Virus record (IMG/VR): IMGVR_UViG_3300045988_038540 | Origin: a virus | Length of the DNA: 39,582 nt | Direction: 5' to 3' (one strand) | Shown here: positions 1-39,582 of the stretch, one piece after another | Layout: each line of letters starts with the position of its first letter | Numbering within the stretch: position 1 is the stretch's first letter | Translations under genes and position numbers: made by a program | Notes under the pieces: generated by a model | The model's database searches: none | The model's input: the letters and a program-made list of their open reading frames with translations, nothing else | Told to the model about the DNA's origin: nothing

Positions 1-95
1 AACAAAAGCAGAATTTTATGAAAGAGCAGATATAACGGCATCCGCAGTATCCCAATGGAGGAACGAAAAAACTGTTCCGGCAGAAACAACTATAC
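1..95. repeat. Terminal direct repeat copy 1 (identical to 39488..39582)
   Basis: Read base by base; same 95-nt string at both window ends; lies inside an ORF, so it looks like assembly overlap or terminal redundancy rather than att. Confidence 0.9.
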
Positions 96-124
96 TTTGT
101 TCTATTGTTTGTAGTATAGCATGA
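2..124 (+). CDS. XRE-family HTH protein, 3' part of the junction-spanning gene (duplicate of 39489..39582 plus a unique tail ending TGA at 122..124)
   Basis: Frame continues from 39432 ATG across the repeat; ...KLTKAEFYERADITASAVSQWRNEKTVPAETTILCSIVCSIA*. Confidence 0.7.
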   Translation, partial: TKAEFYERADITASAVSQWRNEKTVPAETTILCSIVCSIA

Positions 125-171
125 TAAGCCATAGCGTGCAAGTGAAAATATGCGCTGAAATTTTGTGAAAA

Positions 172-297
172 TTACTGTTCTTCTTGTTCAAGAAGTTTTT
201 CAAGCTCTGCATGGATAATCAGCATTGCGCCCAGGATCGCGGATTCCCGGTCTTTGCGGGTATCAAGCAGGGCAAGTAAGGATTCTCTGAAAGTCAT
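172..297 (-). CDS. Small hypothetical protein, 41 aa (MTFRESLLALLDTRKDRESAILGAMLIIHAELEKLLEQEEQ)
   Basis: Not in the ORF track (below the size cutoff); ATG at 297 is preceded by GGGAGG with 7-nt spacing; helical, charged sequence. Confidence 0.35.
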   Translation of the reverse strand: MTFRESLLALLDTRKDRESAILGAMLIIHAELEKLLEQEEQ

Positions 298-397
298 GGT
301 GCTGCCTCCCATTATAGATTCTACTATATGGGGAATACAGTCGAAAATTGCATGGAGACGTGCAACAAAAAATAAAATTTTTGAGAGAGGGAAAATT

Positions 398-646
398 ATG
401 AAATGCCCTAAGTGTGGAAGCGAAAACGTCAGCGTTCAAATGGTAACCGAAACGCAGTTAGTAGACAAACATCATGGAATTATATGGTGGATTTGCATTG
501 GCTGGTGGTGGATTTTTATTAAATGGCTTGTGTTTACACTTCCTGCGTTAATCGTAAAAATTTTTGCGCCCAAAAAACAAAAACTGAAACAAAAGCAAAA
601 ATCTGTGTGTGTTTGCCAAAATTGCGGGTATCATTGGGAAGCATAA
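398..646 (+). CDS. Zinc-ribbon membrane protein, 82 aa
   Basis: Internal ATG at 398 follows GAGAGAGGG; CPKCG...CQNCG pairs flank a Trp-rich transmembrane segment (IIWWICIGWWWIFIKWLVF). Confidence 0.6.
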   Translation: MKCPKCGSENVSVQMVTETQLVDKHHGIIWWICIGWWWIFIKWLVFTLPALIVKIFAPKKQKLKQKQKSVCVCQNCGYHWEA

Positions 647-698
647 AAAATCGCCGTCAGGTCTCCCCTGGCGGCGTACTTCTAAGGAGGTGATCCTC

Positions 699-1715
699 TT
701 GAAGCTCCCAACAGCCAAAAAGATTCCATCCGGTAACTGGAATGTTAGCGTTATGATAGCTGGGGAGAGAATATCCATTACCGCCCCAACAAAAAAAGAG
801 GCAGAAAATCAGGCGGCAGCGATAAAGTCCGGAGCCAAAGCGGCCAGGAAAAAGACTGGGCTGACTGTTGGCGAGGCCATAGACCAATATGTAGAAAGTA
901 AGGACGCCGTTTTGTCCCCAGCCACGATTGCCGGATATAAGAGGATACGTACGAATGCCTTGCAAGACATCATGGATATTGATTTGGACCGTCTCACGCC
1001 GCAAATCGTCCAGCGGTCTATCAATATGATGGCTCGGAATAAATCTCCTAAAACTGTCCGAAACGCTCATGGGCTATTAAGTGCCACATTAGCAGTTTAC
1101 AGGCCAGACATGGCCCTTAGAACCACTCTCCCGCAAAAGGTACGCTATGAAATTTCTATCCCGTCAGACGATGATATAGGCACCATCATGAATGCGTGTA
1201 GGGGCACCGAAAACGAGCTGCCGATCATGCTTGCTCTCTGGCTTGGTTTGCGTATGTCCGAAATCTTAGGACTACGGTGGGAAGATGTTGACGGTGATGT
1301 CCTCCACATCCGGCGGGCAAAAGTGGACGAGGGCGTCAAGACGACCAAAACATATATCTCCAAACGGGACCTTGATCTCCCAGAGTATCTTCAAAATTTG
1401 ATTGCAGTAGCACCGCATAATGGGGAGTATATTGTAAATCTTTCACGCCGCGCCCTGTATTGTCGATTCCAAACCATCTGCAAAAAGGCTGGCATCCAGC
1501 ACTACCGCTTCCACGATCTGCGCCATATTAATGCCTCCGTCATGCTGGCCCTTGGAATACCAAACAAGTACGCGGAGGAGCGCATGGGACACGCCACCGA
1601 CAATATGCTAAAAACCGTCTACCAGCATACAATCAGTTCCGAACAAAGGGCAACGGCGCGCAAAGTAAATGGCTATTTCGAATCCAAATTGCAGATAAAT
1701 TTACAGACAGATTAG
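699..1715 (+). CDS. int: Tyrosine site-specific integrase
   Basis: TTG at 699 lies 8 nt after GGAGGTG; LRMSEILGLRWEDV, HDLRH, MGH and VYQH give the R-H-R-Y recombinase pattern; followed by a tRNA-like attP. Confidence 0.9.
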   Translation: MKLPTAKKIPSGNWNVSVMIAGERISITAPTKKEAENQAAAIKSGAKAARKKTGLTVGEAIDQYVESKDAVLSPATIAGYKRIRTNALQDIMDIDLDRLTPQIVQRSINMMARNKSPKTVRNAHGLLSATLAVYRPDMALRTTLPQKVRYEISIPSDDDIGTIMNACRGTENELPIMLALWLGLRMSEILGLRWEDVDGDVLHIRRAKVDEGVKTTKTYISKRDLDLPEYLQNLIAVAPHNGEYIVNLSRRALYCRFQTICKKAGIQHYRFHDLRHINASVMLALGIPNKYAEERMGHATDNMLKTVYQHTISSEQRATARKVNGYFESKLQINLQTD

Positions 1716-1755
1716 AGAAAACCCTTTATTTCCAATAGTTTTATTAGTTATCTAT

Positions 1756-1783
1756 CGGGGTTCGAATCCCCGACGGGTCACCA
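1756..1783 (+). other. tRNA 3'-end fragment (T-arm, 3' acceptor strand, CCA); candidate attP core
   Basis: CGGGG-TTCGAAT-CCCCG then ACGGGTC-A-CCA; no matching 5' acceptor strand (GACCCGT) about 70 nt upstream, so it is not a whole tRNA. Confidence 0.7.
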
Positions 1784-1790
1784 AAGCAGA

Positions 1791-1825
1791 AAACCTCGTA
1801 GCCGTGACGGTTGCGAGGTTTTTCC
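1791..1825 (+). terminator. Rho-independent terminator after the int/tRNA fragment
   Basis: AAACCTCG...CGAGGTTT stem with inner CCG/CGG, followed by a T run. Confidence 0.6.
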
Positions 1826-1907
1826 TTGTGCCGCAGTGCTTTTAGCCGTTTTCAGTTTTCTGAAAAATATCACTGTTCGTTATATGTCTTAACACAAAAT
1901 CATATAA

Positions 1908-1937
1908 ATTTACATACAATTACAGATAAAATTACAC
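1908..1937. repeat. Three phased A(A/T)TTACA direct repeats (spacing 10 and 12 bp); possible integrase arm-type or bending sites
   Basis: TTACA at 1910, 1920 and 1932 in the AT-rich tract next to the attP core. Confidence 0.3.
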
Positions 1938-1943
1938 ATGAAA

Positions 1944-1967
1944 TCCGCCCCCATTTCTGAGGGCGGA
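1944..1967 (-). terminator. Terminator at the end of the minus-strand cargo operon
   Basis: TCCGCCC/GGGCGGA stem; T-rich tract follows on the minus strand; sits just past the stop at 1976. Confidence 0.6.
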
Positions 1968-1975
1968 CTTTGACT

Positions 1976-2317
1976 TTATAGAGCTCTGATTTTCCGCATT
2001 ACCCCATTATATACTCTCGGGTTAGCAACTTGTAGCGTGTCCATCAAGTCATCCATAATGCCCCATACCTGCTCCTCGTTTCTCCCTTCAATCTCGCGGA
2101 GAAATTCGCTGTCTCCGTATCTCCCGACCTCTACAGGTATTTCAGCCGGAGCCGCAGAATAGGCTTGCTCATAGGTACGACTTTGCATTTCCGGTTCTTG
2201 CTTCTTCATCTGGTTCTTGATGGTGTACAAGGTTGCTAATTTAGCGTATGCGGGATAGCTGCTCTCTCCGTACTCCAGACGAGCAATCTCAATGTCGATC
2301 TCTTTGGGGTCTAGCAT
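1976..2317 (-). CDS. Hypothetical protein, 113 aa (cargo gene h)
   Basis: ATG at 2317 is 6 nt after GGGGGTG; the track start at 2326 is a GTG overlapping that SD. Confidence 0.6.
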   Translation of the reverse strand: MLDPKEIDIEIARLEYGESSYPAYAKLATLYTIKNQMKKQEPEMQSRTYEQAYSAAPAEIPVEVGRYGDSEFLREIEGRNEEQVWGIMDDLMDTLQVANPRVYNGVMRKIRAL

Positions 2318-2332
2318 AGGGGGCACCCCCTA

Positions 2333-2752
2333 TCAATCCCGACCCAGTTCGGACATAAAGCGGCGAATGGCGTCGCGCTCCCTCTCAGTAGTAGCGTTAT
2401 CCATCATCTCCTGAGCCTGCTCCATCATAGCCTCTTTGGAGTCGTGGCGGCTGTATCCACCCATGCGCCCATCCCGGCTATAGCCACCACGCCCGTCCCT
2501 GGAGTAGTGCCCCCGGACATAGTGTTTTCCACGATTTGCATAGCTAGAGCCGCGTCCATAAGACGCACCTTCATAGTCGCCAGCTTCGGAGTATCCCCCA
2601 TCCTCCTCCAGTGCGCAGATCTTGTCAATGTTCTTGATGGTATCAGTCAGCTTGTGGACCAGCTCCAGGTCACCGGCCCCCATCTCGGGCTTGCGGGCAA
2701 TCTCGTCCAGTTCGTCCTGGAGTTTGTCTTTCAGTTCATAGAGTGCTTTCAT
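2333..2752 (-). CDS. Hypothetical protein with a coiled-coil N-terminus and a Gly/Arg/Tyr/Ser-rich low-complexity centre (cargo gene g)
   Basis: AAAGGAGAG RBS; repeats of the type GGYSRDGR, GHYSRDGRGGYSRDGRMGGYSRHD. Confidence 0.65.
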   Translation of the reverse strand: MKALYELKDKLQDELDEIARKPEMGAGDLELVHKLTDTIKNIDKICALEEDGGYSEAGDYEGASYGRGSSYANRGKHYVRGHYSRDGRGGYSRDGRMGGYSRHDSKEAMMEQAQEMMDNATTERERDAIRRFMSELGRD

Positions 2753-2766
2753 GTTGTTCTCTCCTT

Positions 2767-3189
2767 TCAGGCCACACGCTCAACAATAAAATTACTGTTG
2801 GCTACCAGAATAGGCTGTGTGCTGGTGTTCTTTGCGGCGACAGTGACGCAGCAGCCGCGAGGGACATCTACCACAGCGGCAACATAGATATTGAAGAAAT
2901 CCTCTGCGGCAGCCGGGGTGATGGTAGCGGTGGAAGCATTCAGCGCCTCACCATTGATAGAGATCGCTGCCGTGATGGCCTCCACGGTCCCGCCAGTAGG
3001 GACAGCAATATTTGCTCCAAAGGAGACTTTGAATTTTGCCCGGCACTGGTTCGTGAGCCCGCGAAGAGTCACCAGCCCAGCGCCTTCTCGATGCACAATG
3101 CAGGGCTTGCCTGTGTTGGCCTCCTCAGTAAAAGGCACGTTCTGACCAGCGGCAACGGTTACGATTGCGCTGTTGCTGTATTCAGCCAT
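2767..3189 (-). CDS. Beta-rich protein resembling the BclA C-terminal/TNF-C1q-like jelly-roll domain, 140 aa (cargo gene f)
   Basis: Start MAEYSNS at 3189 after GAAAGGAA; alternating beta pattern (VTVAAGQNVPF...GLVTL...FKVSFGANIAV...ISINGEAL...NIYVAAVVDV...VTVAAKN); fold call is by resemblance only. Confidence 0.4.
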   Translation of the reverse strand: MAEYSNSAIVTVAAGQNVPFTEEANTGKPCIVHREGAGLVTLRGLTNQCRAKFKVSFGANIAVPTGGTVEAITAAISINGEALNASTATITPAAAEDFFNIYVAAVVDVPRGCCVTVAAKNTSTQPILVANSNFIVERVA

Positions 3190-3301
3190 AAACTTCATTC
3201 CTTTCAAAAAGATAGCGGCGAGGCTGTTGCCCCGCCGCATGGTTCAAAATCGGCACGGGGCCGAACATTCCGGTCATGCCGGAAAGTTGATGTATTGGGT
3301 T

Positions 3302-4006
3302 TTAGCAGCCGCAGCCGCAGGGGTTGCAGCCACATCCGGCATAAGGATTGGGCACCTGATAGGCCGGGACAGGCATGGGATTGATTCGGCGGATCAGCTC
3401 GGCAGTCTGCGCTTCCTGGTTGGCGGTGAAGAAAGCGTTCTGAGCCGCCTGAGAAGCCTGGAACTTCAGGCTCTGGTTTTCAGCCGTCAGAGTAGCGATC
3501 TTGTCCTGGGTCAGGAAGTCCAGGATCGCTCTGCTGTTGGCGTTGGCGTTGTCGATGATGTCCCGCGTGCTGGACTGGATGGTGTTGCGGGTATCGCAAG
3601 CCTGAGTAGCCATGTTGTAATTCACGCCATCAACTGCCCGCTGGGTCTGGCAGCAGCAATCCTGCAGCTGATACCCCAGATTACAGATGGAATTATCAAC
3701 ACTGTGGAAACCGTTGCTCACGGCATCCCGGATGGAGGTCTGGCCGTTCTGGAGACCGTTCAGGGCGAAGCCCTCGTTGATGTCGGCCCTGGTGGCCCAA
3801 CCCTGACCAGAGGGAGAACCCAGGCCATTGCCGGAGTTACCACCCCAGCCGCCGCTATAGCCGCCCCAGCCGAACATGCCGAAGATCAGGAACAGGATGA
3901 TCCAGGAGGCCCAATCGCCGCCCCAGCCGCCGAAACCGCCGTTTCCGCCCTGATAGGCAGGAGTCACGGGCATGGTCATCACAGCGCCGTCAGAAGAAAG
4001 ACTCAT
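3302..4006 (-). CDS. Gly/Trp-rich single-pass membrane protein with an Asn/Gln-rich helical region and a C-terminal GCGCNPCGCGC tail (cargo gene e)
   Basis: AAAGGAGA RBS; GGNGGFGGWGG-TM(WASWIILFLIFGMFGW)-GGYSGGWGG; CCC motif; Cys-rich C-terminus. Confidence 0.7.
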   Translation of the reverse strand: MSLSSDGAVMTMPVTPAYQGGNGGFGGWGGDWASWIILFLIFGMFGWGGYSGGWGGNSGNGLGSPSGQGWATRADINEGFALNGLQNGQTSIRDAVSNGFHSVDNSICNLGYQLQDCCCQTQRAVDGVNYNMATQACDTRNTIQSSTRDIIDNANANSRAILDFLTQDKIATLTAENQSLKFQASQAAQNAFFTANQEAQTAELIRRINPMPVPAYQVPNPYAGCGCNPCGCGC

Positions 4007-4058
4007 TGTGTTATCTCCTTTGTAGATTTATTTTCAAAACCCGGCCGGGATTTTGATT

Positions 4059-4098
4059 AAATGGTTTGAAATGGTTTAATAAATGGTTTGGAAATGGT
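4059..4098. repeat. Four phased AAATGGT(TT) direct repeats (starts 4059, 4069, 4081, 4092)
   Basis: Read directly; about one helical turn apart, in the 145-bp gap between cargo genes d and e. Confidence 0.8.
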
Positions 4099-4114
4099 AA
4101 GTACACTTTGCAAA

Positions 4115-4158
4115 TTCACTTCACATTCTGCGGAAAGTGAAGTTCACTTCTTCACTTC
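4115..4158. repeat. TTCACTTC x3 with an ACTTCAC/GTGAAGT inverted repeat
   Basis: TTCACTTC at 4115, 4143 and 4151; 7-bp stem 4118..4124 / 4137..4143 just downstream of the stop of gene d. Confidence 0.7.
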
Positions 4159-4373
4159 CCAAACATTCCCCGCATCCCTTCAAACACACCTGACATCTGC
4201 TGGGCCTGCTTTTGGACCTGGTTGAGCTGGTCCTGAGTAATGCGGCCAGAGGATACCATCTCTTGTATCATGGCGTTGGGGTCTTTGCCCCGCATCTGCT
4301 GCATGAAGGATTGAAACTGCTGCATCATGTTGGGCTGTCTGTTGCCGCCCATTGCCTGGAAAAAGGGGTTCAT
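4152..4373 (-). CDS. Small Gln/Met-rich hypothetical protein, 73 aa (cargo gene d)
   Basis: AAAGGAGGA RBS; ATGA overlap with the upstream gene. Confidence 0.65.
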   Translation of the reverse strand: MNPFFQAMGGNRQPNMMQQFQSFMQQMRGKDPNAMIQEMVSSGRITQDQLNQVQKQAQQMSGVFEGMRGMFGK

Positions 4374-4840
4374 TCCGCATCCTCCTTTGTGGTTGTTTTC
4401 TTTGTGGTTCTGACAGGCATCTCCTTTACCACTGTTAGCTCATTCAGACGAGCCTCCAGAGCTTCCACGCGGGATAGTGGTGCATACTCTACTACAGGAG
4501 GCTGTGAAGCCTGCACAGGCTTTTGAGTGCGCTCCACAAGATCATAGACTTTGATGGACGGCTTGCCAGAAGCGTCTGCTTGCTTGAGATAGATGGTGGG
4601 AGCGTTGCTGTCCCAAAGCGCCACAGCACTGTTGGGGGCCACCAGATAGGCCATTGCCTCCGCTTCCCCGCTCACCCATACCATGCTTTGCCCACCAGTC
4701 TGCGCCTGCTGGGGCTGTACCTGCGGAATCTGCTGGGGAATGGGCTGATACTGTGCCCCACGAAGCTGTGCAAGCTGATCCGCCATAGGCGGCTGATAAT
4801 ACGGCTGATAGCCGGGCATATATTGATATGGCACTAACAT
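4370..4840 (-). CDS. Hypothetical protein with a Pro/Gln/Tyr-rich N-terminus, 156 aa (cargo gene c)
   Basis: ATG at 4840 forms an ATGA overlap with the stop of the upstream gene; MLVPYQYMPGYQPYYQPP... Confidence 0.6.
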   Translation of the reverse strand: MLVPYQYMPGYQPYYQPPMADQLAQLRGAQYQPIPQQIPQVQPQQAQTGGQSMVWVSGEAEAMAYLVAPNSAVALWDSNAPTIYLKQADASGKPSIKVYDLVERTQKPVQASQPPVVEYAPLSRVEALEARLNELTVVKEMPVRTTKKTTTKEDAE

Positions 4841-5220
4841 CAATCCTCCATCCAGTAATACAACACGGTCTTTCCGCCGCTGTTCCAAGTATCTACGATG
4901 CGCCCGTCAAAGACGCAGACAATATGAGTGTCCAATGCTAGCAGATAGACGCCATAGGGATGCTGATGAGCGAACTCCTGCACAGTTATATCCTCGTACT
5001 CTGGTAGATAGCGCCGCCAGCCTTTACGACGGAGATATTTGCCCCAAACAGGATTTCCTGACGGCATATCTGCGGCAAGGTAGCCCTCCCAGCATAGTCC
5101 CCAATAGGTGGTGTCCCAATCCTGATCTAGGGCAACGGAAATTGCCCTGACGGTGCAATCGCCTACGTTCTTTCCGTCTCTATTGGCGTTGTAATATTCA
5201 AACGTACTGTTTCCTGTCAT
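4840..5220 (-). CDS. Hypothetical protein, possible papain-like Cys/His fold (cargo gene b); start uncertain (5220 or 5235)
   Basis: GDCTVRAISVAL (candidate nucleophile Cys) and later LDTHIVCVFDGRIVDTWNSG (His/Asp); no clear SD. Confidence 0.4.
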   Translation of the reverse strand: MTGNSTFEYYNANRDGKNVGDCTVRAISVALDQDWDTTYWGLCWEGYLAADMPSGNPVWGKYLRRKGWRRYLPEYEDITVQEFAHQHPYGVYLLALDTHIVCVFDGRIVDTWNSGGKTVLYYWMED

Positions 5221-5443
5221 CGTACAAAAGCTCATTCTGTCGGATAAACCGTTCCAATCCGGAGAAGTCTCCCTCCGCCGCATACTTCTCGCAGGTGTCT
5301 CTTGCTGTGGACTCCGTGAAGCCGCAGGCCACCAGCCGGGCCACCAATTCAGCACCATTCAAAATCAAATCAAACACGTCCTTATCAGTGAAATCAGGAG
5401 GCCGCAAGGAGGGTGGCGACGTGTACCAGCCCTTGATCCTCAC
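5198..5443 (-). CDS. Hypothetical protein, 81 aa (cargo gene a); start uncertain
   Basis: GTG at 5443 is only 2 nt after AGGAGG, so spacing is poor; first gene after the divergent intergenic region. Confidence 0.4.
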   Translation of the reverse strand: MRIKGWYTSPPSLRPPDFTDKDVFDLILNGAELVARLVACGFTESTARDTCEKYAAEGDFSGLERFIRQNELLYDDRKQYV

Positions 5444-5559
5444 GTCCTCCTATTGATATTGTCGCATAAAAAAACTTCCGCTGGGTGGCATCTATGTGGG
5501 AGATATGAGGGGAGTGTGTATTATGTATGCTGGTATCTGAAGAATTTTGCAAAAATGTG

Positions 5560-5588
5560 TTTACAAATCCCTTTCTAAATCATATAAT
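5560..5588 (+). promoter_or_regulatory. Sigma-A/sigma-70-type promoter TTTACA-N17-TATAAT
   Basis: TTTACA 5560..5565, 17-nt spacer, TATAAT 5583..5588, about 100 nt upstream of the NYN gene. Confidence 0.65.
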
Positions 5589-5594
5589 AAGGGA

Positions 5595-5663
5595 GCAGAA
5601 AGTATCATGTCTTTCTGCTTAGACTAAGACGGGGCCCGTATGGCTTTCGAGCCAGCGGGCCCC
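5595..5663 (+). promoter_or_regulatory. Structured 5' leader with two stem-loops
   Basis: GCAGAAAG/CTTTCTGC (5595..5618); GGGGCCCG-TGGCT-ttcg-AGCCA-CGGGCCCC (5631..5663); each followed by TTAGAC. Confidence 0.6.
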
Positions 5664-5689
5664 TTAGACATTTACTGGAGGGATAAAAT

Positions 5690-6277
5690 ATGGGAAGGGC
5701 AATGGTCTTTATTGATTTTGAAAACTTCAATATCGCTATGATGAATTATTATCGCAAAATCGAGGAACCTACTGCCAGATTAGATTATAATAAGTTCCCA
5801 CAGAAAATTGTCAGCCTTCTTCCAGGGAACCATACCCTTGAAAAAACTTTCTTGTGTGCCCCAAAGCCAGATGAATTTCTTATGCAGGATGAGCGCAGGA
5901 AAAATACATATAACTGGATAAATGGGTTGAAAAATCAAAAATATTTTACCGTAATCGAAGGGCAGCATATCGCTCGGAAGGTTTATGGGAAGGAAATGGA
6001 TATTCATGACAAGTCAACTTATTATGTAGAGGAAAAAGGAACCGACACCAACATGGGGGTTCATTTAATAGCAAAAGGCTTTTTAAATGCGTATGATGTT
6101 GCTGTTATTGTGAGCGGAGATAGCGATTATATTCCGGCGCTTGAAATTCTGAATACTATCGGGAAAATAACTGTTGTTGTGGGTGTAAATGGGCAAAATA
6201 TGACTAAACTTAAAAATTGTTCTGATGATGTGCTTATCTTAGATAAAGCCTTTTTCGACGAATGCCTACGAGTATAA
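5690..6277 (+). CDS. NYN/LabA-like (PIN-fold) nuclease domain protein, 195 aa
   Basis: GGAGGG RBS; VFIDFENF, EEKGTDTNMGVHLI and VIVSGDSDYIPAL match the Asp-containing NYN (PF01936-type) motifs; visibly AT-richer than its flanks. Confidence 0.8.
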   Translation: MGRAMVFIDFENFNIAMMNYYRKIEEPTARLDYNKFPQKIVSLLPGNHTLEKTFLCAPKPDEFLMQDERRKNTYNWINGLKNQKYFTVIEGQHIARKVYGKEMDIHDKSTYYVEEKGTDTNMGVHLIAKGFLNAYDVAVIVSGDSDYIPALEILNTIGKITVVVGVNGQNMTKLKNCSDDVLILDKAFFDECLRV

Positions 6278-6283
6278 AAGATA

Positions 6284-6317
6284 GGAGCCGGGTCAATCCC
6301 CGGCTCCCTTATTTTTG
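6284..6317. terminator. Bidirectional rho-independent terminator
   Basis: GGAGCCGGG/CCCGGCTCC stem; T run on the plus side, A run upstream gives a U run on the minus side; shared by convergent genes. Confidence 0.7.
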
Positions 6318-6553
6318 TAAAGCTGTTTTGCTACATCCTTAACCCTCTGGAATATATACTTTTCGTGATCGCTAACTGTGCTACGATACCAGCCCAATTC
6401 TGCCGCTACATCAATTTGATTCCACTTATCGATGATACGCCGCCTTGCGATCAGTTCATCGTCTGTATAGAGTGCTGCCTCTTCAATAGCTCTTTCCAGC
6501 TGAGAGCGCAAGAGTTTATCCGGCGGATCAGGCAGTTTCACTCTTGCGCTCAC
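6293..6553 (-). CDS. Small HTH protein resembling sigma-70 region 4
   Basis: GTG start after GGAAGGA; IARRRIIDKWNQIDVAAELGWYRSTVSDHEKYIFQRV. Confidence 0.5.
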   Translation of the reverse strand: MSARVKLPDPPDKLLRSQLERAIEEAALYTDDELIARRRIIDKWNQIDVAAELGWYRSTVSDHEKYIFQRVKDVAKQLYKNKGAGD

Positions 6554-6571
6554 AGTCTCACGTCCTTCCTC

Positions 6572-7261
6572 TTATTTCATCAGCTCCCAAAGCCGATGCA
6601 ACATAGTGCACATCTGCTGCCGGATAACGGGCTGGGAGAGCATCAGGTCCCCCTCGCTGTTGCCCGTCAGGATGCCGTTTGCAATGGCCCATTCCACGCC
6701 CTCCTTGTGGGCGGGAGACGGTGTATTGTCCATGATCTTGACCTCCAGTCTCTTCTTGAACTCTGCCCACTTCTGGGCGCTCACCAAGTACGACGGGCAG
6801 TGCTTCCCTGTCACATCAAAGTGACGGTACACGTTCTCAATGGGGATGCCGTACTTTTCCATCAGAGCCCGGCCCAGGGCGGCAGCGTTGGCAAGAGTTG
6901 CTTCGCTGGCCTGATAGACACCGTTCCGGATGGTGTCACACATCTCAATGCTGATAGAGTTGGTATTGGTGATGACGCCGTACATGGTGCCGCCGCCAGT
7001 CTTGTCGGCGTTGGCGTACTTGCTGCCGCCGACGGACCACGCAATCTTCAGATCGGGGACGGACAGATATACGGTGGTATCGTCCACAAAGTAATGGGCA
7101 CTGGCCTTGACGATGTTCCGCTGGAAGTACGCGGCGTTGTTTGCCGCCTTGTCCCCGTCATTCCCGGTGTAGTGGTACACCAGATATCGGATTTGGCTGG
7201 CGTTCCGGGAACCGCCATAGTTCCCGGGGTTCGCCAGCTGCTCCTTTCGCGTGTAACTCAC
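6572..7261 (-). CDS. Endolysin: N-acetylmuramoyl-L-alanine amidase (Amidase_2/PGRP type) with a C-terminal SLH-like repeat
   Basis: YLVYHYTGN, AHYFVDD, ISIEMCD and RHFDVTGKHCP motifs; C-terminal AHKEGVEWAIANGILTG...; GTGA overlap with the holin. Confidence 0.85.
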   Translation of the reverse strand: MSYTRKEQLANPGNYGGSRNASQIRYLVYHYTGNDGDKAANNAAYFQRNIVKASAHYFVDDTTVYLSVPDLKIAWSVGGSKYANADKTGGGTMYGVITNTNSISIEMCDTIRNGVYQASEATLANAAALGRALMEKYGIPIENVYRHFDVTGKHCPSYLVSAQKWAEFKKRLEVKIMDNTPSPAHKEGVEWAIANGILTGNSEGDLMLSQPVIRQQMCTMLHRLWELMK

Positions 7262-7464
7262 TGGCTATCACCGCCGCTTTGCTGGGCGCGCTTTTCCGCC
7301 TGTGTCCCAAAATAGAACGCGATCACCACGGTGAACACCGTCAAGAACTGCTCTGCCGTCACGCCGCCAGTGCAGGTCAGGTAGGCAAACACCGCCGTCA
7401 GGGTGATGGTGACAATGCTCTTGACTGCCAGCAGATTGCCCAGGCGCTTCTTCAGTGTCTCCAT
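7258..7464 (-). CDS. Holin, 68 aa, two transmembrane segments
   Basis: ATG at 7464 is 5 nt after GAGGAGGG; two hydrophobic helices plus a charged C-terminus; directly upstream of the amidase. Confidence 0.75.
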   Translation of the reverse strand: METLKKRLGNLLAVKSIVTITLTAVFAYLTCTGGVTAEQFLTVFTVVIAFYFGTQAEKRAQQSGGDSQ

Positions 7465-7465
7465 A

Positions 7466-7789
7466 TCAGCCCTCCTCATAAAGGATGGTGAGTCCGTATG
7501 CGGTGGCCGCCTCATGCTCGATCCTGCACCCACGGGCCTTTTCCCAGCCCTTGCAGAAGTAGGCTGCATGGCAGAGGCTCATGTTTTCCAGAGACTTTGC
7601 GAGAAAGCACAGGGGAATCTGGACGACCCCGCGCTCCTCCATCTTCTCTTTGCTATACCACTCGTCTGTAAATAGGGTGTTCACAATCTCGTATCCCTTT
7701 TCTTTCAGGGCAGAGATCGCTTTCTCTCTGGTTGCGATGATTTCTTCATCGGTTTTTCCAGCCATCGGCTGGGACAGCATAGCTTTCAT
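7466..7789 (-). CDS. DUF4406-like (nucleoside 2-deoxyribosyltransferase-like fold) protein
   Basis: LSQPMAGKTDEEI...GYEIVN...KGWEKARGCRIEHEAATAYGL pattern, recalled from that family. Confidence 0.45.
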   Translation of the reverse strand: MKAMLSQPMAGKTDEEIIATREKAISALKEKGYEIVNTLFTDEWYSKEKMEERGVVQIPLCFLAKSLENMSLCHAAYFCKGWEKARGCRIEHEAATAYGLTILYEEG

Positions 7790-7792
7790 GTC

Positions 7793-8128
7793 TTACACCT
7801 CCGGCTCCACCAGGGTGTCGCCCTTCAGCTCGTACTTGTGGCCGGCGATGTACACCAGAGCATATTCCTCGCCCATGTTCACATCCACGGTCTTGCCGCC
7901 TACCACATACACCTTCTCCATGCAGCCCACGCCGTGGTCCATCAGGCCGTAGCCGTTGACGGTGTCGGGGGTATCCCCTGCCGTGGTCGCCACAAACTCT
8001 TCCTGAGTGATGACGTTGCGGTTGGGGTCCAGGGTAAAGCCCGCACCTGCCTTTTTCAGAGCCTCGTTCGCCTCGGACAGAGCCATTTCGCCAGTGGTGT
8101 ACTTGTTCAGAATTTCGTTGGTAGTCAT
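7793..8128 (-). CDS. Hypothetical protein, 111 aa
   Basis: Clean ORF in the operon; no recognisable motif. Confidence 0.6.
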   Translation of the reverse strand: MTTNEILNKYTTGEMALSEANEALKKAGAGFTLDPNRNVITQEEFVATTAGDTPDTVNGYGLMDHGVGCMEKVYVVGGKTVDVNMGEEYALVYIAGHKYELKGDTLVEPEV

Positions 8129-8146
8129 AAGTAAGCTCCTTTCAAA

Positions 8147-8473
8147 TTACAGCCCAATGCGGGCCAAAATAAACGCAATCACAGCCGCCAGAACCGCCCA
8201 TACGGACTTGTCCACGATGGCTTCCCACCGCTTTTTCGGCTTGGCCTGCTCGGCCTCCTGCCATGCGATCAGCCGGTCCAGCTTCTCCATGATATTGTCG
8301 TACTGCTCATTCCGGGCGGCCTCCGCCTTTTCCAGTTCCCGCATCCGGTCAAAGAGTTCTTTGTGTGTGCTGCGGGATGCCTCCCGCCATTCCGACATCT
8401 GCTTTTCCAGCATGTTGGCTTTCTGGAGGCCCAGGCAATCCCTCTGCGGGTCCAGAATACACTTCTCGTCCAT
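8147..8473 (-). CDS. XhlA-like lysis-associated membrane protein (coiled coil plus C-terminal TM)
   Basis: AGGAGG RBS; long charged helix then VWAVLAAVIAFILARIGL; sits upstream of holin/amidase as in PBSX xhlA. Confidence 0.45.
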   Translation of the reverse strand: MDEKCILDPQRDCLGLQKANMLEKQMSEWREASRSTHKELFDRMRELEKAEAARNEQYDNIMEKLDRLIAWQEAEQAKPKKRWEAIVDKSVWAVLAAVIAFILARIGL

Positions 8474-8486
8474 TGTTGGGGCCTCC

Positions 8487-8642
8487 TTACTCTGCCACCT
8501 CCGCAGTCAGCATCTTACTGAGGGCGCTGTATTCCTCTGGGGTCAGCCTGTCGGCCGCGAGATACACGTCCATCTTCTCCTGAAGGCCCTCGGTCCGCCC
8601 CCGGTCAATCAGCAGCTTGCAAAGATTGTATACAGTTGTCAT
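8487..8642 (-). CDS. XkdX-like small phage protein, 51 aa
   Basis: Not in the track; GGAAGGAG RBS 7 nt upstream; ...DRLTPEEYSALSKML resembles the XkdX ITxEEY motif. Confidence 0.5.
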   Translation of the reverse strand: MTTVYNLCKLLIDRGRTEGLQEKMDVYLAADRLTPEEYSALSKMLTAEVAE

Positions 8643-8660
8643 GGTCCTGCTCCTTCCTTG

Positions 8661-8930
8661 TCATACAGTAGTTGTGGTGAGTTCCAGCATACACAGGCGT
8701 TCCTCATGGTCTGCCAGCATATCAAGAGTAATGTCCTCGGCTCCAGGTTCCGGCTCCGGCTGTCCATCGTCCTCCACGGTAATCTGCCCTTGATATGCCT
8801 CCGCCTGGGCGATAGCGTAATTCGCTTCCGTGTAGGGCATCGTAACACCGGAGAGCACCGTCTCGATGTCCGGTTCCTCGGGGGTGCCGTGGTTGACTTC
8901 TGTCGCCAGCTGGTATTTGATGATCTTCAT
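8661..8930 (-). CDS. Hypothetical protein, 89 aa, downstream of the fibre gene
   Basis: ATGA overlap with the upstream gene. Confidence 0.6.
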   Translation of the reverse strand: MKIIKYQLATEVNHGTPEEPDIETVLSGVTMPYTEANYAIAQAEAYQGQITVEDDGQPEPEPGAEDITLDMLADHEERLCMLELTTTTV

Positions 8931-9814
8931 GTGCCCTCCTTCCAGTATTTCAAGAATAAGGTGAAGTTTAATCCGACTGTACGGCCAGACCCGACCGAAA
9001 TTGTGAACTTCCCATTCCCGTTTTGTGTAAACAGGCCAAGATAGTTTGATGCGTCGAAAACAGATTCTCCAAAAAGCCCCGGAATTTGCGTTCCGTTATC
9101 CAATACGCCATAGCAATCCAGCATCTTTACCTGGCCGCTGGTATCCGGGATTTGGACGTTAATCTTCTTTGACGAGCTGTTCGGGAACCCCCCGCCGTTC
9201 ACGGCCATCACAAACACAGGTTTGTTGCTGTACCGCTCAGTGGTGCGGTACTCGACGCCTAACTGCATGGGGGGATTGATCCACTCCCAAGGATGCCACC
9301 CTCCAAAAAGATAGTGATGGGCTCGCCGAGCACTTATCAGGCCCTTGTCACTCCCGTAGCGATATGCAGTTTGAAACACAATCTCATCAGCGCATGCGCA
9401 CACCAGTACAAGCCAACCAGGAACATTGTCCGGAGCGTGTACGGCCTCCCCACCCGCGCCATTCATGTACCATCCGTTTTTTGTGGCATCATTCAGGTCC
9501 GAAATGTTAACAGCAACTGTTCCCAACCCGAACCCCGCAGGCGCCTTATTAGACAAAGCCGCCGCAACACCTCCAGACTGGACAGGTTTCGTACTGTCTT
9601 CTGTTGGTGCAGCATCCGTCGGGACTGATAACCTAGTTGTGGAGCCGCTTTGAGACAACTCGATATTGTTTCCTGCCTCAATAATTAAGGCATTGACACC
9701 ATTAATAGTAGCTGCTGGTCCAGCAGGCCCTTGGATACCCTGTGCGCCCTGCGGTCCAGGTTCCCCTTGTGCTCCCTGTGGGCCTACAACCTGGCCCAAA
9801 TCAATCTGCGGCAT
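8927..9814 (-). CDS. Collagen-like (GXY repeat) tail fibre / receptor-binding protein
   Basis: GPQGAQGEPGPQGAQGIQGPAGP near the N-terminus, globular C-terminal domain; AAAGGAGGG RBS. Confidence 0.75.
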   Translation of the reverse strand: MPQIDLGQVVGPQGAQGEPGPQGAQGIQGPAGPAATINGVNALIIEAGNNIELSQSGSTTRLSVPTDAAPTEDSTKPVQSGGVAAALSNKAPAGFGLGTVAVNISDLNDATKNGWYMNGAGGEAVHAPDNVPGWLVLVCACADEIVFQTAYRYGSDKGLISARRAHHYLFGGWHPWEWINPPMQLGVEYRTTERYSNKPVFVMAVNGGGFPNSSSKKINVQIPDTSGQVKMLDCYGVLDNGTQIPGLFGESVFDASNYLGLFTQNGNGKFTISVGSGRTVGLNFTLFLKYWKEGT

Positions 9815-9828
9815 GACACAGCCCTCCT

Positions 9829-10425
9829 TTAAGCAATATTTAGGTAGAGATGCCCGTCCTCTCCAATCTCAAAGTCGGGCGCGGAATCTCCGGTATAGTA
9901 CAAGATCAAATGCCCATTTTCGTCTATGTTGAAAGCATATTGCCCTTCAGCCGCAACAGCTACGCCGCTGGGGCCTTGAGGGCCGGGCGGACCCTGAATT
10001 CCCTGCTGGCCTTGTGGTCCAGGCTCCCCCTGTTTGCCTCGCGGAATCCCGAAAGCAATGTGGAAAGATTCTGCAACCGCTTTTTTGGTGGCTGTGGCGT
10101 TGCTTTCAGGCGGTAAAGTTTCTGCCGATACGGTCATATTCTCAATGGCGTTTTTGGCGGTCTCAGCGGCATCTTTCGCGTTTTCCGCGCCTGTCCTTGC
10201 TTCCTCTGCCGCTTCTTTGGCTACGTCAGCTCCCTGTTTTGCAAGCTGCGCTTCTTCTGCCGCTTTTTGAGCCGCCGAAACTGACTCTGCAGCCGCAGCT
10301 TGCGCAAACTTTTTGATTAGCTCTCCCTTGATACTACGCGCCTGTGATTGTTGCTCTACAACTAGCAGGCTATCATTATCAAGTTGGGAAGCTACGGGAA
10401 GAGAACCTATCGTTTTGTCAGCCAT
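9829..10425 (-). CDS. Tail fibre protein with an Ala/Glu-rich coiled coil and a collagen-like GXY stretch
   Basis: Start MADKTIG at 10425; GKQGEPGPQGQQGIQGPPGPQGPSG. Confidence 0.7.
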   Translation of the reverse strand: MADKTIGSLPVASQLDNDSLLVVEQQSQARSIKGELIKKFAQAAAAESVSAAQKAAEEAQLAKQGADVAKEAAEEARTGAENAKDAAETAKNAIENMTVSAETLPPESNATATKKAVAESFHIAFGIPRGKQGEPGPQGQQGIQGPPGPQGPSGVAVAAEGQYAFNIDENGHLILYYTGDSAPDFEIGEDGHLYLNIA

Positions 10426-10585
10426 GCTTCTTCTCCGTTTCCTCCGGAGCGGATAGTTCCACCACGCGGCGCAGTTTAGCTCTAATAGCTGCAATGGCAT
10501 CCACGGCGTCTCCGCTAACAGTCAGTGAGGACAAGATTGCATAGGCACCGGATGCCTCTTCATGGATTTTGGTCAAATCAGCCAT
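10418..10585 (-). CDS. Small hypothetical protein, 55 aa, translationally coupled on both sides
   Basis: Not in the track; GGAGG 9 nt upstream; both junctions read ATGGCTGA (start overlaps the upstream stop, stop overlaps the downstream start). Confidence 0.5.
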   Translation of the reverse strand: MADLTKIHEEASGAYAILSSLTVSGDAVDAIAAIRAKLRRVVELSAPEETEKKHG

Positions 10586-12017
10586 TCAATTTTTCCTCCA
10601 AATCTTTAATCTTTTTTTCGAGTTGATGGATTTTAGCAATCGCCATAATCTGAATCTCCCCATAGCGCAGAGTATAAAGACCGTCCGGCCGTTCCTCGCC
10701 AGGCGGCTCCGTGCAAAGCGCCGCGAAGTCGCTCTCCGGGATACCTTCGTCCGCCAGGGCCTCCTGCACTTCCTGGGCGATCAGGCCCAGGTGGCGGCGT
10801 TTGTGCCCATCATAGACAAAGGTGCAGGGCTTCAGCCGGTCAAATACACCCAGGTATTTCTCTACGTCATATTGCTTTTCTGTTTTCAGCCGCGCGTCGG
10901 AGGTTGTGGCTGGCTCCCCGTTGATGAATACCGTGTCCCCGGTGATGGAGACCTGCGTCGCGGTGCACACCACCGTGGAAACGCCGTCATATCCCATCCG
11001 GGCGCCATTGGTGGTGCAGATCACCACCGCCGCCTCGTTGCTGCTGGCGATGGCAATGCCCGCCGTGGAGCTCCCCGAAGCCGTCATGCCGGACATATAT
11101 CCGATATATCCGCCGAATGAACTTCCACCGGATGTTCGGTACACATCCATTTTGCCGCCCAGGTGGATGTAATTGGCGCTAACTTGGCCAGTCCGAATAC
11201 AATCGCCAGAAATCAAAGTGGTGCCAGACGAAAGATCACTCTCGAAAACGATATCTCCTGTAAATCTGATAGTTTTAGAAGCCACGGTAATCCCGTTAAT
11301 CTCTAAACTAATCCTGGAAGATGCTGTACTATTGGAAACTTCTAGGGTGATAGAATCTATGGTCTGTTGGATTTGGGATATTTGGTTATCCAATCCCTGC
11401 ACTGTGCTGGTGATGCTATCCAGTTTGATATCAATGGACGCGGAAAGCCCGTCAATTTCGTTTTTGACTTCCAGCCGGATTTCCTCGGCTGTTTTGGTGA
11501 TTAGGGAGTGGGTGTGGGCGAGCTGTCGGTTTGTTTCACGGCGTTCTTTGGATTCATAAGGGTATTCATCGTCAATTTCGTCCGATTCAGGGGCGGAAAT
11601 GGTTGGAGCACAGGCTCGGTCAAATAAGTTGTTGATAGAGGCGATTACCGAATAATATCCGCCTACCGTCACCGCGTCCCCAATTTCTGCTGCAGGATCC
11701 AAAAGTGCATCCGTCGCTGTATAAGGCTGATATGTTTTCCCGCTGATAGCGGCCAGGATACTGTTCGCCATCTCCTGCGTGCCCCATGGGCAGGTTACTT
11801 CGATAGCCCGGCCGGTATCGTCTCCAGCGGTATAGTAATGGTCGCTGTCTACGGACAAGTTGACTCTGCTGATGTTGGCGGGTATGTCTCCTGTCTCTAG
11901 CTCCCCGACGTGGGGCCCCAAAAAAAATTTGTCAGACAAGGATTCTGTCACCCCCAAACGTGATTGCAAAGCCGTTTTCCTCAACCAGATAATACGTTTC
12001 TGGAGGAATGTCGCCAT
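10578..12017 (-). CDS. Tail tip/spike protein with a C-terminal S74-type intramolecular chaperone domain; 5' end probably continuous with 11932..12630
   Basis: C-terminal SDARLK...HLGLIAQEV...LRYGEIQIMAIAKIHQLEKKIKDLE; no credible RBS at 12017; 86-nt overlap with the upstream ORF. Confidence 0.7.
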   Translation of the reverse strand: MATFLQKRIIWLRKTALQSRLGVTESLSDKFFLGPHVGELETGDIPANISRVNLSVDSDHYYTAGDDTGRAIEVTCPWGTQEMANSILAAISGKTYQPYTATDALLDPAAEIGDAVTVGGYYSVIASINNLFDRACAPTISAPESDEIDDEYPYESKERRETNRQLAHTHSLITKTAEEIRLEVKNEIDGLSASIDIKLDSITSTVQGLDNQISQIQQTIDSITLEVSNSTASSRISLEINGITVASKTIRFTGDIVFESDLSSGTTLISGDCIRTGQVSANYIHLGGKMDVYRTSGGSSFGGYIGYMSGMTASGSSTAGIAIASSNEAAVVICTTNGARMGYDGVSTVVCTATQVSITGDTVFINGEPATTSDARLKTEKQYDVEKYLGVFDRLKPCTFVYDGHKRRHLGLIAQEVQEALADEGIPESDFAALCTEPPGEERPDGLYTLRYGEIQIMAIAKIHQLEKKIKDLEEKLNG

Positions 12018-12630
12018 ACTTCACTAGCAGCAATTTCCCTTCATCGGTGATAATCCAATTCCCGGCGTTGGATACGGCGATATAGCCCAGTACCTCCCGC
12101 ATGGTCAAGTCACCGTTTTCGTCCACGGGATAATCCACAGGGAATGATGTTGTCAGAACCGTTCTAGGGTCTACCTCTACCCCCATCCGGTAGGCAATAT
12201 CTTCTGCCGCTTCCTGCTGTGACATGGGCCAGTTTTCAGTATCATAATCGGAGTTGAGCCATACCGACTCTGCTTTCAACATAGCGTCATATCCAGTAAT
12301 AGTCAGGCTTCCCGTTCGCTTGTCTTTCGTCCTAGTGGAGATAAAAAATACGCCTTTTTCCAACCATTCGGACCGCTGTTCCCCCAAGGCCAACCGAACA
12401 AAAACTTTTATTTGAGCCTGTCTCGGGATAGCTCCGGTCGGTAGTATTTCAAGGTCAATCTGCCGGGCGGCGCAATTTCCGATTCCGGGAGCAGTAAAAA
12501 GTCCACCGGATGTCCGGACAGAGACAATGTTTTCCTGTCCATACTCCACCCCTGCAATGTTCAGTTTGGTTTCCTTATAGTGGTTCGGGTTGGATAGTAT
12601 TTCTTTATAGAGATCGCTTGTAAGCTGCAT
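11932..12630 (-). CDS. Tail tip (Tal-like) N-terminal segment
   Basis: ATGA coupling to the Dit-like gene; position after TMP/Dit; ends 17 nt after a G5 tract. Confidence 0.5.
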   Translation of the reverse strand: MQLTSDLYKEILSNPNHYKETKLNIAGVEYGQENIVSVRTSGGLFTAPGIGNCAARQIDLEILPTGAIPRQAQIKVFVRLALGEQRSEWLEKGVFFISTRTKDKRTGSLTITGYDAMLKAESVWLNSDYDTENWPMSQQEAAEDIAYRMGVEVDPRTVLTTSFPVDYPVDENGDLTMREVLGYIAVSNAGNWIITDEGKLLLVKYGDIPPETYYLVEENGFAITFGGDRILV

Positions 12631-12995
12631 CAGTTTGCCCTCATTTGGATTTCTCCGCCCTTGTAGTACCGCTTTCCGTTCACGGATTTCAGGCCAAACT
12701 CCGCCTCAAGGTTGTTGGTGATGCGCATAGACCTTGTAATATCTGCTGCACTATATGGGTCGGTAAAAGTAACCGTCTGTGTCTGTTCTGCCAGCGCATC
12801 GTAAACAGACGAGGCCAAGTCATCGTCAAGGGGCAAAAGAGAGAAATCCACGATTGCTCTTTTCGGTGCAGAAAATGGATGCTCCACATTGTCAAGTGTT
12901 GTAATGATCTTCTGGTAGGAAACCTCCCACGTCACTTTATAGGTGGATAGCTTGGAGGATAAGTCCAGAGTCCCGATTTTGAATGTAACATTCAT
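12630..12995 (-). CDS. Small distal-tail (Dit-like) component, 121 aa
   Basis: Immediately follows the TMP; call is by position only. Confidence 0.4.
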   Translation of the reverse strand: MNVTFKIGTLDLSSKLSTYKVTWEVSYQKIITTLDNVEHPFSAPKRAIVDFSLLPLDDDLASSVYDALAEQTQTVTFTDPYSAADITRSMRITNNLEAEFGLKSVNGKRYYKGGEIQMRAN

Positions 12996-13003
12996 ATCAT
13001 CAC

Positions 13004-14914
13004 CTACGTTCCGTAAGCCCGCTGTTTATTGCGGCTATACTGATAAGCAGTTTCGCCGATAACTTTACCGTCAAGGACCGACTGCACCGTGATTGTAAAG
13101 TTCTTACCCATTGTGGCCGCTATGTTATTAAATGCATTGGATAATCCAGACTGCGACCGGCCCAACATGGAAGAGGAGTAGTCAACATTAGCGGTTCCGA
13201 AATTCAAGCCATTCTCAATGTCGCGCCGAATATGACTATACTCATTGTCCCAGCCATCCCCTAGTCCAAGGGCCATGTTTTTGCCCATGTCTGCAAAGAC
13301 CGTGGACGGGGAGTGGATGCCAAGCAATCCCTTTACTCCATCGACAATCCCGGAGAAAAATCCTGTTACTTTGTTTTTAATCCAGGTTGCCATGTTCTGG
13401 ATGCCTTCCCAAATTCCCTGCACAATGTTTTCACCGATATCTACAATACTTCCCATTAGATTTCCAATACCGTTCACAATGGCAGAGATAATCTGTGGCA
13501 ATACAGCAACCAACTGTGGGATAGCAGATACAATGCCGGATGCAAGGTTTACAAGCACGCTAATTCCGGCGTTCACAATGGCTGGGAGATTATCTGCTAT
13601 AAACCCAGTAATGGCGGAGATAACCTGCGGCAGAGACGAAACAAGAGACGAAATGGAGTTTATAATTCCATCTTGCAGAGAAGTCAAAATCTGAACGCCC
13701 ATGTCCAAGATAGATGGGAGATTTTCTGCAATGAAATTCAGGATTCCTTCTATGATCTGCGGCAATCTGGAAATTAAATCCGGAATTCCGGTTTCGATTC
13801 CACTTGTGAACATAGAGAGCAGCTGTGTGCCTGCTGTTGCCAACTGCGGCCCAGCGGAAACAATGCTTGTGTATAGGGCAGAAACAATTTCCGGAACAGA
13901 CGCCGCCAGTTGGGGAAGAGCGCTGATAATGCCCGCCACCAGACCCACAAGAAGCTGCGCCCCGGCGCTGATAAGCGATGGTAAAACTGTGGAAATCATT
14001 TCAGGAAGCGTCTGAGCAATTATTGTGCCCATATCTGCAATAACTTGCCCAATTCCGCCCAAAATTATTTTTACTCTTGGAAGAATATTACTTAGCGCAG
14101 TTTCGACAGTGTCCGCAAATTCATATGTAAGGCTTCCTAGGTCTCCGTTATCATTTGCAATGCCGACAAGCAGATTATCCCACGCTGCTCTCATCATCCC
14201 GACAGAGCCTTCAATGGTTGTTGCGGCCTCTTTAGCAGTAGTGCCAGTGATTCCCATGTTCTCTTGCACCGCATGGATAGCAGTAATCACATCGGAGAAT
14301 TTAGATGGGTCTAATGCCTGTCCGGTCAATTCCTCTGCATCCGCAACCAGGCGTTCCAGTTCGGACTTTGTGCCACCGTACCCCAGTTTCAGGTTGTCCA
14401 GCATAGCGTAGTTTCCGCGCATGAGGGATTGGTAAGTCTGCTGGATGCTCTCAATGTCCGTGCCCATCTTGTTAGCATTGTCAGACATATCCATGATGGC
14501 CTGATTGGCGTACTCAGCCGCCGCCTGTGTATCCCCGCCCAGAGATTGGATCAGAGAGGCGGAAAACGCTGTCGCCTGCTCCATGTATGTGTTTGCAGAT
14601 ACGCCAGCAGTTTTATATGCGTTCGACGCATATTGCTGGATCGTATCGGACGCATCCTTAAACAGAGTATCTACGCCGCCCACAAGCTGCTCATACTCCG
14701 CATACTGGTCAATAGAGGATTTTGTGAGTGCCGCTACTCCAGAAGCAGCCGCAGTCAAAGCCGCTGCGCCTACCTTTGCTGCCGTAGACAGGCCGTTTTT
14801 CAGTTTGTCAGCAAACGACTCTGTATTTCTGCTGGCTTCGTCTAGGTTATCATCATAATCACTTGTATCCAGAATAATCCGGGCAAATAATTCAAACAGG
14901 TTCAGCGTCTCCAC
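13004..14914 (-). CDS. Tape measure protein
   Basis: 636 aa, Ala/Ile/Ser-rich helical repeats (ISALPQLAASVPEIVSAL-type); follows the G/T chaperones. Confidence 0.85.
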   Translation of the reverse strand: METLNLFELFARIILDTSDYDDNLDEASRNTESFADKLKNGLSTAAKVGAAALTAAASGVAALTKSSIDQYAEYEQLVGGVDTLFKDASDTIQQYASNAYKTAGVSANTYMEQATAFSASLIQSLGGDTQAAAEYANQAIMDMSDNANKMGTDIESIQQTYQSLMRGNYAMLDNLKLGYGGTKSELERLVADAEELTGQALDPSKFSDVITAIHAVQENMGITGTTAKEAATTIEGSVGMMRAAWDNLLVGIANDNGDLGSLTYEFADTVETALSNILPRVKIILGGIGQVIADMGTIIAQTLPEMISTVLPSLISAGAQLLVGLVAGIISALPQLAASVPEIVSALYTSIVSAGPQLATAGTQLLSMFTSGIETGIPDLISRLPQIIEGILNFIAENLPSILDMGVQILTSLQDGIINSISSLVSSLPQVISAITGFIADNLPAIVNAGISVLVNLASGIVSAIPQLVAVLPQIISAIVNGIGNLMGSIVDIGENIVQGIWEGIQNMATWIKNKVTGFFSGIVDGVKGLLGIHSPSTVFADMGKNMALGLGDGWDNEYSHIRRDIENGLNFGTANVDYSSSMLGRSQSGLSNAFNNIAATMGKNFTITVQSVLDGKVIGETAYQYSRNKQRAYGT

Positions 14915-15541
14915 CCCCTATCCGTGCGATTTTTTCTTTCATGTTCCCGATGATCTCTTCCGGGGTGCGGTTTTCCTCCGGCTTCGGTCGAATAAGGTCG
15001 TAATACCTGATCTTCATATAACTGCCGCCGGAGTATTTTGCAGTATTCTCCGCAAGGATTTTCAGCACGTCAGTCATATAAACCCGGTACGCCTTGTCTT
15101 TTGCGTCTTGTTCAAACCGTGCAAAGACGTACCGGGAAAAAGCCTTTACGCTCCGGGGGCCTCGGTACTCTCCTGCGCAGAGCCAGAGGAATCCCCGCTC
15201 TGCGCTGATATAAAAAGCGTTGTGAACGTTTCGTCGGTCAGCAGATCAATGGTGTCCTTGATGAGCTTGACGAGGTTCAGCGTGCCTGTGTATGCCTCTG
15301 GAGTGGTCCCTTCGATGGTGGACAAGATTGAGATAATGTCGCCCTTGTGGCCCTTCAGGAGGGCAGGAGCGGCCTTTCTTGCCCTCTGCAACAGGAATTT
15401 CTTGGCCGTCATGCCTTCCGGCAGCTTTTCTCGCTTGAACAGATCAGACGCCACCTCATCCTCCGCAATGTTGGCAATCGGATCGATAATATCGGCGATC
15501 ACGTCCAGCGTCCGCTCACCCTTGATATCAGACAGTCTCAT
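14892..15541 (-). CDS. Tail assembly chaperone G-T fusion via -1 programmed frameshift (T part 14892 to about 15236)
   Basis: The -1 frame is open from about 15236 to 14892 and has no RBS of its own; candidate slip sites are CUU-UUU-A (15212..15216 A5 on plus) and GCC-CCC-GGA (15153..15159). Confidence 0.55.
15146..15541 (-). CDS. Tail assembly chaperone (gpG-like), 131 aa
   Basis: ATGA overlap with the major tail gene; acidic; lies between the major tail gene and TMP. Confidence 0.7.
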   Translation of the reverse strand: MRLSDIKGERTLDVIADIIDPIANIAEDEVASDLFKREKLPEGMTAKKFLLQRARKAAPALLKGHKGDIISILSTIEGTTPEAYTGTLNLVKLIKDTIDLLTDETFTTLFISAQSGDSSGSAQESTEAPGA

Positions 15542-16116
15542 CAGGTGCTTTCCTCCGGACCTGCAGAGTAAAATTCCATGGGCATGGTGTCCTGTGCGTC
15601 CATGGACACATGGCCGGTCAGCTCCACAGAGACCTGGCCCTTGCCATTTTTGGTGGTCTGGAGCGAAAATCCGCCGGTAGACAGAGCATTTTTCAGGCAC
15701 ACAGCCACCATACCGCCGTCTGCCCGATCACCAACCCACCAGATGTCCTGGAAGTCGGTCTGCAACAGGTCCCGTCGAGGCGTGACTTTCGTGGTATCGG
15801 GAGAGCCGATGTCCGCCGCTCCAAGAGCCAGCTTGATTGCCTCCGGCGACGTGCCAAGAGCCGTAAAGCTCATGGTACATTCCCAGGAGTCCAGGTGCTT
15901 CAGCTCCATCATATTGACGGGGCAGTTGTCCACGTCCTCGCCCATGTCGGAGTAGGTAGGAACGCAGGAAACCTGGATGCCGCCAGTAGTGGCGCACACA
16001 ATATCCGTATCTTCCGGAGCGTCCGGTGTTGACGGATCAAAACTTGTAAGAATAACGCCCGCGTCCATTTGCAGCTCCTCAAATGTGTTCTGCGGGATTT
16101 TTGTAAATTTACCCAT
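15541..16116 (-). CDS. Major tail protein
   Basis: 191 aa; position; MGKFTKIPQNTFEELQMDAGVIL... resembles TP901-1/phi13-type major tail proteins. Confidence 0.75.
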   Translation of the reverse strand: MGKFTKIPQNTFEELQMDAGVILTSFDPSTPDAPEDTDIVCATTGGIQVSCVPTYSDMGEDVDNCPVNMMELKHLDSWECTMSFTALGTSPEAIKLALGAADIGSPDTTKVTPRRDLLQTDFQDIWWVGDRADGGMVAVCLKNALSTGGFSLQTTKNGKGQVSVELTGHVSMDAQDTMPMEFYSAGPEEST

Positions 16117-16127
16117 TGTGTCTCCTT

Positions 16128-16499
16128 TCAGCTGAATGTCAGGTATTCAGCGGTAATGTTGATGAACCGGCGCTTGATGGCCGGGTCTTCTTCGTAAACA
16201 ACGCTTTGGCAAAACGGCGATCCCCGTTTCAGCCAGATGTATCCTTCGTCGCAGGGGATCGTCACGCCGCCGTATCCAATGCGCTTAGACAGGTTTTGTG
16301 CCGCTTCGTCTGGTACGGCCTCGCTCTCCGTCCGAAAGAATAGGTTGACTGTCAGGCCGACTTCTCCGGCGTCAAATGCGGACTCGATATACTCGTATGT
16401 CCCATATGGCATGATTACGTCATTCGGAACAGAGGACGCACGGTAAAACGGGATTGCTCCCTCGTTGAACCAGGAATAGAGCGCTTTGTTCTTGGTCAT
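16128..16499 (-). CDS. Tail terminator / tail completion protein
   Basis: ATGA-coupled start at 16499; call is by position in the neck module. Confidence 0.45.
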   Translation of the reverse strand: MTKNKALYSWFNEGAIPFYRASSVPNDVIMPYGTYEYIESAFDAGEVGLTVNLFFRTESEAVPDEAAQNLSKRIGYGGVTIPCDEGYIWLKRGSPFCQSVVYEEDPAIKRRFINITAEYLTFS

Positions 16500-16822
16500 A
16501 AAGCGCCCGCCTCCTGCCATGCTTTAATCAACTTTGGCCCTTGCTTGGCAACCCAATCCACCATTTCTTCGTTTTGTGCCCAATCGCTGTTTTCGGCCAA
16601 TCCGCTTTCAAACAAAAACGCATGTACAATTTCGTGTCGAAGGTTTTTCTGCTCCTGCAACTCCAGTTTTCCTTTGCCGCCTGCTAGACCTCTTTTGTAA
16701 TTCTCAACAATGATTTCCCTCGTGGTTTCATCACAAAATCCGTCACAGTTTTCAAGGCGAGGCTCTGATTGTTCCGTTGCGAGGGTGACAGTATACTCTG
16801 TTCCTAAAATGTTGATATTCAT
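16496..16822 (-). CDS. Small HExxH (zinc metallopeptidase-like) protein, 108 aa
   Basis: ATGA-coupled start at 16822; LRHEIVHAFLFESGL motif. Confidence 0.55.
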   Translation of the reverse strand: MNINILGTEYTVTLATEQSEPRLENCDGFCDETTREIIVENYKRGLAGGKGKLELQEQKNLRHEIVHAFLFESGLAENSDWAQNEEMVDWVAKQGPKLIKAWQEAGAL

Positions 16823-17169
16823 GTGGTCAGGCTCCATTTCTCCGCCGTGAAGTATTTTAGAGGCAGCGTGGAGGATTTAGGAGCAGGCTTTTCCTCCGGG
16901 TTGGAGGTCACACGGTAGGTCTGGCCGGTCTCCGTGTCCTTGAATACGTCGTTGTACTCGATGGGGAAATCCTTGTCCACCAGCGCGGAATAAAGGCTTG
17001 TGACACCCTGCTTTTCCGCGATTCTGGCCTCCATGGAGGTGTCAAGCGCCTGGTAGTTGGTGAACTCCGCCCCTTCTTCCCATTGCACCATGTAGCCGCC
17101 TGCTCCATCTGGCACACGCTTTTTCTCCATCAGCACGCAGGTGCGTGCAAAATCATCCAGCAAAGACAC
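16819..17169 (-). CDS. Head closure / head-tail adaptor protein
   Basis: Position and size; DGAGGYMVQWEEG pattern typical of head-tail adaptors. Confidence 0.5.
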   Translation of the reverse strand: MSLLDDFARTCVLMEKKRVPDGAGGYMVQWEEGAEFTNYQALDTSMEARIAEKQGVTSLYSALVDKDFPIEYNDVFKDTETGQTYRVTSNPEEKPAPKSSTLPLKYFTAEKWSLTT

Positions 17170-17173
17170 GTTC

Positions 17174-17653
17174 TCACCTCCACGGGTTGTCTTTGTGCGG
17201 TTCCGGCGGAGTCATATGCGGGTTCGGGTTCGCATATTGCCAGCTCCCCGCTGGTTTCTTCCAGGGGGCAAGCTGGGCGGCGAACACGTCCCGCCAGCCC
17301 ACCGCAAGCCCTTTGGAGTTGGTAGCCTTGGAATAGCTGTACCCGCCGAAACTCTCCGACGTATACGGCCCGCCGTCCCCGTTTTTGGCCGTCCAGGCAG
17401 TGATCTCTTCCACAGTGGACAGCAGCGCCTTGGGGATTGCCAGCGTCCATACAGAACCGTCAAACGTCTCGTCTGTCAACTCGGCCGGATATTGGTACAC
17501 CCCGTCATTAAACAGGCTCCCCACAATGCGGAAATACTGCCCATTTACGAGAAAGGGCAGCGTGAGCTTCCCGTCCTCGATGGTGTATGTATCGTCATAC
17601 CGGCCCACGACGAACCAGTTATTCAGATACATCAAAACGGTCTCAAGCATCAC
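17174..17653 (-). CDS. Head-tail connector module protein (family not recognised)
   Basis: Clean ORF between the capsid-side and neck genes. Confidence 0.5.
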   Translation of the reverse strand: MMLETVLMYLNNWFVVGRYDDTYTIEDGKLTLPFLVNGQYFRIVGSLFNDGVYQYPAELTDETFDGSVWTLAIPKALLSTVEEITAWTAKNGDGGPYTSESFGGYSYSKATNSKGLAVGWRDVFAAQLAPWKKPAGSWQYANPNPHMTPPEPHKDNPWR

Positions 17654-17665
17654 GCCGCCCTCCTA

Positions 17666-18019
17666 TCACTTTTTCGATCTGGTTTTTGCTTTTGCCTGCG
17701 GCTCAAATGTCGCGCCAGTGAACGTAAATTTCACAACGCTGGCATCGTCCACAAGCACCTCAAAGGTGTCATCCTTTGTCACCCGGAATACAATGTCTGG
17801 GTCAAAGGCAATCTTGTCCTTTGTGGTCTCTCCGTTTTTCTTGAAGGTCATATTGGTCCCGGTTTTGGTCAGGTGGAAGGGGAAGTAATAGCCGCTATCT
17901 TCACCTGGCAAACTGCTGAACTCGGAATACCCAGTCACATAGTGAAATGTACCAGTTACAGAACCATCGGCTTTTACTGTCAGATCATCACCGACCAATT
18001 CAGAGACCTGTTTCCCCAA
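17666..18019 (-). CDS. Hypothetical beta-rich protein after the capsid gene (possible decoration protein); start uncertain
   Basis: TTG start without an SD, directly downstream of a strong hairpin. Confidence 0.4.
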   Translation of the reverse strand: MGKQVSELVGDDLTVKADGSVTGTFHYVTGYSEFSSLPGEDSGYYFPFHLTKTGTNMTFKKNGETTKDKIAFDPDIVFRVTKDDTFEVLVDDASVVKFTFTGATFEPQAKAKTRSKK

Positions 18020-18021
18020 TA

Positions 18022-18061
18022 GGGTCTGACTGCTGGGGAAGAGCGTTAAAGTGTCAGACCC
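18022..18061 (-). promoter_or_regulatory. Stem-loop immediately 3' of the major capsid gene
   Basis: GGGTCTGAC (18022..18030) pairs with GTCAGACCC (18053..18061); 9-bp stem. Confidence 0.6.
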
Positions 18062-18063
18062 GA

Positions 18064-18993
18064 TTAACCCCCCGCCGATACGGTAATCTTGGCAATGCCA
18101 TCCAGATACTCAGCCCACAGTTTCATGCCCATGATGGCGTAGCTCTCTCCCACAGCGGTGGAGTAGTTGCCCTGGGCGTGGAACCCGATCAGGTTGGTCT
18201 CACCCTGAGTGGTGTAGTTCAGGCCCAGCCGGGCAAACTCGCTGTCGCCTGGATCGATGTAGTACAGGTCGATATTCTCCACAGGAGTTGCCAGCACCGT
18301 ATTCCGGGCAATGCCGGAGTTTCCGGAAATGGTGGCCGGGAGCAGGAACAGGGTAGAGTAGCCCATAAAATTCTGGATGTAATTGATACCAAACTGCGTC
18401 TGTACGGTGATGTCAGCAGTGCCCAGGTAGTCGTAAGCATCAAGAATATTGGCAAAGCCAACGACCTGAGTCACGTCCTTTGCCATACCTGCGAACTTGT
18501 CCAGAACCTTGCCCTGAGCCTGGGCCAGAGCGGCCTGCCAGGTGGTGGCGGTGCCGGTCAGAGAACCGGTGTTCAGGAAGGTGTAGAAGTCACCCAGCAC
18601 CACGTTCTGGAGCTTAGTCAGGAACGCATCGTCGGACTTCTCCACGGCGATCTCCGCGCCGTACTTGTCCACGTCCTCAATAGGAACAGCTTTGGCGTAC
18701 TTCTGAATGGTGATGTCATCCTTCTTGGCCTGTACGATGGTGGTCTTGGAATAGGGGATCACCTCACCGGGGCCCACTTCGCCATCCTCTAGATCCACGC
18801 TTGCGGTGTAAGAGATCAGCTGAGTGCCGGGCGTCTTGCGGATAGGCCGCATAATGCCCAAGATGTTCCGCAGGGCCTCCCAGTTGTCATTGAACCGGGT
18901 AACAAAGTCCACCTCGCGGGCGGTCACGGTGGTATATACATTGGGGAGCGAATCGCGAGGGGTAGTAAAGCTCTCAACATTGGTAGCTGCCAT
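18064..18993 (-). CDS. Major capsid protein (HK97 fold, SPP1 gp13-like)
   Basis: 309 aa; follows the scaffold gene; sequence style typical of Firmicutes siphovirus capsid proteins. Confidence 0.85.
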   Translation of the reverse strand: MAATNVESFTTPRDSLPNVYTTVTAREVDFVTRFNDNWEALRNILGIMRPIRKTPGTQLISYTASVDLEDGEVGPGEVIPYSKTTIVQAKKDDITIQKYAKAVPIEDVDKYGAEIAVEKSDDAFLTKLQNVVLGDFYTFLNTGSLTGTATTWQAALAQAQGKVLDKFAGMAKDVTQVVGFANILDAYDYLGTADITVQTQFGINYIQNFMGYSTLFLLPATISGNSGIARNTVLATPVENIDLYYIDPGDSEFARLGLNYTTQGETNLIGFHAQGNYSTAVGESYAIMGMKLWAEYLDGIAKITVSAGG

Positions 18994-19008
18994 TCAATAT
19001 CATTCCTT

Positions 19009-19623
19009 TCAAGTAATCTGGTTTTCCACGAGCGCCTTTTGACGCTCTGCGGCGGACAAAACATACCGGCCATGTTCATCCTTTTTGTAGATGTCGGCCT
19101 TTGTCATTGCACCGCTGTTGTTGTTTGCCGGGGGATTGGAGGTCTGTGCGCCTCTGGTCTGCGTAGTGGTGATAAAGTCCGCCCACTCGCTCTTGATACT
19201 TTCCGTGAGCTTGTCAGCGCCCTTGATGGTCCCCTTTTCGTCCAGCTCCACGCTGTCCACATCGGAGACCTTCAGGACGGATTCCAGGCGCTTCTCACTT
19301 ACCCCGGCTTCTTGCAGGAGCGCCCGATAAGCCTTTTCCTTGGCCGCGTGGCTCTCCTTCTTGGTCTGCTCGGTCTTGTAGCCCTCAAATTCCTCTTTCA
19401 GGGCTTCATACTTGACCTTGTAGCTGTCTTTCTTCCCAGCCTCCAGGTCAGCCTGCGCCTTTTCCAACTGCTTCTGTACTTCGGGCAGGGCTTCTGCGTC
19501 GGCCTTATACTTTGCAACGTCCGCTTTCAGGCCGTCCACAGTGTCTGTGTGCATGGTGATGATCTCGTCGATCTTCTCGTCCTCAATGCCCATAGCTTTG
19601 AGGGCACGTCTGGTCAGTGCCAT
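19009..19623 (-). CDS. Scaffolding protein
   Basis: ATG at 19623 after AAGGAG; highly charged Lys/Glu/Ala coiled coil; upstream of the capsid gene. Confidence 0.8.
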   Translation of the reverse strand: MALTRRALKAMGIEDEKIDEIITMHTDTVDGLKADVAKYKADAEALPEVQKQLEKAQADLEAGKKDSYKVKYEALKEEFEGYKTEQTKKESHAAKEKAYRALLQEAGVSEKRLESVLKVSDVDSVELDEKGTIKGADKLTESIKSEWADFITTTQTRGAQTSNPPANNNSGAMTKADIYKKDEHGRYVLSAAERQKALVENQIT

Positions 19624-19700
19624 AATCAGTCTCCTTTTCTTCGGCCCCAGTACTTCGGGGGCGACTGTGATATAAAAACCGCTGTACTTTGCGGGTTTTA

Positions 19701-19744
19701 CCAAATAAAAAAGGAGCCAACCTGCAAGAAACCCTTACAAGTTG
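19701..19744 (-). terminator. Possible minus-strand-specific hairpin plus U run after the RHH gene
   Basis: CAACUUGUAAG/CUUGCAGGUUG: 11 bp with two G-U pairs on the minus RNA only (C-A mismatches on plus); U6 starts 5 nt after the stem. Confidence 0.35.
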
Positions 19745-19790
19745 ACCCCAACGGTCCTTCCCGCTCACCAATTAGAGCAGGGTTCAGTGT

Positions 19791-19970
19791 TTACTTTTCT
19801 AAAAATTCATCAAGCACCCTTTTCAATATTGCATTGACGCTGGTCCCTTCTTCCTTTGCTTTTTCTCTCACCTTGTCCGCATATTCCTTTCGGACCTTAC
19901 ACCCTAAAACAGTCATGTGTTCAGCAATGTATTTGTTATTCGCTCTTTTCTGTGCCTCTGTGAGCGCCAT
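19791..19970 (-). CDS. Ribbon-helix-helix (Arc/CopG-like) DNA-binding protein, 59 aa
   Basis: Not in the track; GGAGGTG RBS; MTVLGCKVRKEYADKVREKAKEEGTSVNAILKRVLDEFL gives a beta-strand/helix/helix pattern. Confidence 0.6.
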   Translation of the reverse strand: MALTEAQKRANNKYIAEHMTVLGCKVRKEYADKVREKAKEEGTSVNAILKRVLDEFLEK

Positions 19971-19988
19971 TGTACCACCTCCAAAATC

Positions 19989-20017
19989 ATTTTACATGAT
20001 TTTATATGGTTTAACAA
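19989..20017 (-). promoter_or_regulatory. Candidate promoter TTGTTA-N17-TAAAAT for the RHH gene
   Basis: Read on the minus strand; operator repeat 1 overlaps its spacer and -35. Confidence 0.45.
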
Positions 20018-20083
20018 TGTACAATCCGCACAATATATATGGTTAAACTTTGTGAAATTTGCCGCTTGAATATATGGTTAAAC
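20003..20083. repeat. Three copies of TATATGGTT(T/A)AAC (20003, 20036, 20071); candidate RHH operators
   Basis: Read directly; spacing 33 and 35 bp; copy 3 extends to the palindrome ATGGTTaAACCAT. Confidence 0.75.
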
Positions 20084-20094
20084 CATGTTATATT
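20066..20094 (+). promoter_or_regulatory. Candidate promoter TTGAAT-N17-TATATT
   Basis: Operator copy 3 fills the spacer; about 50 nt upstream of the 20144 ATG. Confidence 0.5.
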
Positions 20095-20143
20095 ATACTC
20101 ACAAGGAACAAACAAGACAGGCCACAGGCCGGGAGGGAAAGAA

Positions 20144-20302
20144 ATGACAAACCAAGAAATCCTTGATACTTTAGCCGAAAATGAATGCAAACTCTTTTAC
20201 GCATACTGCGCAGACAGAGAAAACCTTGGATTGAAGGCGGCGCACGAAGCCGCAAAGCAAGCCTTGATTGCATTTGCAAACGCTACCGGCTGCCACAACT
20301 AA
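20144..20302 (+). CDS. Small hypothetical protein, 52 aa
   Basis: ATG follows GGGAGGGAAAGAA; opposite strand to the structural operon. Confidence 0.5.
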   Translation: MTNQEILDTLAENECKLFYAYCADRENLGLKAAHEAAKQALIAFANATGCHN

Positions 20303-20347
20303 ACCAACCACCCGCCCCGGAGGTCACGAGGGCAGAAAGGGAAAAAG

Positions 20348-20545
20348 ATGAACAACACGAGATTTAACAAGTTGTGGGATTTATTGCACAAGTCCGGGGA
20401 AGTCAAGTTCGCTGATTGCAACGAATCTCTCTCGCTATCGCTCGTCCCATCCAGATATGGGTATGAAGTTTCTCTGCGCTCTGGTGGAAGCACGGTTCTT
20501 GTGCACTATGACAAAGAAAGATTTCGTGAAATATTAGTTGACTAA
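20348..20545 (+). CDS. Small hypothetical protein, 65 aa
   Basis: ORF with a weak purine-rich RBS; followed by a terminator. Confidence 0.45.
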   Translation: MNNTRFNKLWDLLHKSGEVKFADCNESLSLSLVPSRYGYEVSLRSGGSTVLVHYDKERFREILVD

Positions 20546-20555
20546 TGCCTTTCTT

Positions 20556-20583
20556 CCGCCCCTAACCGGGGCGGTTTTCTTTT
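20556..20583 (+). terminator. Rho-independent terminator of the plus-strand cassette
   Basis: CCGCCCC/GGGGCGG stem followed by TTTTCTTTT. Confidence 0.7.
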
Positions 20584-20705
20584 GCCTGGAACTTGATTTC
20601 CCGCTTGTCCTCCAGAACAATGTACCCATCTCCTTTTTTTCGGACTACGGCGTCGTTTCCTTTGGTAATGATGGCCTTGATAATGGCCCATGCTTTTTCA
20701 TCCAT
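20562..20705 (-). CDS. Small hypothetical protein, 47 aa
   Basis: Not in the track; ATGGATGA overlap with the stop of the upstream gene; MDEKAWAIIKAIITKGNDAVVRKKGDGYIVLEDKREIKF... Confidence 0.45.
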   Translation of the reverse strand: MDEKAWAIIKAIITKGNDAVVRKKGDGYIVLEDKREIKFQAKENRPG

Positions 20706-21120
20706 TTTTCAGTTCATCCTCTATGATATTCCGGTAGGTCTGCGGGTGGTCTGCCACCGCCGGTTTCAAAAACGGGTGTGCTTGATTGCCCCTTGTCCAA
20801 TGCCAGTTGCCTTGTGCGTCCTGGTACACCCACGGTGTGGGCCGGCCGCCTCCGCCCTCCGCATAAATGCCGGTGCCTAATTCCTGGTAAACGCCGTATT
20901 CGACGTTCGTCCCGACGTAAGCGGCCATTTCATCTTCAGAAACTGCGTGTGAAATGCCGTTTCTAAGCCGCCCAGTGTCAACCGGGGCAAGGTCCTTTGC
21001 ATACCCTTCCGCCTCCATTCCGCAGCGCTCCAAGGCCCGCAGGCAAGCCGCGCGAAACGCTTCTCCCACCTGGACGGAGTTGTTTACAACGTCAATTCGC
21101 ATTTCGCTGTTATTCGCCAC
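20698..21120 (-). CDS. HK97 gp10-family phage protein
   Basis: LAPVDTGRLRNGISH motif typical of the HK97 gp10 family. Confidence 0.7.
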   Translation of the reverse strand: MANNSEMRIDVVNNSVQVGEAFRAACLRALERCGMEAEGYAKDLAPVDTGRLRNGISHAVSEDEMAAYVGTNVEYGVYQELGTGIYAEGGGGRPTPWVYQDAQGNWHWTRGNQAHPFLKPAVADHPQTYRNIIEDELKNG

Positions 21121-22129
21121 GGCTTTTCACCCACTCTTCCCATTCAGAATAGGTCATTTCATTGACAAGCACATACCGCCCATCAGGCCCTTTTACTCGC
21201 ATTTGGCGGGGCTCTGCCTCTGTTCCCTCTTTTTCCACAGTCCGCATACTGCACCGGCAGTTATACAGATCACCGGGCTTTGCGCCTTGCGGGTCTCCCG
21301 GGAACATCATTTCGCTCCCCAGGTCAGACACAAAGGGCTTGTCATAGTCAACGGTTTTCCCGTCCAGCATGGCGTGACTGTGACGGGTCCTGTTATCCTT
21401 AGTCGCTATCCACCGTTTTCTAACCTTGATCCCCATCTTAGCCGCCGCCACATAGCTGTCCATCCTCCCGGCGTTTTCCGCGCCTGTGACGGCAGTCCTT
21501 GCGGCTCTTATGGCGCTTGTCCGGTTCATATCCGATATGCGGTTCTGCAAATCGTCCGCAATCCCTTTGATACTTCTGCCCTGCAAGATGGAACTTGTCA
21601 CAGAGGCAGTGATTTGTCTCTTTCCCCATGCCAGGTCAATCCCTCGCTTTACGGCCTTTTCAGGCGGGTAATATGGCATCAGGTCGGGTTCTTCCACGAT
21701 CAAGCGCTTTACGGTCTGTTCGTCCCACAGTGTAAACCCTGCGTCACCAGCTACTTGTTCTATGGTATACGCGGCATAGTTGCGATTCAGAGAGTAAATA
21801 GACGGCGTATCATCATTCACATAGGCGATTGCGGTTTCATTGGCCTTGGTGTACCGCTCCGCAACCTTGACGGCCAAATCGTCAAATCGCTCTCCGCGCC
21901 CGATCTGGTTCAATCTCCATTGTTTGTAATCTTCTTCTGTCCAGGTTTTACCATTCTGAACGGTTCCGATCAGCTTTTTCATCTGTTCGTCCCGTTCTTG
22001 GAAGCGTTCAAAGTAGTCGATGACTGTTTTTTCAAGGTCATCCCAGGCTTCCCAGTAGACCCTCGCTATTCTCCGTTCCAGCCGTTCCAGTTCCTGATCC
22101 GTCCACTGGTGCCCCAGGTCTGTTGGCAT
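21110..22129 (-). CDS. Minor head protein (SPP1 gp7 / Mu F-like)
   Basis: GGGGGTGA RBS; WIATKDNRTRHSHAMLDG...NCRCS motif; follows the portal gene. Confidence 0.85.
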   Translation of the reverse strand: MPTDLGHQWTDQELERLERRIARVYWEAWDDLEKTVIDYFERFQERDEQMKKLIGTVQNGKTWTEEDYKQWRLNQIGRGERFDDLAVKVAERYTKANETAIAYVNDDTPSIYSLNRNYAAYTIEQVAGDAGFTLWDEQTVKRLIVEEPDLMPYYPPEKAVKRGIDLAWGKRQITASVTSSILQGRSIKGIADDLQNRISDMNRTSAIRAARTAVTGAENAGRMDSYVAAAKMGIKVRKRWIATKDNRTRHSHAMLDGKTVDYDKPFVSDLGSEMMFPGDPQGAKPGDLYNCRCSMRTVEKEGTEAEPRQMRVKGPDGRYVLVNEMTYSEWEEWVKSRGE

Positions 22130-23483
22130 TATTCGTCACCCCCAGCCTGTCCATTGCTTCGGCGTCTTTCCGCTCCAAAATGTCATCTACCTCATCGTTT
22201 GTCAGCCAAGGCAAATGGCGGAGAATGGCTTCAGAGTCCAAATAAGTAGCTGCAGTCATGACCATCTGCGTCTCTTCCAACTGGTTTGCGATCCGGTTCC
22301 ACTGGAAAGACGGCGTGTCGTCAATGTCAAGCAAAGCCAGCAGCTTCCCGATAAAGTCCCGGATGCAATACTCAAAGTCGCCGCATTTGTCATCCTGGCT
22401 CTGGTAGCCCATTCTGATAGCCGTAGCGGTCAGGTTTCCGCTCATGATCTTATCCATGTCCACAAGCTGGAAATCCTCGTACAGGTCACTCCTGAGACGT
22501 GTTAGCATGGCTTCTCGTGCCTGATATGGGACATCCAGTGTGTGTGCCTCCGCCCCGCCTCCGTCGTCGCTGTCCACCGTTGCGGCTCTCAATGTCCGCA
22601 TCCTATCGAGGAACCGGGCGATGTCTACGTCATCCATGCCGCCGGAGTTTTGCAAAACCCAGTAAATGCCGCTGGAATCGTCAATTTCGTTGGCAAGCCC
22701 AGACTTAACGAAATCGTAACAGTCAATGGACTCCCGAATTCCAACCAACTCACTTTGGCGAAGATCATTGGCATACATGGGAATGATCGGGAAACCCGGA
22801 TAGTTGTCTCCGCCCTCCACAGTCTCCCCGTCCACTTCTGACCGGCGGATCGTCTGCCGATAGGAGCGCTTGTCTTGGCTTACCTGTATGTCTTCGCCTT
22901 TACGCTGGATGTACTCTGTGTATCCGTCCAGCTCATAGAGGGTATAACGTTTCGTTTGTGTCTCTTCCAGGCTCCAATAGCGAATTCCGGCCTTTAGAAA
23001 ACCATCGTCCTGGTCGTACAGCGGTACAAATCCCGGCTCGTTTGGCGTGTCAGCGTAGCTGAAAACCTCCAGATGGTCATAGTTCCAAAACCCAAACGCC
23101 ACCTTGTCCACCATGGCTTTCTTAGCCATTTGGGACAGTCTGCTATCAAATGTCTCTCCAAGCCGCTCTTTTGTGCTGTCCTGCTCGAAAGTAACGCCGT
23201 TGGAAAGCACATATTGAACCTGCTGGATAACAAACCGCCGAAAAAACAGGGTTTTTAGCTTGTAGTTCGCAGAAAACAGATCAGGATAAGCCTGCCCGTT
23301 GGCGTTGTACAGGAATTTCTGGAATTTCTCAATAGTCAGGTTGTGCTTTGCATAGTACGCCTCCGCAGCGGCAGCGATTTTATAATCGTCGCTGGAAATA
23401 TGGTCCCGAACAGCTCCCCGCACAAATTCCATGCGCTCTTTTTCGTTTTCTCCAACTTCCAGCAGGTCTTGATATGTCCTCAA
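22038..23483 (-). CDS. Portal protein (SPP1 gp6-like)
   Basis: 481 aa between terL and the MuF-like gene; acidic; typical size. Confidence 0.8.
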   Translation of the reverse strand: MRTYQDLLEVGENEKERMEFVRGAVRDHISSDDYKIAAAAEAYYAKHNLTIEKFQKFLYNANGQAYPDLFSANYKLKTLFFRRFVIQQVQYVLSNGVTFEQDSTKERLGETFDSRLSQMAKKAMVDKVAFGFWNYDHLEVFSYADTPNEPGFVPLYDQDDGFLKAGIRYWSLEETQTKRYTLYELDGYTEYIQRKGEDIQVSQDKRSYRQTIRRSEVDGETVEGGDNYPGFPIIPMYANDLRQSELVGIRESIDCYDFVKSGLANEIDDSSGIYWVLQNSGGMDDVDIARFLDRMRTLRAATVDSDDGGGAEAHTLDVPYQAREAMLTRLRSDLYEDFQLVDMDKIMSGNLTATAIRMGYQSQDDKCGDFEYCIRDFIGKLLALLDIDDTPSFQWNRIANQLEETQMVMTAATYLDSEAILRHLPWLTNDEVDDILERKDAEAMDRLGVTNNANRPGAPVDGSGTGTAGTENSEGLLGSLG

Positions 23484-23487
23484 TGTC

Positions 23488-24690
23488 TCACCTCCGTGCG
23501 TACAGCGGAATATAAGTCTCCTTCCCGACTTTATGCCGGAGAATAGTCATCACAAAATATCTTGTATCGTCCATAGCGTGGTCGTTTTCTTTGATGGGCC
23601 TGTCCTCTGTGGACTCTTCATCCCATCTATATAGGCCAAATTCCCGGATCGCGTCCTTACAGGACCGATGGATCTTGACCGTTCCGTCCTGCAAGTATCT
23701 GGCTGTTGTCATGATCCCCGGCAAAACATCATTGACGGCCTTTTTGACGGTGAACCGCTTATGCCGCCGGATGACTTCAATAAAACTGGCAGCAGAAGGG
23801 TCCACAACGGCTGATTTTACGGGCAAATCTCCGGCCAGCTTCTCCAGCTCCATGTAATATTCCTCGTCTGTCTTGTTGGAGCACTCGTCCCGTCCCGAAT
23901 AGTAATACTCCCGTATCCTGGTTGCAGTTTTCCCGTCCCAGCACCACAAACCAGCGGAAAAGGGGTTCAGTGTTCCATAGTCGCAGGATATGTAATACTC
24001 GCCCCTGTCTGGAACCGCGTCCACGATGTTGCTCTCCCCAAACATGGGGTAGATCAGTCCCTCAGCCAGCGCCCACTGTCCCAAAATATAACGGTCATAA
24101 AAAACCGTGCCACGATACTCCCGTTTTAGGTTCTCCACAAAAGCCTCCGGGAGAAACGGATTATCGTCAATGGTATATGTCTGGCTAAAAATATCCGCTT
24201 TACTGTCCAGAAACACTTTCAACCAGTGATTCGGCCCCTGCGGATTATAAGTGCCGTCAAAGCACGAATACGCCTTATCCAGACGGCTTTTCAGCAGCTC
24301 AAAGACTTCCTGGCTCCAGTCCGCCACCTCGTCTCCATAGCAGTATTTGATTGATGCACCGCGGATTTTTGATACCTGCGTTACTTTTTCCGCTCCAAGA
24401 CAGTAGCACTTTTCCCCAAATATCCACGCCGTATTGTCGCTGGAAATCGTGCCAACAAGATCGTCACCATAGATCGTTCGCATAGGCTCAAGTACATTCC
24501 GCTCAATGGTAGATTTAGTGACACCAAGAATAACCGTCAGACCGTCCTTGCCAACACGCTCCCGGATGCGGATTGGGATGATCCACCGGAAATCAAGGTA
24601 GGTTTTCCCGCTGCGGGTGGCCCCTCCCTTAAAATTCCAGCGGTGATGCCCCTCCCGGACAAATTCAGTTTGTTTCGGACTTAACAGCAT
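23488..24690 (-). CDS. terL: Terminase large subunit (PBSX/Terminase_3-like)
   Basis: Walker A GGATRSGKT; nuclease-half acidic motifs; overlaps terS. Confidence 0.9.
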   Translation of the reverse strand: MLLSPKQTEFVREGHHRWNFKGGATRSGKTYLDFRWIIPIRIRERVGKDGLTVILGVTKSTIERNVLEPMRTIYGDDLVGTISSDNTAWIFGEKCYCLGAEKVTQVSKIRGASIKYCYGDEVADWSQEVFELLKSRLDKAYSCFDGTYNPQGPNHWLKVFLDSKADIFSQTYTIDDNPFLPEAFVENLKREYRGTVFYDRYILGQWALAEGLIYPMFGESNIVDAVPDRGEYYISCDYGTLNPFSAGLWCWDGKTATRIREYYYSGRDECSNKTDEEYYMELEKLAGDLPVKSAVVDPSAASFIEVIRRHKRFTVKKAVNDVLPGIMTTARYLQDGTVKIHRSCKDAIREFGLYRWDEESTEDRPIKENDHAMDDTRYFVMTILRHKVGKETYIPLYARR

Positions 24691-25084
24691 CCTTAAACTC
24701 CTTCAACAAACCATCCAACTTGTTCAAACTGTCGTTTCCGCTGGCTGTGTTCTTTGTGGCCTTGTCAACGATGATCCCGAAAGAAGTGGCGATTTGAGAC
24801 AAACCGGCATCACTTATCTTTTCCGGGTCTGTCAGCGCCATCAGGTGGAGGTCGATGGCCTCCTGCATCTTTTCCTTGCGCGTCTCCATAAAGGCCAGCA
24901 TATCAAGTGTATTCTGCTTCTTTTTTTGTTGCGCCTTTTGGGCGAATCCTTCGCACTTTAGCACTATCCGCTTCACAGTATCTTTGGAAACCCCATTGAT
25001 TTTTGCTGTGGCGTTATAGCTCTCGGTCTCCAGATAATCAGCCACTATTTTCTTTTTCTGCTTATCCGTCAGCCGTGCAGCCAT
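24665..25084 (-). CDS. terS: Terminase small subunit
   Basis: N-terminal HTH (YNATAKINGVSKDTVKRIV); directly upstream of terL. Confidence 0.75.
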   Translation of the reverse strand: MAARLTDKQKKKIVADYLETESYNATAKINGVSKDTVKRIVLKCEGFAQKAQQKKKQNTLDMLAFMETRKEKMQEAIDLHLMALTDPEKISDAGLSQIATSFGIIVDKATKNTASGNDSLNKLDGLLKEFKDAVKSETN

Positions 25085-25349
25085 GTCACCACCTCAATCA
25101 AAAATTCCCCGTACCCGACCCTCCCATCTTTTCAGCGAGACGGGCACGCCCTATTTGGCGCCGCATGGAGGGCGCGACCCTCCGGCCCTGATCGTGGGCT
25201 GCATCGTGCTGCGGCATATTTGAAGGGAGTCCCCCGGCAGGAAACATACGAGAGAGGCTCTCCTTTCTGTTTAATATCTGCTTACTAGATACCCTGCCGG
25301 GGGAGTGGGTTGTCCTTTGGGCCGTGGTTGGTCACAGCCCGAAAGGGGA
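25085..25349 (-). promoter_or_regulatory. GC-rich, highly structured 265-nt leader upstream of terS
   Basis: 12-bp long-range stem TCCCCCGGCAGG/CCTGCCGGGGGA (25229..25240 / 25293..25304), GGAGGG/CCCTCC and GCCGCA/TGCGGC stems. Confidence 0.5.
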
Positions 25350-25390
25350 GGAAAAAGAAGGAGCATGGGGAAGTCACTCCCTCATGCTCC
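25350..25390 (-). terminator. Rho-independent terminator between the early region and the packaging operon
   Basis: GGAGCAUGAGGGA-gugacu-UCCCCAUGCUCC followed by UUCUUUUUCC on the minus strand. Confidence 0.7.
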
Positions 25391-25464
25391 ATTGTCGCAT
25401 AGATGGCGCTTTTTGCTCATAAAACTTTATGAATATCTGATATTCTTTGTGAGACCATGAAGAG

Positions 25465-25677
25465 TTACTCGTCCTCCATTTTACACAGCTCGTCCAAACT
25501 AATGTGATAATATGCCGCAATCAATTTTAAAGCTGTCATCTTCGGTTCGACCTCTCCTCGCTCATATTTCCGAAGCGCATCCGGGCTTAACCCCATCAGT
25601 TGTGATGTAACTGTCATACTCCGAACTGGCCGCATGGACTCCCGCAACTTTCTCAGCCTTTCCGGGAACTCACCCAT
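25465..25677 (-). CDS. XRE-family HTH protein, 70 aa
   Basis: ATG at 25677 is 5 nt after AAGGAGGA; FPERLRKLRE...QLMGLSPDALRKYERGEVEP...L. Confidence 0.75.
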   Translation of the reverse strand: MGEFPERLRKLRESMRPVRSMTVTSQLMGLSPDALRKYERGEVEPKMTALKLIAAYYHISLDELCKMEDE

Positions 25678-25846
25678 CCATATCCTCCTTCTTAATCCAC
25701 CACCGTCCCGCGCAGCGGTGGGCGGTAACGCAGGCGGTGGAAATCTGGCAGGGGCGAACACCAACATCCTCTGCTGCAGATTTGATCGACGGATACTCCT
25801 TCCGCTGGCCGTGACGATCAATAGAGATCACTTCGGTTTCGGTCAT
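25670..25846 (-). CDS. Small DNA-binding-like protein, 58 aa (NUMOD1/sigma-r4-like pattern)
   Basis: Not in the track; ATGA coupling upstream, stop overlaps the next start; YPSIKSAAEDVGVRPCQISTAC...GRWW. Confidence 0.45.
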   Translation of the reverse strand: MTETEVISIDRHGQRKEYPSIKSAAEDVGVRPCQISTACVTAHRCAGRWWIKKEDMDG

Positions 25847-26082
25847 TGTCTACCTCCCTCATGCTGTCCGCCCTCCCCGTCTCGCCTGTTCCATTTTTCG
25901 GTGATGCTCCTGACCGCTTCGCCCATATCAAAGCAGCAATTCGCCATCGGGTTTGCATAAATGCGCGTTTCTAGTCCGCACTCTGTGCATACGATAGAAA
26001 ACTCTGCAACAGAAACCATAGTATTCAGTTTACAGAGCATTACTTCTCCGCCGCAATGCGGGCAGTTCTTTAGCTTAAGCAT
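25843..26082 (-). CDS. Lar-family (restriction alleviation-like) zinc-ribbon protein
   Basis: LKNCPHCGG...VCTECG...AVRSITEKWNRR. Confidence 0.6.
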   Translation of the reverse strand: MLKLKNCPHCGGEVMLCKLNTMVSVAEFSIVCTECGLETRIYANPMANCCFDMGEAVRSITEKWNRRDGEGGQHEGGRQ

Positions 26083-26464
26083 GATTGCCCCCCTCCCCGT
26101 CGTGGATGGAACCGATGACTTCCCAATTACCGCCGTGAATGCAATATCCGCTTGTGTACGGTTCTCCCAAAAAACCCTTTTCTATGTCATCTTCCCATAC
26201 AACTGGTTCGTCATAAACTTTATGCTTTCCGTAGTAATCGGTTTCTCGTCTTACAACATCCCCATCAAAAATCTTCTTCCCGTTCTTGTCGGTCAGACCG
26301 GTGTACTGGCAGACCGTGGAGGGGTCGACCTCGTACTTGTTTAGGACATCTGGAATATAGTCCTCGCAACAGATAAATGCTGTGCCGTCCTTGTATGTAA
26401 TCAGACTTCCTTCCACCCACGCACCATTATCCAGCCGCTTGGCTTTGAAAAGGATTTCTCTCAT
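26075..26464 (-). CDS. YopX-family protein
   Basis: MREILFKAKRLDNGAWVEG...QYTGLTDKNGKKIFDGDVV. Confidence 0.75.
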   Translation of the reverse strand: MREILFKAKRLDNGAWVEGSLITYKDGTAFICCEDYIPDVLNKYEVDPSTVCQYTGLTDKNGKKIFDGDVVRRETDYYGKHKVYDEPVVWEDDIEKGFLGEPYTSGYCIHGGNWEVIGSIHDGEGGNHA

Positions 26465-27192
26465 TGGGCACCTCCGATGATCTCGTCAAGGGTGACGGTT
26501 TCGTCGGGACGGAGAGAGGGGAACATCCCTTTCTCCAGGCCAACAAAGAACCACCCATTATTATCTCGCATAGGGCAATCTACCATTGCAGGCCGCCCCA
26601 GTTCGTCTTTTTGGATATGTGTAAAATTTGGAAATGTTCCAGAACAGAACATCCTCTTGATATTCTTTGCGTCCTCCACCTCCTGCTGCGTCCAGCGGGG
26701 CTTGCGGATGATGCGGTCGGGGTAGTTGATAAGGTCTAATGCAATGCAGTCTTGAACGTCCCCATCTTTGTCTTCTATGAGCCCTTCCGGGGTAATGTGA
26801 TATGGATTGCAGTACGAATCTGCAATGTAGAATTGTTCTCCCACATCGAACCCCAGCACCTCACAAATTCTCGGCTTGTCCATGTTGGCCTCCTTCCTTT
26901 TCACCCAATTTTTGCACCCTTCCTGTGGGTCAAAGTCCTTCTCAATTTCACACCCAATGCAGTTAAAACAAGTGCGTGGTTCATCATCCTCCACCACCTC
27001 ATAGCCCATCAGGCGAGCGGCTTCGTGAGGGTTGGCTCTTACGTATTCATGACACGGCCTCTTTGTCCCTGCGTATTGCTGCACGGGTTCCCGAAGCTCG
27101 CAATAGTCGCAATCTTTTTTGCTATCGCAAAACTGCTCTAATGCCTGTTCAATGGTAAGTGCGACTTCGCCCGTCTTACTCCGAAACCTCAT
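26461..27192 (-). CDS. Hypothetical Cys-rich protein, 243 aa
   Basis: Start MRFRSK at 27192 just after the end of the upstream gene. Confidence 0.55.
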   Translation of the reverse strand: MRFRSKTGEVALTIEQALEQFCDSKKDCDYCELREPVQQYAGTKRPCHEYVRANPHEAARLMGYEVVEDDEPRTCFNCIGCEIEKDFDPQEGCKNWVKRKEANMDKPRICEVLGFDVGEQFYIADSYCNPYHITPEGLIEDKDGDVQDCIALDLINYPDRIIRKPRWTQQEVEDAKNIKRMFCSGTFPNFTHIQKDELGRPAMVDCPMRDNNGWFFVGLEKGMFPSLRPDETVTLDEIIGGAQ

Positions 27193-27628
27193 GGGCGGCC
27201 TCCTCAAAATGGATTCTCCCGCAGTTGTCATACCGCATCTGCTTGTCCTGTACGCCTCTCAGAATGATGTACGCCCGCCGGAGTTGGTCAATGTCGAAGT
27301 ACCCGAAATGGCAATCCTCGATTGGTATTTCCATCTCATGGGCCAGCCAGCGGTAAAGGTCGTTGCGCTTCTTGTGGGCCTTTGGCTTTCCCTGCCAGAG
27401 CGGGTCAAAGAGAGCGTGACACATCTTTTTCCCTGTCCGCATCGGTTCGTCAGCCAACAGACCCAGGGCTTCCCGTGGGCGGGGCTTATGCGTCCCTACA
27501 TAGGCCCCGCACTGCTCACAGAGGTAGCAATATCCGCTTCCGTACTCCCGTCCATAGACACGGGCATTAGAACCATAGGTCACACGCCCGCCGCAGATAT
27601 TACAGCGGGTCGGATGGGTGTTTATCAT
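27176..27628 (-). CDS. Zinc-finger protein (DUF3268-like pattern)
   Basis: CNICGG...CEQCG pairs near the N-terminus. Confidence 0.5.
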   Translation of the reverse strand: MINTHPTRCNICGGRVTYGSNARVYGREYGSGYCYLCEQCGAYVGTHKPRPREALGLLADEPMRTGKKMCHALFDPLWQGKPKAHKKRNDLYRWLAHEMEIPIEDCHFGYFDIDQLRRAYIILRGVQDKQMRYDNCGRIHFEEAAHEVSE

Positions 27629-27914
27629 GCTCGGCCTCCCTTCGCTGGCCCCAAGAGCAAAAATGTTCGTCTCCGTCGTGGTCTAAGTATGAGTGATGAT
27701 GGATTTCGCATAGCATCCGCTTGCCAGTTTCCCATTCGTCGCAGATTTTGTAGTATATGCACTCCCGGCACCTGACCACAGGCACGGCGTCGATGGTGGG
27801 GGCATGACAAATCAAATTAAGAAAATTACGGTTACAGTTACGTTCAATGCCAGTTGCCCCTTTATATTGTTTCTCAACTTCGTCATAAATCATGTCAACA
27901 TCAGCTAATCTCAT
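27600..27914 (-). CDS. Hypothetical Cys/His-rich protein
   Basis: Start MRLADVD at 27914 chosen to minimise overlap. Confidence 0.5.
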   Translation of the reverse strand: MRLADVDMIYDEVEKQYKGATGIERNCNRNFLNLICHAPTIDAVPVVRCRECIYYKICDEWETGKRMLCEIHHHSYLDHDGDEHFCSWGQRREAEHDKHPSDPL

Positions 27915-28188
27915 GCCCGTCCTCCTCGTCCATGCGAGCGCCGCACGTTGGACAGTATGGCATATTCTCAAATGTTAGCGGCTGTGTTCCAGCACAAACA
28001 GAGCACCTAACTCTTGAAATGATTCCGCTTGCGGTTGAAACCCTTTCCCATCTTCCGTGCCTCACCTCCGCAACGTCGGCGGCGGGGATACGAGTTATCA
28101 CATCATTGGCACACTGGCAATACCCCAATGCCCTTATCAGCGCGTTCAGCGCAGTTACCCTCTCGATGTACTCCTTCATTCGCTCCAC
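27901..28188 (-). CDS. Hypothetical zinc-ribbon protein, 95 aa
   Basis: CSVC...CPTCG. Confidence 0.55.
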   Translation of the reverse strand: MERMKEYIERVTALNALIRALGYCQCANDVITRIPAADVAEVRHGRWERVSTASGIISRVRCSVCAGTQPLTFENMPYCPTCGARMDEEDGHEIS

Positions 28189-28439
28189 CTCCGTTCGTGA
28201 TCGTCCACAATCCGTTGAATGATTTCCAACTCTTCATCTGTCAGCGTCCGGTTCCACGCAATGGAGAAATCGCCCGTACACCGATTCGGGCAGGCCGTAC
28301 ACTCGCAACGGTTGGCGTTGCTGGTATCATTCACCCTGAATGGGCAGCTGTGGTTATAGCAGTCAGTTCTAATCCCTAATTCCCGTTCGACAAATTCAAA
28401 TGTGGCGGAGGACTTTCTTCCCGTAACCCAACATGCCAA
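28176..28439 (-). CDS. Hypothetical Cys-rich protein; start uncertain (64-nt overlap with the upstream gene)
   Basis: CPFRVN...CECTACPNRC...IAWNRT. Confidence 0.45.
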   Translation of the reverse strand: MACWVTGRKSSATFEFVERELGIRTDCYNHSCPFRVNDTSNANRCECTACPNRCTGDFSIAWNRTLTDEELEIIQRIVDDHERRWSE

Positions 28440-28633
28440 TACGGTTGTCCTCCCATCTCCCGCAGCTGCTCGATGGTTAGCGGCTCGTTCGGCGGGGACA
28501 GTGCGGTGATTGCCATATCAAGCGCCTGAACATCAAGGTCAAAAACATAGCTTCCAGATTCGTCGCATTCCGCCATCCCTTCACAATATTTCTTCAGTCC
28601 TGTAAGTTGAGTGATTGCCTCTTTCACGTCCAT
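28376..28633 (-). CDS. Hypothetical protein, 85 aa
   Basis: ATG at 28633 after AAGGAGGGG. Confidence 0.55.
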   Translation of the reverse strand: MDVKEAITQLTGLKKYCEGMAECDESGSYVFDLDVQALDMAITALSPPNEPLTIEQLREMGGQPYWHVGLREESPPPHLNLSNGN

Positions 28634-28635
28634 CC

Positions 28636-28995
28636 TCACCCCTCCTTTCCCGGCGGCTCCGGAAGGGGCATCCACCACAAGACAACAGCATCTTCCCAGT
28701 CCAGATATTCATCGATGATCCAGCCGTCAGCCTTATTCCACGATCCAAGCTGATACGCCTCCTCCAGTGTGATGTTCGGCCTCGGCTTCCCGCTCACGAT
28801 ACACAACACGGACTTATGTTCTGCCGGCATGGCATTTTCCGCGCTCACCCACTCGTTCGGCAGGGTGAGGGTGGGCATAGAGCGCACCTTGTCCAGAAAT
28901 ACCTCCCCGATCTGCACGGTTGCTGGATGGCACGCTTGGTCAATTATCTTTTCGCACCATCTTTTAAGTGCGTCTCCGTCAATCGCCCTTGCCAT
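28636..28995 (-). CDS. DUF551-like protein
   Basis: NEWVSAENAMP...VLWWMPLPEPP C-terminal signature. Confidence 0.6.
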   Translation of the reverse strand: MARAIDGDALKRWCEKIIDQACHPATVQIGEVFLDKVRSMPTLTLPNEWVSAENAMPAEHKSVLCIVSGKPRPNITLEEAYQLGSWNKADGWIIDEYLDWEDAVVLWWMPLPEPPGKEG

Positions 28996-29221
28996 TTTTC
29001 AGCGCCTCCTCAGTCGCAATCGTCTCAATTACCGGAACGACCTCAAAATCTCTGTCCCACGAAGAACAGCCGCTTCTAGCCTGCGCCTCAGAACGATAGG
29101 TCTTGACGGAAACGTCTTTTATTTCCGATATGGGGCGAAAACTAAAATGCTTTGCTAGACCGCACCAGACCTCTGTTCTGTTTTTCCGCATGACCACATA
29201 GCGCTTGCGCTCAATCCGCAT
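28979..29221 (-). CDS. Hypothetical protein, 80 aa
   Basis: Clean ORF in the operon. Confidence 0.5.
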   Translation of the reverse strand: MRIERKRYVVMRKNRTEVWCGLAKHFSFRPISEIKDVSVKTYRSEAQARSGCSSWDRDFEVVPVIETIATEEALKNGKGD

Positions 29222-29582
29222 CGTTCAGGACCTCCATCCTTTTCACCACCATCTCCACGGCTTCGTCCGTCATGGGTGCGCCGCAGTGGGGGCAGAAATT
29301 TTCATCTTTCACATAAAGGGCTATCGCAAATGCTTCGTGCCCACACTTTGAGCATTTAACAACAGCAAAGTGGTCTGTTTCGGTTGTATGGCTATAATTC
29401 CACTCACCCCTCCACACCTTCTCCACCTGCTCCCGGCTGACGGGGCGGAGGGCGGAGAGTGCAACCTTGACGGCCTCCCTAAGATGTGGATTTATGTATG
29501 CTTCCTCAACTCCGTTGATATAATGAATGCCTACATAGCCGTCTGCACGTTCCAGTGCTCTAATTGCTTCTTCCCGCGTCAT
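29211..29582 (-). CDS. Hypothetical zinc-ribbon protein, 123 aa
   Basis: ATGA-coupled start at 29582; CSKCG...CPHCG. Confidence 0.55.
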   Translation of the reverse strand: MTREEAIRALERADGYVGIHYINGVEEAYINPHLREAVKVALSALRPVSREQVEKVWRGEWNYSHTTETDHFAVVKCSKCGHEAFAIALYVKDENFCPHCGAPMTDEAVEMVVKRMEVLNDAD

Positions 29583-29986
29583 GGCTGGGCCTCCTTCAAC
29601 GAATCGCACCAACGAAGAAATGCCCGCAGAATAGGGTTGGTGTTTCCCTGGTCTGCCCATCCAGCGAATCCAATAAACCCGTCTGCATTGAAGCTGATAC
29701 ATTCGCGCTGTGTGAAATAGTGACTGTTCATGTACAGGAAGCACGTTATAATGCTCCCGTCAGGTCTTTTCTTTACATTGATTTTTTCGCTCAACCGCAT
29801 ATTTCCAGTGCTTGTCTCTCTGTTTTTGTTCGCCTTTTTAAGCTCTTGATTGAGCATCAGCACGAGAGATAAAATATCGCCGTCATTTATGTCCCTATAT
29901 GTAAGGCCACAGTTGGAAAAGTATTCTCTCGCCTCATTCGTCGAGCAAACAGGCTGTATATCCTTTTGCCGAATGTATTCAGCCAT
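29579..29986 (-). CDS. Hypothetical protein, 135 aa
   Basis: Clean ORF; ISFNADGFIGFAGWADQGN motif not recognised. Confidence 0.55.
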   Translation of the reverse strand: MAEYIRQKDIQPVCSTNEAREYFSNCGLTYRDINDGDILSLVLMLNQELKKANKNRETSTGNMRLSEKINVKKRPDGSIITCFLYMNSHYFTQRECISFNADGFIGFAGWADQGNTNPILRAFLRWCDSLKEAQP

Positions 29987-30275
29987 TCTTCATCCCCTCC
30001 AGCATCTCCATCTCCTCCGCGCTCAGAATCGGCGCGCGGGTGTTCCAGGCTAGGCTGGCCATTTCTGGCGAAAAACATAAACCAGATGTCGCGCAGCAAG
30101 TACCGCATACAACTGTGTACGCCCATTTCCTGCCCATACTGTCTGGCTCACACTCATAATCAACCGATATGTATGCTTGCTTTCCACAGTGAGCACACGC
30201 CAGCAGCACCCCCGCATCCGTCAGCCGCTTGGCCGCCTCATGGTCGCCCAGCAGGGCGCGCTTGACATCATTCAT
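29979..30275 (-). CDS. Lar-family-like zinc-ribbon protein
   Basis: CAHCG...VCGTCC...ASLAWNTRAP. Confidence 0.5.
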   Translation of the reverse strand: MNDVKRALLGDHEAAKRLTDAGVLLACAHCGKQAYISVDYECEPDSMGRKWAYTVVCGTCCATSGLCFSPEMASLAWNTRAPILSAEEMEMLEGMKNG

Positions 30276-31344
30276 AAAATCCCTCCAGCCTTATTTGATC
30301 GGCATTTCTTTGCAGGCTTTTCATCTGTTCCCTATAGGCTAAAAACTGCCTTGTGTACTCGTATGACTGCCCGAAGACAGCCTCCATTGCTCTATACCGC
30401 TTGGGTTCAAACTCATGGACAAGATCAATCTCCTGTTCAAAATCTTTTCCAAACGGGCAGCCAGCACAACCTGTACGCTTCATACCCCACAATTCGTAGC
30501 AGTCTGACCTGATGATTCCGGCCCATTTCCGATATGCCTCTTTTTCCGCATCTCCCCACCAAAAGACTGGACGGTAGTTGTCGGGGCCACAAAAAATCTC
30601 GTCATAACACGATTTATAGGCGCTGCTCCGTGTTCCACCCTCTTTTTTGCGGATACCAGTGATGTTAAGGTCGTAATCTCCAATTAAAAGTTCCTTGTGT
30701 GCGGGCACCTTTTTTGAATACTCGCAGCACTTGGCTGAAATCCTAAAATCTGGTGGGTTCTGCCGGATAAACTCCTTCAGACCTTTGACATACGCAATGT
30801 TAAACCTAGATTCTCTCCCGTTAGCTGTCTTGAAATCATTGCACCACCACCTGAGCGCTGAGCGGCATCCAGGATATCTGTCGAGCAACACTTCCAGCGG
30901 CTTATCCTCCCATTGGAACCCGTGTTTCTGGAGCCGATAAATCATGCTGGACACATACTTGGACCAGAACGGAACCCCATAATCTCGGCAACAACTCGGG
31001 ATTGCCTTTTGGGGAAAAAGTCGCTTGATCTGGATGCCATAACGCTCTTTGAGGCGCATCAAATGCTCTTTCGTAGCGTCATATTCCAGACCTGTGTCGT
31101 TAAACACAAATGTTGTTTTAGCCCGGCCTCCACACCGAATGACCAAGTCCAGAACAATATCGCTGTCATAGCCCCCAGAAACCGAGCACATGACCTTCTC
31201 GTGCTGCTTTATAGTGTAGTAGCATTTCTGTGCTGTGTTTTGGATTTCAAAAATCTGCGGCCAGTTAGATAAATCAGGTACACCATAGATATCTAGCTTG
31301 ATCTCACTGATTTTTTTCTCCTGAAAAAGCGTTATTTCCTCCAC
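30268..31344 (-). CDS. PAPS-reductase-family (PP-loop ATPase) protein with a Cys-rich C-terminal region
   Basis: VSGGYDSDIV PP-loop (SGGxDS); later CAGCPFG. Confidence 0.75.
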   Translation of the reverse strand: MEEITLFQEKKISEIKLDIYGVPDLSNWPQIFEIQNTAQKCYYTIKQHEKVMCSVSGGYDSDIVLDLVIRCGGRAKTTFVFNDTGLEYDATKEHLMRLKERYGIQIKRLFPQKAIPSCCRDYGVPFWSKYVSSMIYRLQKHGFQWEDKPLEVLLDRYPGCRSALRWWCNDFKTANGRESRFNIAYVKGLKEFIRQNPPDFRISAKCCEYSKKVPAHKELLIGDYDLNITGIRKKEGGTRSSAYKSCYDEIFCGPDNYRPVFWWGDAEKEAYRKWAGIIRSDCYELWGMKRTGCAGCPFGKDFEQEIDLVHEFEPKRYRAMEAVFGQSYEYTRQFLAYREQMKSLQRNADQIRLEGFYE

Positions 31345-31586
31345 TGCTCTTCCTTCTTCCCTTTACCTTGTTCCAGCGGGCAGCGCTCGATGGCGTATGT
31401 AGTCACCCAATGCTTTACGCCGCCCTGGCATCTGCCGACAACAAACGTCCGTTTCTTGGCCGTCCAGCCCGGTACTGGCTTTCCCTCGCGCAGCCATGGA
31501 CACTTGCTGATTGGGAGGCAGCAATCCATGCAGGGGTTAGCAGAGTAACGGCGGATGGGGACCAGGTATTGTTCAAGTTCGCCCAT
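31332..31586 (-). CDS. Hypothetical Cys-rich protein, 84 aa
   Basis: CMDCC...CPW... Confidence 0.5.
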   Translation of the reverse strand: MGELEQYLVPIRRYSANPCMDCCLPISKCPWLREGKPVPGWTAKKRTFVVGRCQGGVKHWVTTYAIERCPLEQGKGKKEEQWRK

Positions 31587-31953
31587 AGGGCCTTACCTCC
31601 ACCTGTATGCTATCGTTTTCCCAAAATTCATGGGACACTTTCCGCACCCATTCCCGGTTGTCGTCCGGCAGTATGTAGCCTTTCATGGCGTCTAAAAATG
31701 CCTTGCCCATGGCGGCATGATTGTCCACGTCCAGACCATCGTTCCAGCGAAAAATGACTTCGACAGGGCCTTTGACGAACTGTTTTCGAATATGTGCCTT
31801 TTTCATGGACCACAGCGCCAGAGAGTGGAGTTCTTCCGCGTCCCGCTTCCGCTGCGACCAATGCTTCCCGGCATAATACGCATTCAGGCCAAACCGCTTG
31901 TTCCAGGCCGCTTTTCCCCTTTTGGTGGACGGATACGGAATTTCAAAAATCAA
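31573..31953 (-). CDS. rusA: RusA-like Holliday junction resolvase
   Basis: TTG start 7 nt after AAGGAGGA; LDVDNHAAMGKAFLDAMKGYILPDDN matches RusA DxDN...D..K....DD. Confidence 0.7.
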   Translation of the reverse strand: MIFEIPYPSTKRGKAAWNKRFGLNAYYAGKHWSQRKRDAEELHSLALWSMKKAHIRKQFVKGPVEVIFRWNDGLDVDNHAAMGKAFLDAMKGYILPDDNREWVRKVSHEFWENDSIQVEVRPYGRT

Positions 31954-32075
31954 ATTTCCATCCTCCTTGCCAGCTCTTTCAGGGCTGCCTCGTATTCGTC
32001 CGGCGGCAATCCCTGGAGCTTTTTCTTCTCCCGCTCATAGGCGGCCCAGTCAGCGTTCCCAGCCATAGACTCCAT
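31950..32075 (-). CDS. Small hypothetical protein, 41 aa
   Basis: Not in the track; AAGGGAG 6 nt upstream; stop overlaps the rusA TTG start. Confidence 0.4.
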   Translation of the reverse strand: MESMAGNADWAAYEREKKKLQGLPPDEYEAALKELARRMEI

Positions 32076-33315
32076 CGCTTTCTCCCTTCTTTGTGTACCG
32101 GCGGCACCGGGCATCATAGACCAGCTGTATGTTGGCTGTGGAGCCGTAGGACCGGTTCTTCAGGATGCTCAGCCCGGCGTCATACCCATAGGCCGCGATA
32201 TCCTTTTCTTCCATCCGTTCCAGAGAAAAGGCGTTGTCCGCCCGGTTTGTGATGTCCGCCGACCCGCCGATGTCGTCCGCGGTCAGCAGCTTCTTTTTGT
32301 CGCTGTCGCCCTTCCGGGGGTGTGCCACAAGATGCACGTGCACCTCGTTTTTTTTGGCGAACTCCACCAACCGCCCCGTAAACCGGCTCTGCGCCCGGTA
32401 GAAGTCCTTATCGCTCTGGTCGCTGAATCGGGCGGTCATCAGGTTGTCCACAAGAAATACACAGCAGCCGAACCGGCGAACGGCATACTCGAACACGGAA
32501 ATGATGCTGTCCTCGTCCCCAGCACCGGCCACCCGGTTGTCGTACAGGAAAAACTTCCCCTTCCACCAACCGTCGATCCGGTCCGCGATCTCCTTCGGCG
32601 TGTAGTAATACAGCTTCCCGGACACCGGGTCCCGCTTCGGCTCGATATGCCCGGCCCCGGCGGCCTGTAGCATGGCCCACTGCTTGAAGCGCCAGGCCGA
32701 CAGCTCCCCGGAGTAGGCGCAGACCGGGAAGCCCTGGTCGATGGCGTTTAGAAGCAGCTGGGACAGCAGCGTGGACTTGCCGCTGCCGCGCTTTCCAGTC
32801 CACACAGACAGCTCCGATGGGGCAAAGCCTCCGATGGACTGGTCCAGTGCTTTTAGACCGGACATGACGGCGACGGATGCGCCGGGGTCCCTCCGCTCCA
32901 CGTCCGCCAGGTCCAGCAGTCCGTCCATGGGCTGTTCCACGGCCCCCAGCAACAGATGATCCACGGCCTTTCTCCCGCCGGAAGCCAGCACCTCCCGGAT
33001 ACGGGAACATTTCCCGAAGGCCCCTTCCTTTGGCAGCAGCACGGCCACAGATGGCGCGTATTCTTTGAGTGCGTCCGCCACGGCTTCCGCCGTATCACGG
33101 TCGGACAGAGCCAGGAACACAGATGGGAAGGCACTCAGAAACGGCTCCGCATCCCGGAAGTTCTCAAAGCCCGCTCCGTAGGCAAGGCAAACGGCGTTCT
33201 GGTTGTCCAGGGCTGTCACATCCTGGGCGTCCGCCACAAACCACAGCGTTTTCCGGGTGTCCAGGGCGGTCTCGTCGTAGAGCAGCCAACGGGAGGCATC
33301 AGGTAAACTTGGCAT
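32050..33315 (-). CDS. DnaB-like replicative helicase (RecA-type C-terminal domain; Toprim-like N-terminal region)
   Basis: Walker A GKRGSGKSTLL; FLVDNL Walker B-like; start MPSLPD at 33315 after GAGGA. Confidence 0.75.
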   Translation of the reverse strand: MPSLPDASRWLLYDETALDTRKTLWFVADAQDVTALDNQNAVCLAYGAGFENFRDAEPFLSAFPSVFLALSDRDTAEAVADALKEYAPSVAVLLPKEGAFGKCSRIREVLASGGRKAVDHLLLGAVEQPMDGLLDLADVERRDPGASVAVMSGLKALDQSIGGFAPSELSVWTGKRGSGKSTLLSQLLLNAIDQGFPVCAYSGELSAWRFKQWAMLQAAGAGHIEPKRDPVSGKLYYYTPKEIADRIDGWWKGKFFLYDNRVAGAGDEDSIISVFEYAVRRFGCCVFLVDNLMTARFSDQSDKDFYRAQSRFTGRLVEFAKKNEVHVHLVAHPRKGDSDKKKLLTADDIGGSADITNRADNAFSLERMEEKDIAAYGYDAGLSILKNRSYGSTANIQLVYDARCRRYTKKGESDGVYGWER

Positions 33316-33922
33316 ATGGATCCTCGCCTCCTTCGGGTGGTTCATCTTCCCATCTCCCCTGGTTTAGCCAAGTGGCGGGATTTGGGATATATTGTCCTCC
33401 GTCTTTCTGCCACTTCGGCCATAGCTTCTGTTTGGAGACGGCATTCAAAATGGTTTCTGTCAGCTCTTCTGACGGTTTCAGTTTCTCCCAAGACTCCCGG
33501 GCTTTCTTTTTCCCGGTTTTGTTTGGGTACAAAGCCCAAAACCTGTCAAACCGTTCCCCCTGGGGGGACGATAGGGGGGATTTATTCTCTCCGTTAGGAG
33601 AGATAGTATCGGTTTTGGTTTCGGTTTCGGTTTTTTGGGTTAAGTTGGGTTTCTTTGGGTTTTTTTCGGTTTTCTTAGGCCTCCCGCCCTTAACCCCATT
33701 TTCTCTGTTTTTCTCCGCCTTGGTGGTATAGGACTCCTTAAAACGGTCCTCCTGCATCATGACACGTTCGGCAAAAAACCGCTCATTGCCACAAAGTGCT
33801 ATCGGCGTCCCTGACTCGCTGTATTCCAGCAAAGCCCTGCACAGCCGACCGAACTCTGCATCGTTGAGTGCAGACATCTCCCTTTTGTATTCCCATGGGA
33901 GCGCAGCATAGTTTCTGGCCAT
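33299..33922 (-). CDS. Replisome organiser / DnaD-like replication protein
   Basis: LNDAEFGRLCRALLEY N-terminal domain; C-terminal FDRFWALYPNKTGKKKA...NPATWLNQGRWED. Confidence 0.55.
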   Translation of the reverse strand: MARNYAALPWEYKREMSALNDAEFGRLCRALLEYSESGTPIALCGNERFFAERVMMQEDRFKESYTTKAEKNRENGVKGGRPKKTEKNPKKPNLTQKTETETKTDTISPNGENKSPLSSPQGERFDRFWALYPNKTGKKKARESWEKLKPSEELTETILNAVSKQKLWPKWQKDGGQYIPNPATWLNQGRWEDEPPEGGEDPYAKFT

Positions 33923-33931
33923 CGTGTCACC

Positions 33932-34327
33932 TCAAAACGGAAGATCGCCGTCTTCCTCCGAGATTACCGCAAAATCAGCCTGCTTGTATTCCGGCGCCTC
34001 CTTGTTCTCCTTCTTGGAGTCTCCGAAGTACACGTTGTCGGCCACAACCTCCGCTGTACGGCGCTTGTTCCCACTCTTGTCCGTCCACTCTCTGATCTGT
34101 AACCGCCCCTCTACAATCGCCATACGGCCCTTGGAGAAGTATTTCGAGACAAACTCTGCCGTGTTGCGCCACGCAACCACTTCAATGAAGTCCGTCTCCT
34201 TCTCCCCGTTGGTCTTGAAGTCCCGGTCTACGGCCAGTGTAAAGGATGTGACAGCCGTCCCACCGTTTGTCCGTCTGATTTCCGGGTCTTTCGTCATCCG
34301 GCCCAGCAAAAAACATTTATTCAGCAT
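33932..34327 (-). CDS. ssb: Single-stranded DNA-binding protein
   Basis: OB-fold N-terminus (LLGRMTKDPEIR...) and acidic tail ending DGDLPF. Confidence 0.9.
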   Translation of the reverse strand: MLNKCFLLGRMTKDPEIRRTNGGTAVTSFTLAVDRDFKTNGEKETDFIEVVAWRNTAEFVSKYFSKGRMAIVEGRLQIREWTDKSGNKRRTAEVVADNVYFGDSKKENKEAPEYKQADFAVISEEDGDLPF

Positions 34328-34658
34328 TTTCGACTCCTTTGTGATAGATCATATCCTCCCGGTTCCAGTCCGGGTAAAACCCTTTCAGATACGCCACCAG
34401 ATAGCAGTACAGGCTTTCTCTGGTGGTGCCTCGTCCTAGCCTCTGGATGTTCGTGCCCTCGTCATAGGCTCTGTGACAGGCCGGGCAGAGGGTCACGATA
34501 TTTCTCTCGATCCCCTTTCCTCCCTGGCTCCGGCGGACCACATGGGCCACCGGATCACCATATGGAGAGCCGCACAGCACACAGAAGCCATTGTCCCGGA
34601 TGTACACGGCTTTCTTGACTTCCGGAGGAATAGATGTTGCCTTAGTCTCTGCCCGCAT
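34317..34658 (-). CDS. HNH endonuclease
   Basis: CVLCG...AHVVRRSQGG...NIVTLCPACH. Confidence 0.8.
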   Translation of the reverse strand: MRAETKATSIPPEVKKAVYIRDNGFCVLCGSPYGDPVAHVVRRSQGGKGIERNIVTLCPACHRAYDEGTNIQRLGRGTTRESLYCYLVAYLKGFYPDWNREDMIYHKGVENAE

Positions 34659-34980
34659 GTCCCCACTCCCTTTCCACCTGTGCATCCAGCATTCGAAGCT
34701 GCAACTTCATGGCATTGATTGCTTCAAGGGCGGATTTGTAAACGACCTCTGCGCAGTCCCGTTCAAACCGCAGCTTTGCGATTTCCCGGTCTCCACGGCA
34801 GATGTCGGAGATGATCGTTACCGGCGTACCTTTGGACCGTTCATCCAAAATTCTCTTTGCCAGGGCGATCCGGTATTCCTGTTCAGACTGGGCATAGGAG
34901 CGTCCGCGCTTCCCAAGCTCCTGCACGGCGGCGTCCAACAGCTTGCTTTTCTGACCGATCTCGGAGATCAAATCAATCAT
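34642..34980 (-). CDS. Hypothetical helical protein, 112 aa
   Basis: Clean ORF between the SSAP and HNH genes. Confidence 0.55.
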   Translation of the reverse strand: MIDLISEIGQKSKLLDAAVQELGKRGRSYAQSEQEYRIALAKRILDERSKGTPVTIISDICRGDREIAKLRFERDCAEVVYKSALEAINAMKLQLRMLDAQVEREWGHAGRD

Positions 34981-35578
34981 GGTTCATCTCCTTAATGCAG
35001 TCCAGGCAGTAGACGTGCCCGAACTTCTCCATGCTGGCGTTCACGTGCTTCATGATCGACACCGTGACGCCTTTGGAGTCCTTGTACGCTTCCAAGACCT
35101 TCCCGCATTTCTCGCATGTGGTGACATCGACTTTCGCCACAATATCGGTCTTGTCATACTTCGTCTTGTCCTTGTCCCAGTACACGTCAGCGGCGATCCC
35201 AAGGGCCTTGCAAGCCACGGAGAGGGCATCCGTCAAGGCCATCTTGTAGCACTCGTCAGAGGTGTACAGACCGCTCTTCTCTTTTGTGATAAAGGCGCTG
35301 CCGCCGGTACCGGGAACTGCCTCGGACCACTCGCCGTTGTATTTGTAGTACAGTGAGATGTCCATGAATGCGGAGATTTCCCCGTTGGCCCCGGTCTCCA
35401 GCCACTCCCGGTCAATGGTGTATTTCCAGCCAATGCCACATGGGCCGAATTGCTCCGTCAGCTTCTTGATGCGCCACATAGGGTTGATATCGGTCTTTCC
35501 GTTCAGCCGCCCACCTCTGATCTCCTTCTTGGCCTCTGCGGGGACGGCCCGGACATTGTTGTAAATGTCAAGGTTCAT
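34973..35578 (-). CDS. Putative ssDNA-annealing protein (Rad52/Sak-like) with a C-terminal zinc ribbon
   Basis: ATG at 35578 shares its A with the upstream TGA; GIGWKYTI...ECYKMALTDALSVACKALGIAADVY; CEKCG...CLDC. Confidence 0.5.
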   Translation of the reverse strand: MNLDIYNNVRAVPAEAKKEIRGGRLNGKTDINPMWRIKKLTEQFGPCGIGWKYTIDREWLETGANGEISAFMDISLYYKYNGEWSEAVPGTGGSAFITKEKSGLYTSDECYKMALTDALSVACKALGIAADVYWDKDKTKYDKTDIVAKVDVTTCEKCGKVLEAYKDSKGVTVSIMKHVNASMEKFGHVYCLDCIKEMNHD

Positions 35579-36063
35579 CACTTCACCCCCACAGAAATCC
35601 CTTCAACCAAGACAGCCCCAGGCACTTCCTGCCCAGCCTTTAGGACCTTGCCCAGCTCGCTCTTGCTGATTTCCGGGGCTTTGTACCGGATGCACTCCTT
35701 ATGCCCGTTCAGCTCCGCCCACTCGATGGCGGCGGAAGGGTTGTCCACATTTACGGAAGTGGTCTTTCGGAACGTCACCGCGCATTTCGGCGTGGAGAAC
35801 TTCTCCCCGTGTAGCGCGTAAGAGAGATACTCCTTGAGCCGCGCCGCCTTGTTCTCTGCCACTTTCTGCCGCTCCGCCAGGGCCTCCTTCTCCGCTTTGA
35901 TGGCTTCCGCATCGGAAACCAAGTTCTTGTAGTAACAGGCGATGTTCTCGATCTTCTGGTCCCGCGCCATTTGGAGATTGTCCAGCGCCTCAAAGTCGGT
36001 GATCTCTCCAGTCTCCGGGTCTGCCAGATCAGTAATGGCCTTATCGATCTCGTAAAGTGTCAT
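35578..36063 (-). CDS. Siphovirus Gp157-family protein
   Basis: MTLYEIDKAITDL...KIENIACYYKNL...AEKEALAERQK pattern. Confidence 0.65.
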   Translation of the reverse strand: MTLYEIDKAITDLADPETGEITDFEALDNLQMARDQKIENIACYYKNLVSDAEAIKAEKEALAERQKVAENKAARLKEYLSYALHGEKFSTPKCAVTFRKTTSVNVDNPSAAIEWAELNGHKECIRYKAPEISKSELGKVLKAGQEVPGAVLVEGISVGVK

Positions 36064-36064
36064 G

Positions 36065-36259
36065 TCATGTTCTCCCTTCATTCCAAGCTCTCACCGCGTG
36101 ATTTATATCAGTAAATTTCCGAGTTCGCCATCCGCAGGCGTCGCAGGCCACCAGGAACATATCCGGGTTGCCCTCGATTGCCAATCGCTGGCCGGAATAC
36201 AGGCCACATCTTGGGCAGGGACCTAACTCGCCTCTTGGGCGTTTCGCATGTGCGTTCAT
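36065..36259 (-). CDS. Lar-family-like zinc-ribbon protein, 64 aa
   Basis: ATGA-coupled start at 36259; CPRCG...ACDACG...AVRAWNEG. Confidence 0.55.
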   Translation of the reverse strand: MNAHAKRPRGELGPCPRCGLYSGQRLAIEGNPDMFLVACDACGWRTRKFTDINHAVRAWNEGRT

Positions 36260-36846
36260 TCTTCGCACCACCAGATATCCGCCGTTTTTACTCCCAGTGA
36301 TAAGGCTTCCTGGTGCTCCTTGACGGCAATGTCAATGTGGTCTTCCTTGACTGCCGTCCCGGTATCATCCGCCCGCAGATAGGCCATCTCGCCGTTGTAC
36401 TCGATCATGATGGTGCTGCCCAGCGGTATAATGTCCGTATCCACGGCGCAGCTCACATAGGGCGTTACACGCCTGCCGCTGGCTGTGATGCCGGAGCCTG
36501 TCCCACAGATGTGGGGCCGTTCCTCGCAGCAGTAGAAGGTGATGGTCACGTCCTCCAGCTTGTGAGACCGGGCCAGCAAAGCGGCTTCGATCAGCTCATT
36601 TTCGGCGGCCTCCATCTCTTCCCCTGTCAGATAACAGCGAGTGGTGGCCGTGGTATTGTCGCCAGGGAGGCTGCCGTCTTCCGCGGTGGGGTCTGGCTTG
36701 TGCATAGCGGGTAGTTCCGCTTCCACCGTCATAATCAGGTAGCTTCCCAGCCACGCCAGCAGAAGTAATAGGAACAGAAGATATGTAATCAGCTGCAACC
36801 GCCTCTGGCTCCGGCGGCGCCGCTCTTCCCGGGTCAGTTTCTTCAT
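36256..36846 (-). CDS. Membrane-anchored 3D-domain (MltA/RlpA-like double-psi barrel) protein
   Basis: ATGA-coupled start at 36846; Arg-rich N-terminus plus TM; [12 protein letters not shown]...[15 protein letters not shown]. Confidence 0.7.
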
Positions 36847-37628
36847 AGGATGTGCCTCACCGCTTCTTCGCGGGTGATATAGAAATGGATGCCCGTGCTG
36901 CACTCGTGCCAGCGGTTTTCGTCGAAATCCGAAACGGAGACCACAGTTCCGGGAATGTAATGGAAGTTCTTATCTCTATCACTGACGGCGGCCTGCTCCA
37001 ATGCATTCCCCTCTAAATCCTGAATCTCCAAAACGGTTGCCTTTGAGCAGCGGCACTCCCGGCCTGCTGCGGAACTGCGCACGGCATCTTCGGTAATTTC
37101 CAGCTTTACAATGCACTCATGACCGCTGGTTTTGGCCCTTGCCTTTTTCCAGCCGACAAAAGCGCCGATTTCCGGGCAGGCAATGGGATAAAATAAATTT
37201 TTTGCCTTTTCAATGTAGTCGGCCCCGAACAGGTTGGCCCTGGACAGGTTGGCCCCGGACAGGTTGGCCCCGGACAGGTCGGCCCCGAACAGGTTGGCCC
37301 TGGACAGGTCGGCCCTGGACAGGTTGGCCCCGGACAGGTTGGCCCCGAACAGGTTGGCCCCGGACAGGTCGGCCACGAACAGGTTGGCCCCGGACAGGTT
37401 GGCCCTGGACAGGTTGGCCCCGGACAGGTTGGCCCCGGACAGGTCGGCCCCGGACAGGTTGGCCCCGAACAGGTTGGCCCTGGACAGGTCGGCCACGAAC
37501 AGGTTGGCCCCGGACAGGTTGGCCCCGAACAGGTTGGCCCCGAACAGGTTGGCCCGTTTTCCGCCATTTTCGCCTCGTATCCATTTAAGGTGCTTGTCCA
37601 AAATATTTTTCAACTCTTGTTTGTCCAT
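36843..37628 (-). CDS. Pentapeptide-repeat protein (22 repeats) with a DUF5758-like C-terminal domain
   Basis: A(N/D)L(F/S)(G/R/V) x22; C-terminal [12 protein letters not shown]...[14 protein letters not shown]. Confidence 0.85.
37224..37553. repeat. Tandem 15-bp repeat array (coding for the pentapeptide repeats)
   Basis: Units such as GGCCCCGGACAGGTT / GGCCCCGAACAGGTT / GGCCCTGGACAGGTC differ at only 1-3 positions; open in four frames. Confidence 0.9.
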
Positions 37629-37631
37629 GCG

Positions 37632-37916
37632 TTATTCCTCCTTGTAGGTTTCCCGGAAGCTGCCTTCGGGGAAATCGAACTCCACGGTGAAATGATGGTG
37701 CCGCTCGTTGATGGAGACCACCCAGCACCGTCTAGGGCCGTTTTTTTCTTTCATGAATGCGCTGGTGTCCAGTGTAGGCGTCATGTACAGTACGTCTCCG
37801 ACTTTCACCGCTCTCCCTCCATCCAGGAAAGGAAGCGCATGAACCATGACGTAGCCGTACAAATGCCGATTAAAGCAAAAATGTATGTACTCATTTTTAT
37901 CTCCCTGCACGCACAA
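37632..37916 (-). CDS. Hypothetical protein; start uncertain (alternative: GTG at 37808 giving 58 aa)
   Basis: The TTG at 37916 lacks an SD; GGAGGGAG sits 4-7 nt before the GTG at 37808. Confidence 0.45.
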   Translation of the reverse strand: MCVQGDKNEYIHFCFNRHLYGYVMVHALPFLDGGRAVKVGDVLYMTPTLDTSAFMKEKNGPRRCWVVSINERHHHFTVEFDFPEGSFRETYKEE

Positions 37917-38148
37917 ATCGGATTATTTCGTCATCAGTCAGTGACAAAACCTTATCTAAGGCGCTAATATCATCCAACCACCATTTGCGCTTTCCGCTTA
38001 GTTTCATAGAGATATTAGATTGGGTCATTCCAGCCAATTCTCCCAGGTCCCGATCGGTATACCCCATACGTCCTCCGGCAGAACGAAGAATCCTCGCCCT
38101 CTGTTCACATGGGGGAACAGAAAACCTGCTTAGTTTTGTTCGCGCCAT
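37897..38148 (-). CDS. HTH DNA-binding protein, 83 aa
   Basis: AAGGAGGA RBS; YTDRDLGELAGMTQSNISMKLSG. Confidence 0.65.
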   Translation of the reverse strand: MARTKLSRFSVPPCEQRARILRSAGGRMGYTDRDLGELAGMTQSNISMKLSGKRKWWLDDISALDKVLSLTDDEIIRFVRAGR

Positions 38149-38158
38149 GATTTCCTCC

Positions 38159-38187
38159 TTGATTTTCCCTTTTGGAGGCGATATACT
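38159..38187 (+). promoter_or_regulatory. Candidate promoter TTGATT-N17-TATACT (antisense to the early operon)
   Basis: 38159..38164, 17-nt spacer, 38182..38187. Confidence 0.5.
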
Positions 38188-38193
38188 GTATCC

Positions 38194-38262
38194 AAAGGGA
38201 TTGTTCGTGGTTGCTCAATCCTTGCCCGTCTGACTGCTGGTAACGGTCAGGCGGGATTTTTT
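38194..38262 (+). ncRNA. Candidate ~70-nt antisense small RNA A (stem-loop plus intrinsic terminator)
   Basis: Hairpin 38195..38223; terminator CCCGUCUGACUG/CGGUCAGGCGGG (38225..38255) with two G-U pairs that form only on the plus RNA, then U6. Confidence 0.45.
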
Positions 38263-38524
38263 ACACATCTTCCGGGTACGCACTGGATACCAGTTCTTTC
38301 AGTTCCATCAAGTCGATGCCGGGATCATGTGCCGCCCGGTCCAGAATCAGCTCCTTCAACTTGGGGCCAGCACCTTCCAGTGCCTTGCGGTAATCTTCAA
38401 ATGTGTAATCCATGTGGGCCTCCTCCCATGTGCGGCCTTTCCAGGCGAGACAGAGATTGTCCATAAGACGATTGGTGTTCCTTGCCTGCCTTTCAAGGGC
38501 TTGAATGCTGTCTTTTTCGTTCAT
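38261..38524 (-). CDS. Hypothetical protein, 87 aa
   Basis: AAGGAGG RBS. Confidence 0.65.
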   Translation of the reverse strand: MNEKDSIQALERQARNTNRLMDNLCLAWKGRTWEEAHMDYTFEDYRKALEGAGPKLKELILDRAAHDPGIDLMELKELVSSAYPEDV

Positions 38525-38534
38525 AAAAACCTCC

Positions 38535-38563
38535 TTGTCATTTGACCCGGAGGCGTGTATAAT
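38535..38563 (+). promoter_or_regulatory. Candidate promoter TTGTCA-N17-TATAAT (antisense to the early operon)
   Basis: 38535..38540, 17-nt spacer, 38558..38563. Confidence 0.55.
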
Positions 38564-38569
38564 AACCTC

Positions 38570-38644
38570 GCGGGCCTGTTGGCGCTTTCAATAGGTTCCG
38601 CAGCCCTCGTCGGTGGTGGTGCATCGGCGGGGGCATCTTTTATT
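38570..38644 (+). ncRNA. Candidate ~75-nt antisense small RNA B, or a terminator-containing leader of the 38694 gene
   Basis: Imperfect hairpin 38572..38601; terminator GCCCUCGUCG/CGGCGGGGGC (38603..38634) with two plus-only G-U pairs, then AUCUUUUAUU. Confidence 0.45.
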
Positions 38645-38693
38645 GTCCTTTCTCCATGGATGTGATAGGATGGGGGAGAAAGGAGGTGAGATA

Positions 38694-38873
38694 ATGGATC
38701 GTTCTAAAAAGTACGCAATCGAAGCCGCCAAAGAAATTACCGTAGCTGTTATGAGCGAAGGTAATCTGCGTGTAGATAAAGCGGGCGGAGAAAGCGTAGG
38801 GGACTTCTTTCAAGCGGTTTATTCTAAAATTGAAGAAATCGCAAAAGATGTTCCCGGTCTTGGCAATCAGTAA
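38694..38873 (+). CDS. Small hypothetical protein, 59 aa, encoded antisense to the early operon
   Basis: AGGAGGTGA RBS 5 nt upstream; possible own promoter TTGTCC-N17-TAGGAT (38643..38671). Confidence 0.55.
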   Translation: MDRSKKYAIEAAKEITVAVMSEGNLRVDKAGGESVGDFFQAVYSKIEEIAKDVPGLGNQ

Positions 38874-39004
38874 CTAGACAGAGACCTCTCTAAAACGGCG
38901 GCGACTTCCGGTAGAGCTTGCACCTCTGCGGGAGTCGCTTCCTTTTTGGATGCTCTCTCAACAAATTCGATAAGCGCATTTTCAAGGCGTTCTCTTGTAG
39001 TCAT
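38867..39004 (-). CDS. Small hypothetical protein, 45 aa
   Basis: Not in the track; AAGGAGG 7 nt upstream; 13 nt after the Cro-like stop; its 3' end overlaps the convergent plus-strand gene by 7 nt. Confidence 0.5.
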   Translation of the reverse strand: MTTRERLENALIEFVERASKKEATPAEVQALPEVAAVLERSLSSY

Positions 39005-39016
39005 TCTTATACCTCC

Positions 39017-39253
39017 TTACCCCTCATCATGATCCGAAAGAAGCTCGTCTACGGTGACGCCGTAGAGCTTTGCGATTGCAGGGAGCATACTAGCTCTAGG
39101 AAGTGATCCGCCCTGTTCTCTCTCCCAAAGGCAAACAGCAGAATCGGAAATACCAAGTCTGTCCCCAACCTCCCTTTGTGAAAGACCCGCTTTTTCCCTG
39201 CATTCCTTAAATCTCAAAATTTCACCCCCAAAACGCTTAATATTACTTGACAT
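39017..39253 (-). CDS. XRE-family HTH protein, Cro-like first gene of the early operon (start 39253 or GTG 39265)
   Basis: FKECREKAGLSQREVGDRLGISDSAVCLWE...; no SD, so possibly a short or leaderless mRNA. Confidence 0.75.
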   Translation of the reverse strand: MSSNIKRFGGEILRFKECREKAGLSQREVGDRLGISDSAVCLWEREQGGSLPRASMLPAIAKLYGVTVDELLSDHDEG

Positions 39254-39412
39254 TTTGGGCTGCACCGCTTAATATTGAATTGTCAGGACAATAGAAAACG
39301 GTGCAAGCCCAATATTAAGTGGGCCTGGTTTTTTGCGGCTAAATCACTTAACAATATTAAGTATAAGGCATATGCAGCTTAATGTCAAGTCCCTTTTCTT
39401 AATTTTATTAAG
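39234..39412. promoter_or_regulatory. Genetic-switch operator array
   Basis: (G/A)CTTAATATT at 39235 and 39267 (direct) and as AATATTAAG(T) at 39311 and 39353 (inverted); CTTAAT at 39378; perfect palindrome CTTAAT-TTT-ATTAAG at 39398..39412. Confidence 0.7.
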
Positions 39413-39431
39413 TGATTTTGAAGAGGACTTT

Positions 39432-39582
39432 ATGGACATTATTTTTTTCCTTTCTCAAATTGATCGTCTTCGTAAAGAGAGAAAACTAACAAAAGCAGAA
39501 TTTTATGAAAGAGCAGATATAACGGCATCCGCAGTATCCCAATGGAGGAACGAAAAAACTGTTCCGGCAGAAACAACTATAC
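39432..39582 (+). CDS. XRE-family HTH protein, 5' part (60 aa in total, continues at 96..124 across the circular junction); candidate lysogeny repressor
   Basis: ATG after GAAGAGGA; MDIIFFLSQIDRLRKERKLTKAEFYERADITASAVSQWRNEK...; same strand as the integrase. Confidence 0.7.
   Translation, partial: MDIIFFLSQIDRLRKERKLTKAEFYERADITASAVSQWRNEKTVPAETTI
39488..39582. repeat. Terminal direct repeat copy 2 (identical to 1..95)
   Basis: See copy 1. Confidence 0.9.

Follow-up and report, generated by a model that had tools for sequence, protein, structure and literature searches.

The protein family PF01936 includes regulators such as LabA. In type III toxin–antitoxin systems of the ToxIN-like kind, the genetic order is promoter, structured RNA and endoribonuclease. 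A CRISPR-associated NYN protein of B. fragilis is a Mn-dependent, sequence-nonspecific ssRNA endonuclease that trims crRNA intermediates in vitro, and a crRNA-trimming role was proposed for it (Chi & White 2024, PMC11346440). HEC-09 (Hma-embedded candidate 09) is an earlier single-gene NYN defence candidate which gave no protection in E. coli against the phages tested (bioRxiv 10.1101/2024.01.29.577857). Here we describe a small cassette consisting of a predicted promoter, a structured leader RNA and a gene for an NYN/LabA-type nuclease. It lies in a cargo slot between the lysis-operon terminator and a RAGATH-31 element of a temperate Dysosmobacter/Oscillibacter phage. The window, i.e. the whole stretch of viral DNA that was analysed, comprises 39,582 nucleotides, and the integration-site flank of the prophage matches Dysosmobacter welbionis and Oscillibacter proteins. 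The features of the locus are:

609..1715, plus strand: integrase, at the edge of the window
5397..5450, minus strand: RAGATH-31 RNA, left flank of the slot, 75 bits (gathering score 71.8)
about 5511..6282, plus strand: cargo cassette (promoter, structured leader, NYN ORF), roughly 770 bp, boundaries within about 10 nt
5560..5588, plus strand: predicted sigma-70/sigma-A type promoter TTTACA-N17-TATAAT, 11/12 consensus matches
about 5593..5620, plus strand: leader hairpin 1, 10 bp, where the transcript is predicted to begin
5619..5624, plus strand: upstream UUAGAC box, before hairpin 2
5631..5663, plus strand: leader hairpin 2, −27 kcal/mol, apical GGCUUUCGAGCC with a UUCG loop, lower stem covarying
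5664..5669, plus strand: downstream UUAGAC box, 3' of hairpin 2 and ahead of the ribosome-binding site
5677..5682, plus strand: ribosome-binding site GGAGGG, separated by 7 nt from the NYN ATG
5690..6277, plus strand: NYN/LabA-type nuclease gene, 195 aa, ATG start
5714-5716 (D9), 6044-6046 (D119), 6119-6121 (D144) and 6125-6127 (D146), plus strand: predicted catalytic Asp codons
6284..6307, unstranded: bidirectional terminator hairpin, T-run on both strands
6293..6553, minus strand: 86-aa gene, last of the late/lysis operon, right flank of the slot

The 195-aa product contains the motifs VFIDFENF, EKGTD and SGDSDY, from which a preliminary description of this DNA had deduced an NYN fold, and profile search and structure prediction both support that assignment. 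In the Pfam profile search the protein matched PF01936 with 50.6 bits (curated cut-off 24.2), residues 3–183 aligning to profile positions 1–143 of 145, and the AlphaFold model is confident (pLDDT 95.3). By the profile the NYN domain starts at residue 3, and the model consists of a single domain. The top Foldseek matches of the model are VPA0982 (2QIP, 7.5e-9) and the NYN domain of MARF1 (5YAA, 2.7e-5). The sequence search against the PDB yielded nothing significant (2QIP at E = 0.46), so that the fold search is the only informative PDB comparison. The catalytic Asp residues are present, as had been predicted: D9, N12, E115–D119, D144 and D146 are invariant across 30 homologues with 56–82% identity. 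In the phmmer alignment D9, D119, D144 and D146 fall on the VPA0982 motif, and they match the published triad of VPA0982, MARF1 and B. fragilis NYN. Profile, model and invariant residues together show that the fold is that of an NYN (PIN-like) nuclease and that its acidic site is intact. The ORF is under strong purifying selection: in comparison with a homologue of 93% identity, dN is 0.035 and dS is 1.67 (dN/dS ~0.02). By analogy with B. fragilis NYN and MARF1, the 195-aa protein is probably a metal-dependent ribonuclease.

VPA0982 (PDB 2QIP), a LabA-like DUF88 protein, is the best structural match, with an aligned SGDxDF motif at 19% identity; compared with it, the NYN family described here has an additional long beta-hairpin insert at residues 86–116. 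The fold and the acidic pocket of MARF1 NYN (PDB 5YAA, 6FDL) are also found in our protein at 13% identity, but MARF1 is a eukaryotic multidomain protein, whereas ours consists of a single domain. B. fragilis NYN and the phage protein are both of the stand-alone PF01936 type with the same Asp triad, and for both the closest structures are VPA0982 and MARF1. The B. fragilis gene, however, is located inside a type III CRISPR locus, unlike the cassette, and the examined neighbourhoods of the family contained no CRISPR genes. The preliminary description recognised no single-gene NYN unit of this architecture among named anti-phage systems; this is wrong or incomplete, since PADLOC already lists such a single-gene NYN candidate as HEC-09, whose model matches the protein with E = 1.2e-14 (52.4 bits). 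The match covers residues 42–186 and profile positions 36–176 of 203 (141 positions), leaves the D9 strand unaligned and scores no better than the generic Pfam NYN profile. HEC-09 and the phage protein are alike in being single-gene NYN-domain defence candidates with three conserved Asp residues. HEC-09 is, however, described with an N-terminal IF2B/5-like region that our protein lacks, and it is embedded in Hma systems, while the cassette resides in a prophage cargo slot and includes a conserved leader RNA. Neither Hma nor other multi-gene defence neighbours were found in any NYN context read. Judged from the profile alignment, the protein is only a distant relative of HEC-09.

The limits of the cassette follow from sister phages with other cargo, in which similarity to the window ends at 5500–5519 on the left and resumes at 6273–6283 on the right; even the most diverged sister phages retain positions 5356–5500. 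The slot of 51 sister loci contains Panacea with toxin-1 (21 loci), a 95-aa ORF (14), NYN (7), Panacea with toxin-2 (7) or P63C (1), and one slot is cut. The flanks are 89–95% identical where the contents are unrelated. NYN is not a core gene because only 7/51 loci carry it, and the slot exchanges it for other cargo, as the survey of homologues suggested earlier was meant to reveal. The reported AT-richness relative to the flanks was confirmed as well: GC is 37.8% in the cassette vs 51.8% in the window, and GC3 of the NYN gene is 0.37 vs 0.45–0.78 in neighbouring genes, with the endolysin at 0.78. A consensus promoter of its own was found in each inspected cassette oriented like NYN (three other cargo types). 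The Panacea (SocA-like) antitoxin/toxin modules occupy the identical slot in the same orientation with their own consensus promoters, but they consist of two proteins and have no sequence relationship to NYN. The comparison of loci characterizes the cassette as swappable, compositionally foreign cargo, i.e. a moron with its own predicted promoter but without its own terminator. From the autonomous moron proposed earlier, the promoter, the foreign composition and the exchange in sister loci therefore remain, whereas the terminator is contributed by the phage backbone. In 50,697 GenBank phage records, tblastn with the NYN protein gave no match, and megablast with 10 kb around the gene against GenBank phages gave a single 3% match.

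The terminator hairpin extends into the final codons of the convergent 86-aa gene, which is present in 51/51 sister loci and whose product has a weak, below-threshold match to Sigma70_r4. The hairpin is kept beside Panacea cargo, and one loop base is changed beside the 95-aa cargo. Since it lies outside the cassette boundary and is common to all cargo types, it is not owned by the cassette; it belongs to the phage backbone and serves any resident cargo together with the late operon. The earlier view of a GC-rich bidirectional terminator shared with the late operon was correct with respect to the hairpin and the T-runs on both strands, but not in counting it as the cassette's own. On the other side of the slot, RAGATH-31 is found likewise in the loci L007 and L119. 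Between cassette and RAGATH-31, a minus-strand hairpin with a U-run was noticed by eye in sister phages; this element is degenerate in the window (−4.6 kcal/mol, z = 0.24). Inverted repeats at the cassette edges were considered and rejected, the arms 5533–5556 and 6311–6334 being only 71% complementary. An 11-nt complementarity between 5586–5596 and 6303–6313, linking the 5' end to the terminator, is taken as chance because it is absent from the L007 sequences, read by eye.

NYN had been described as the only sizeable plus-strand gene inside about 37 kb of minus-strand operons. The integrase is on the plus strand as well, but it is located at the window edge. The strand map is based on a PHROG check of ten plus-strand ORFs and on the gene calls of identical contigs: the ten other long plus-strand ORFs of the window had no PHROG match, and the genes called for 10 kb rightward of NYN are all on the minus strand. 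A greedy longest-ORF map was discarded as misleading, since antisense ORFs run long in a GC-rich phage. Within the 2–38 kb stretch, GC skew is positive only at 5.4–6.3 kb. The TTTACA-N17-TATAAT promoter named in the preliminary description is present and is the best promoter site within 4800..7000, with a predicted transcript start at about 5594–5596; equivalent consensus promoters precede NYN homologues in other contexts. The ribosome-binding site, rated as good before, is indeed present as GGAGGG and is unpaired in the predicted leader fold.

The leader (5594..5700) is predicted to fold as two hairpins with −40.5 kcal/mol (z = −3.7), a value equalled by none of 200 shuffles, in line with the two strong stem-loops reported near the transcript 5' end. 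The double hairpin had been treated as a local curiosity, which it is not, since the leader travels together with the gene family. Folding z-scores are below −2 in 23 of 28 leaders. At the position of hairpin 1, most of the 28 leaders form a hairpin of unrelated sequence; hairpin 1 could not be aligned by MAFFT, and its conservation refers to per-sequence folds, without a covariation count. For hairpin 2, compensatory changes were found in 10/12 pairs, and 89% of cells are paired compared with 30–60% when the partners are slid, which was matched in 0/500 shuffles. Its G-U pairs favour the sense strand as the RNA strand. Hairpin 2 of the window is identical to that of locus L106 at 33/33 positions, although 67% of the synonymous sites in the ORF are different. 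The apical sequence is strongly constrained and differs between protein clades. A TAGAC/TAGAT/TAGT box preceding hairpin 2 is conserved (alignment A2), and a UUAGAC/UUUAGAU consensus follows 3' of hairpin 2 in most leaders. These comparisons show that the predicted leader structure is evolutionarily conserved.

In about 1 Mb, the covariance model of the leader matched only directly upstream of NYN ORFs, including loci outside its building set (L131 with 46.5 bits, L132/L133 with 29.3 bits). Rfam 15 contained nothing significant for 5589–5690, even at E <= 5, and no match for the leaders of 10 other loci. The leader, newly recognised here, is a structured RNA that is conserved together with a single small subfamily of nucleases. 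Hairpin 2 as a general transcription attenuator was rejected: its tail in the window has 3 U in 8, no terminator was called for hairpin 2 of the window, and 5 U in 8 are reached in just 10/30 family leaders.

The NYN subfamily is small and patchy: a search of 1.84 billion representatives gave 30 clusters at E <= 1e-30, and there are 14 species representatives. Most copies sit on mobile elements. Homologues were found in another prophage between integrase and repressor, on an ICE-like element, on small integrase or resolvase islands and on two further phage- or plasmid-like backbones. One bare chromosomal copy is surrounded by housekeeping genes and free of mobile-element genes to a distance of 7 kb, and another lies beside housekeeping genes at a contig end. 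NYN is monocistronic in every context examined, with no adjacent co-transcribed partner gene. Promoter, leader and gene have moved as a unit into other mobile elements and also occur in chromosomes. In the assembly collection, 826 blocks list the exact protein, which was also counted on 427 contigs; the prophage carrying the cassette is very common in the human gut.

We propose, with a probability of roughly 55%, that the locus is a mobile promoter/two-hairpin-leader/NYN endoribonuclease cassette which is expressed in the lysogen and provides a conflict-type benefit. NYN would be transcribed in the lysogen from its own promoter, against late transcription, and the enzyme would cut single-stranded RNA like the characterised stand-alone bacterial NYN. 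The benefit to the element could be that incoming phages are excluded or meet abortive infection, or it could be addiction. The leader would act in cis, setting the RNase level or feeding back on it, for example as a 5' stabiliser and as a site which the enzyme binds or cleaves. As swappable cargo in a slot of toxin–antitoxin pairs, the cassette is a good candidate for a phage-borne conflict gene, and NYN may have a lysogen-expressed exclusion or addiction role. Sharing the slot with toxin–antitoxin modules is guilt by association. Several points count against a conflict-type role: no sensor or partner gene is encoded with NYN that would restrain a nonspecific RNase or set it off; HEC-09, the sole tested single-gene NYN candidate, was without defence in E. 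coli; and the chromosomal homologue among housekeeping genes is compatible with a non-conflict role.

That NYN is a decaying passenger gene without function is hardly credible. Its foreign composition would fit, but the selection data already contradict this reading: dN/dS is ~0.02, the active site is invariant in 30 homologues, hundreds of contigs carry the identical protein and the leader is conserved. It is rather unlikely that the protein is a LabA-like RNA-processing or regulatory nuclease outside of conflict, a lysogenic-conversion trait that alters host physiology. LabA-type regulators among PF01936 members, the chromosomal copy among housekeeping genes with the other one beside them at a contig end, and the high prevalence of the cassette in gut samples (826 blocks, 427 contigs) speak for such a trait, while the small and patchy subfamily (30 clusters, 14 species representatives), the location of most copies on mobile elements and the slot shared with addiction and defence-type cargo speak against it. 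A counter-defence or takeover RNase would instead degrade host RNAs, such as crRNAs, defence transcripts or signalling nucleotides, at entry or induction, in keeping with the carriage of the gene by phages, ICE and islands and with the in vitro trimming of crRNA intermediates by the CRISPR-associated NYN. This reading is unlikely: NYN opposes the late operon behind the lysis genes instead of belonging to an early or leading-region operon, toxin–antitoxin modules and not known anti-defence genes make up the alternative cargo, and in another prophage NYN sits in the integrase–repressor module, which is typical of lysogen-expressed genes.

The gene order of the cassette is the same as in type III toxin–antitoxin systems, and an NYN toxin could be neutralised by hairpin 2, perhaps freed at the UUAGAC boxes; loss of the element or shut-off of transcription would then release the RNase. 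The constitutive promoter, structured RNA and endoRNase gene parallel ToxIN, antitoxin-then-toxin protein pairs occupy the same slot in sister phages, the apical part of hairpin 2 is strongly constrained and clade-specific with UUAGAC boxes on both sides, and the cassette is also found alone in a chromosome. We nevertheless regard such a type III-like system as quite unlikely. Type III systems differ from the cassette in their tandem RNA repeats: no tandem repeats were found in 5400–6400, apart from a 6-nt UUAGAC box to either side of hairpin 2. There is also no clear terminator between leader RNA and NYN ORF, as hairpin 2 with its tail fails the simple terminator criterion in the window (10/30 leaders pass), and the nuclease fold of type III toxins differs from NYN. 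No NYN toxin of this type was found in the literature searched, and since recombinant B. fragilis NYN has been expressed and purified, this class is not obviously lethal if overproduced. Type II toxin–antitoxin systems are distinguished by their partner protein, whereas NYN has no adjacent co-transcribed gene. More speculatively, and with low probability, leader RNA and NYN RNase might form an undescribed two-part RNA–protein module, the RNA serving as antitoxin, decoy or self-sensing switch; the module would move as a unit between prophages, ICEs and Clostridia chromosomes and act as a single-gene-plus-RNA system of abortive infection or addiction.

Any function of NYN would operate in many human guts, given the prevalence of the exact protein. 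The bounded slot cycles among NYN, two Panacea toxin–antitoxin pairs and two unknown cargo types, and it thereby provides a natural experiment on what such slots select. Leader and NYN constitute a defined gene–RNA pair that is absent from Rfam. Should NYN turn out to work as a nuclease in exclusion or addiction, the class of single-gene NYN candidates would gain its first mechanism.

The preliminary description had reported an NYN unit with its own ORF, RBS, promoter, hairpins and low GC content, all of which we could confirm against the sequence.

Features of the NYN gene and its surroundings (window positions)
5397..5450, minus strand: RAGATH-31 RNA (RF03101), left flank of the slot, scoring 75 bits (gathering score 71.8)
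5560..5588, plus strand: predicted promoter TTTACA-N17-TATAAT, 11 of 12 consensus positions
7 nt 5' of the NYN start, plus strand: RBS GGAGGG, read from the sequence
5690..6277, plus strand: NYN ORF, 195 aa, ATG start
6284..6307, both strands: terminator, a GC-rich hairpin with a T-run on both strands

The promoter is the top-scoring site within 4800..7000. On folding, the leader of the transcript gives two hairpins (hairpin 1, 5593..5620; hairpin 2, 5631..5663) with −40.5 kcal/mol (z = −3.7 against shuffles), and none of 200 shuffled leaders folded as well. The cassette of promoter, leader and ORF has a GC content of 37.8% compared with 51.8% for the window, and the GC3 of the gene is 0.37 compared with 0.78 for the endolysin gene; within the 2-38 kb stretch, positive GC skew is found only over the NYN gene. 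On identical contigs every called gene in the 10 kb to the right of it lies on the minus strand, and a PHROG search of ten other long plus-strand ORFs gave no match. The integrase gene (609..1715), at the window edge, shares the plus strand.

With its genes for integrase, Amidase_2 endolysin, holin and tail, the window is a siphovirus-like phage of the temperate kind. The exact NYN protein is listed in 826 assembly-collection blocks and is present on 427 contigs. On 250-kb contigs the prophage adjoins host genes, and for one neighbouring host protein the sources name Dysosmobacter welbionis or Oscillibacter. Elsewhere in the window, a gut-2 RNA (RF02990; 19738..19784, minus strand; 51.9 bits, gathering score 39.8) sits where the minus-strand structural region is rich in AT (GC about 0.43 at 19.5-20.4 kb), and the GC content of 32100..33300 is 0.61-0.64 against a window average of 0.52.

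Membership of the gene in PF01936 is secure: the Pfam NYN match of 50.6 bits (cut-off 24.2) covers the whole domain, and among 30 homologues (56-82% identity) there is no variation at D9, N12, E115-K-G-T-D119, D144 or D146. The AlphaFold model (pLDDT 95.3) is structurally most similar to VPA0982 (2QIP, E = 7.5e-9) and the NYN domain of MARF1 (5YAA, E = 2.7e-5); of its three best matches among predicted structures of viral proteins, two carry an NYN or LabA-like annotation. The Asp triad is equivalent to the one given for VPA0982, MARF1 and the NYN protein of B. fragilis (PMC11346440). The latter was shown by experiment to be a Mn-dependent, sequence-nonspecific ssRNA endonuclease whose activity is abolished by D13A (PMC11346440). 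Comparison with a 93% identical homologue gave dN 0.035 and dS 1.67, thus the protein is under strong purifying selection. Among 1.84 billion representatives the subfamily is small: 30 clusters reach E <= 1e-30, and 869 reach E <= 0.001; the proteins among those listed are all short and mostly single-domain.

The slot that holds the NYN gene is a cargo bay. Using the neighbouring 86-aa protein as query, we gathered 51 sister phage loci and classed them by slot content.

Slot content of the 51 sister loci
SocA/Panacea antitoxin with toxin type 1: 21
95-aa ORF: 14
NYN: 7
SocA/Panacea antitoxin with toxin type 2: 7
P63C-domain protein: 1
Locus cut: 1

The slot flanks are 89-95% identical between phages with unrelated contents. 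Similarity to the sister phages is lost at 5500-5519 and regained at 6273-6283, which places the cassette at about 5511..6282. The terminator hairpin falls outside this boundary and is kept beside the inspected Panacea and 95-aa cargo types. The earlier view of a lysogen-expressed nuclease moron is supported in part: the NYN fold and the moron status hold, but the terminator belongs to the phage backbone. Each inspected cassette oriented like NYN has its own consensus promoter (TTTACx/TTGACA-N17-TATAAT), and more distant phages carry 82% and 47% identical NYN proteins at the same RAGATH-31-adjacent position.

The alternative cargo (e.g. L034:4281-5187(-), L037:4278-5149(-), L056:4278-4559(-) and L076:4405-5292(+) in sister loci) includes two differing SocA/Panacea antitoxins (PF13274), each with an unrelated putative toxin behind it; one of these toxins gave a weak NsnC match in PADLOC and the other no match. 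The 95-aa ORF, of unknown family, and the P63C-domain protein are further cargo types. To the right, the 86-aa ORF (6293..6553, minus strand; sub-threshold Sigma70_r4 match) follows the endolysin as the final gene and is found in 51/51 sister loci; its final codons lie within the bidirectional terminator hairpin. To the left, 5356-5500 is the only sequence kept in the most diverged sister phages. The RAGATH-31 RNA overlaps the predicted start of an 81-aa ORF, its divergent arrangement with NYN recurs in two other NYN loci (L007, L119), and in another (L127) a twister-P5 ribozyme lies ~1 kb downstream of the NYN gene. By eye, sister phages (e.g. L050, L053) show a 9-bp minus-strand hairpin and U-run just before RAGATH-31, which, if real, would insulate the slot on this side; the window has a degenerate hairpin at the matching site, about 5470..5500 (−4.6 kcal/mol, z = 0.24). 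Between the slot and the integrase/attP side lies a minus-strand cluster (1976..5443) of content unusual for a region after lysis genes, with a DUF7841/BclA_C-like protein (2767..3240), a Gly/Cys-rich protein of 234 aa (3302..4006) with GCGCNPCGCGC at its end, and Q/P-rich proteins; PHROG families of unknown function account for most members.

Promoter, leader and NYN gene move as a unit. Homologues of 57-70% identity were found in another prophage between integrase and repressor, in an ICE-like element of Caproicibacterium, beside a short integrase and an IS66 gene, on the margin of a resolvase/integrase island, on two further phage- or plasmid-like backbones and as a lone insertion among housekeeping genes. 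The gene is monocistronic in every context, and all species representatives carrying it are Clostridia.

The main new point is that the leader is conserved. Down to 40% protein identity, nearly every homologue is preceded by the same order of consensus promoter, transcript-start hairpin (varying in sequence between lineages), UAGAC-type box, long GC-rich hairpin, UUAGAC/UUUAGAU box and RBS. In a 17-sequence alignment, 10 of the 12 pairs of hairpin 2 show compensatory changes and 89% of cells are paired, compared with 30-60% with slid partners; none of 500 shuffles reached the observed covariation. Frequent G-U pairs indicate the sense RNA strand. Members of the closer clade share an almost unchanged apical GGCUUUCGAGCC with its UUCG loop, and the 33-nt hairpin 2 is identical between the window and the homologue locus L106, though two thirds of the synonymous sites of the ORF differ. 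In about 1 Mb the covariance model matched only directly 5' of NYN ORFs, including loci outside its building set (L131, 46.5 bits; L132/L133, 29.3 bits), and it found no leader motif in 43 NYN-less sister loci. Of 28 leaders, 23 fold with z < −2; an Rfam search of the window's leader and of those at 10 other loci matched no family. In the leaders (about 100 nt 5' of the NYN start) of the clade of 45-48% identity (L119, L121, L124-L126, L128), a longer conserved element, GCGGnAGAUGGCUnUAnAGCCUGCCUCCGC, takes the place of hairpin 1, and the apical loop of hairpin 2 is different and U-rich, which suggests that leader and protein diverge together.

Neither the NYN enzyme class nor the notion of a defence candidate made of a single NYN gene is new. 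The earlier statement that there is no known assignment was inaccurate, since PADLOC lists such a candidate, HEC-09. Our protein matches the HEC-09 model at E = 1.2e-14 but over 141/203 positions only, and it does not have the separate N-terminal region described for HEC-09; it is thus a relative and not a demonstrated member. HEC-09 comes from within Hma systems and did not protect E. coli, and the context of CRISPR-associated NYN differs from that of the present gene. Neither Rfam nor the papers found describe an NYN subfamily that moves together with its own structured leader and, at a defined slot of a prophage, takes turns with Panacea modules.

An intrinsic attenuator role for hairpin 2 fits just 10 of 30 leaders, the window's own not among them, and for a ToxIN-like RNA antitoxin the defining type III repeats and terminator are both missing. 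The gene order and the constrained hairpin between repeated boxes leave room for a looser RNA-protein module of leader and NYN, which we regard as improbable. For the enzyme itself, counter-defence and non-conflict RNA processing are rival roles.

Our analysis shows an intact NYN nuclease under selection, borne by a mobile promoter-leader-ORF cassette whose slot otherwise holds toxin-antitoxin cargo. We propose that the gene's own promoter would drive its transcription in lysogens, opposite to the late operon, that the enzyme probably cuts single-stranded RNA, and that the leader may act in cis to set, or feed back on, the enzyme level. The benefit would be conflict-type, through exclusion or abortive infection, or through addiction.

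Follow-up and report, generated by a model that had tools for sequence, protein, structure and literature searches.

Portable promoter, hairpin and terminator cassettes opposing the early operon of gut temperate phages: candidate antisense RNAs with hypervariable loops

Introduction

Among temperate phages, antisense RNAs have been described in a few enterobacterial model systems. The overlap of lambda OOP with the cII coding sequence is about 55 nt. In c4 a few loop bases decide the immunity specificity between related phages. In the antisense RNAs of plasmids, recognition starts at the loops, and loop mutations alter the RNA together with its target, giving rise to new incompatibility groups. 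OOP acts on the cII mRNA via RNase III, ant is under the control of sar, and c4 RNA has a modulating role in phage immunity (PMC12197685). In Salmonella, the antisense RNA STnc6030 of the BTP1 prophage provides phage-specific exclusion, and single SNPs within the paired stretch allow escape; the RNA excludes the same phage and not a relative (PMC7067206).

The sequence analysed here is a 39,582-nt IMG/VR virus record (IMGVR_UViG_3300045988_038540) from a gut temperate phage, the whole of which is referred to below as the window. An initial annotation of the region 38159-38644 proposed two look-alike units on the plus strand, antisense to the early operon, each with a promoter, a stem-loop and a strand-specific terminator. 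This region was compared with about 180 related phage loci. The predicted strand-specific promoters and short terminated transcripts would fit an antisense sRNA of the OOP or sar type. On the basis of the comparison, we consider that sRNA-A (about 69 nt) and sRNA-B (about 75 nt) are probably independent cis-antisense sRNA genes that regulate the early transcript, and we put the probability of this at roughly 0.55.

Organisation of the locus

All parts of both proposed units are found at the positions claimed. Both cassettes are antisense to the early lytic operon and they bracket an 87-aa gene. The features are as follows.

37897..38148, minus strand: 83-aa HTH gene (ORF), which on the early strand comes after cassette A
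38159..38187, plus strand: promoter P_A, TTGATT-17-TATACT, from a consensus scan
38194..38262, plus strand: predicted sRNA-A, about 69 nt, with a 5' hairpin, an intrinsic terminator and then AU6
38196-38223, plus strand: 5' hairpin of sRNA-A, loop UUCGUGGUUGCU
38225-38255, plus strand: terminator A, CCCGTCTGACTG / CGGTCAGGCGGG, 12-bp stem with loop 38237-38243, then AT6 to 38262
38261..38524, minus strand: ORF of the 87-aa early gene between the cassettes, the presumed regulated gene
38535..38563, plus strand: promoter P_B, TTGTCA-17-TATAAT, 11/12 consensus matches
38570..38644, plus strand: predicted sRNA-B, about 75 nt, with a 5' hairpin, a terminator and a U-rich tail
38570-38601, plus strand: 5' hairpin of sRNA-B, core stem 38575-38582 with 38588-38595, hypervariable loop 38583-38587
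38603-38634, plus strand: terminator B, 13-bp stem with hypervariable loop 38616-38621, U-rich tail to 38644
38643..38873, plus strand: 59-aa unit separate from the sRNA, with its promoter at 38643-38671 and gene at 38694-38873

Products of about 70-75 nt had been predicted, and the lengths predicted here agree with this. RNA A (69 nt) has a folding energy of -31.3 kcal/mol (z = -5.3) and RNA B (75 nt) one of -43.5 kcal/mol (z = -5.8). Folding of the minus strand in these gaps is far poorer (z = -2.7 for A and -2.3 for B). The stems of terminators A and B are the two longest on the plus strand of the whole window. Promoter-like sites occur at a density of about one per 1.6 kb of strand, and the chance that each terminator would have such a site on its own strand, with its end 38-40 nt upstream, is about 1e-4 by our estimate. 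The comparative evidence described below is far stronger than this estimate.

A search of Rfam 15 over 38159-38644 gave no match at gathering thresholds, nor at E <= 5, and no CI/Cro operator motif was found within the cassettes. No close DNA relatives were found in INPHARED, and a host search in GTDB genomes returned one uncultured bin and nothing more. A coding function was considered and rejected: a 36-aa plus-strand ORF starts within the -10 box and is disrupted by loop indels. Since the loop indels (6 versus 7 nt) would disrupt any reading frame, the cassettes are taken to be non-coding.

The 87-aa protein has no Pfam or PHROG match, and tblastn against INPHARED found nothing. It is hydrophilic and its AF2 model (pLDDT 87.5) is all-helical; a Foldseek search with this model against PDB and BFVD gave no fold match. 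The C-terminal 50 residues correspond to a widespread small early phage protein, and the protein is not recognisable as an antirepressor. A type I toxin-antitoxin system was rejected, because the protein is hydrophilic and all-helical, there is no conserved small hydrophobic ORF, and the only plus-strand ORF is interrupted by the loop indels. The 83-aa gene has weak HTH_31 and PHROG repressor-like matches.

It had been suggested that cassette B may act as an attenuating leader for the 59-aa gene. The U-tract of terminator B is indeed interrupted (AUCUUUUAUU) and may leak, the gene starts only 50 nt further on, and an inverted repeat (38646-38655 with 38675-38684) would mask the SD of this moron in read-through transcripts only. 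However, the moron has its own promoter, read from the sequence as TTGTCC-17-TAGGAT with an extended -10. Equivalent promoters (TGG-TAGAAT, TGG-TATACT) travel with different plus-strand genes in related loci, and none is present where the gene is absent. Cassette B is moreover unchanged in relatives that have no plus-strand gene and where a cro-like gene abuts the terminator, and there is no plus-strand ORF downstream of cassette A. The leader function is therefore not upheld, and it is very unlikely that B serves as a leader or attenuator for the 59-aa gene, or more generally that the cassettes serve plus-strand morons.

Conservation and covariation in related phages

Promoter P_A is kept in about 47 IMG/VR contigs, as TTGATT/TTGCTT/TTGTCC, a 17-nt spacer and TATACT/TATAGT/TATAAT. 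P_B occurs as TTGTCA/TTGCCA/TTGACA, again with a 17-nt spacer, and TATAAT/TATACT/TACAAT/TAATAT. Cassette B is located upstream of nearly every recoverable homologue of the 87-aa protein (86 loci, 65-100% amino acid identity). Both cassettes persist when their outer neighbours change, and cassette A is retained in relatives despite unrelated genes at the position of the 83-aa HTH gene. The promoter, 5' hairpin and terminator are thus kept across phages with different flanking genes, which supports their annotation as genuine antisense sRNA genes.

Conservation and covariation in related phages had been named as a check on the proposal. Promoters and stems are conserved, and the two RNAs differ in how far their stems covary. 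In B, 93-94% of stem cells are paired, compared to 35-54% in slid controls, and two-sided changes are seen in 9 of 21 pairs in a MAFFT alignment and in 15 of 21 in an alignment fitted to the covariance model (CM). None of 500 shuffles reached the observed pairing or covariation score. The sRNA-A hairpin is 94% paired yet near-invariant (helix 1 only). Terminator A is swapped in relatives for 3-4 unrelated stems, the commonest of which, CCCTCGTCGTG/CACGGCGGGGG, again contains two G-U pairs. G-U pairs are also kept in the alternative stems of B.

The assignment to the plus strand had been argued from two G-U pairs in each terminator stem. Two are present in A, and two in the 10-bp core of B (three in its full 13-bp stem). 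The same asymmetry is seen in every homologue, so that the argument is valid across the family. The plus strand has the lower minimum free energy (MFE) in 46/46 distinct B sequences (mean -41.7 versus -25.5 kcal/mol) and in 17/17 distinct A sequences (mean -28.6 versus -20.0 kcal/mol). The minus strand is thus the weaker in 63/63 sequences, because the G-U pairs turn into C-A mismatches. These results bear on the proposal that the elements function in the early mRNA, in 5'-UTR processing, antitermination or translational control, with the plus-strand signals being incidental. The elements do occupy long UTRs of early genes, and a conserved SD-sequestering hairpin accompanies the cassettes (see below). 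Such a function would nevertheless leave the consistently poorer folding of the message strand to be accounted for, as well as the conservation in three cassette types (A, B and C) of -35 and -10 hexamers at 17-nt spacing together with a T-tract, and we regard it as having little probability.

The description of the two cassettes as look-alikes applies to how they are built and to portions of their promoters and terminators. It does not extend to the RNA bodies, since a covariance model of B has no match to A; promoter and terminator pieces alone are common, and a sequence-paralogous or duplicate origin was therefore rejected. Rather than one duplicated element there are two differing types, and by sequence comparison A and B are two of at least three types of portable cassette (A, B and C). 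Type C cassettes are located before other early genes in relatives. Chenonceau, an inducible prophage of Flavonifractor plautii YL31, carries a perfect type C cassette on the minus strand of ON453904.1 (5772-5911). In the lysogeny region of phage Chenonceau only low CM scores of 23-24 bits were obtained, which carry no reading because any hairpin plus terminator reaches that level.

Near-identical cassettes of about 110 nt occur between unrelated genes, and mosaic breakpoints coincide with the cassette ends. Both observations would be expected if the cassettes were linker DNA at module junctions, aiding homologous exchange between mosaic phages, with no function as RNA. Linkers, however, have no need for compensatory stem changes, strand-specific G-U pairs, promoter geometry or T-tracts, and their spread by recent recombination predicts identical loops and not the hypervariable ones described below. 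We therefore think it most improbable that the cassettes are linkers only.

Relation to the early transcript

Both sRNAs are perfectly complementary to the early mRNA, in gaps which are untranslated apart from a stop codon overlap in A. Predicted sRNA-A is complementary to the 3' UTR of the early transcript, overlaps the 87-aa gene by its stop codon only (38261-38263), and reaches to about 30 nt before the next SD. Predicted sRNA-B is complementary to the 5' UTR of the 87-aa gene, about 45-120 nt upstream of the AUG, and stops about 33 nt short of the SD (SD 38530-38536; start site about 38570). Neither sRNA-A nor sRNA-B overlaps a ribosome binding site.

The initial annotation noted that each -35 box overlaps the reverse complement of an SD. 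This is so by 2 nt at each cassette (CCTCCTT, 38154-38160 and 38530-38536). The overlap is not essential: in divergent relatives the two elements are at least 8 nt apart, and the conservation of P_A extends to contexts in which no SD abuts the -35 box. Around each -35 box there is an inverted repeat, which would form a hairpin in the early mRNA.

38154..38178, minus strand: inverted repeat around the P_A -35, CCTCC 38154-38158 with GGAGG 38174-38178, sequestering the SD of the 83-aa HTH gene
38530..38553, minus strand: inverted repeat CCTCC...GGAGG around the P_B -35, an mRNA hairpin sequestering the SD of the 87-aa gene, followed by U5-AUG

The P_B repeat is present in groups 2 and 3 as a conserved 7-bp ATCCTCC/GGAGGAT. 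In type C it is 8-10 bp long, with a compensatory change from C-G to G-C. The P_A-type repeat is conserved where an SD abuts the promoter, and GGAAG is found instead where none does.

An sRNA-driven switch, in which pairing releases an anti-SD that then closes the SD hairpin, was considered and rejected: constrained folding forms the SD hairpins of both downstream genes either way. The P_B SD hairpin is predicted to form with a probability of about 1.0, with or without sRNA pairing. Sequestering the region complementary to the sRNA makes no difference to these hairpins in the prediction, which thus lends no support to a simple structural switch. The hairpin plus U5 before the AUG of the 87-aa gene was also considered as an attenuator; by thermodynamic folding it is likewise predicted with or without sequestration. 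There is no U-run in type C at the position of the U5.

The position of the promoters suggests a further explanation, namely that what matters is the firing of a convergent promoter and the resulting RNA polymerase occupancy or collision (transcriptional interference or insulation), with the RNA as a by-product whose length the terminator limits. Near-consensus convergent promoters are found within the translation-initiation region of the next early gene, the promoter is the most conserved segment of the cassette, and the switch region of the same phage already has a face-to-face promoter pair. This would account for the promoters and leave unexplained the covarying 5' hairpin of B, the presence of hairpins at both ends, as is typical of stable RNAs, and loops that are hypervariable and yet poor in A. 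It is in our view an improbable explanation, though a better one than linker DNA.

Hypervariable loops

The two loops of sRNA-B are hypervariable. Loop 1 has a diversity of 0.56 differences per site, compared to 0.052 at third codon positions of the adjacent gene and 0.005 per site in the P_B promoter (group 1). Type C loops behave likewise (0.51 versus 0.03). Among 80 pairs of loci in which the 264-nt gene is 100% identical, 62 have different versions of loop 1 and 58 of the terminator loop. When the window is compared with loci having the same neighbours on both sides, 3 of the 6 differences from L014 in about 880 nt, and 5 of the 8 from L001, are within the 5-nt loop. There are 37 loop alleles among 179 copies. 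Only 6% of loop bases are A, compared to 22% in the plus strand of the window. The loops are thus variable but constrained.

Mosaicism at module boundaries was rejected as the source of this variation, because the loops differ despite the same neighbours and an identical gene. Inversion of the loop was also rejected, there being no reverse-complement pair among the listed alleles. The hypervariability could in part represent very old alleles that have been reshuffled by recombination, and not ongoing selection. In sRNA-A a single hairpin loop allele is dominant, accounting for 31 of about 47 copies, and within the close group the loop of terminator A does not vary, so that any argument on specificity is limited to types B and C. 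Within this limit, the hypervariable loops suggest allele-specific recognition between RNAs.

The partner need not be the early transcript. Portable units with hypervariable loops, found in many gene contexts, could be trans-acting sRNAs or decoys engaged in a loop arms race with host mRNAs, host defence (for example as CRISPR-repeat mimics) or competing elements, and the conserved sRNA-A loop would suit a conserved partner in trans. Searches for such partners argue in the other direction. A search of about 3 kb to each side of 81 cassettes revealed no site that is complementary to the B loops or co-varies with them, and across the 39.5-kb genome the sRNA-A loop has 3 matches against 2.98 expected, none above chance. 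A mimic of a CRISPR repeat, or RNA anti-CRISPR, would need a conserved loop to match a fixed repeat, and not a hypervariable one. A function in trans seems doubtful to us, and we return to cis-antisense regulation as the preferred reading.

Proposed mechanism

We propose that each sRNA is transcribed from a sigma-70-type promoter opposing the early operon, and carries a 5' stem-loop and a strand-specific intrinsic terminator. Pairing with the early message would start by contact between loops and extend into a duplex of 70-75 bp. This duplex may be cut by an enzyme of the RNase III type, or the early message downstream of cro may be otherwise destabilised or blocked. The outcome would be that the 87-aa gene and later genes stay off under weak early transcription, whether in the lysogen or from a related phage entering the cell. 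On induction, strong early transcription would override the convergent promoters.

The specificity determinants would be the two loops of sRNA-B. The extreme diversity of the loops would then follow, because a change in a loop alters the RNA and its cis target together, so that each allele would still recognise its own target and would no longer recognise those of others. Kissing of the classical kind, which takes place between two stable loops, cannot be taken for granted, since the C-A mismatches weaken the target hairpins of the minus strand.

As a tentative extension, which we hold with considerably less confidence than the cis-antisense function itself, the cassettes may be portable RNA 'lock-and-key' modules, each comprising a structured UTR and a matching antisense RNA for the early gene that follows. 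The A-poor hypervariable loops of B and C would act as recognition codes, kept diverse by negative frequency-dependent selection, and a prophage would silence relatives that share its loop alleles. This would amount to RNA-based heteroimmunity or exclusion on top of CI/Cro in gut Oscillospiraceae phages.

If the loops do set pairing specificity, they constitute a natural record of RNA-based phage-phage competition that can be read from sequence, a source of orthogonal antisense regulators for synthetic biology in anaerobes, and a new immunity-type marker for gut viromes. If they do not, hypervariable and A-poor loops still need explaining.

Comparison with known systems

The cassettes represent a family-level case in Firmicute phages of the human gut. 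These phages are uncultured apart from a single relative in culture, Flavonifractor phage Chenonceau, which resides in an OMM12 strain. To our knowledge there is no described counterpart of a compact portable cassette with its promoter inside the SD hairpin of the next gene, and we know of none for loops close to diversity saturation amid invariant surroundings.

Lambda OOP, a 77-nt antisense RNA transcribed from pO between cII and O, resembles the cassettes in having its own promoter (constitutive in OOP), convergent to the early operon, and a hairpin plus intrinsic terminator. OOP is positioned just after the gene that follows cro, which is matched by sRNA-A; sRNA-B abuts the 3' end of cro in relatives. 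OOP acts by duplex formation and cleavage by RNase III (PMC12197685), as is proposed here for sRNA-A and sRNA-B. In contrast to OOP, the overlap is here almost purely with untranslated sequence. There is also no sequence or Rfam relationship, each phage has at least two such RNAs, the loops are hypervariable, and the host is a Firmicute.

P22 sar and P1/P7 c4 are likewise small antisense RNAs by which temperate phages regulate an early or immunity gene, and the logic of specificity by loops in c4 is the one proposed for the loops of sRNA-B. However, sar covers the ant ribosome binding site whereas sRNA-A and sRNA-B cover none, and c4 is processed from the sense transcript and has targets on the same strand, whereas the cassettes have their own promoters on the opposite strand. 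Because of this promoter arrangement, and because a search over about 3 kb revealed no second complementary site, assignment to the P1/P7 c4 or P4 CI type was rejected.

The copy-control RNAs of plasmids (ColE1 RNA I, R1 CopA, pT181 RNA I and pIP501 RNA III) are also comparable, being constitutive, about 70-140 nt long and composed of stem-loops, with complementarity to an essential transcript in its leader. Their specificity logic is the one we propose for the loops, and two of them, pT181 and pIP501, come from Firmicutes. The plasmid systems regulate replication initiators, often by attenuation, whereas here the target would be a phage early operon and the cassettes are repeated and portable; at the hairpin and U5 of the 87-aa gene, thermodynamic folding does not predict sRNA-dependent switching.

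STnc6030 differs in being about 500-800 nt long and antisense to late structural genes, and is not a compact cassette of promoter, hairpin and terminator. Natural allelic hypervariability has not been described for it, unlike the B and C loops. It nevertheless provides the direct precedent for selection that diversifies pairing sequences.

Genome and early operon

The window is a circular temperate siphovirus genome whose unit is 39,487 bp long; its ends share a 95-bp overlap, and a cI-like gene spans their junction. Almost all of its genes lie on the minus strand. Judged by the large terminase (67.5% identity), the nearest cultured relative is Flavonifractor phage Chenonceau, a prophage that has been induced from F. 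plautii YL31 (PMC10197239).

Features of the lysogeny genes, switch region and early operon
1-95 and 39488-39582: identical ends (by sequence identity), indicating a circular or terminally redundant contig
609-1712, plus: integrase, lysogeny gene
From 39432, plus: cI-like HTH gene, lysogeny gene
39247-39275, plus: promoter TTGACA-17-TAATAT towards the cI-like gene, in the switch region
39388-39360, minus: early promoter TTGACA-17-TATACT towards the cro-like gene, start of the leftward early operon
39253-39017, minus: cro-like HTH gene, first in the early operon
After the cro-like gene in the early operon: 45-aa ORF
Between the 45-aa ORF and the 87-aa gene: gap with the plus-strand 59-aa gene and cassette B
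38524-38261, minus: 87-aa gene of the early operon, followed by cassette A
38148-37897, minus: 83-aa HTH gene, after cassette A
After the 83-aa HTH gene in the early operon: genes for a pentapeptide/DUF5758 protein and a 3D-domain protein
Among the further early genes, after the 3D-domain protein gene: Gp157-like protein and DnaB-like helicase

The two promoters of the switch region (39236-39432) stand face to face, a 186/P2-like geometry, and transcripts from the two would share an overlap of about 80 nt. The motif CTTAATATT/AATATTAAG occurs four times within 39236-39361 (at 39236, 39268, 39311 and 39353), and these copies are probably CI/Cro operators. The motif CTTAATATT is absent from the cassettes, and the cassette promoters are therefore probably constitutive.

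Several other elements of the window are worth recording. The DNA of the pentapeptide-repeat/DUF5758 fusion gene (36843-37628, minus) is one long array of imperfect repeats of about 15 nt each, and a homologue occupies the same place in relatives (3837-4508 in the related locus L023). A RAGATH-31 RNA (5397-5450, minus; 75 bits, above the gathering score) adjoins the gene of a NYN-domain protein (5690-6274, plus). A gut-2 RNA (19713-19784, minus; 51.9 bits) lies between late genes, at the strongest minus-strand terminator-like hairpin in the window (17 pairs and T6). Inside the minus-strand late region there are a plus-strand 87-aa ORF (20039-20302) and a strong plus-strand terminator (20556-20574, 7 G-C pairs), with plus-strand promoter-like sites nearby; 20039-20574 may be another moron, that is, a plus-strand gene such as the 59-aa gene.

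Signals and folding of the cassettes

The initial annotation described two plus-strand units of promoter, hairpin and terminator, and this observation is confirmed as a whole. Promoter and terminator scans return exactly the elements proposed for cassette A (promoter 38159-38187, terminator to 38262) and cassette B (promoter 38535-38563, predicted product 38570-38644). The terminators are the two longest plus-strand terminator stems that the scan found in the window, their stems contain the G-U pairs described, and each -35 box overlaps the reverse complement of a Shine-Dalgarno (SD) sequence by 2 nt. The predicted products, sRNA-A (69 nt, z = -5.3) and sRNA-B (75 nt, z = -5.8), each consist of a 5' hairpin and a terminator hairpin, while the opposite strand of both gaps folds poorly. 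Plus-strand specificity, which had also been proposed, extends to relatives, the plus strand being the more stable in 46/46 B and 17/17 A sequences. The alternative that the functional elements lie on the mRNA strand is contradicted by this asymmetry of folding.

Conservation among related loci

Through the 87-aa protein, 86 related loci were gathered from IMG/VR and metagenome assemblies, many with a human gut label. Nearly every recoverable homologue (65-100% amino-acid identity) has cassette B upstream, and cassette A lies 3' of the gene in the two closer groups. The cassettes are kept in place while their outer neighbours change: B is preceded by a moron, by a different moron or directly by the cro-like gene, and the genes after A differ between relatives. 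B in the divergent groups has its -35 box (TTGCCA) 8 nt from the SD, and one variant of A has no SD adjoining its promoter; from this comparison, the cassette promoters are more than a by-product of the SD sequences.

The initial annotation had also suggested that B may act as a leader for the 59-aa gene. This is contradicted twice, in that the gene has its own promoter (38643-38671, plus; TTGTCC-17-TAGGAT with a TGn extended -10; unit 38643-38873) and relatives keep B without any plus-strand gene. A similar promoter stands before different morons in relatives. An inverted repeat (38646-38655 with 38675-38684), which covaries in relatives (CCTTTCGCC with GGCGAAAGG), would mask the SD of the 59-aa gene only in transcripts reading through from the promoter of B.

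Conservation and covariation were examined in these relatives: both cassettes are conserved, and B covaries. Among 46 distinct B sequences, 93% of cells are paired, versus 40-54% with slid partners, nine pairs of the stems have changed on both sides, and none of 500 shuffles equals the observed pairing or covariation score. With a model-fitted alignment of 61 distinct copies of B and of a third type, C, 15 of 21 pairs have changed on both sides. Hairpin A is 94% paired and conserved but almost invariant, and so has little covariation to offer. In relatives, terminator A is swapped for three or four unrelated stems; the one seen most often, CCCTCGTCGTG/CACGGCGGGGG, likewise contains two G-U pairs.

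The 87-aa protein itself gave no functional clue in Pfam, PHROG or a comparison of its AF2 model with PDB/BFVD. Its C-terminal 50 residues (motif ALEGAGPKLKELILDRAAHD) also occur widely in gut prophages as a small early protein in their own right. This protein adjoins HTH_17 and replication genes (P0044, P0051, P0065), at loci with no antisense cassettes.

A portable family of cassettes

A covariance model of B matches only B in the window. Cassette A is therefore not a sequence paralogue of B, and the earlier view of the two as duplicates does not hold. In relatives the model found type C, which is always antisense to the early operon and stands before other early genes. Its own promoter, with an extended -10, reads TTGCGG-17-TA(T/C)AAT. 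When IMG/VR was scanned by pattern, type C turned up in 41 contigs, where a core of about 110 nt hardly varies and precedes four or more genes unrelated to one another; about 47 contigs carry type A, and only 18 of them have an 87-aa-like gene beside it. Chenonceau carries a perfect C-type cassette (ON453904.1, 5772-5911, minus). The deposited annotation overlays small hypothetical CDSs there (5837-5950, minus), and an unannotated plus-strand gene starting 'MSD' appears to begin directly after the cassette.

In types A, B and C the -35 box lies between the arms of an inverted repeat, CCTCC...GGAGG, of up to 10 bp. This repeat includes the SD of the following early gene and on the early mRNA is predicted to form an SD-sequestering hairpin. 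A constraint on the repeat is supported by type C, where a C-G pair has been replaced by G-C through one compensatory change. Variants compatible with G-U pairing occur on the mRNA strand for A and, for C, on the opposite one.

Variability of the loops

Diversity at cassette B, as mean pairwise differences per site in 40 close loci (>=94% amino-acid identity)
38583-38587, 5-nt loop of hairpin B (loop 1): 0.56
Third codon positions of the gene adjoining B: 0.052
Promoter B: 0.005
5' stem of hairpin B: 0

In 80 pairs of loci the two copies of the 264-nt gene are 100% identical; 62 of these pairs have different alleles of loop 1 and 58 have different alleles of the terminator loop of B (38616-38621), and the alleles of the two loops reassort. 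L014, a related locus with the same moron and the same gene, differs from the window at 6 positions over about 880 nt, and the loop accounts for 3 of these; against L001, likewise with the same moron and gene, 5 of 8 differences are in the loop. A module-boundary effect as the source of variation is ruled out, the loops differing with the same neighbours on both sides. In type C the loop has 0.51 differences per site versus 0.03 in the adjacent 27 nt, which lie outside the search pattern.

There are 37 alleles of loop 1 among 179 copies. Adenine makes up 6% of their bases, against 22% on the plus strand of the window, and is never at loop position 1. Judged by these patterns, variation in the loops is either tolerated or driven, yet constrained. 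Since the close group shows no variation in the terminator-A loop, and a single allele dominates the A hairpin loop, hypervariability does not, in the copies compared, extend to the hairpin loops of these phages in general.

Pure recombination linkers would have no need of the compensatory changes, and predict identical loops. Transcriptional interference, with the RNA incidental, would leave unexplained both the covarying hairpin and the constrained yet variable loops.

Proposed mechanism

The sequences establish the promoter and terminator of the cassettes, their structure and strand, their conservation and portability, and the way their loops behave; we infer that the sRNAs are produced and that they base-pair with the early transcript. 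On the simplest model, that transcript is under cis-antisense control. The loops would initiate pairing, leading to a duplex of 70-75 bp, which would be cleaved, or the message downstream of cro would be destabilised, as in the precedent of OOP (PMC12197685). Loop alleles would define orthogonal specificities, because a loop mutation alters RNA and target at once, and their diversity may come from selection for evading the antisense RNA that a related resident phage would make; escape by single SNPs has been shown experimentally for STnc6030 of BTP1 (PMC7067206).

Some observations count against the antisense model. Neither sRNA covers a ribosome binding site (RBS), folding predicts no change in SD accessibility on sRNA binding, the hairpins on the target strand lose stability to C-A mismatches, and sRNA-A does not share the variable-loop pattern. 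Trans-acting RNAs or decoys are a further alternative, for which a search for a phage-borne partner found none. Every alternative considered here is weaker than the antisense model. The initial interpretation, a duplicated layer damping early lytic expression, is partly supported: conservation, covariation (in B) and strand specificity stand, while the paralogy of A and B and the leader role do not.

Comparison with known systems

An Rfam search of the cassettes matched no family, even at E <= 5, and so gave no sequence membership in the OOP, sar, STnc6030, c4 or plasmid copy-control RNA families; on this evidence they are an uncurated RNA family. We know of no published description of their architecture or of their loop hypervariability. 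Two features that help to define the known systems, an overlap with an RBS or a coding region and an origin by processing of the sense transcript, are lacking in the cassettes. The resemblance is functional, the units being comparable to OOP, sar and STnc6030, and their specificity logic resembles that of c4 and the plasmid copy-control RNAs.
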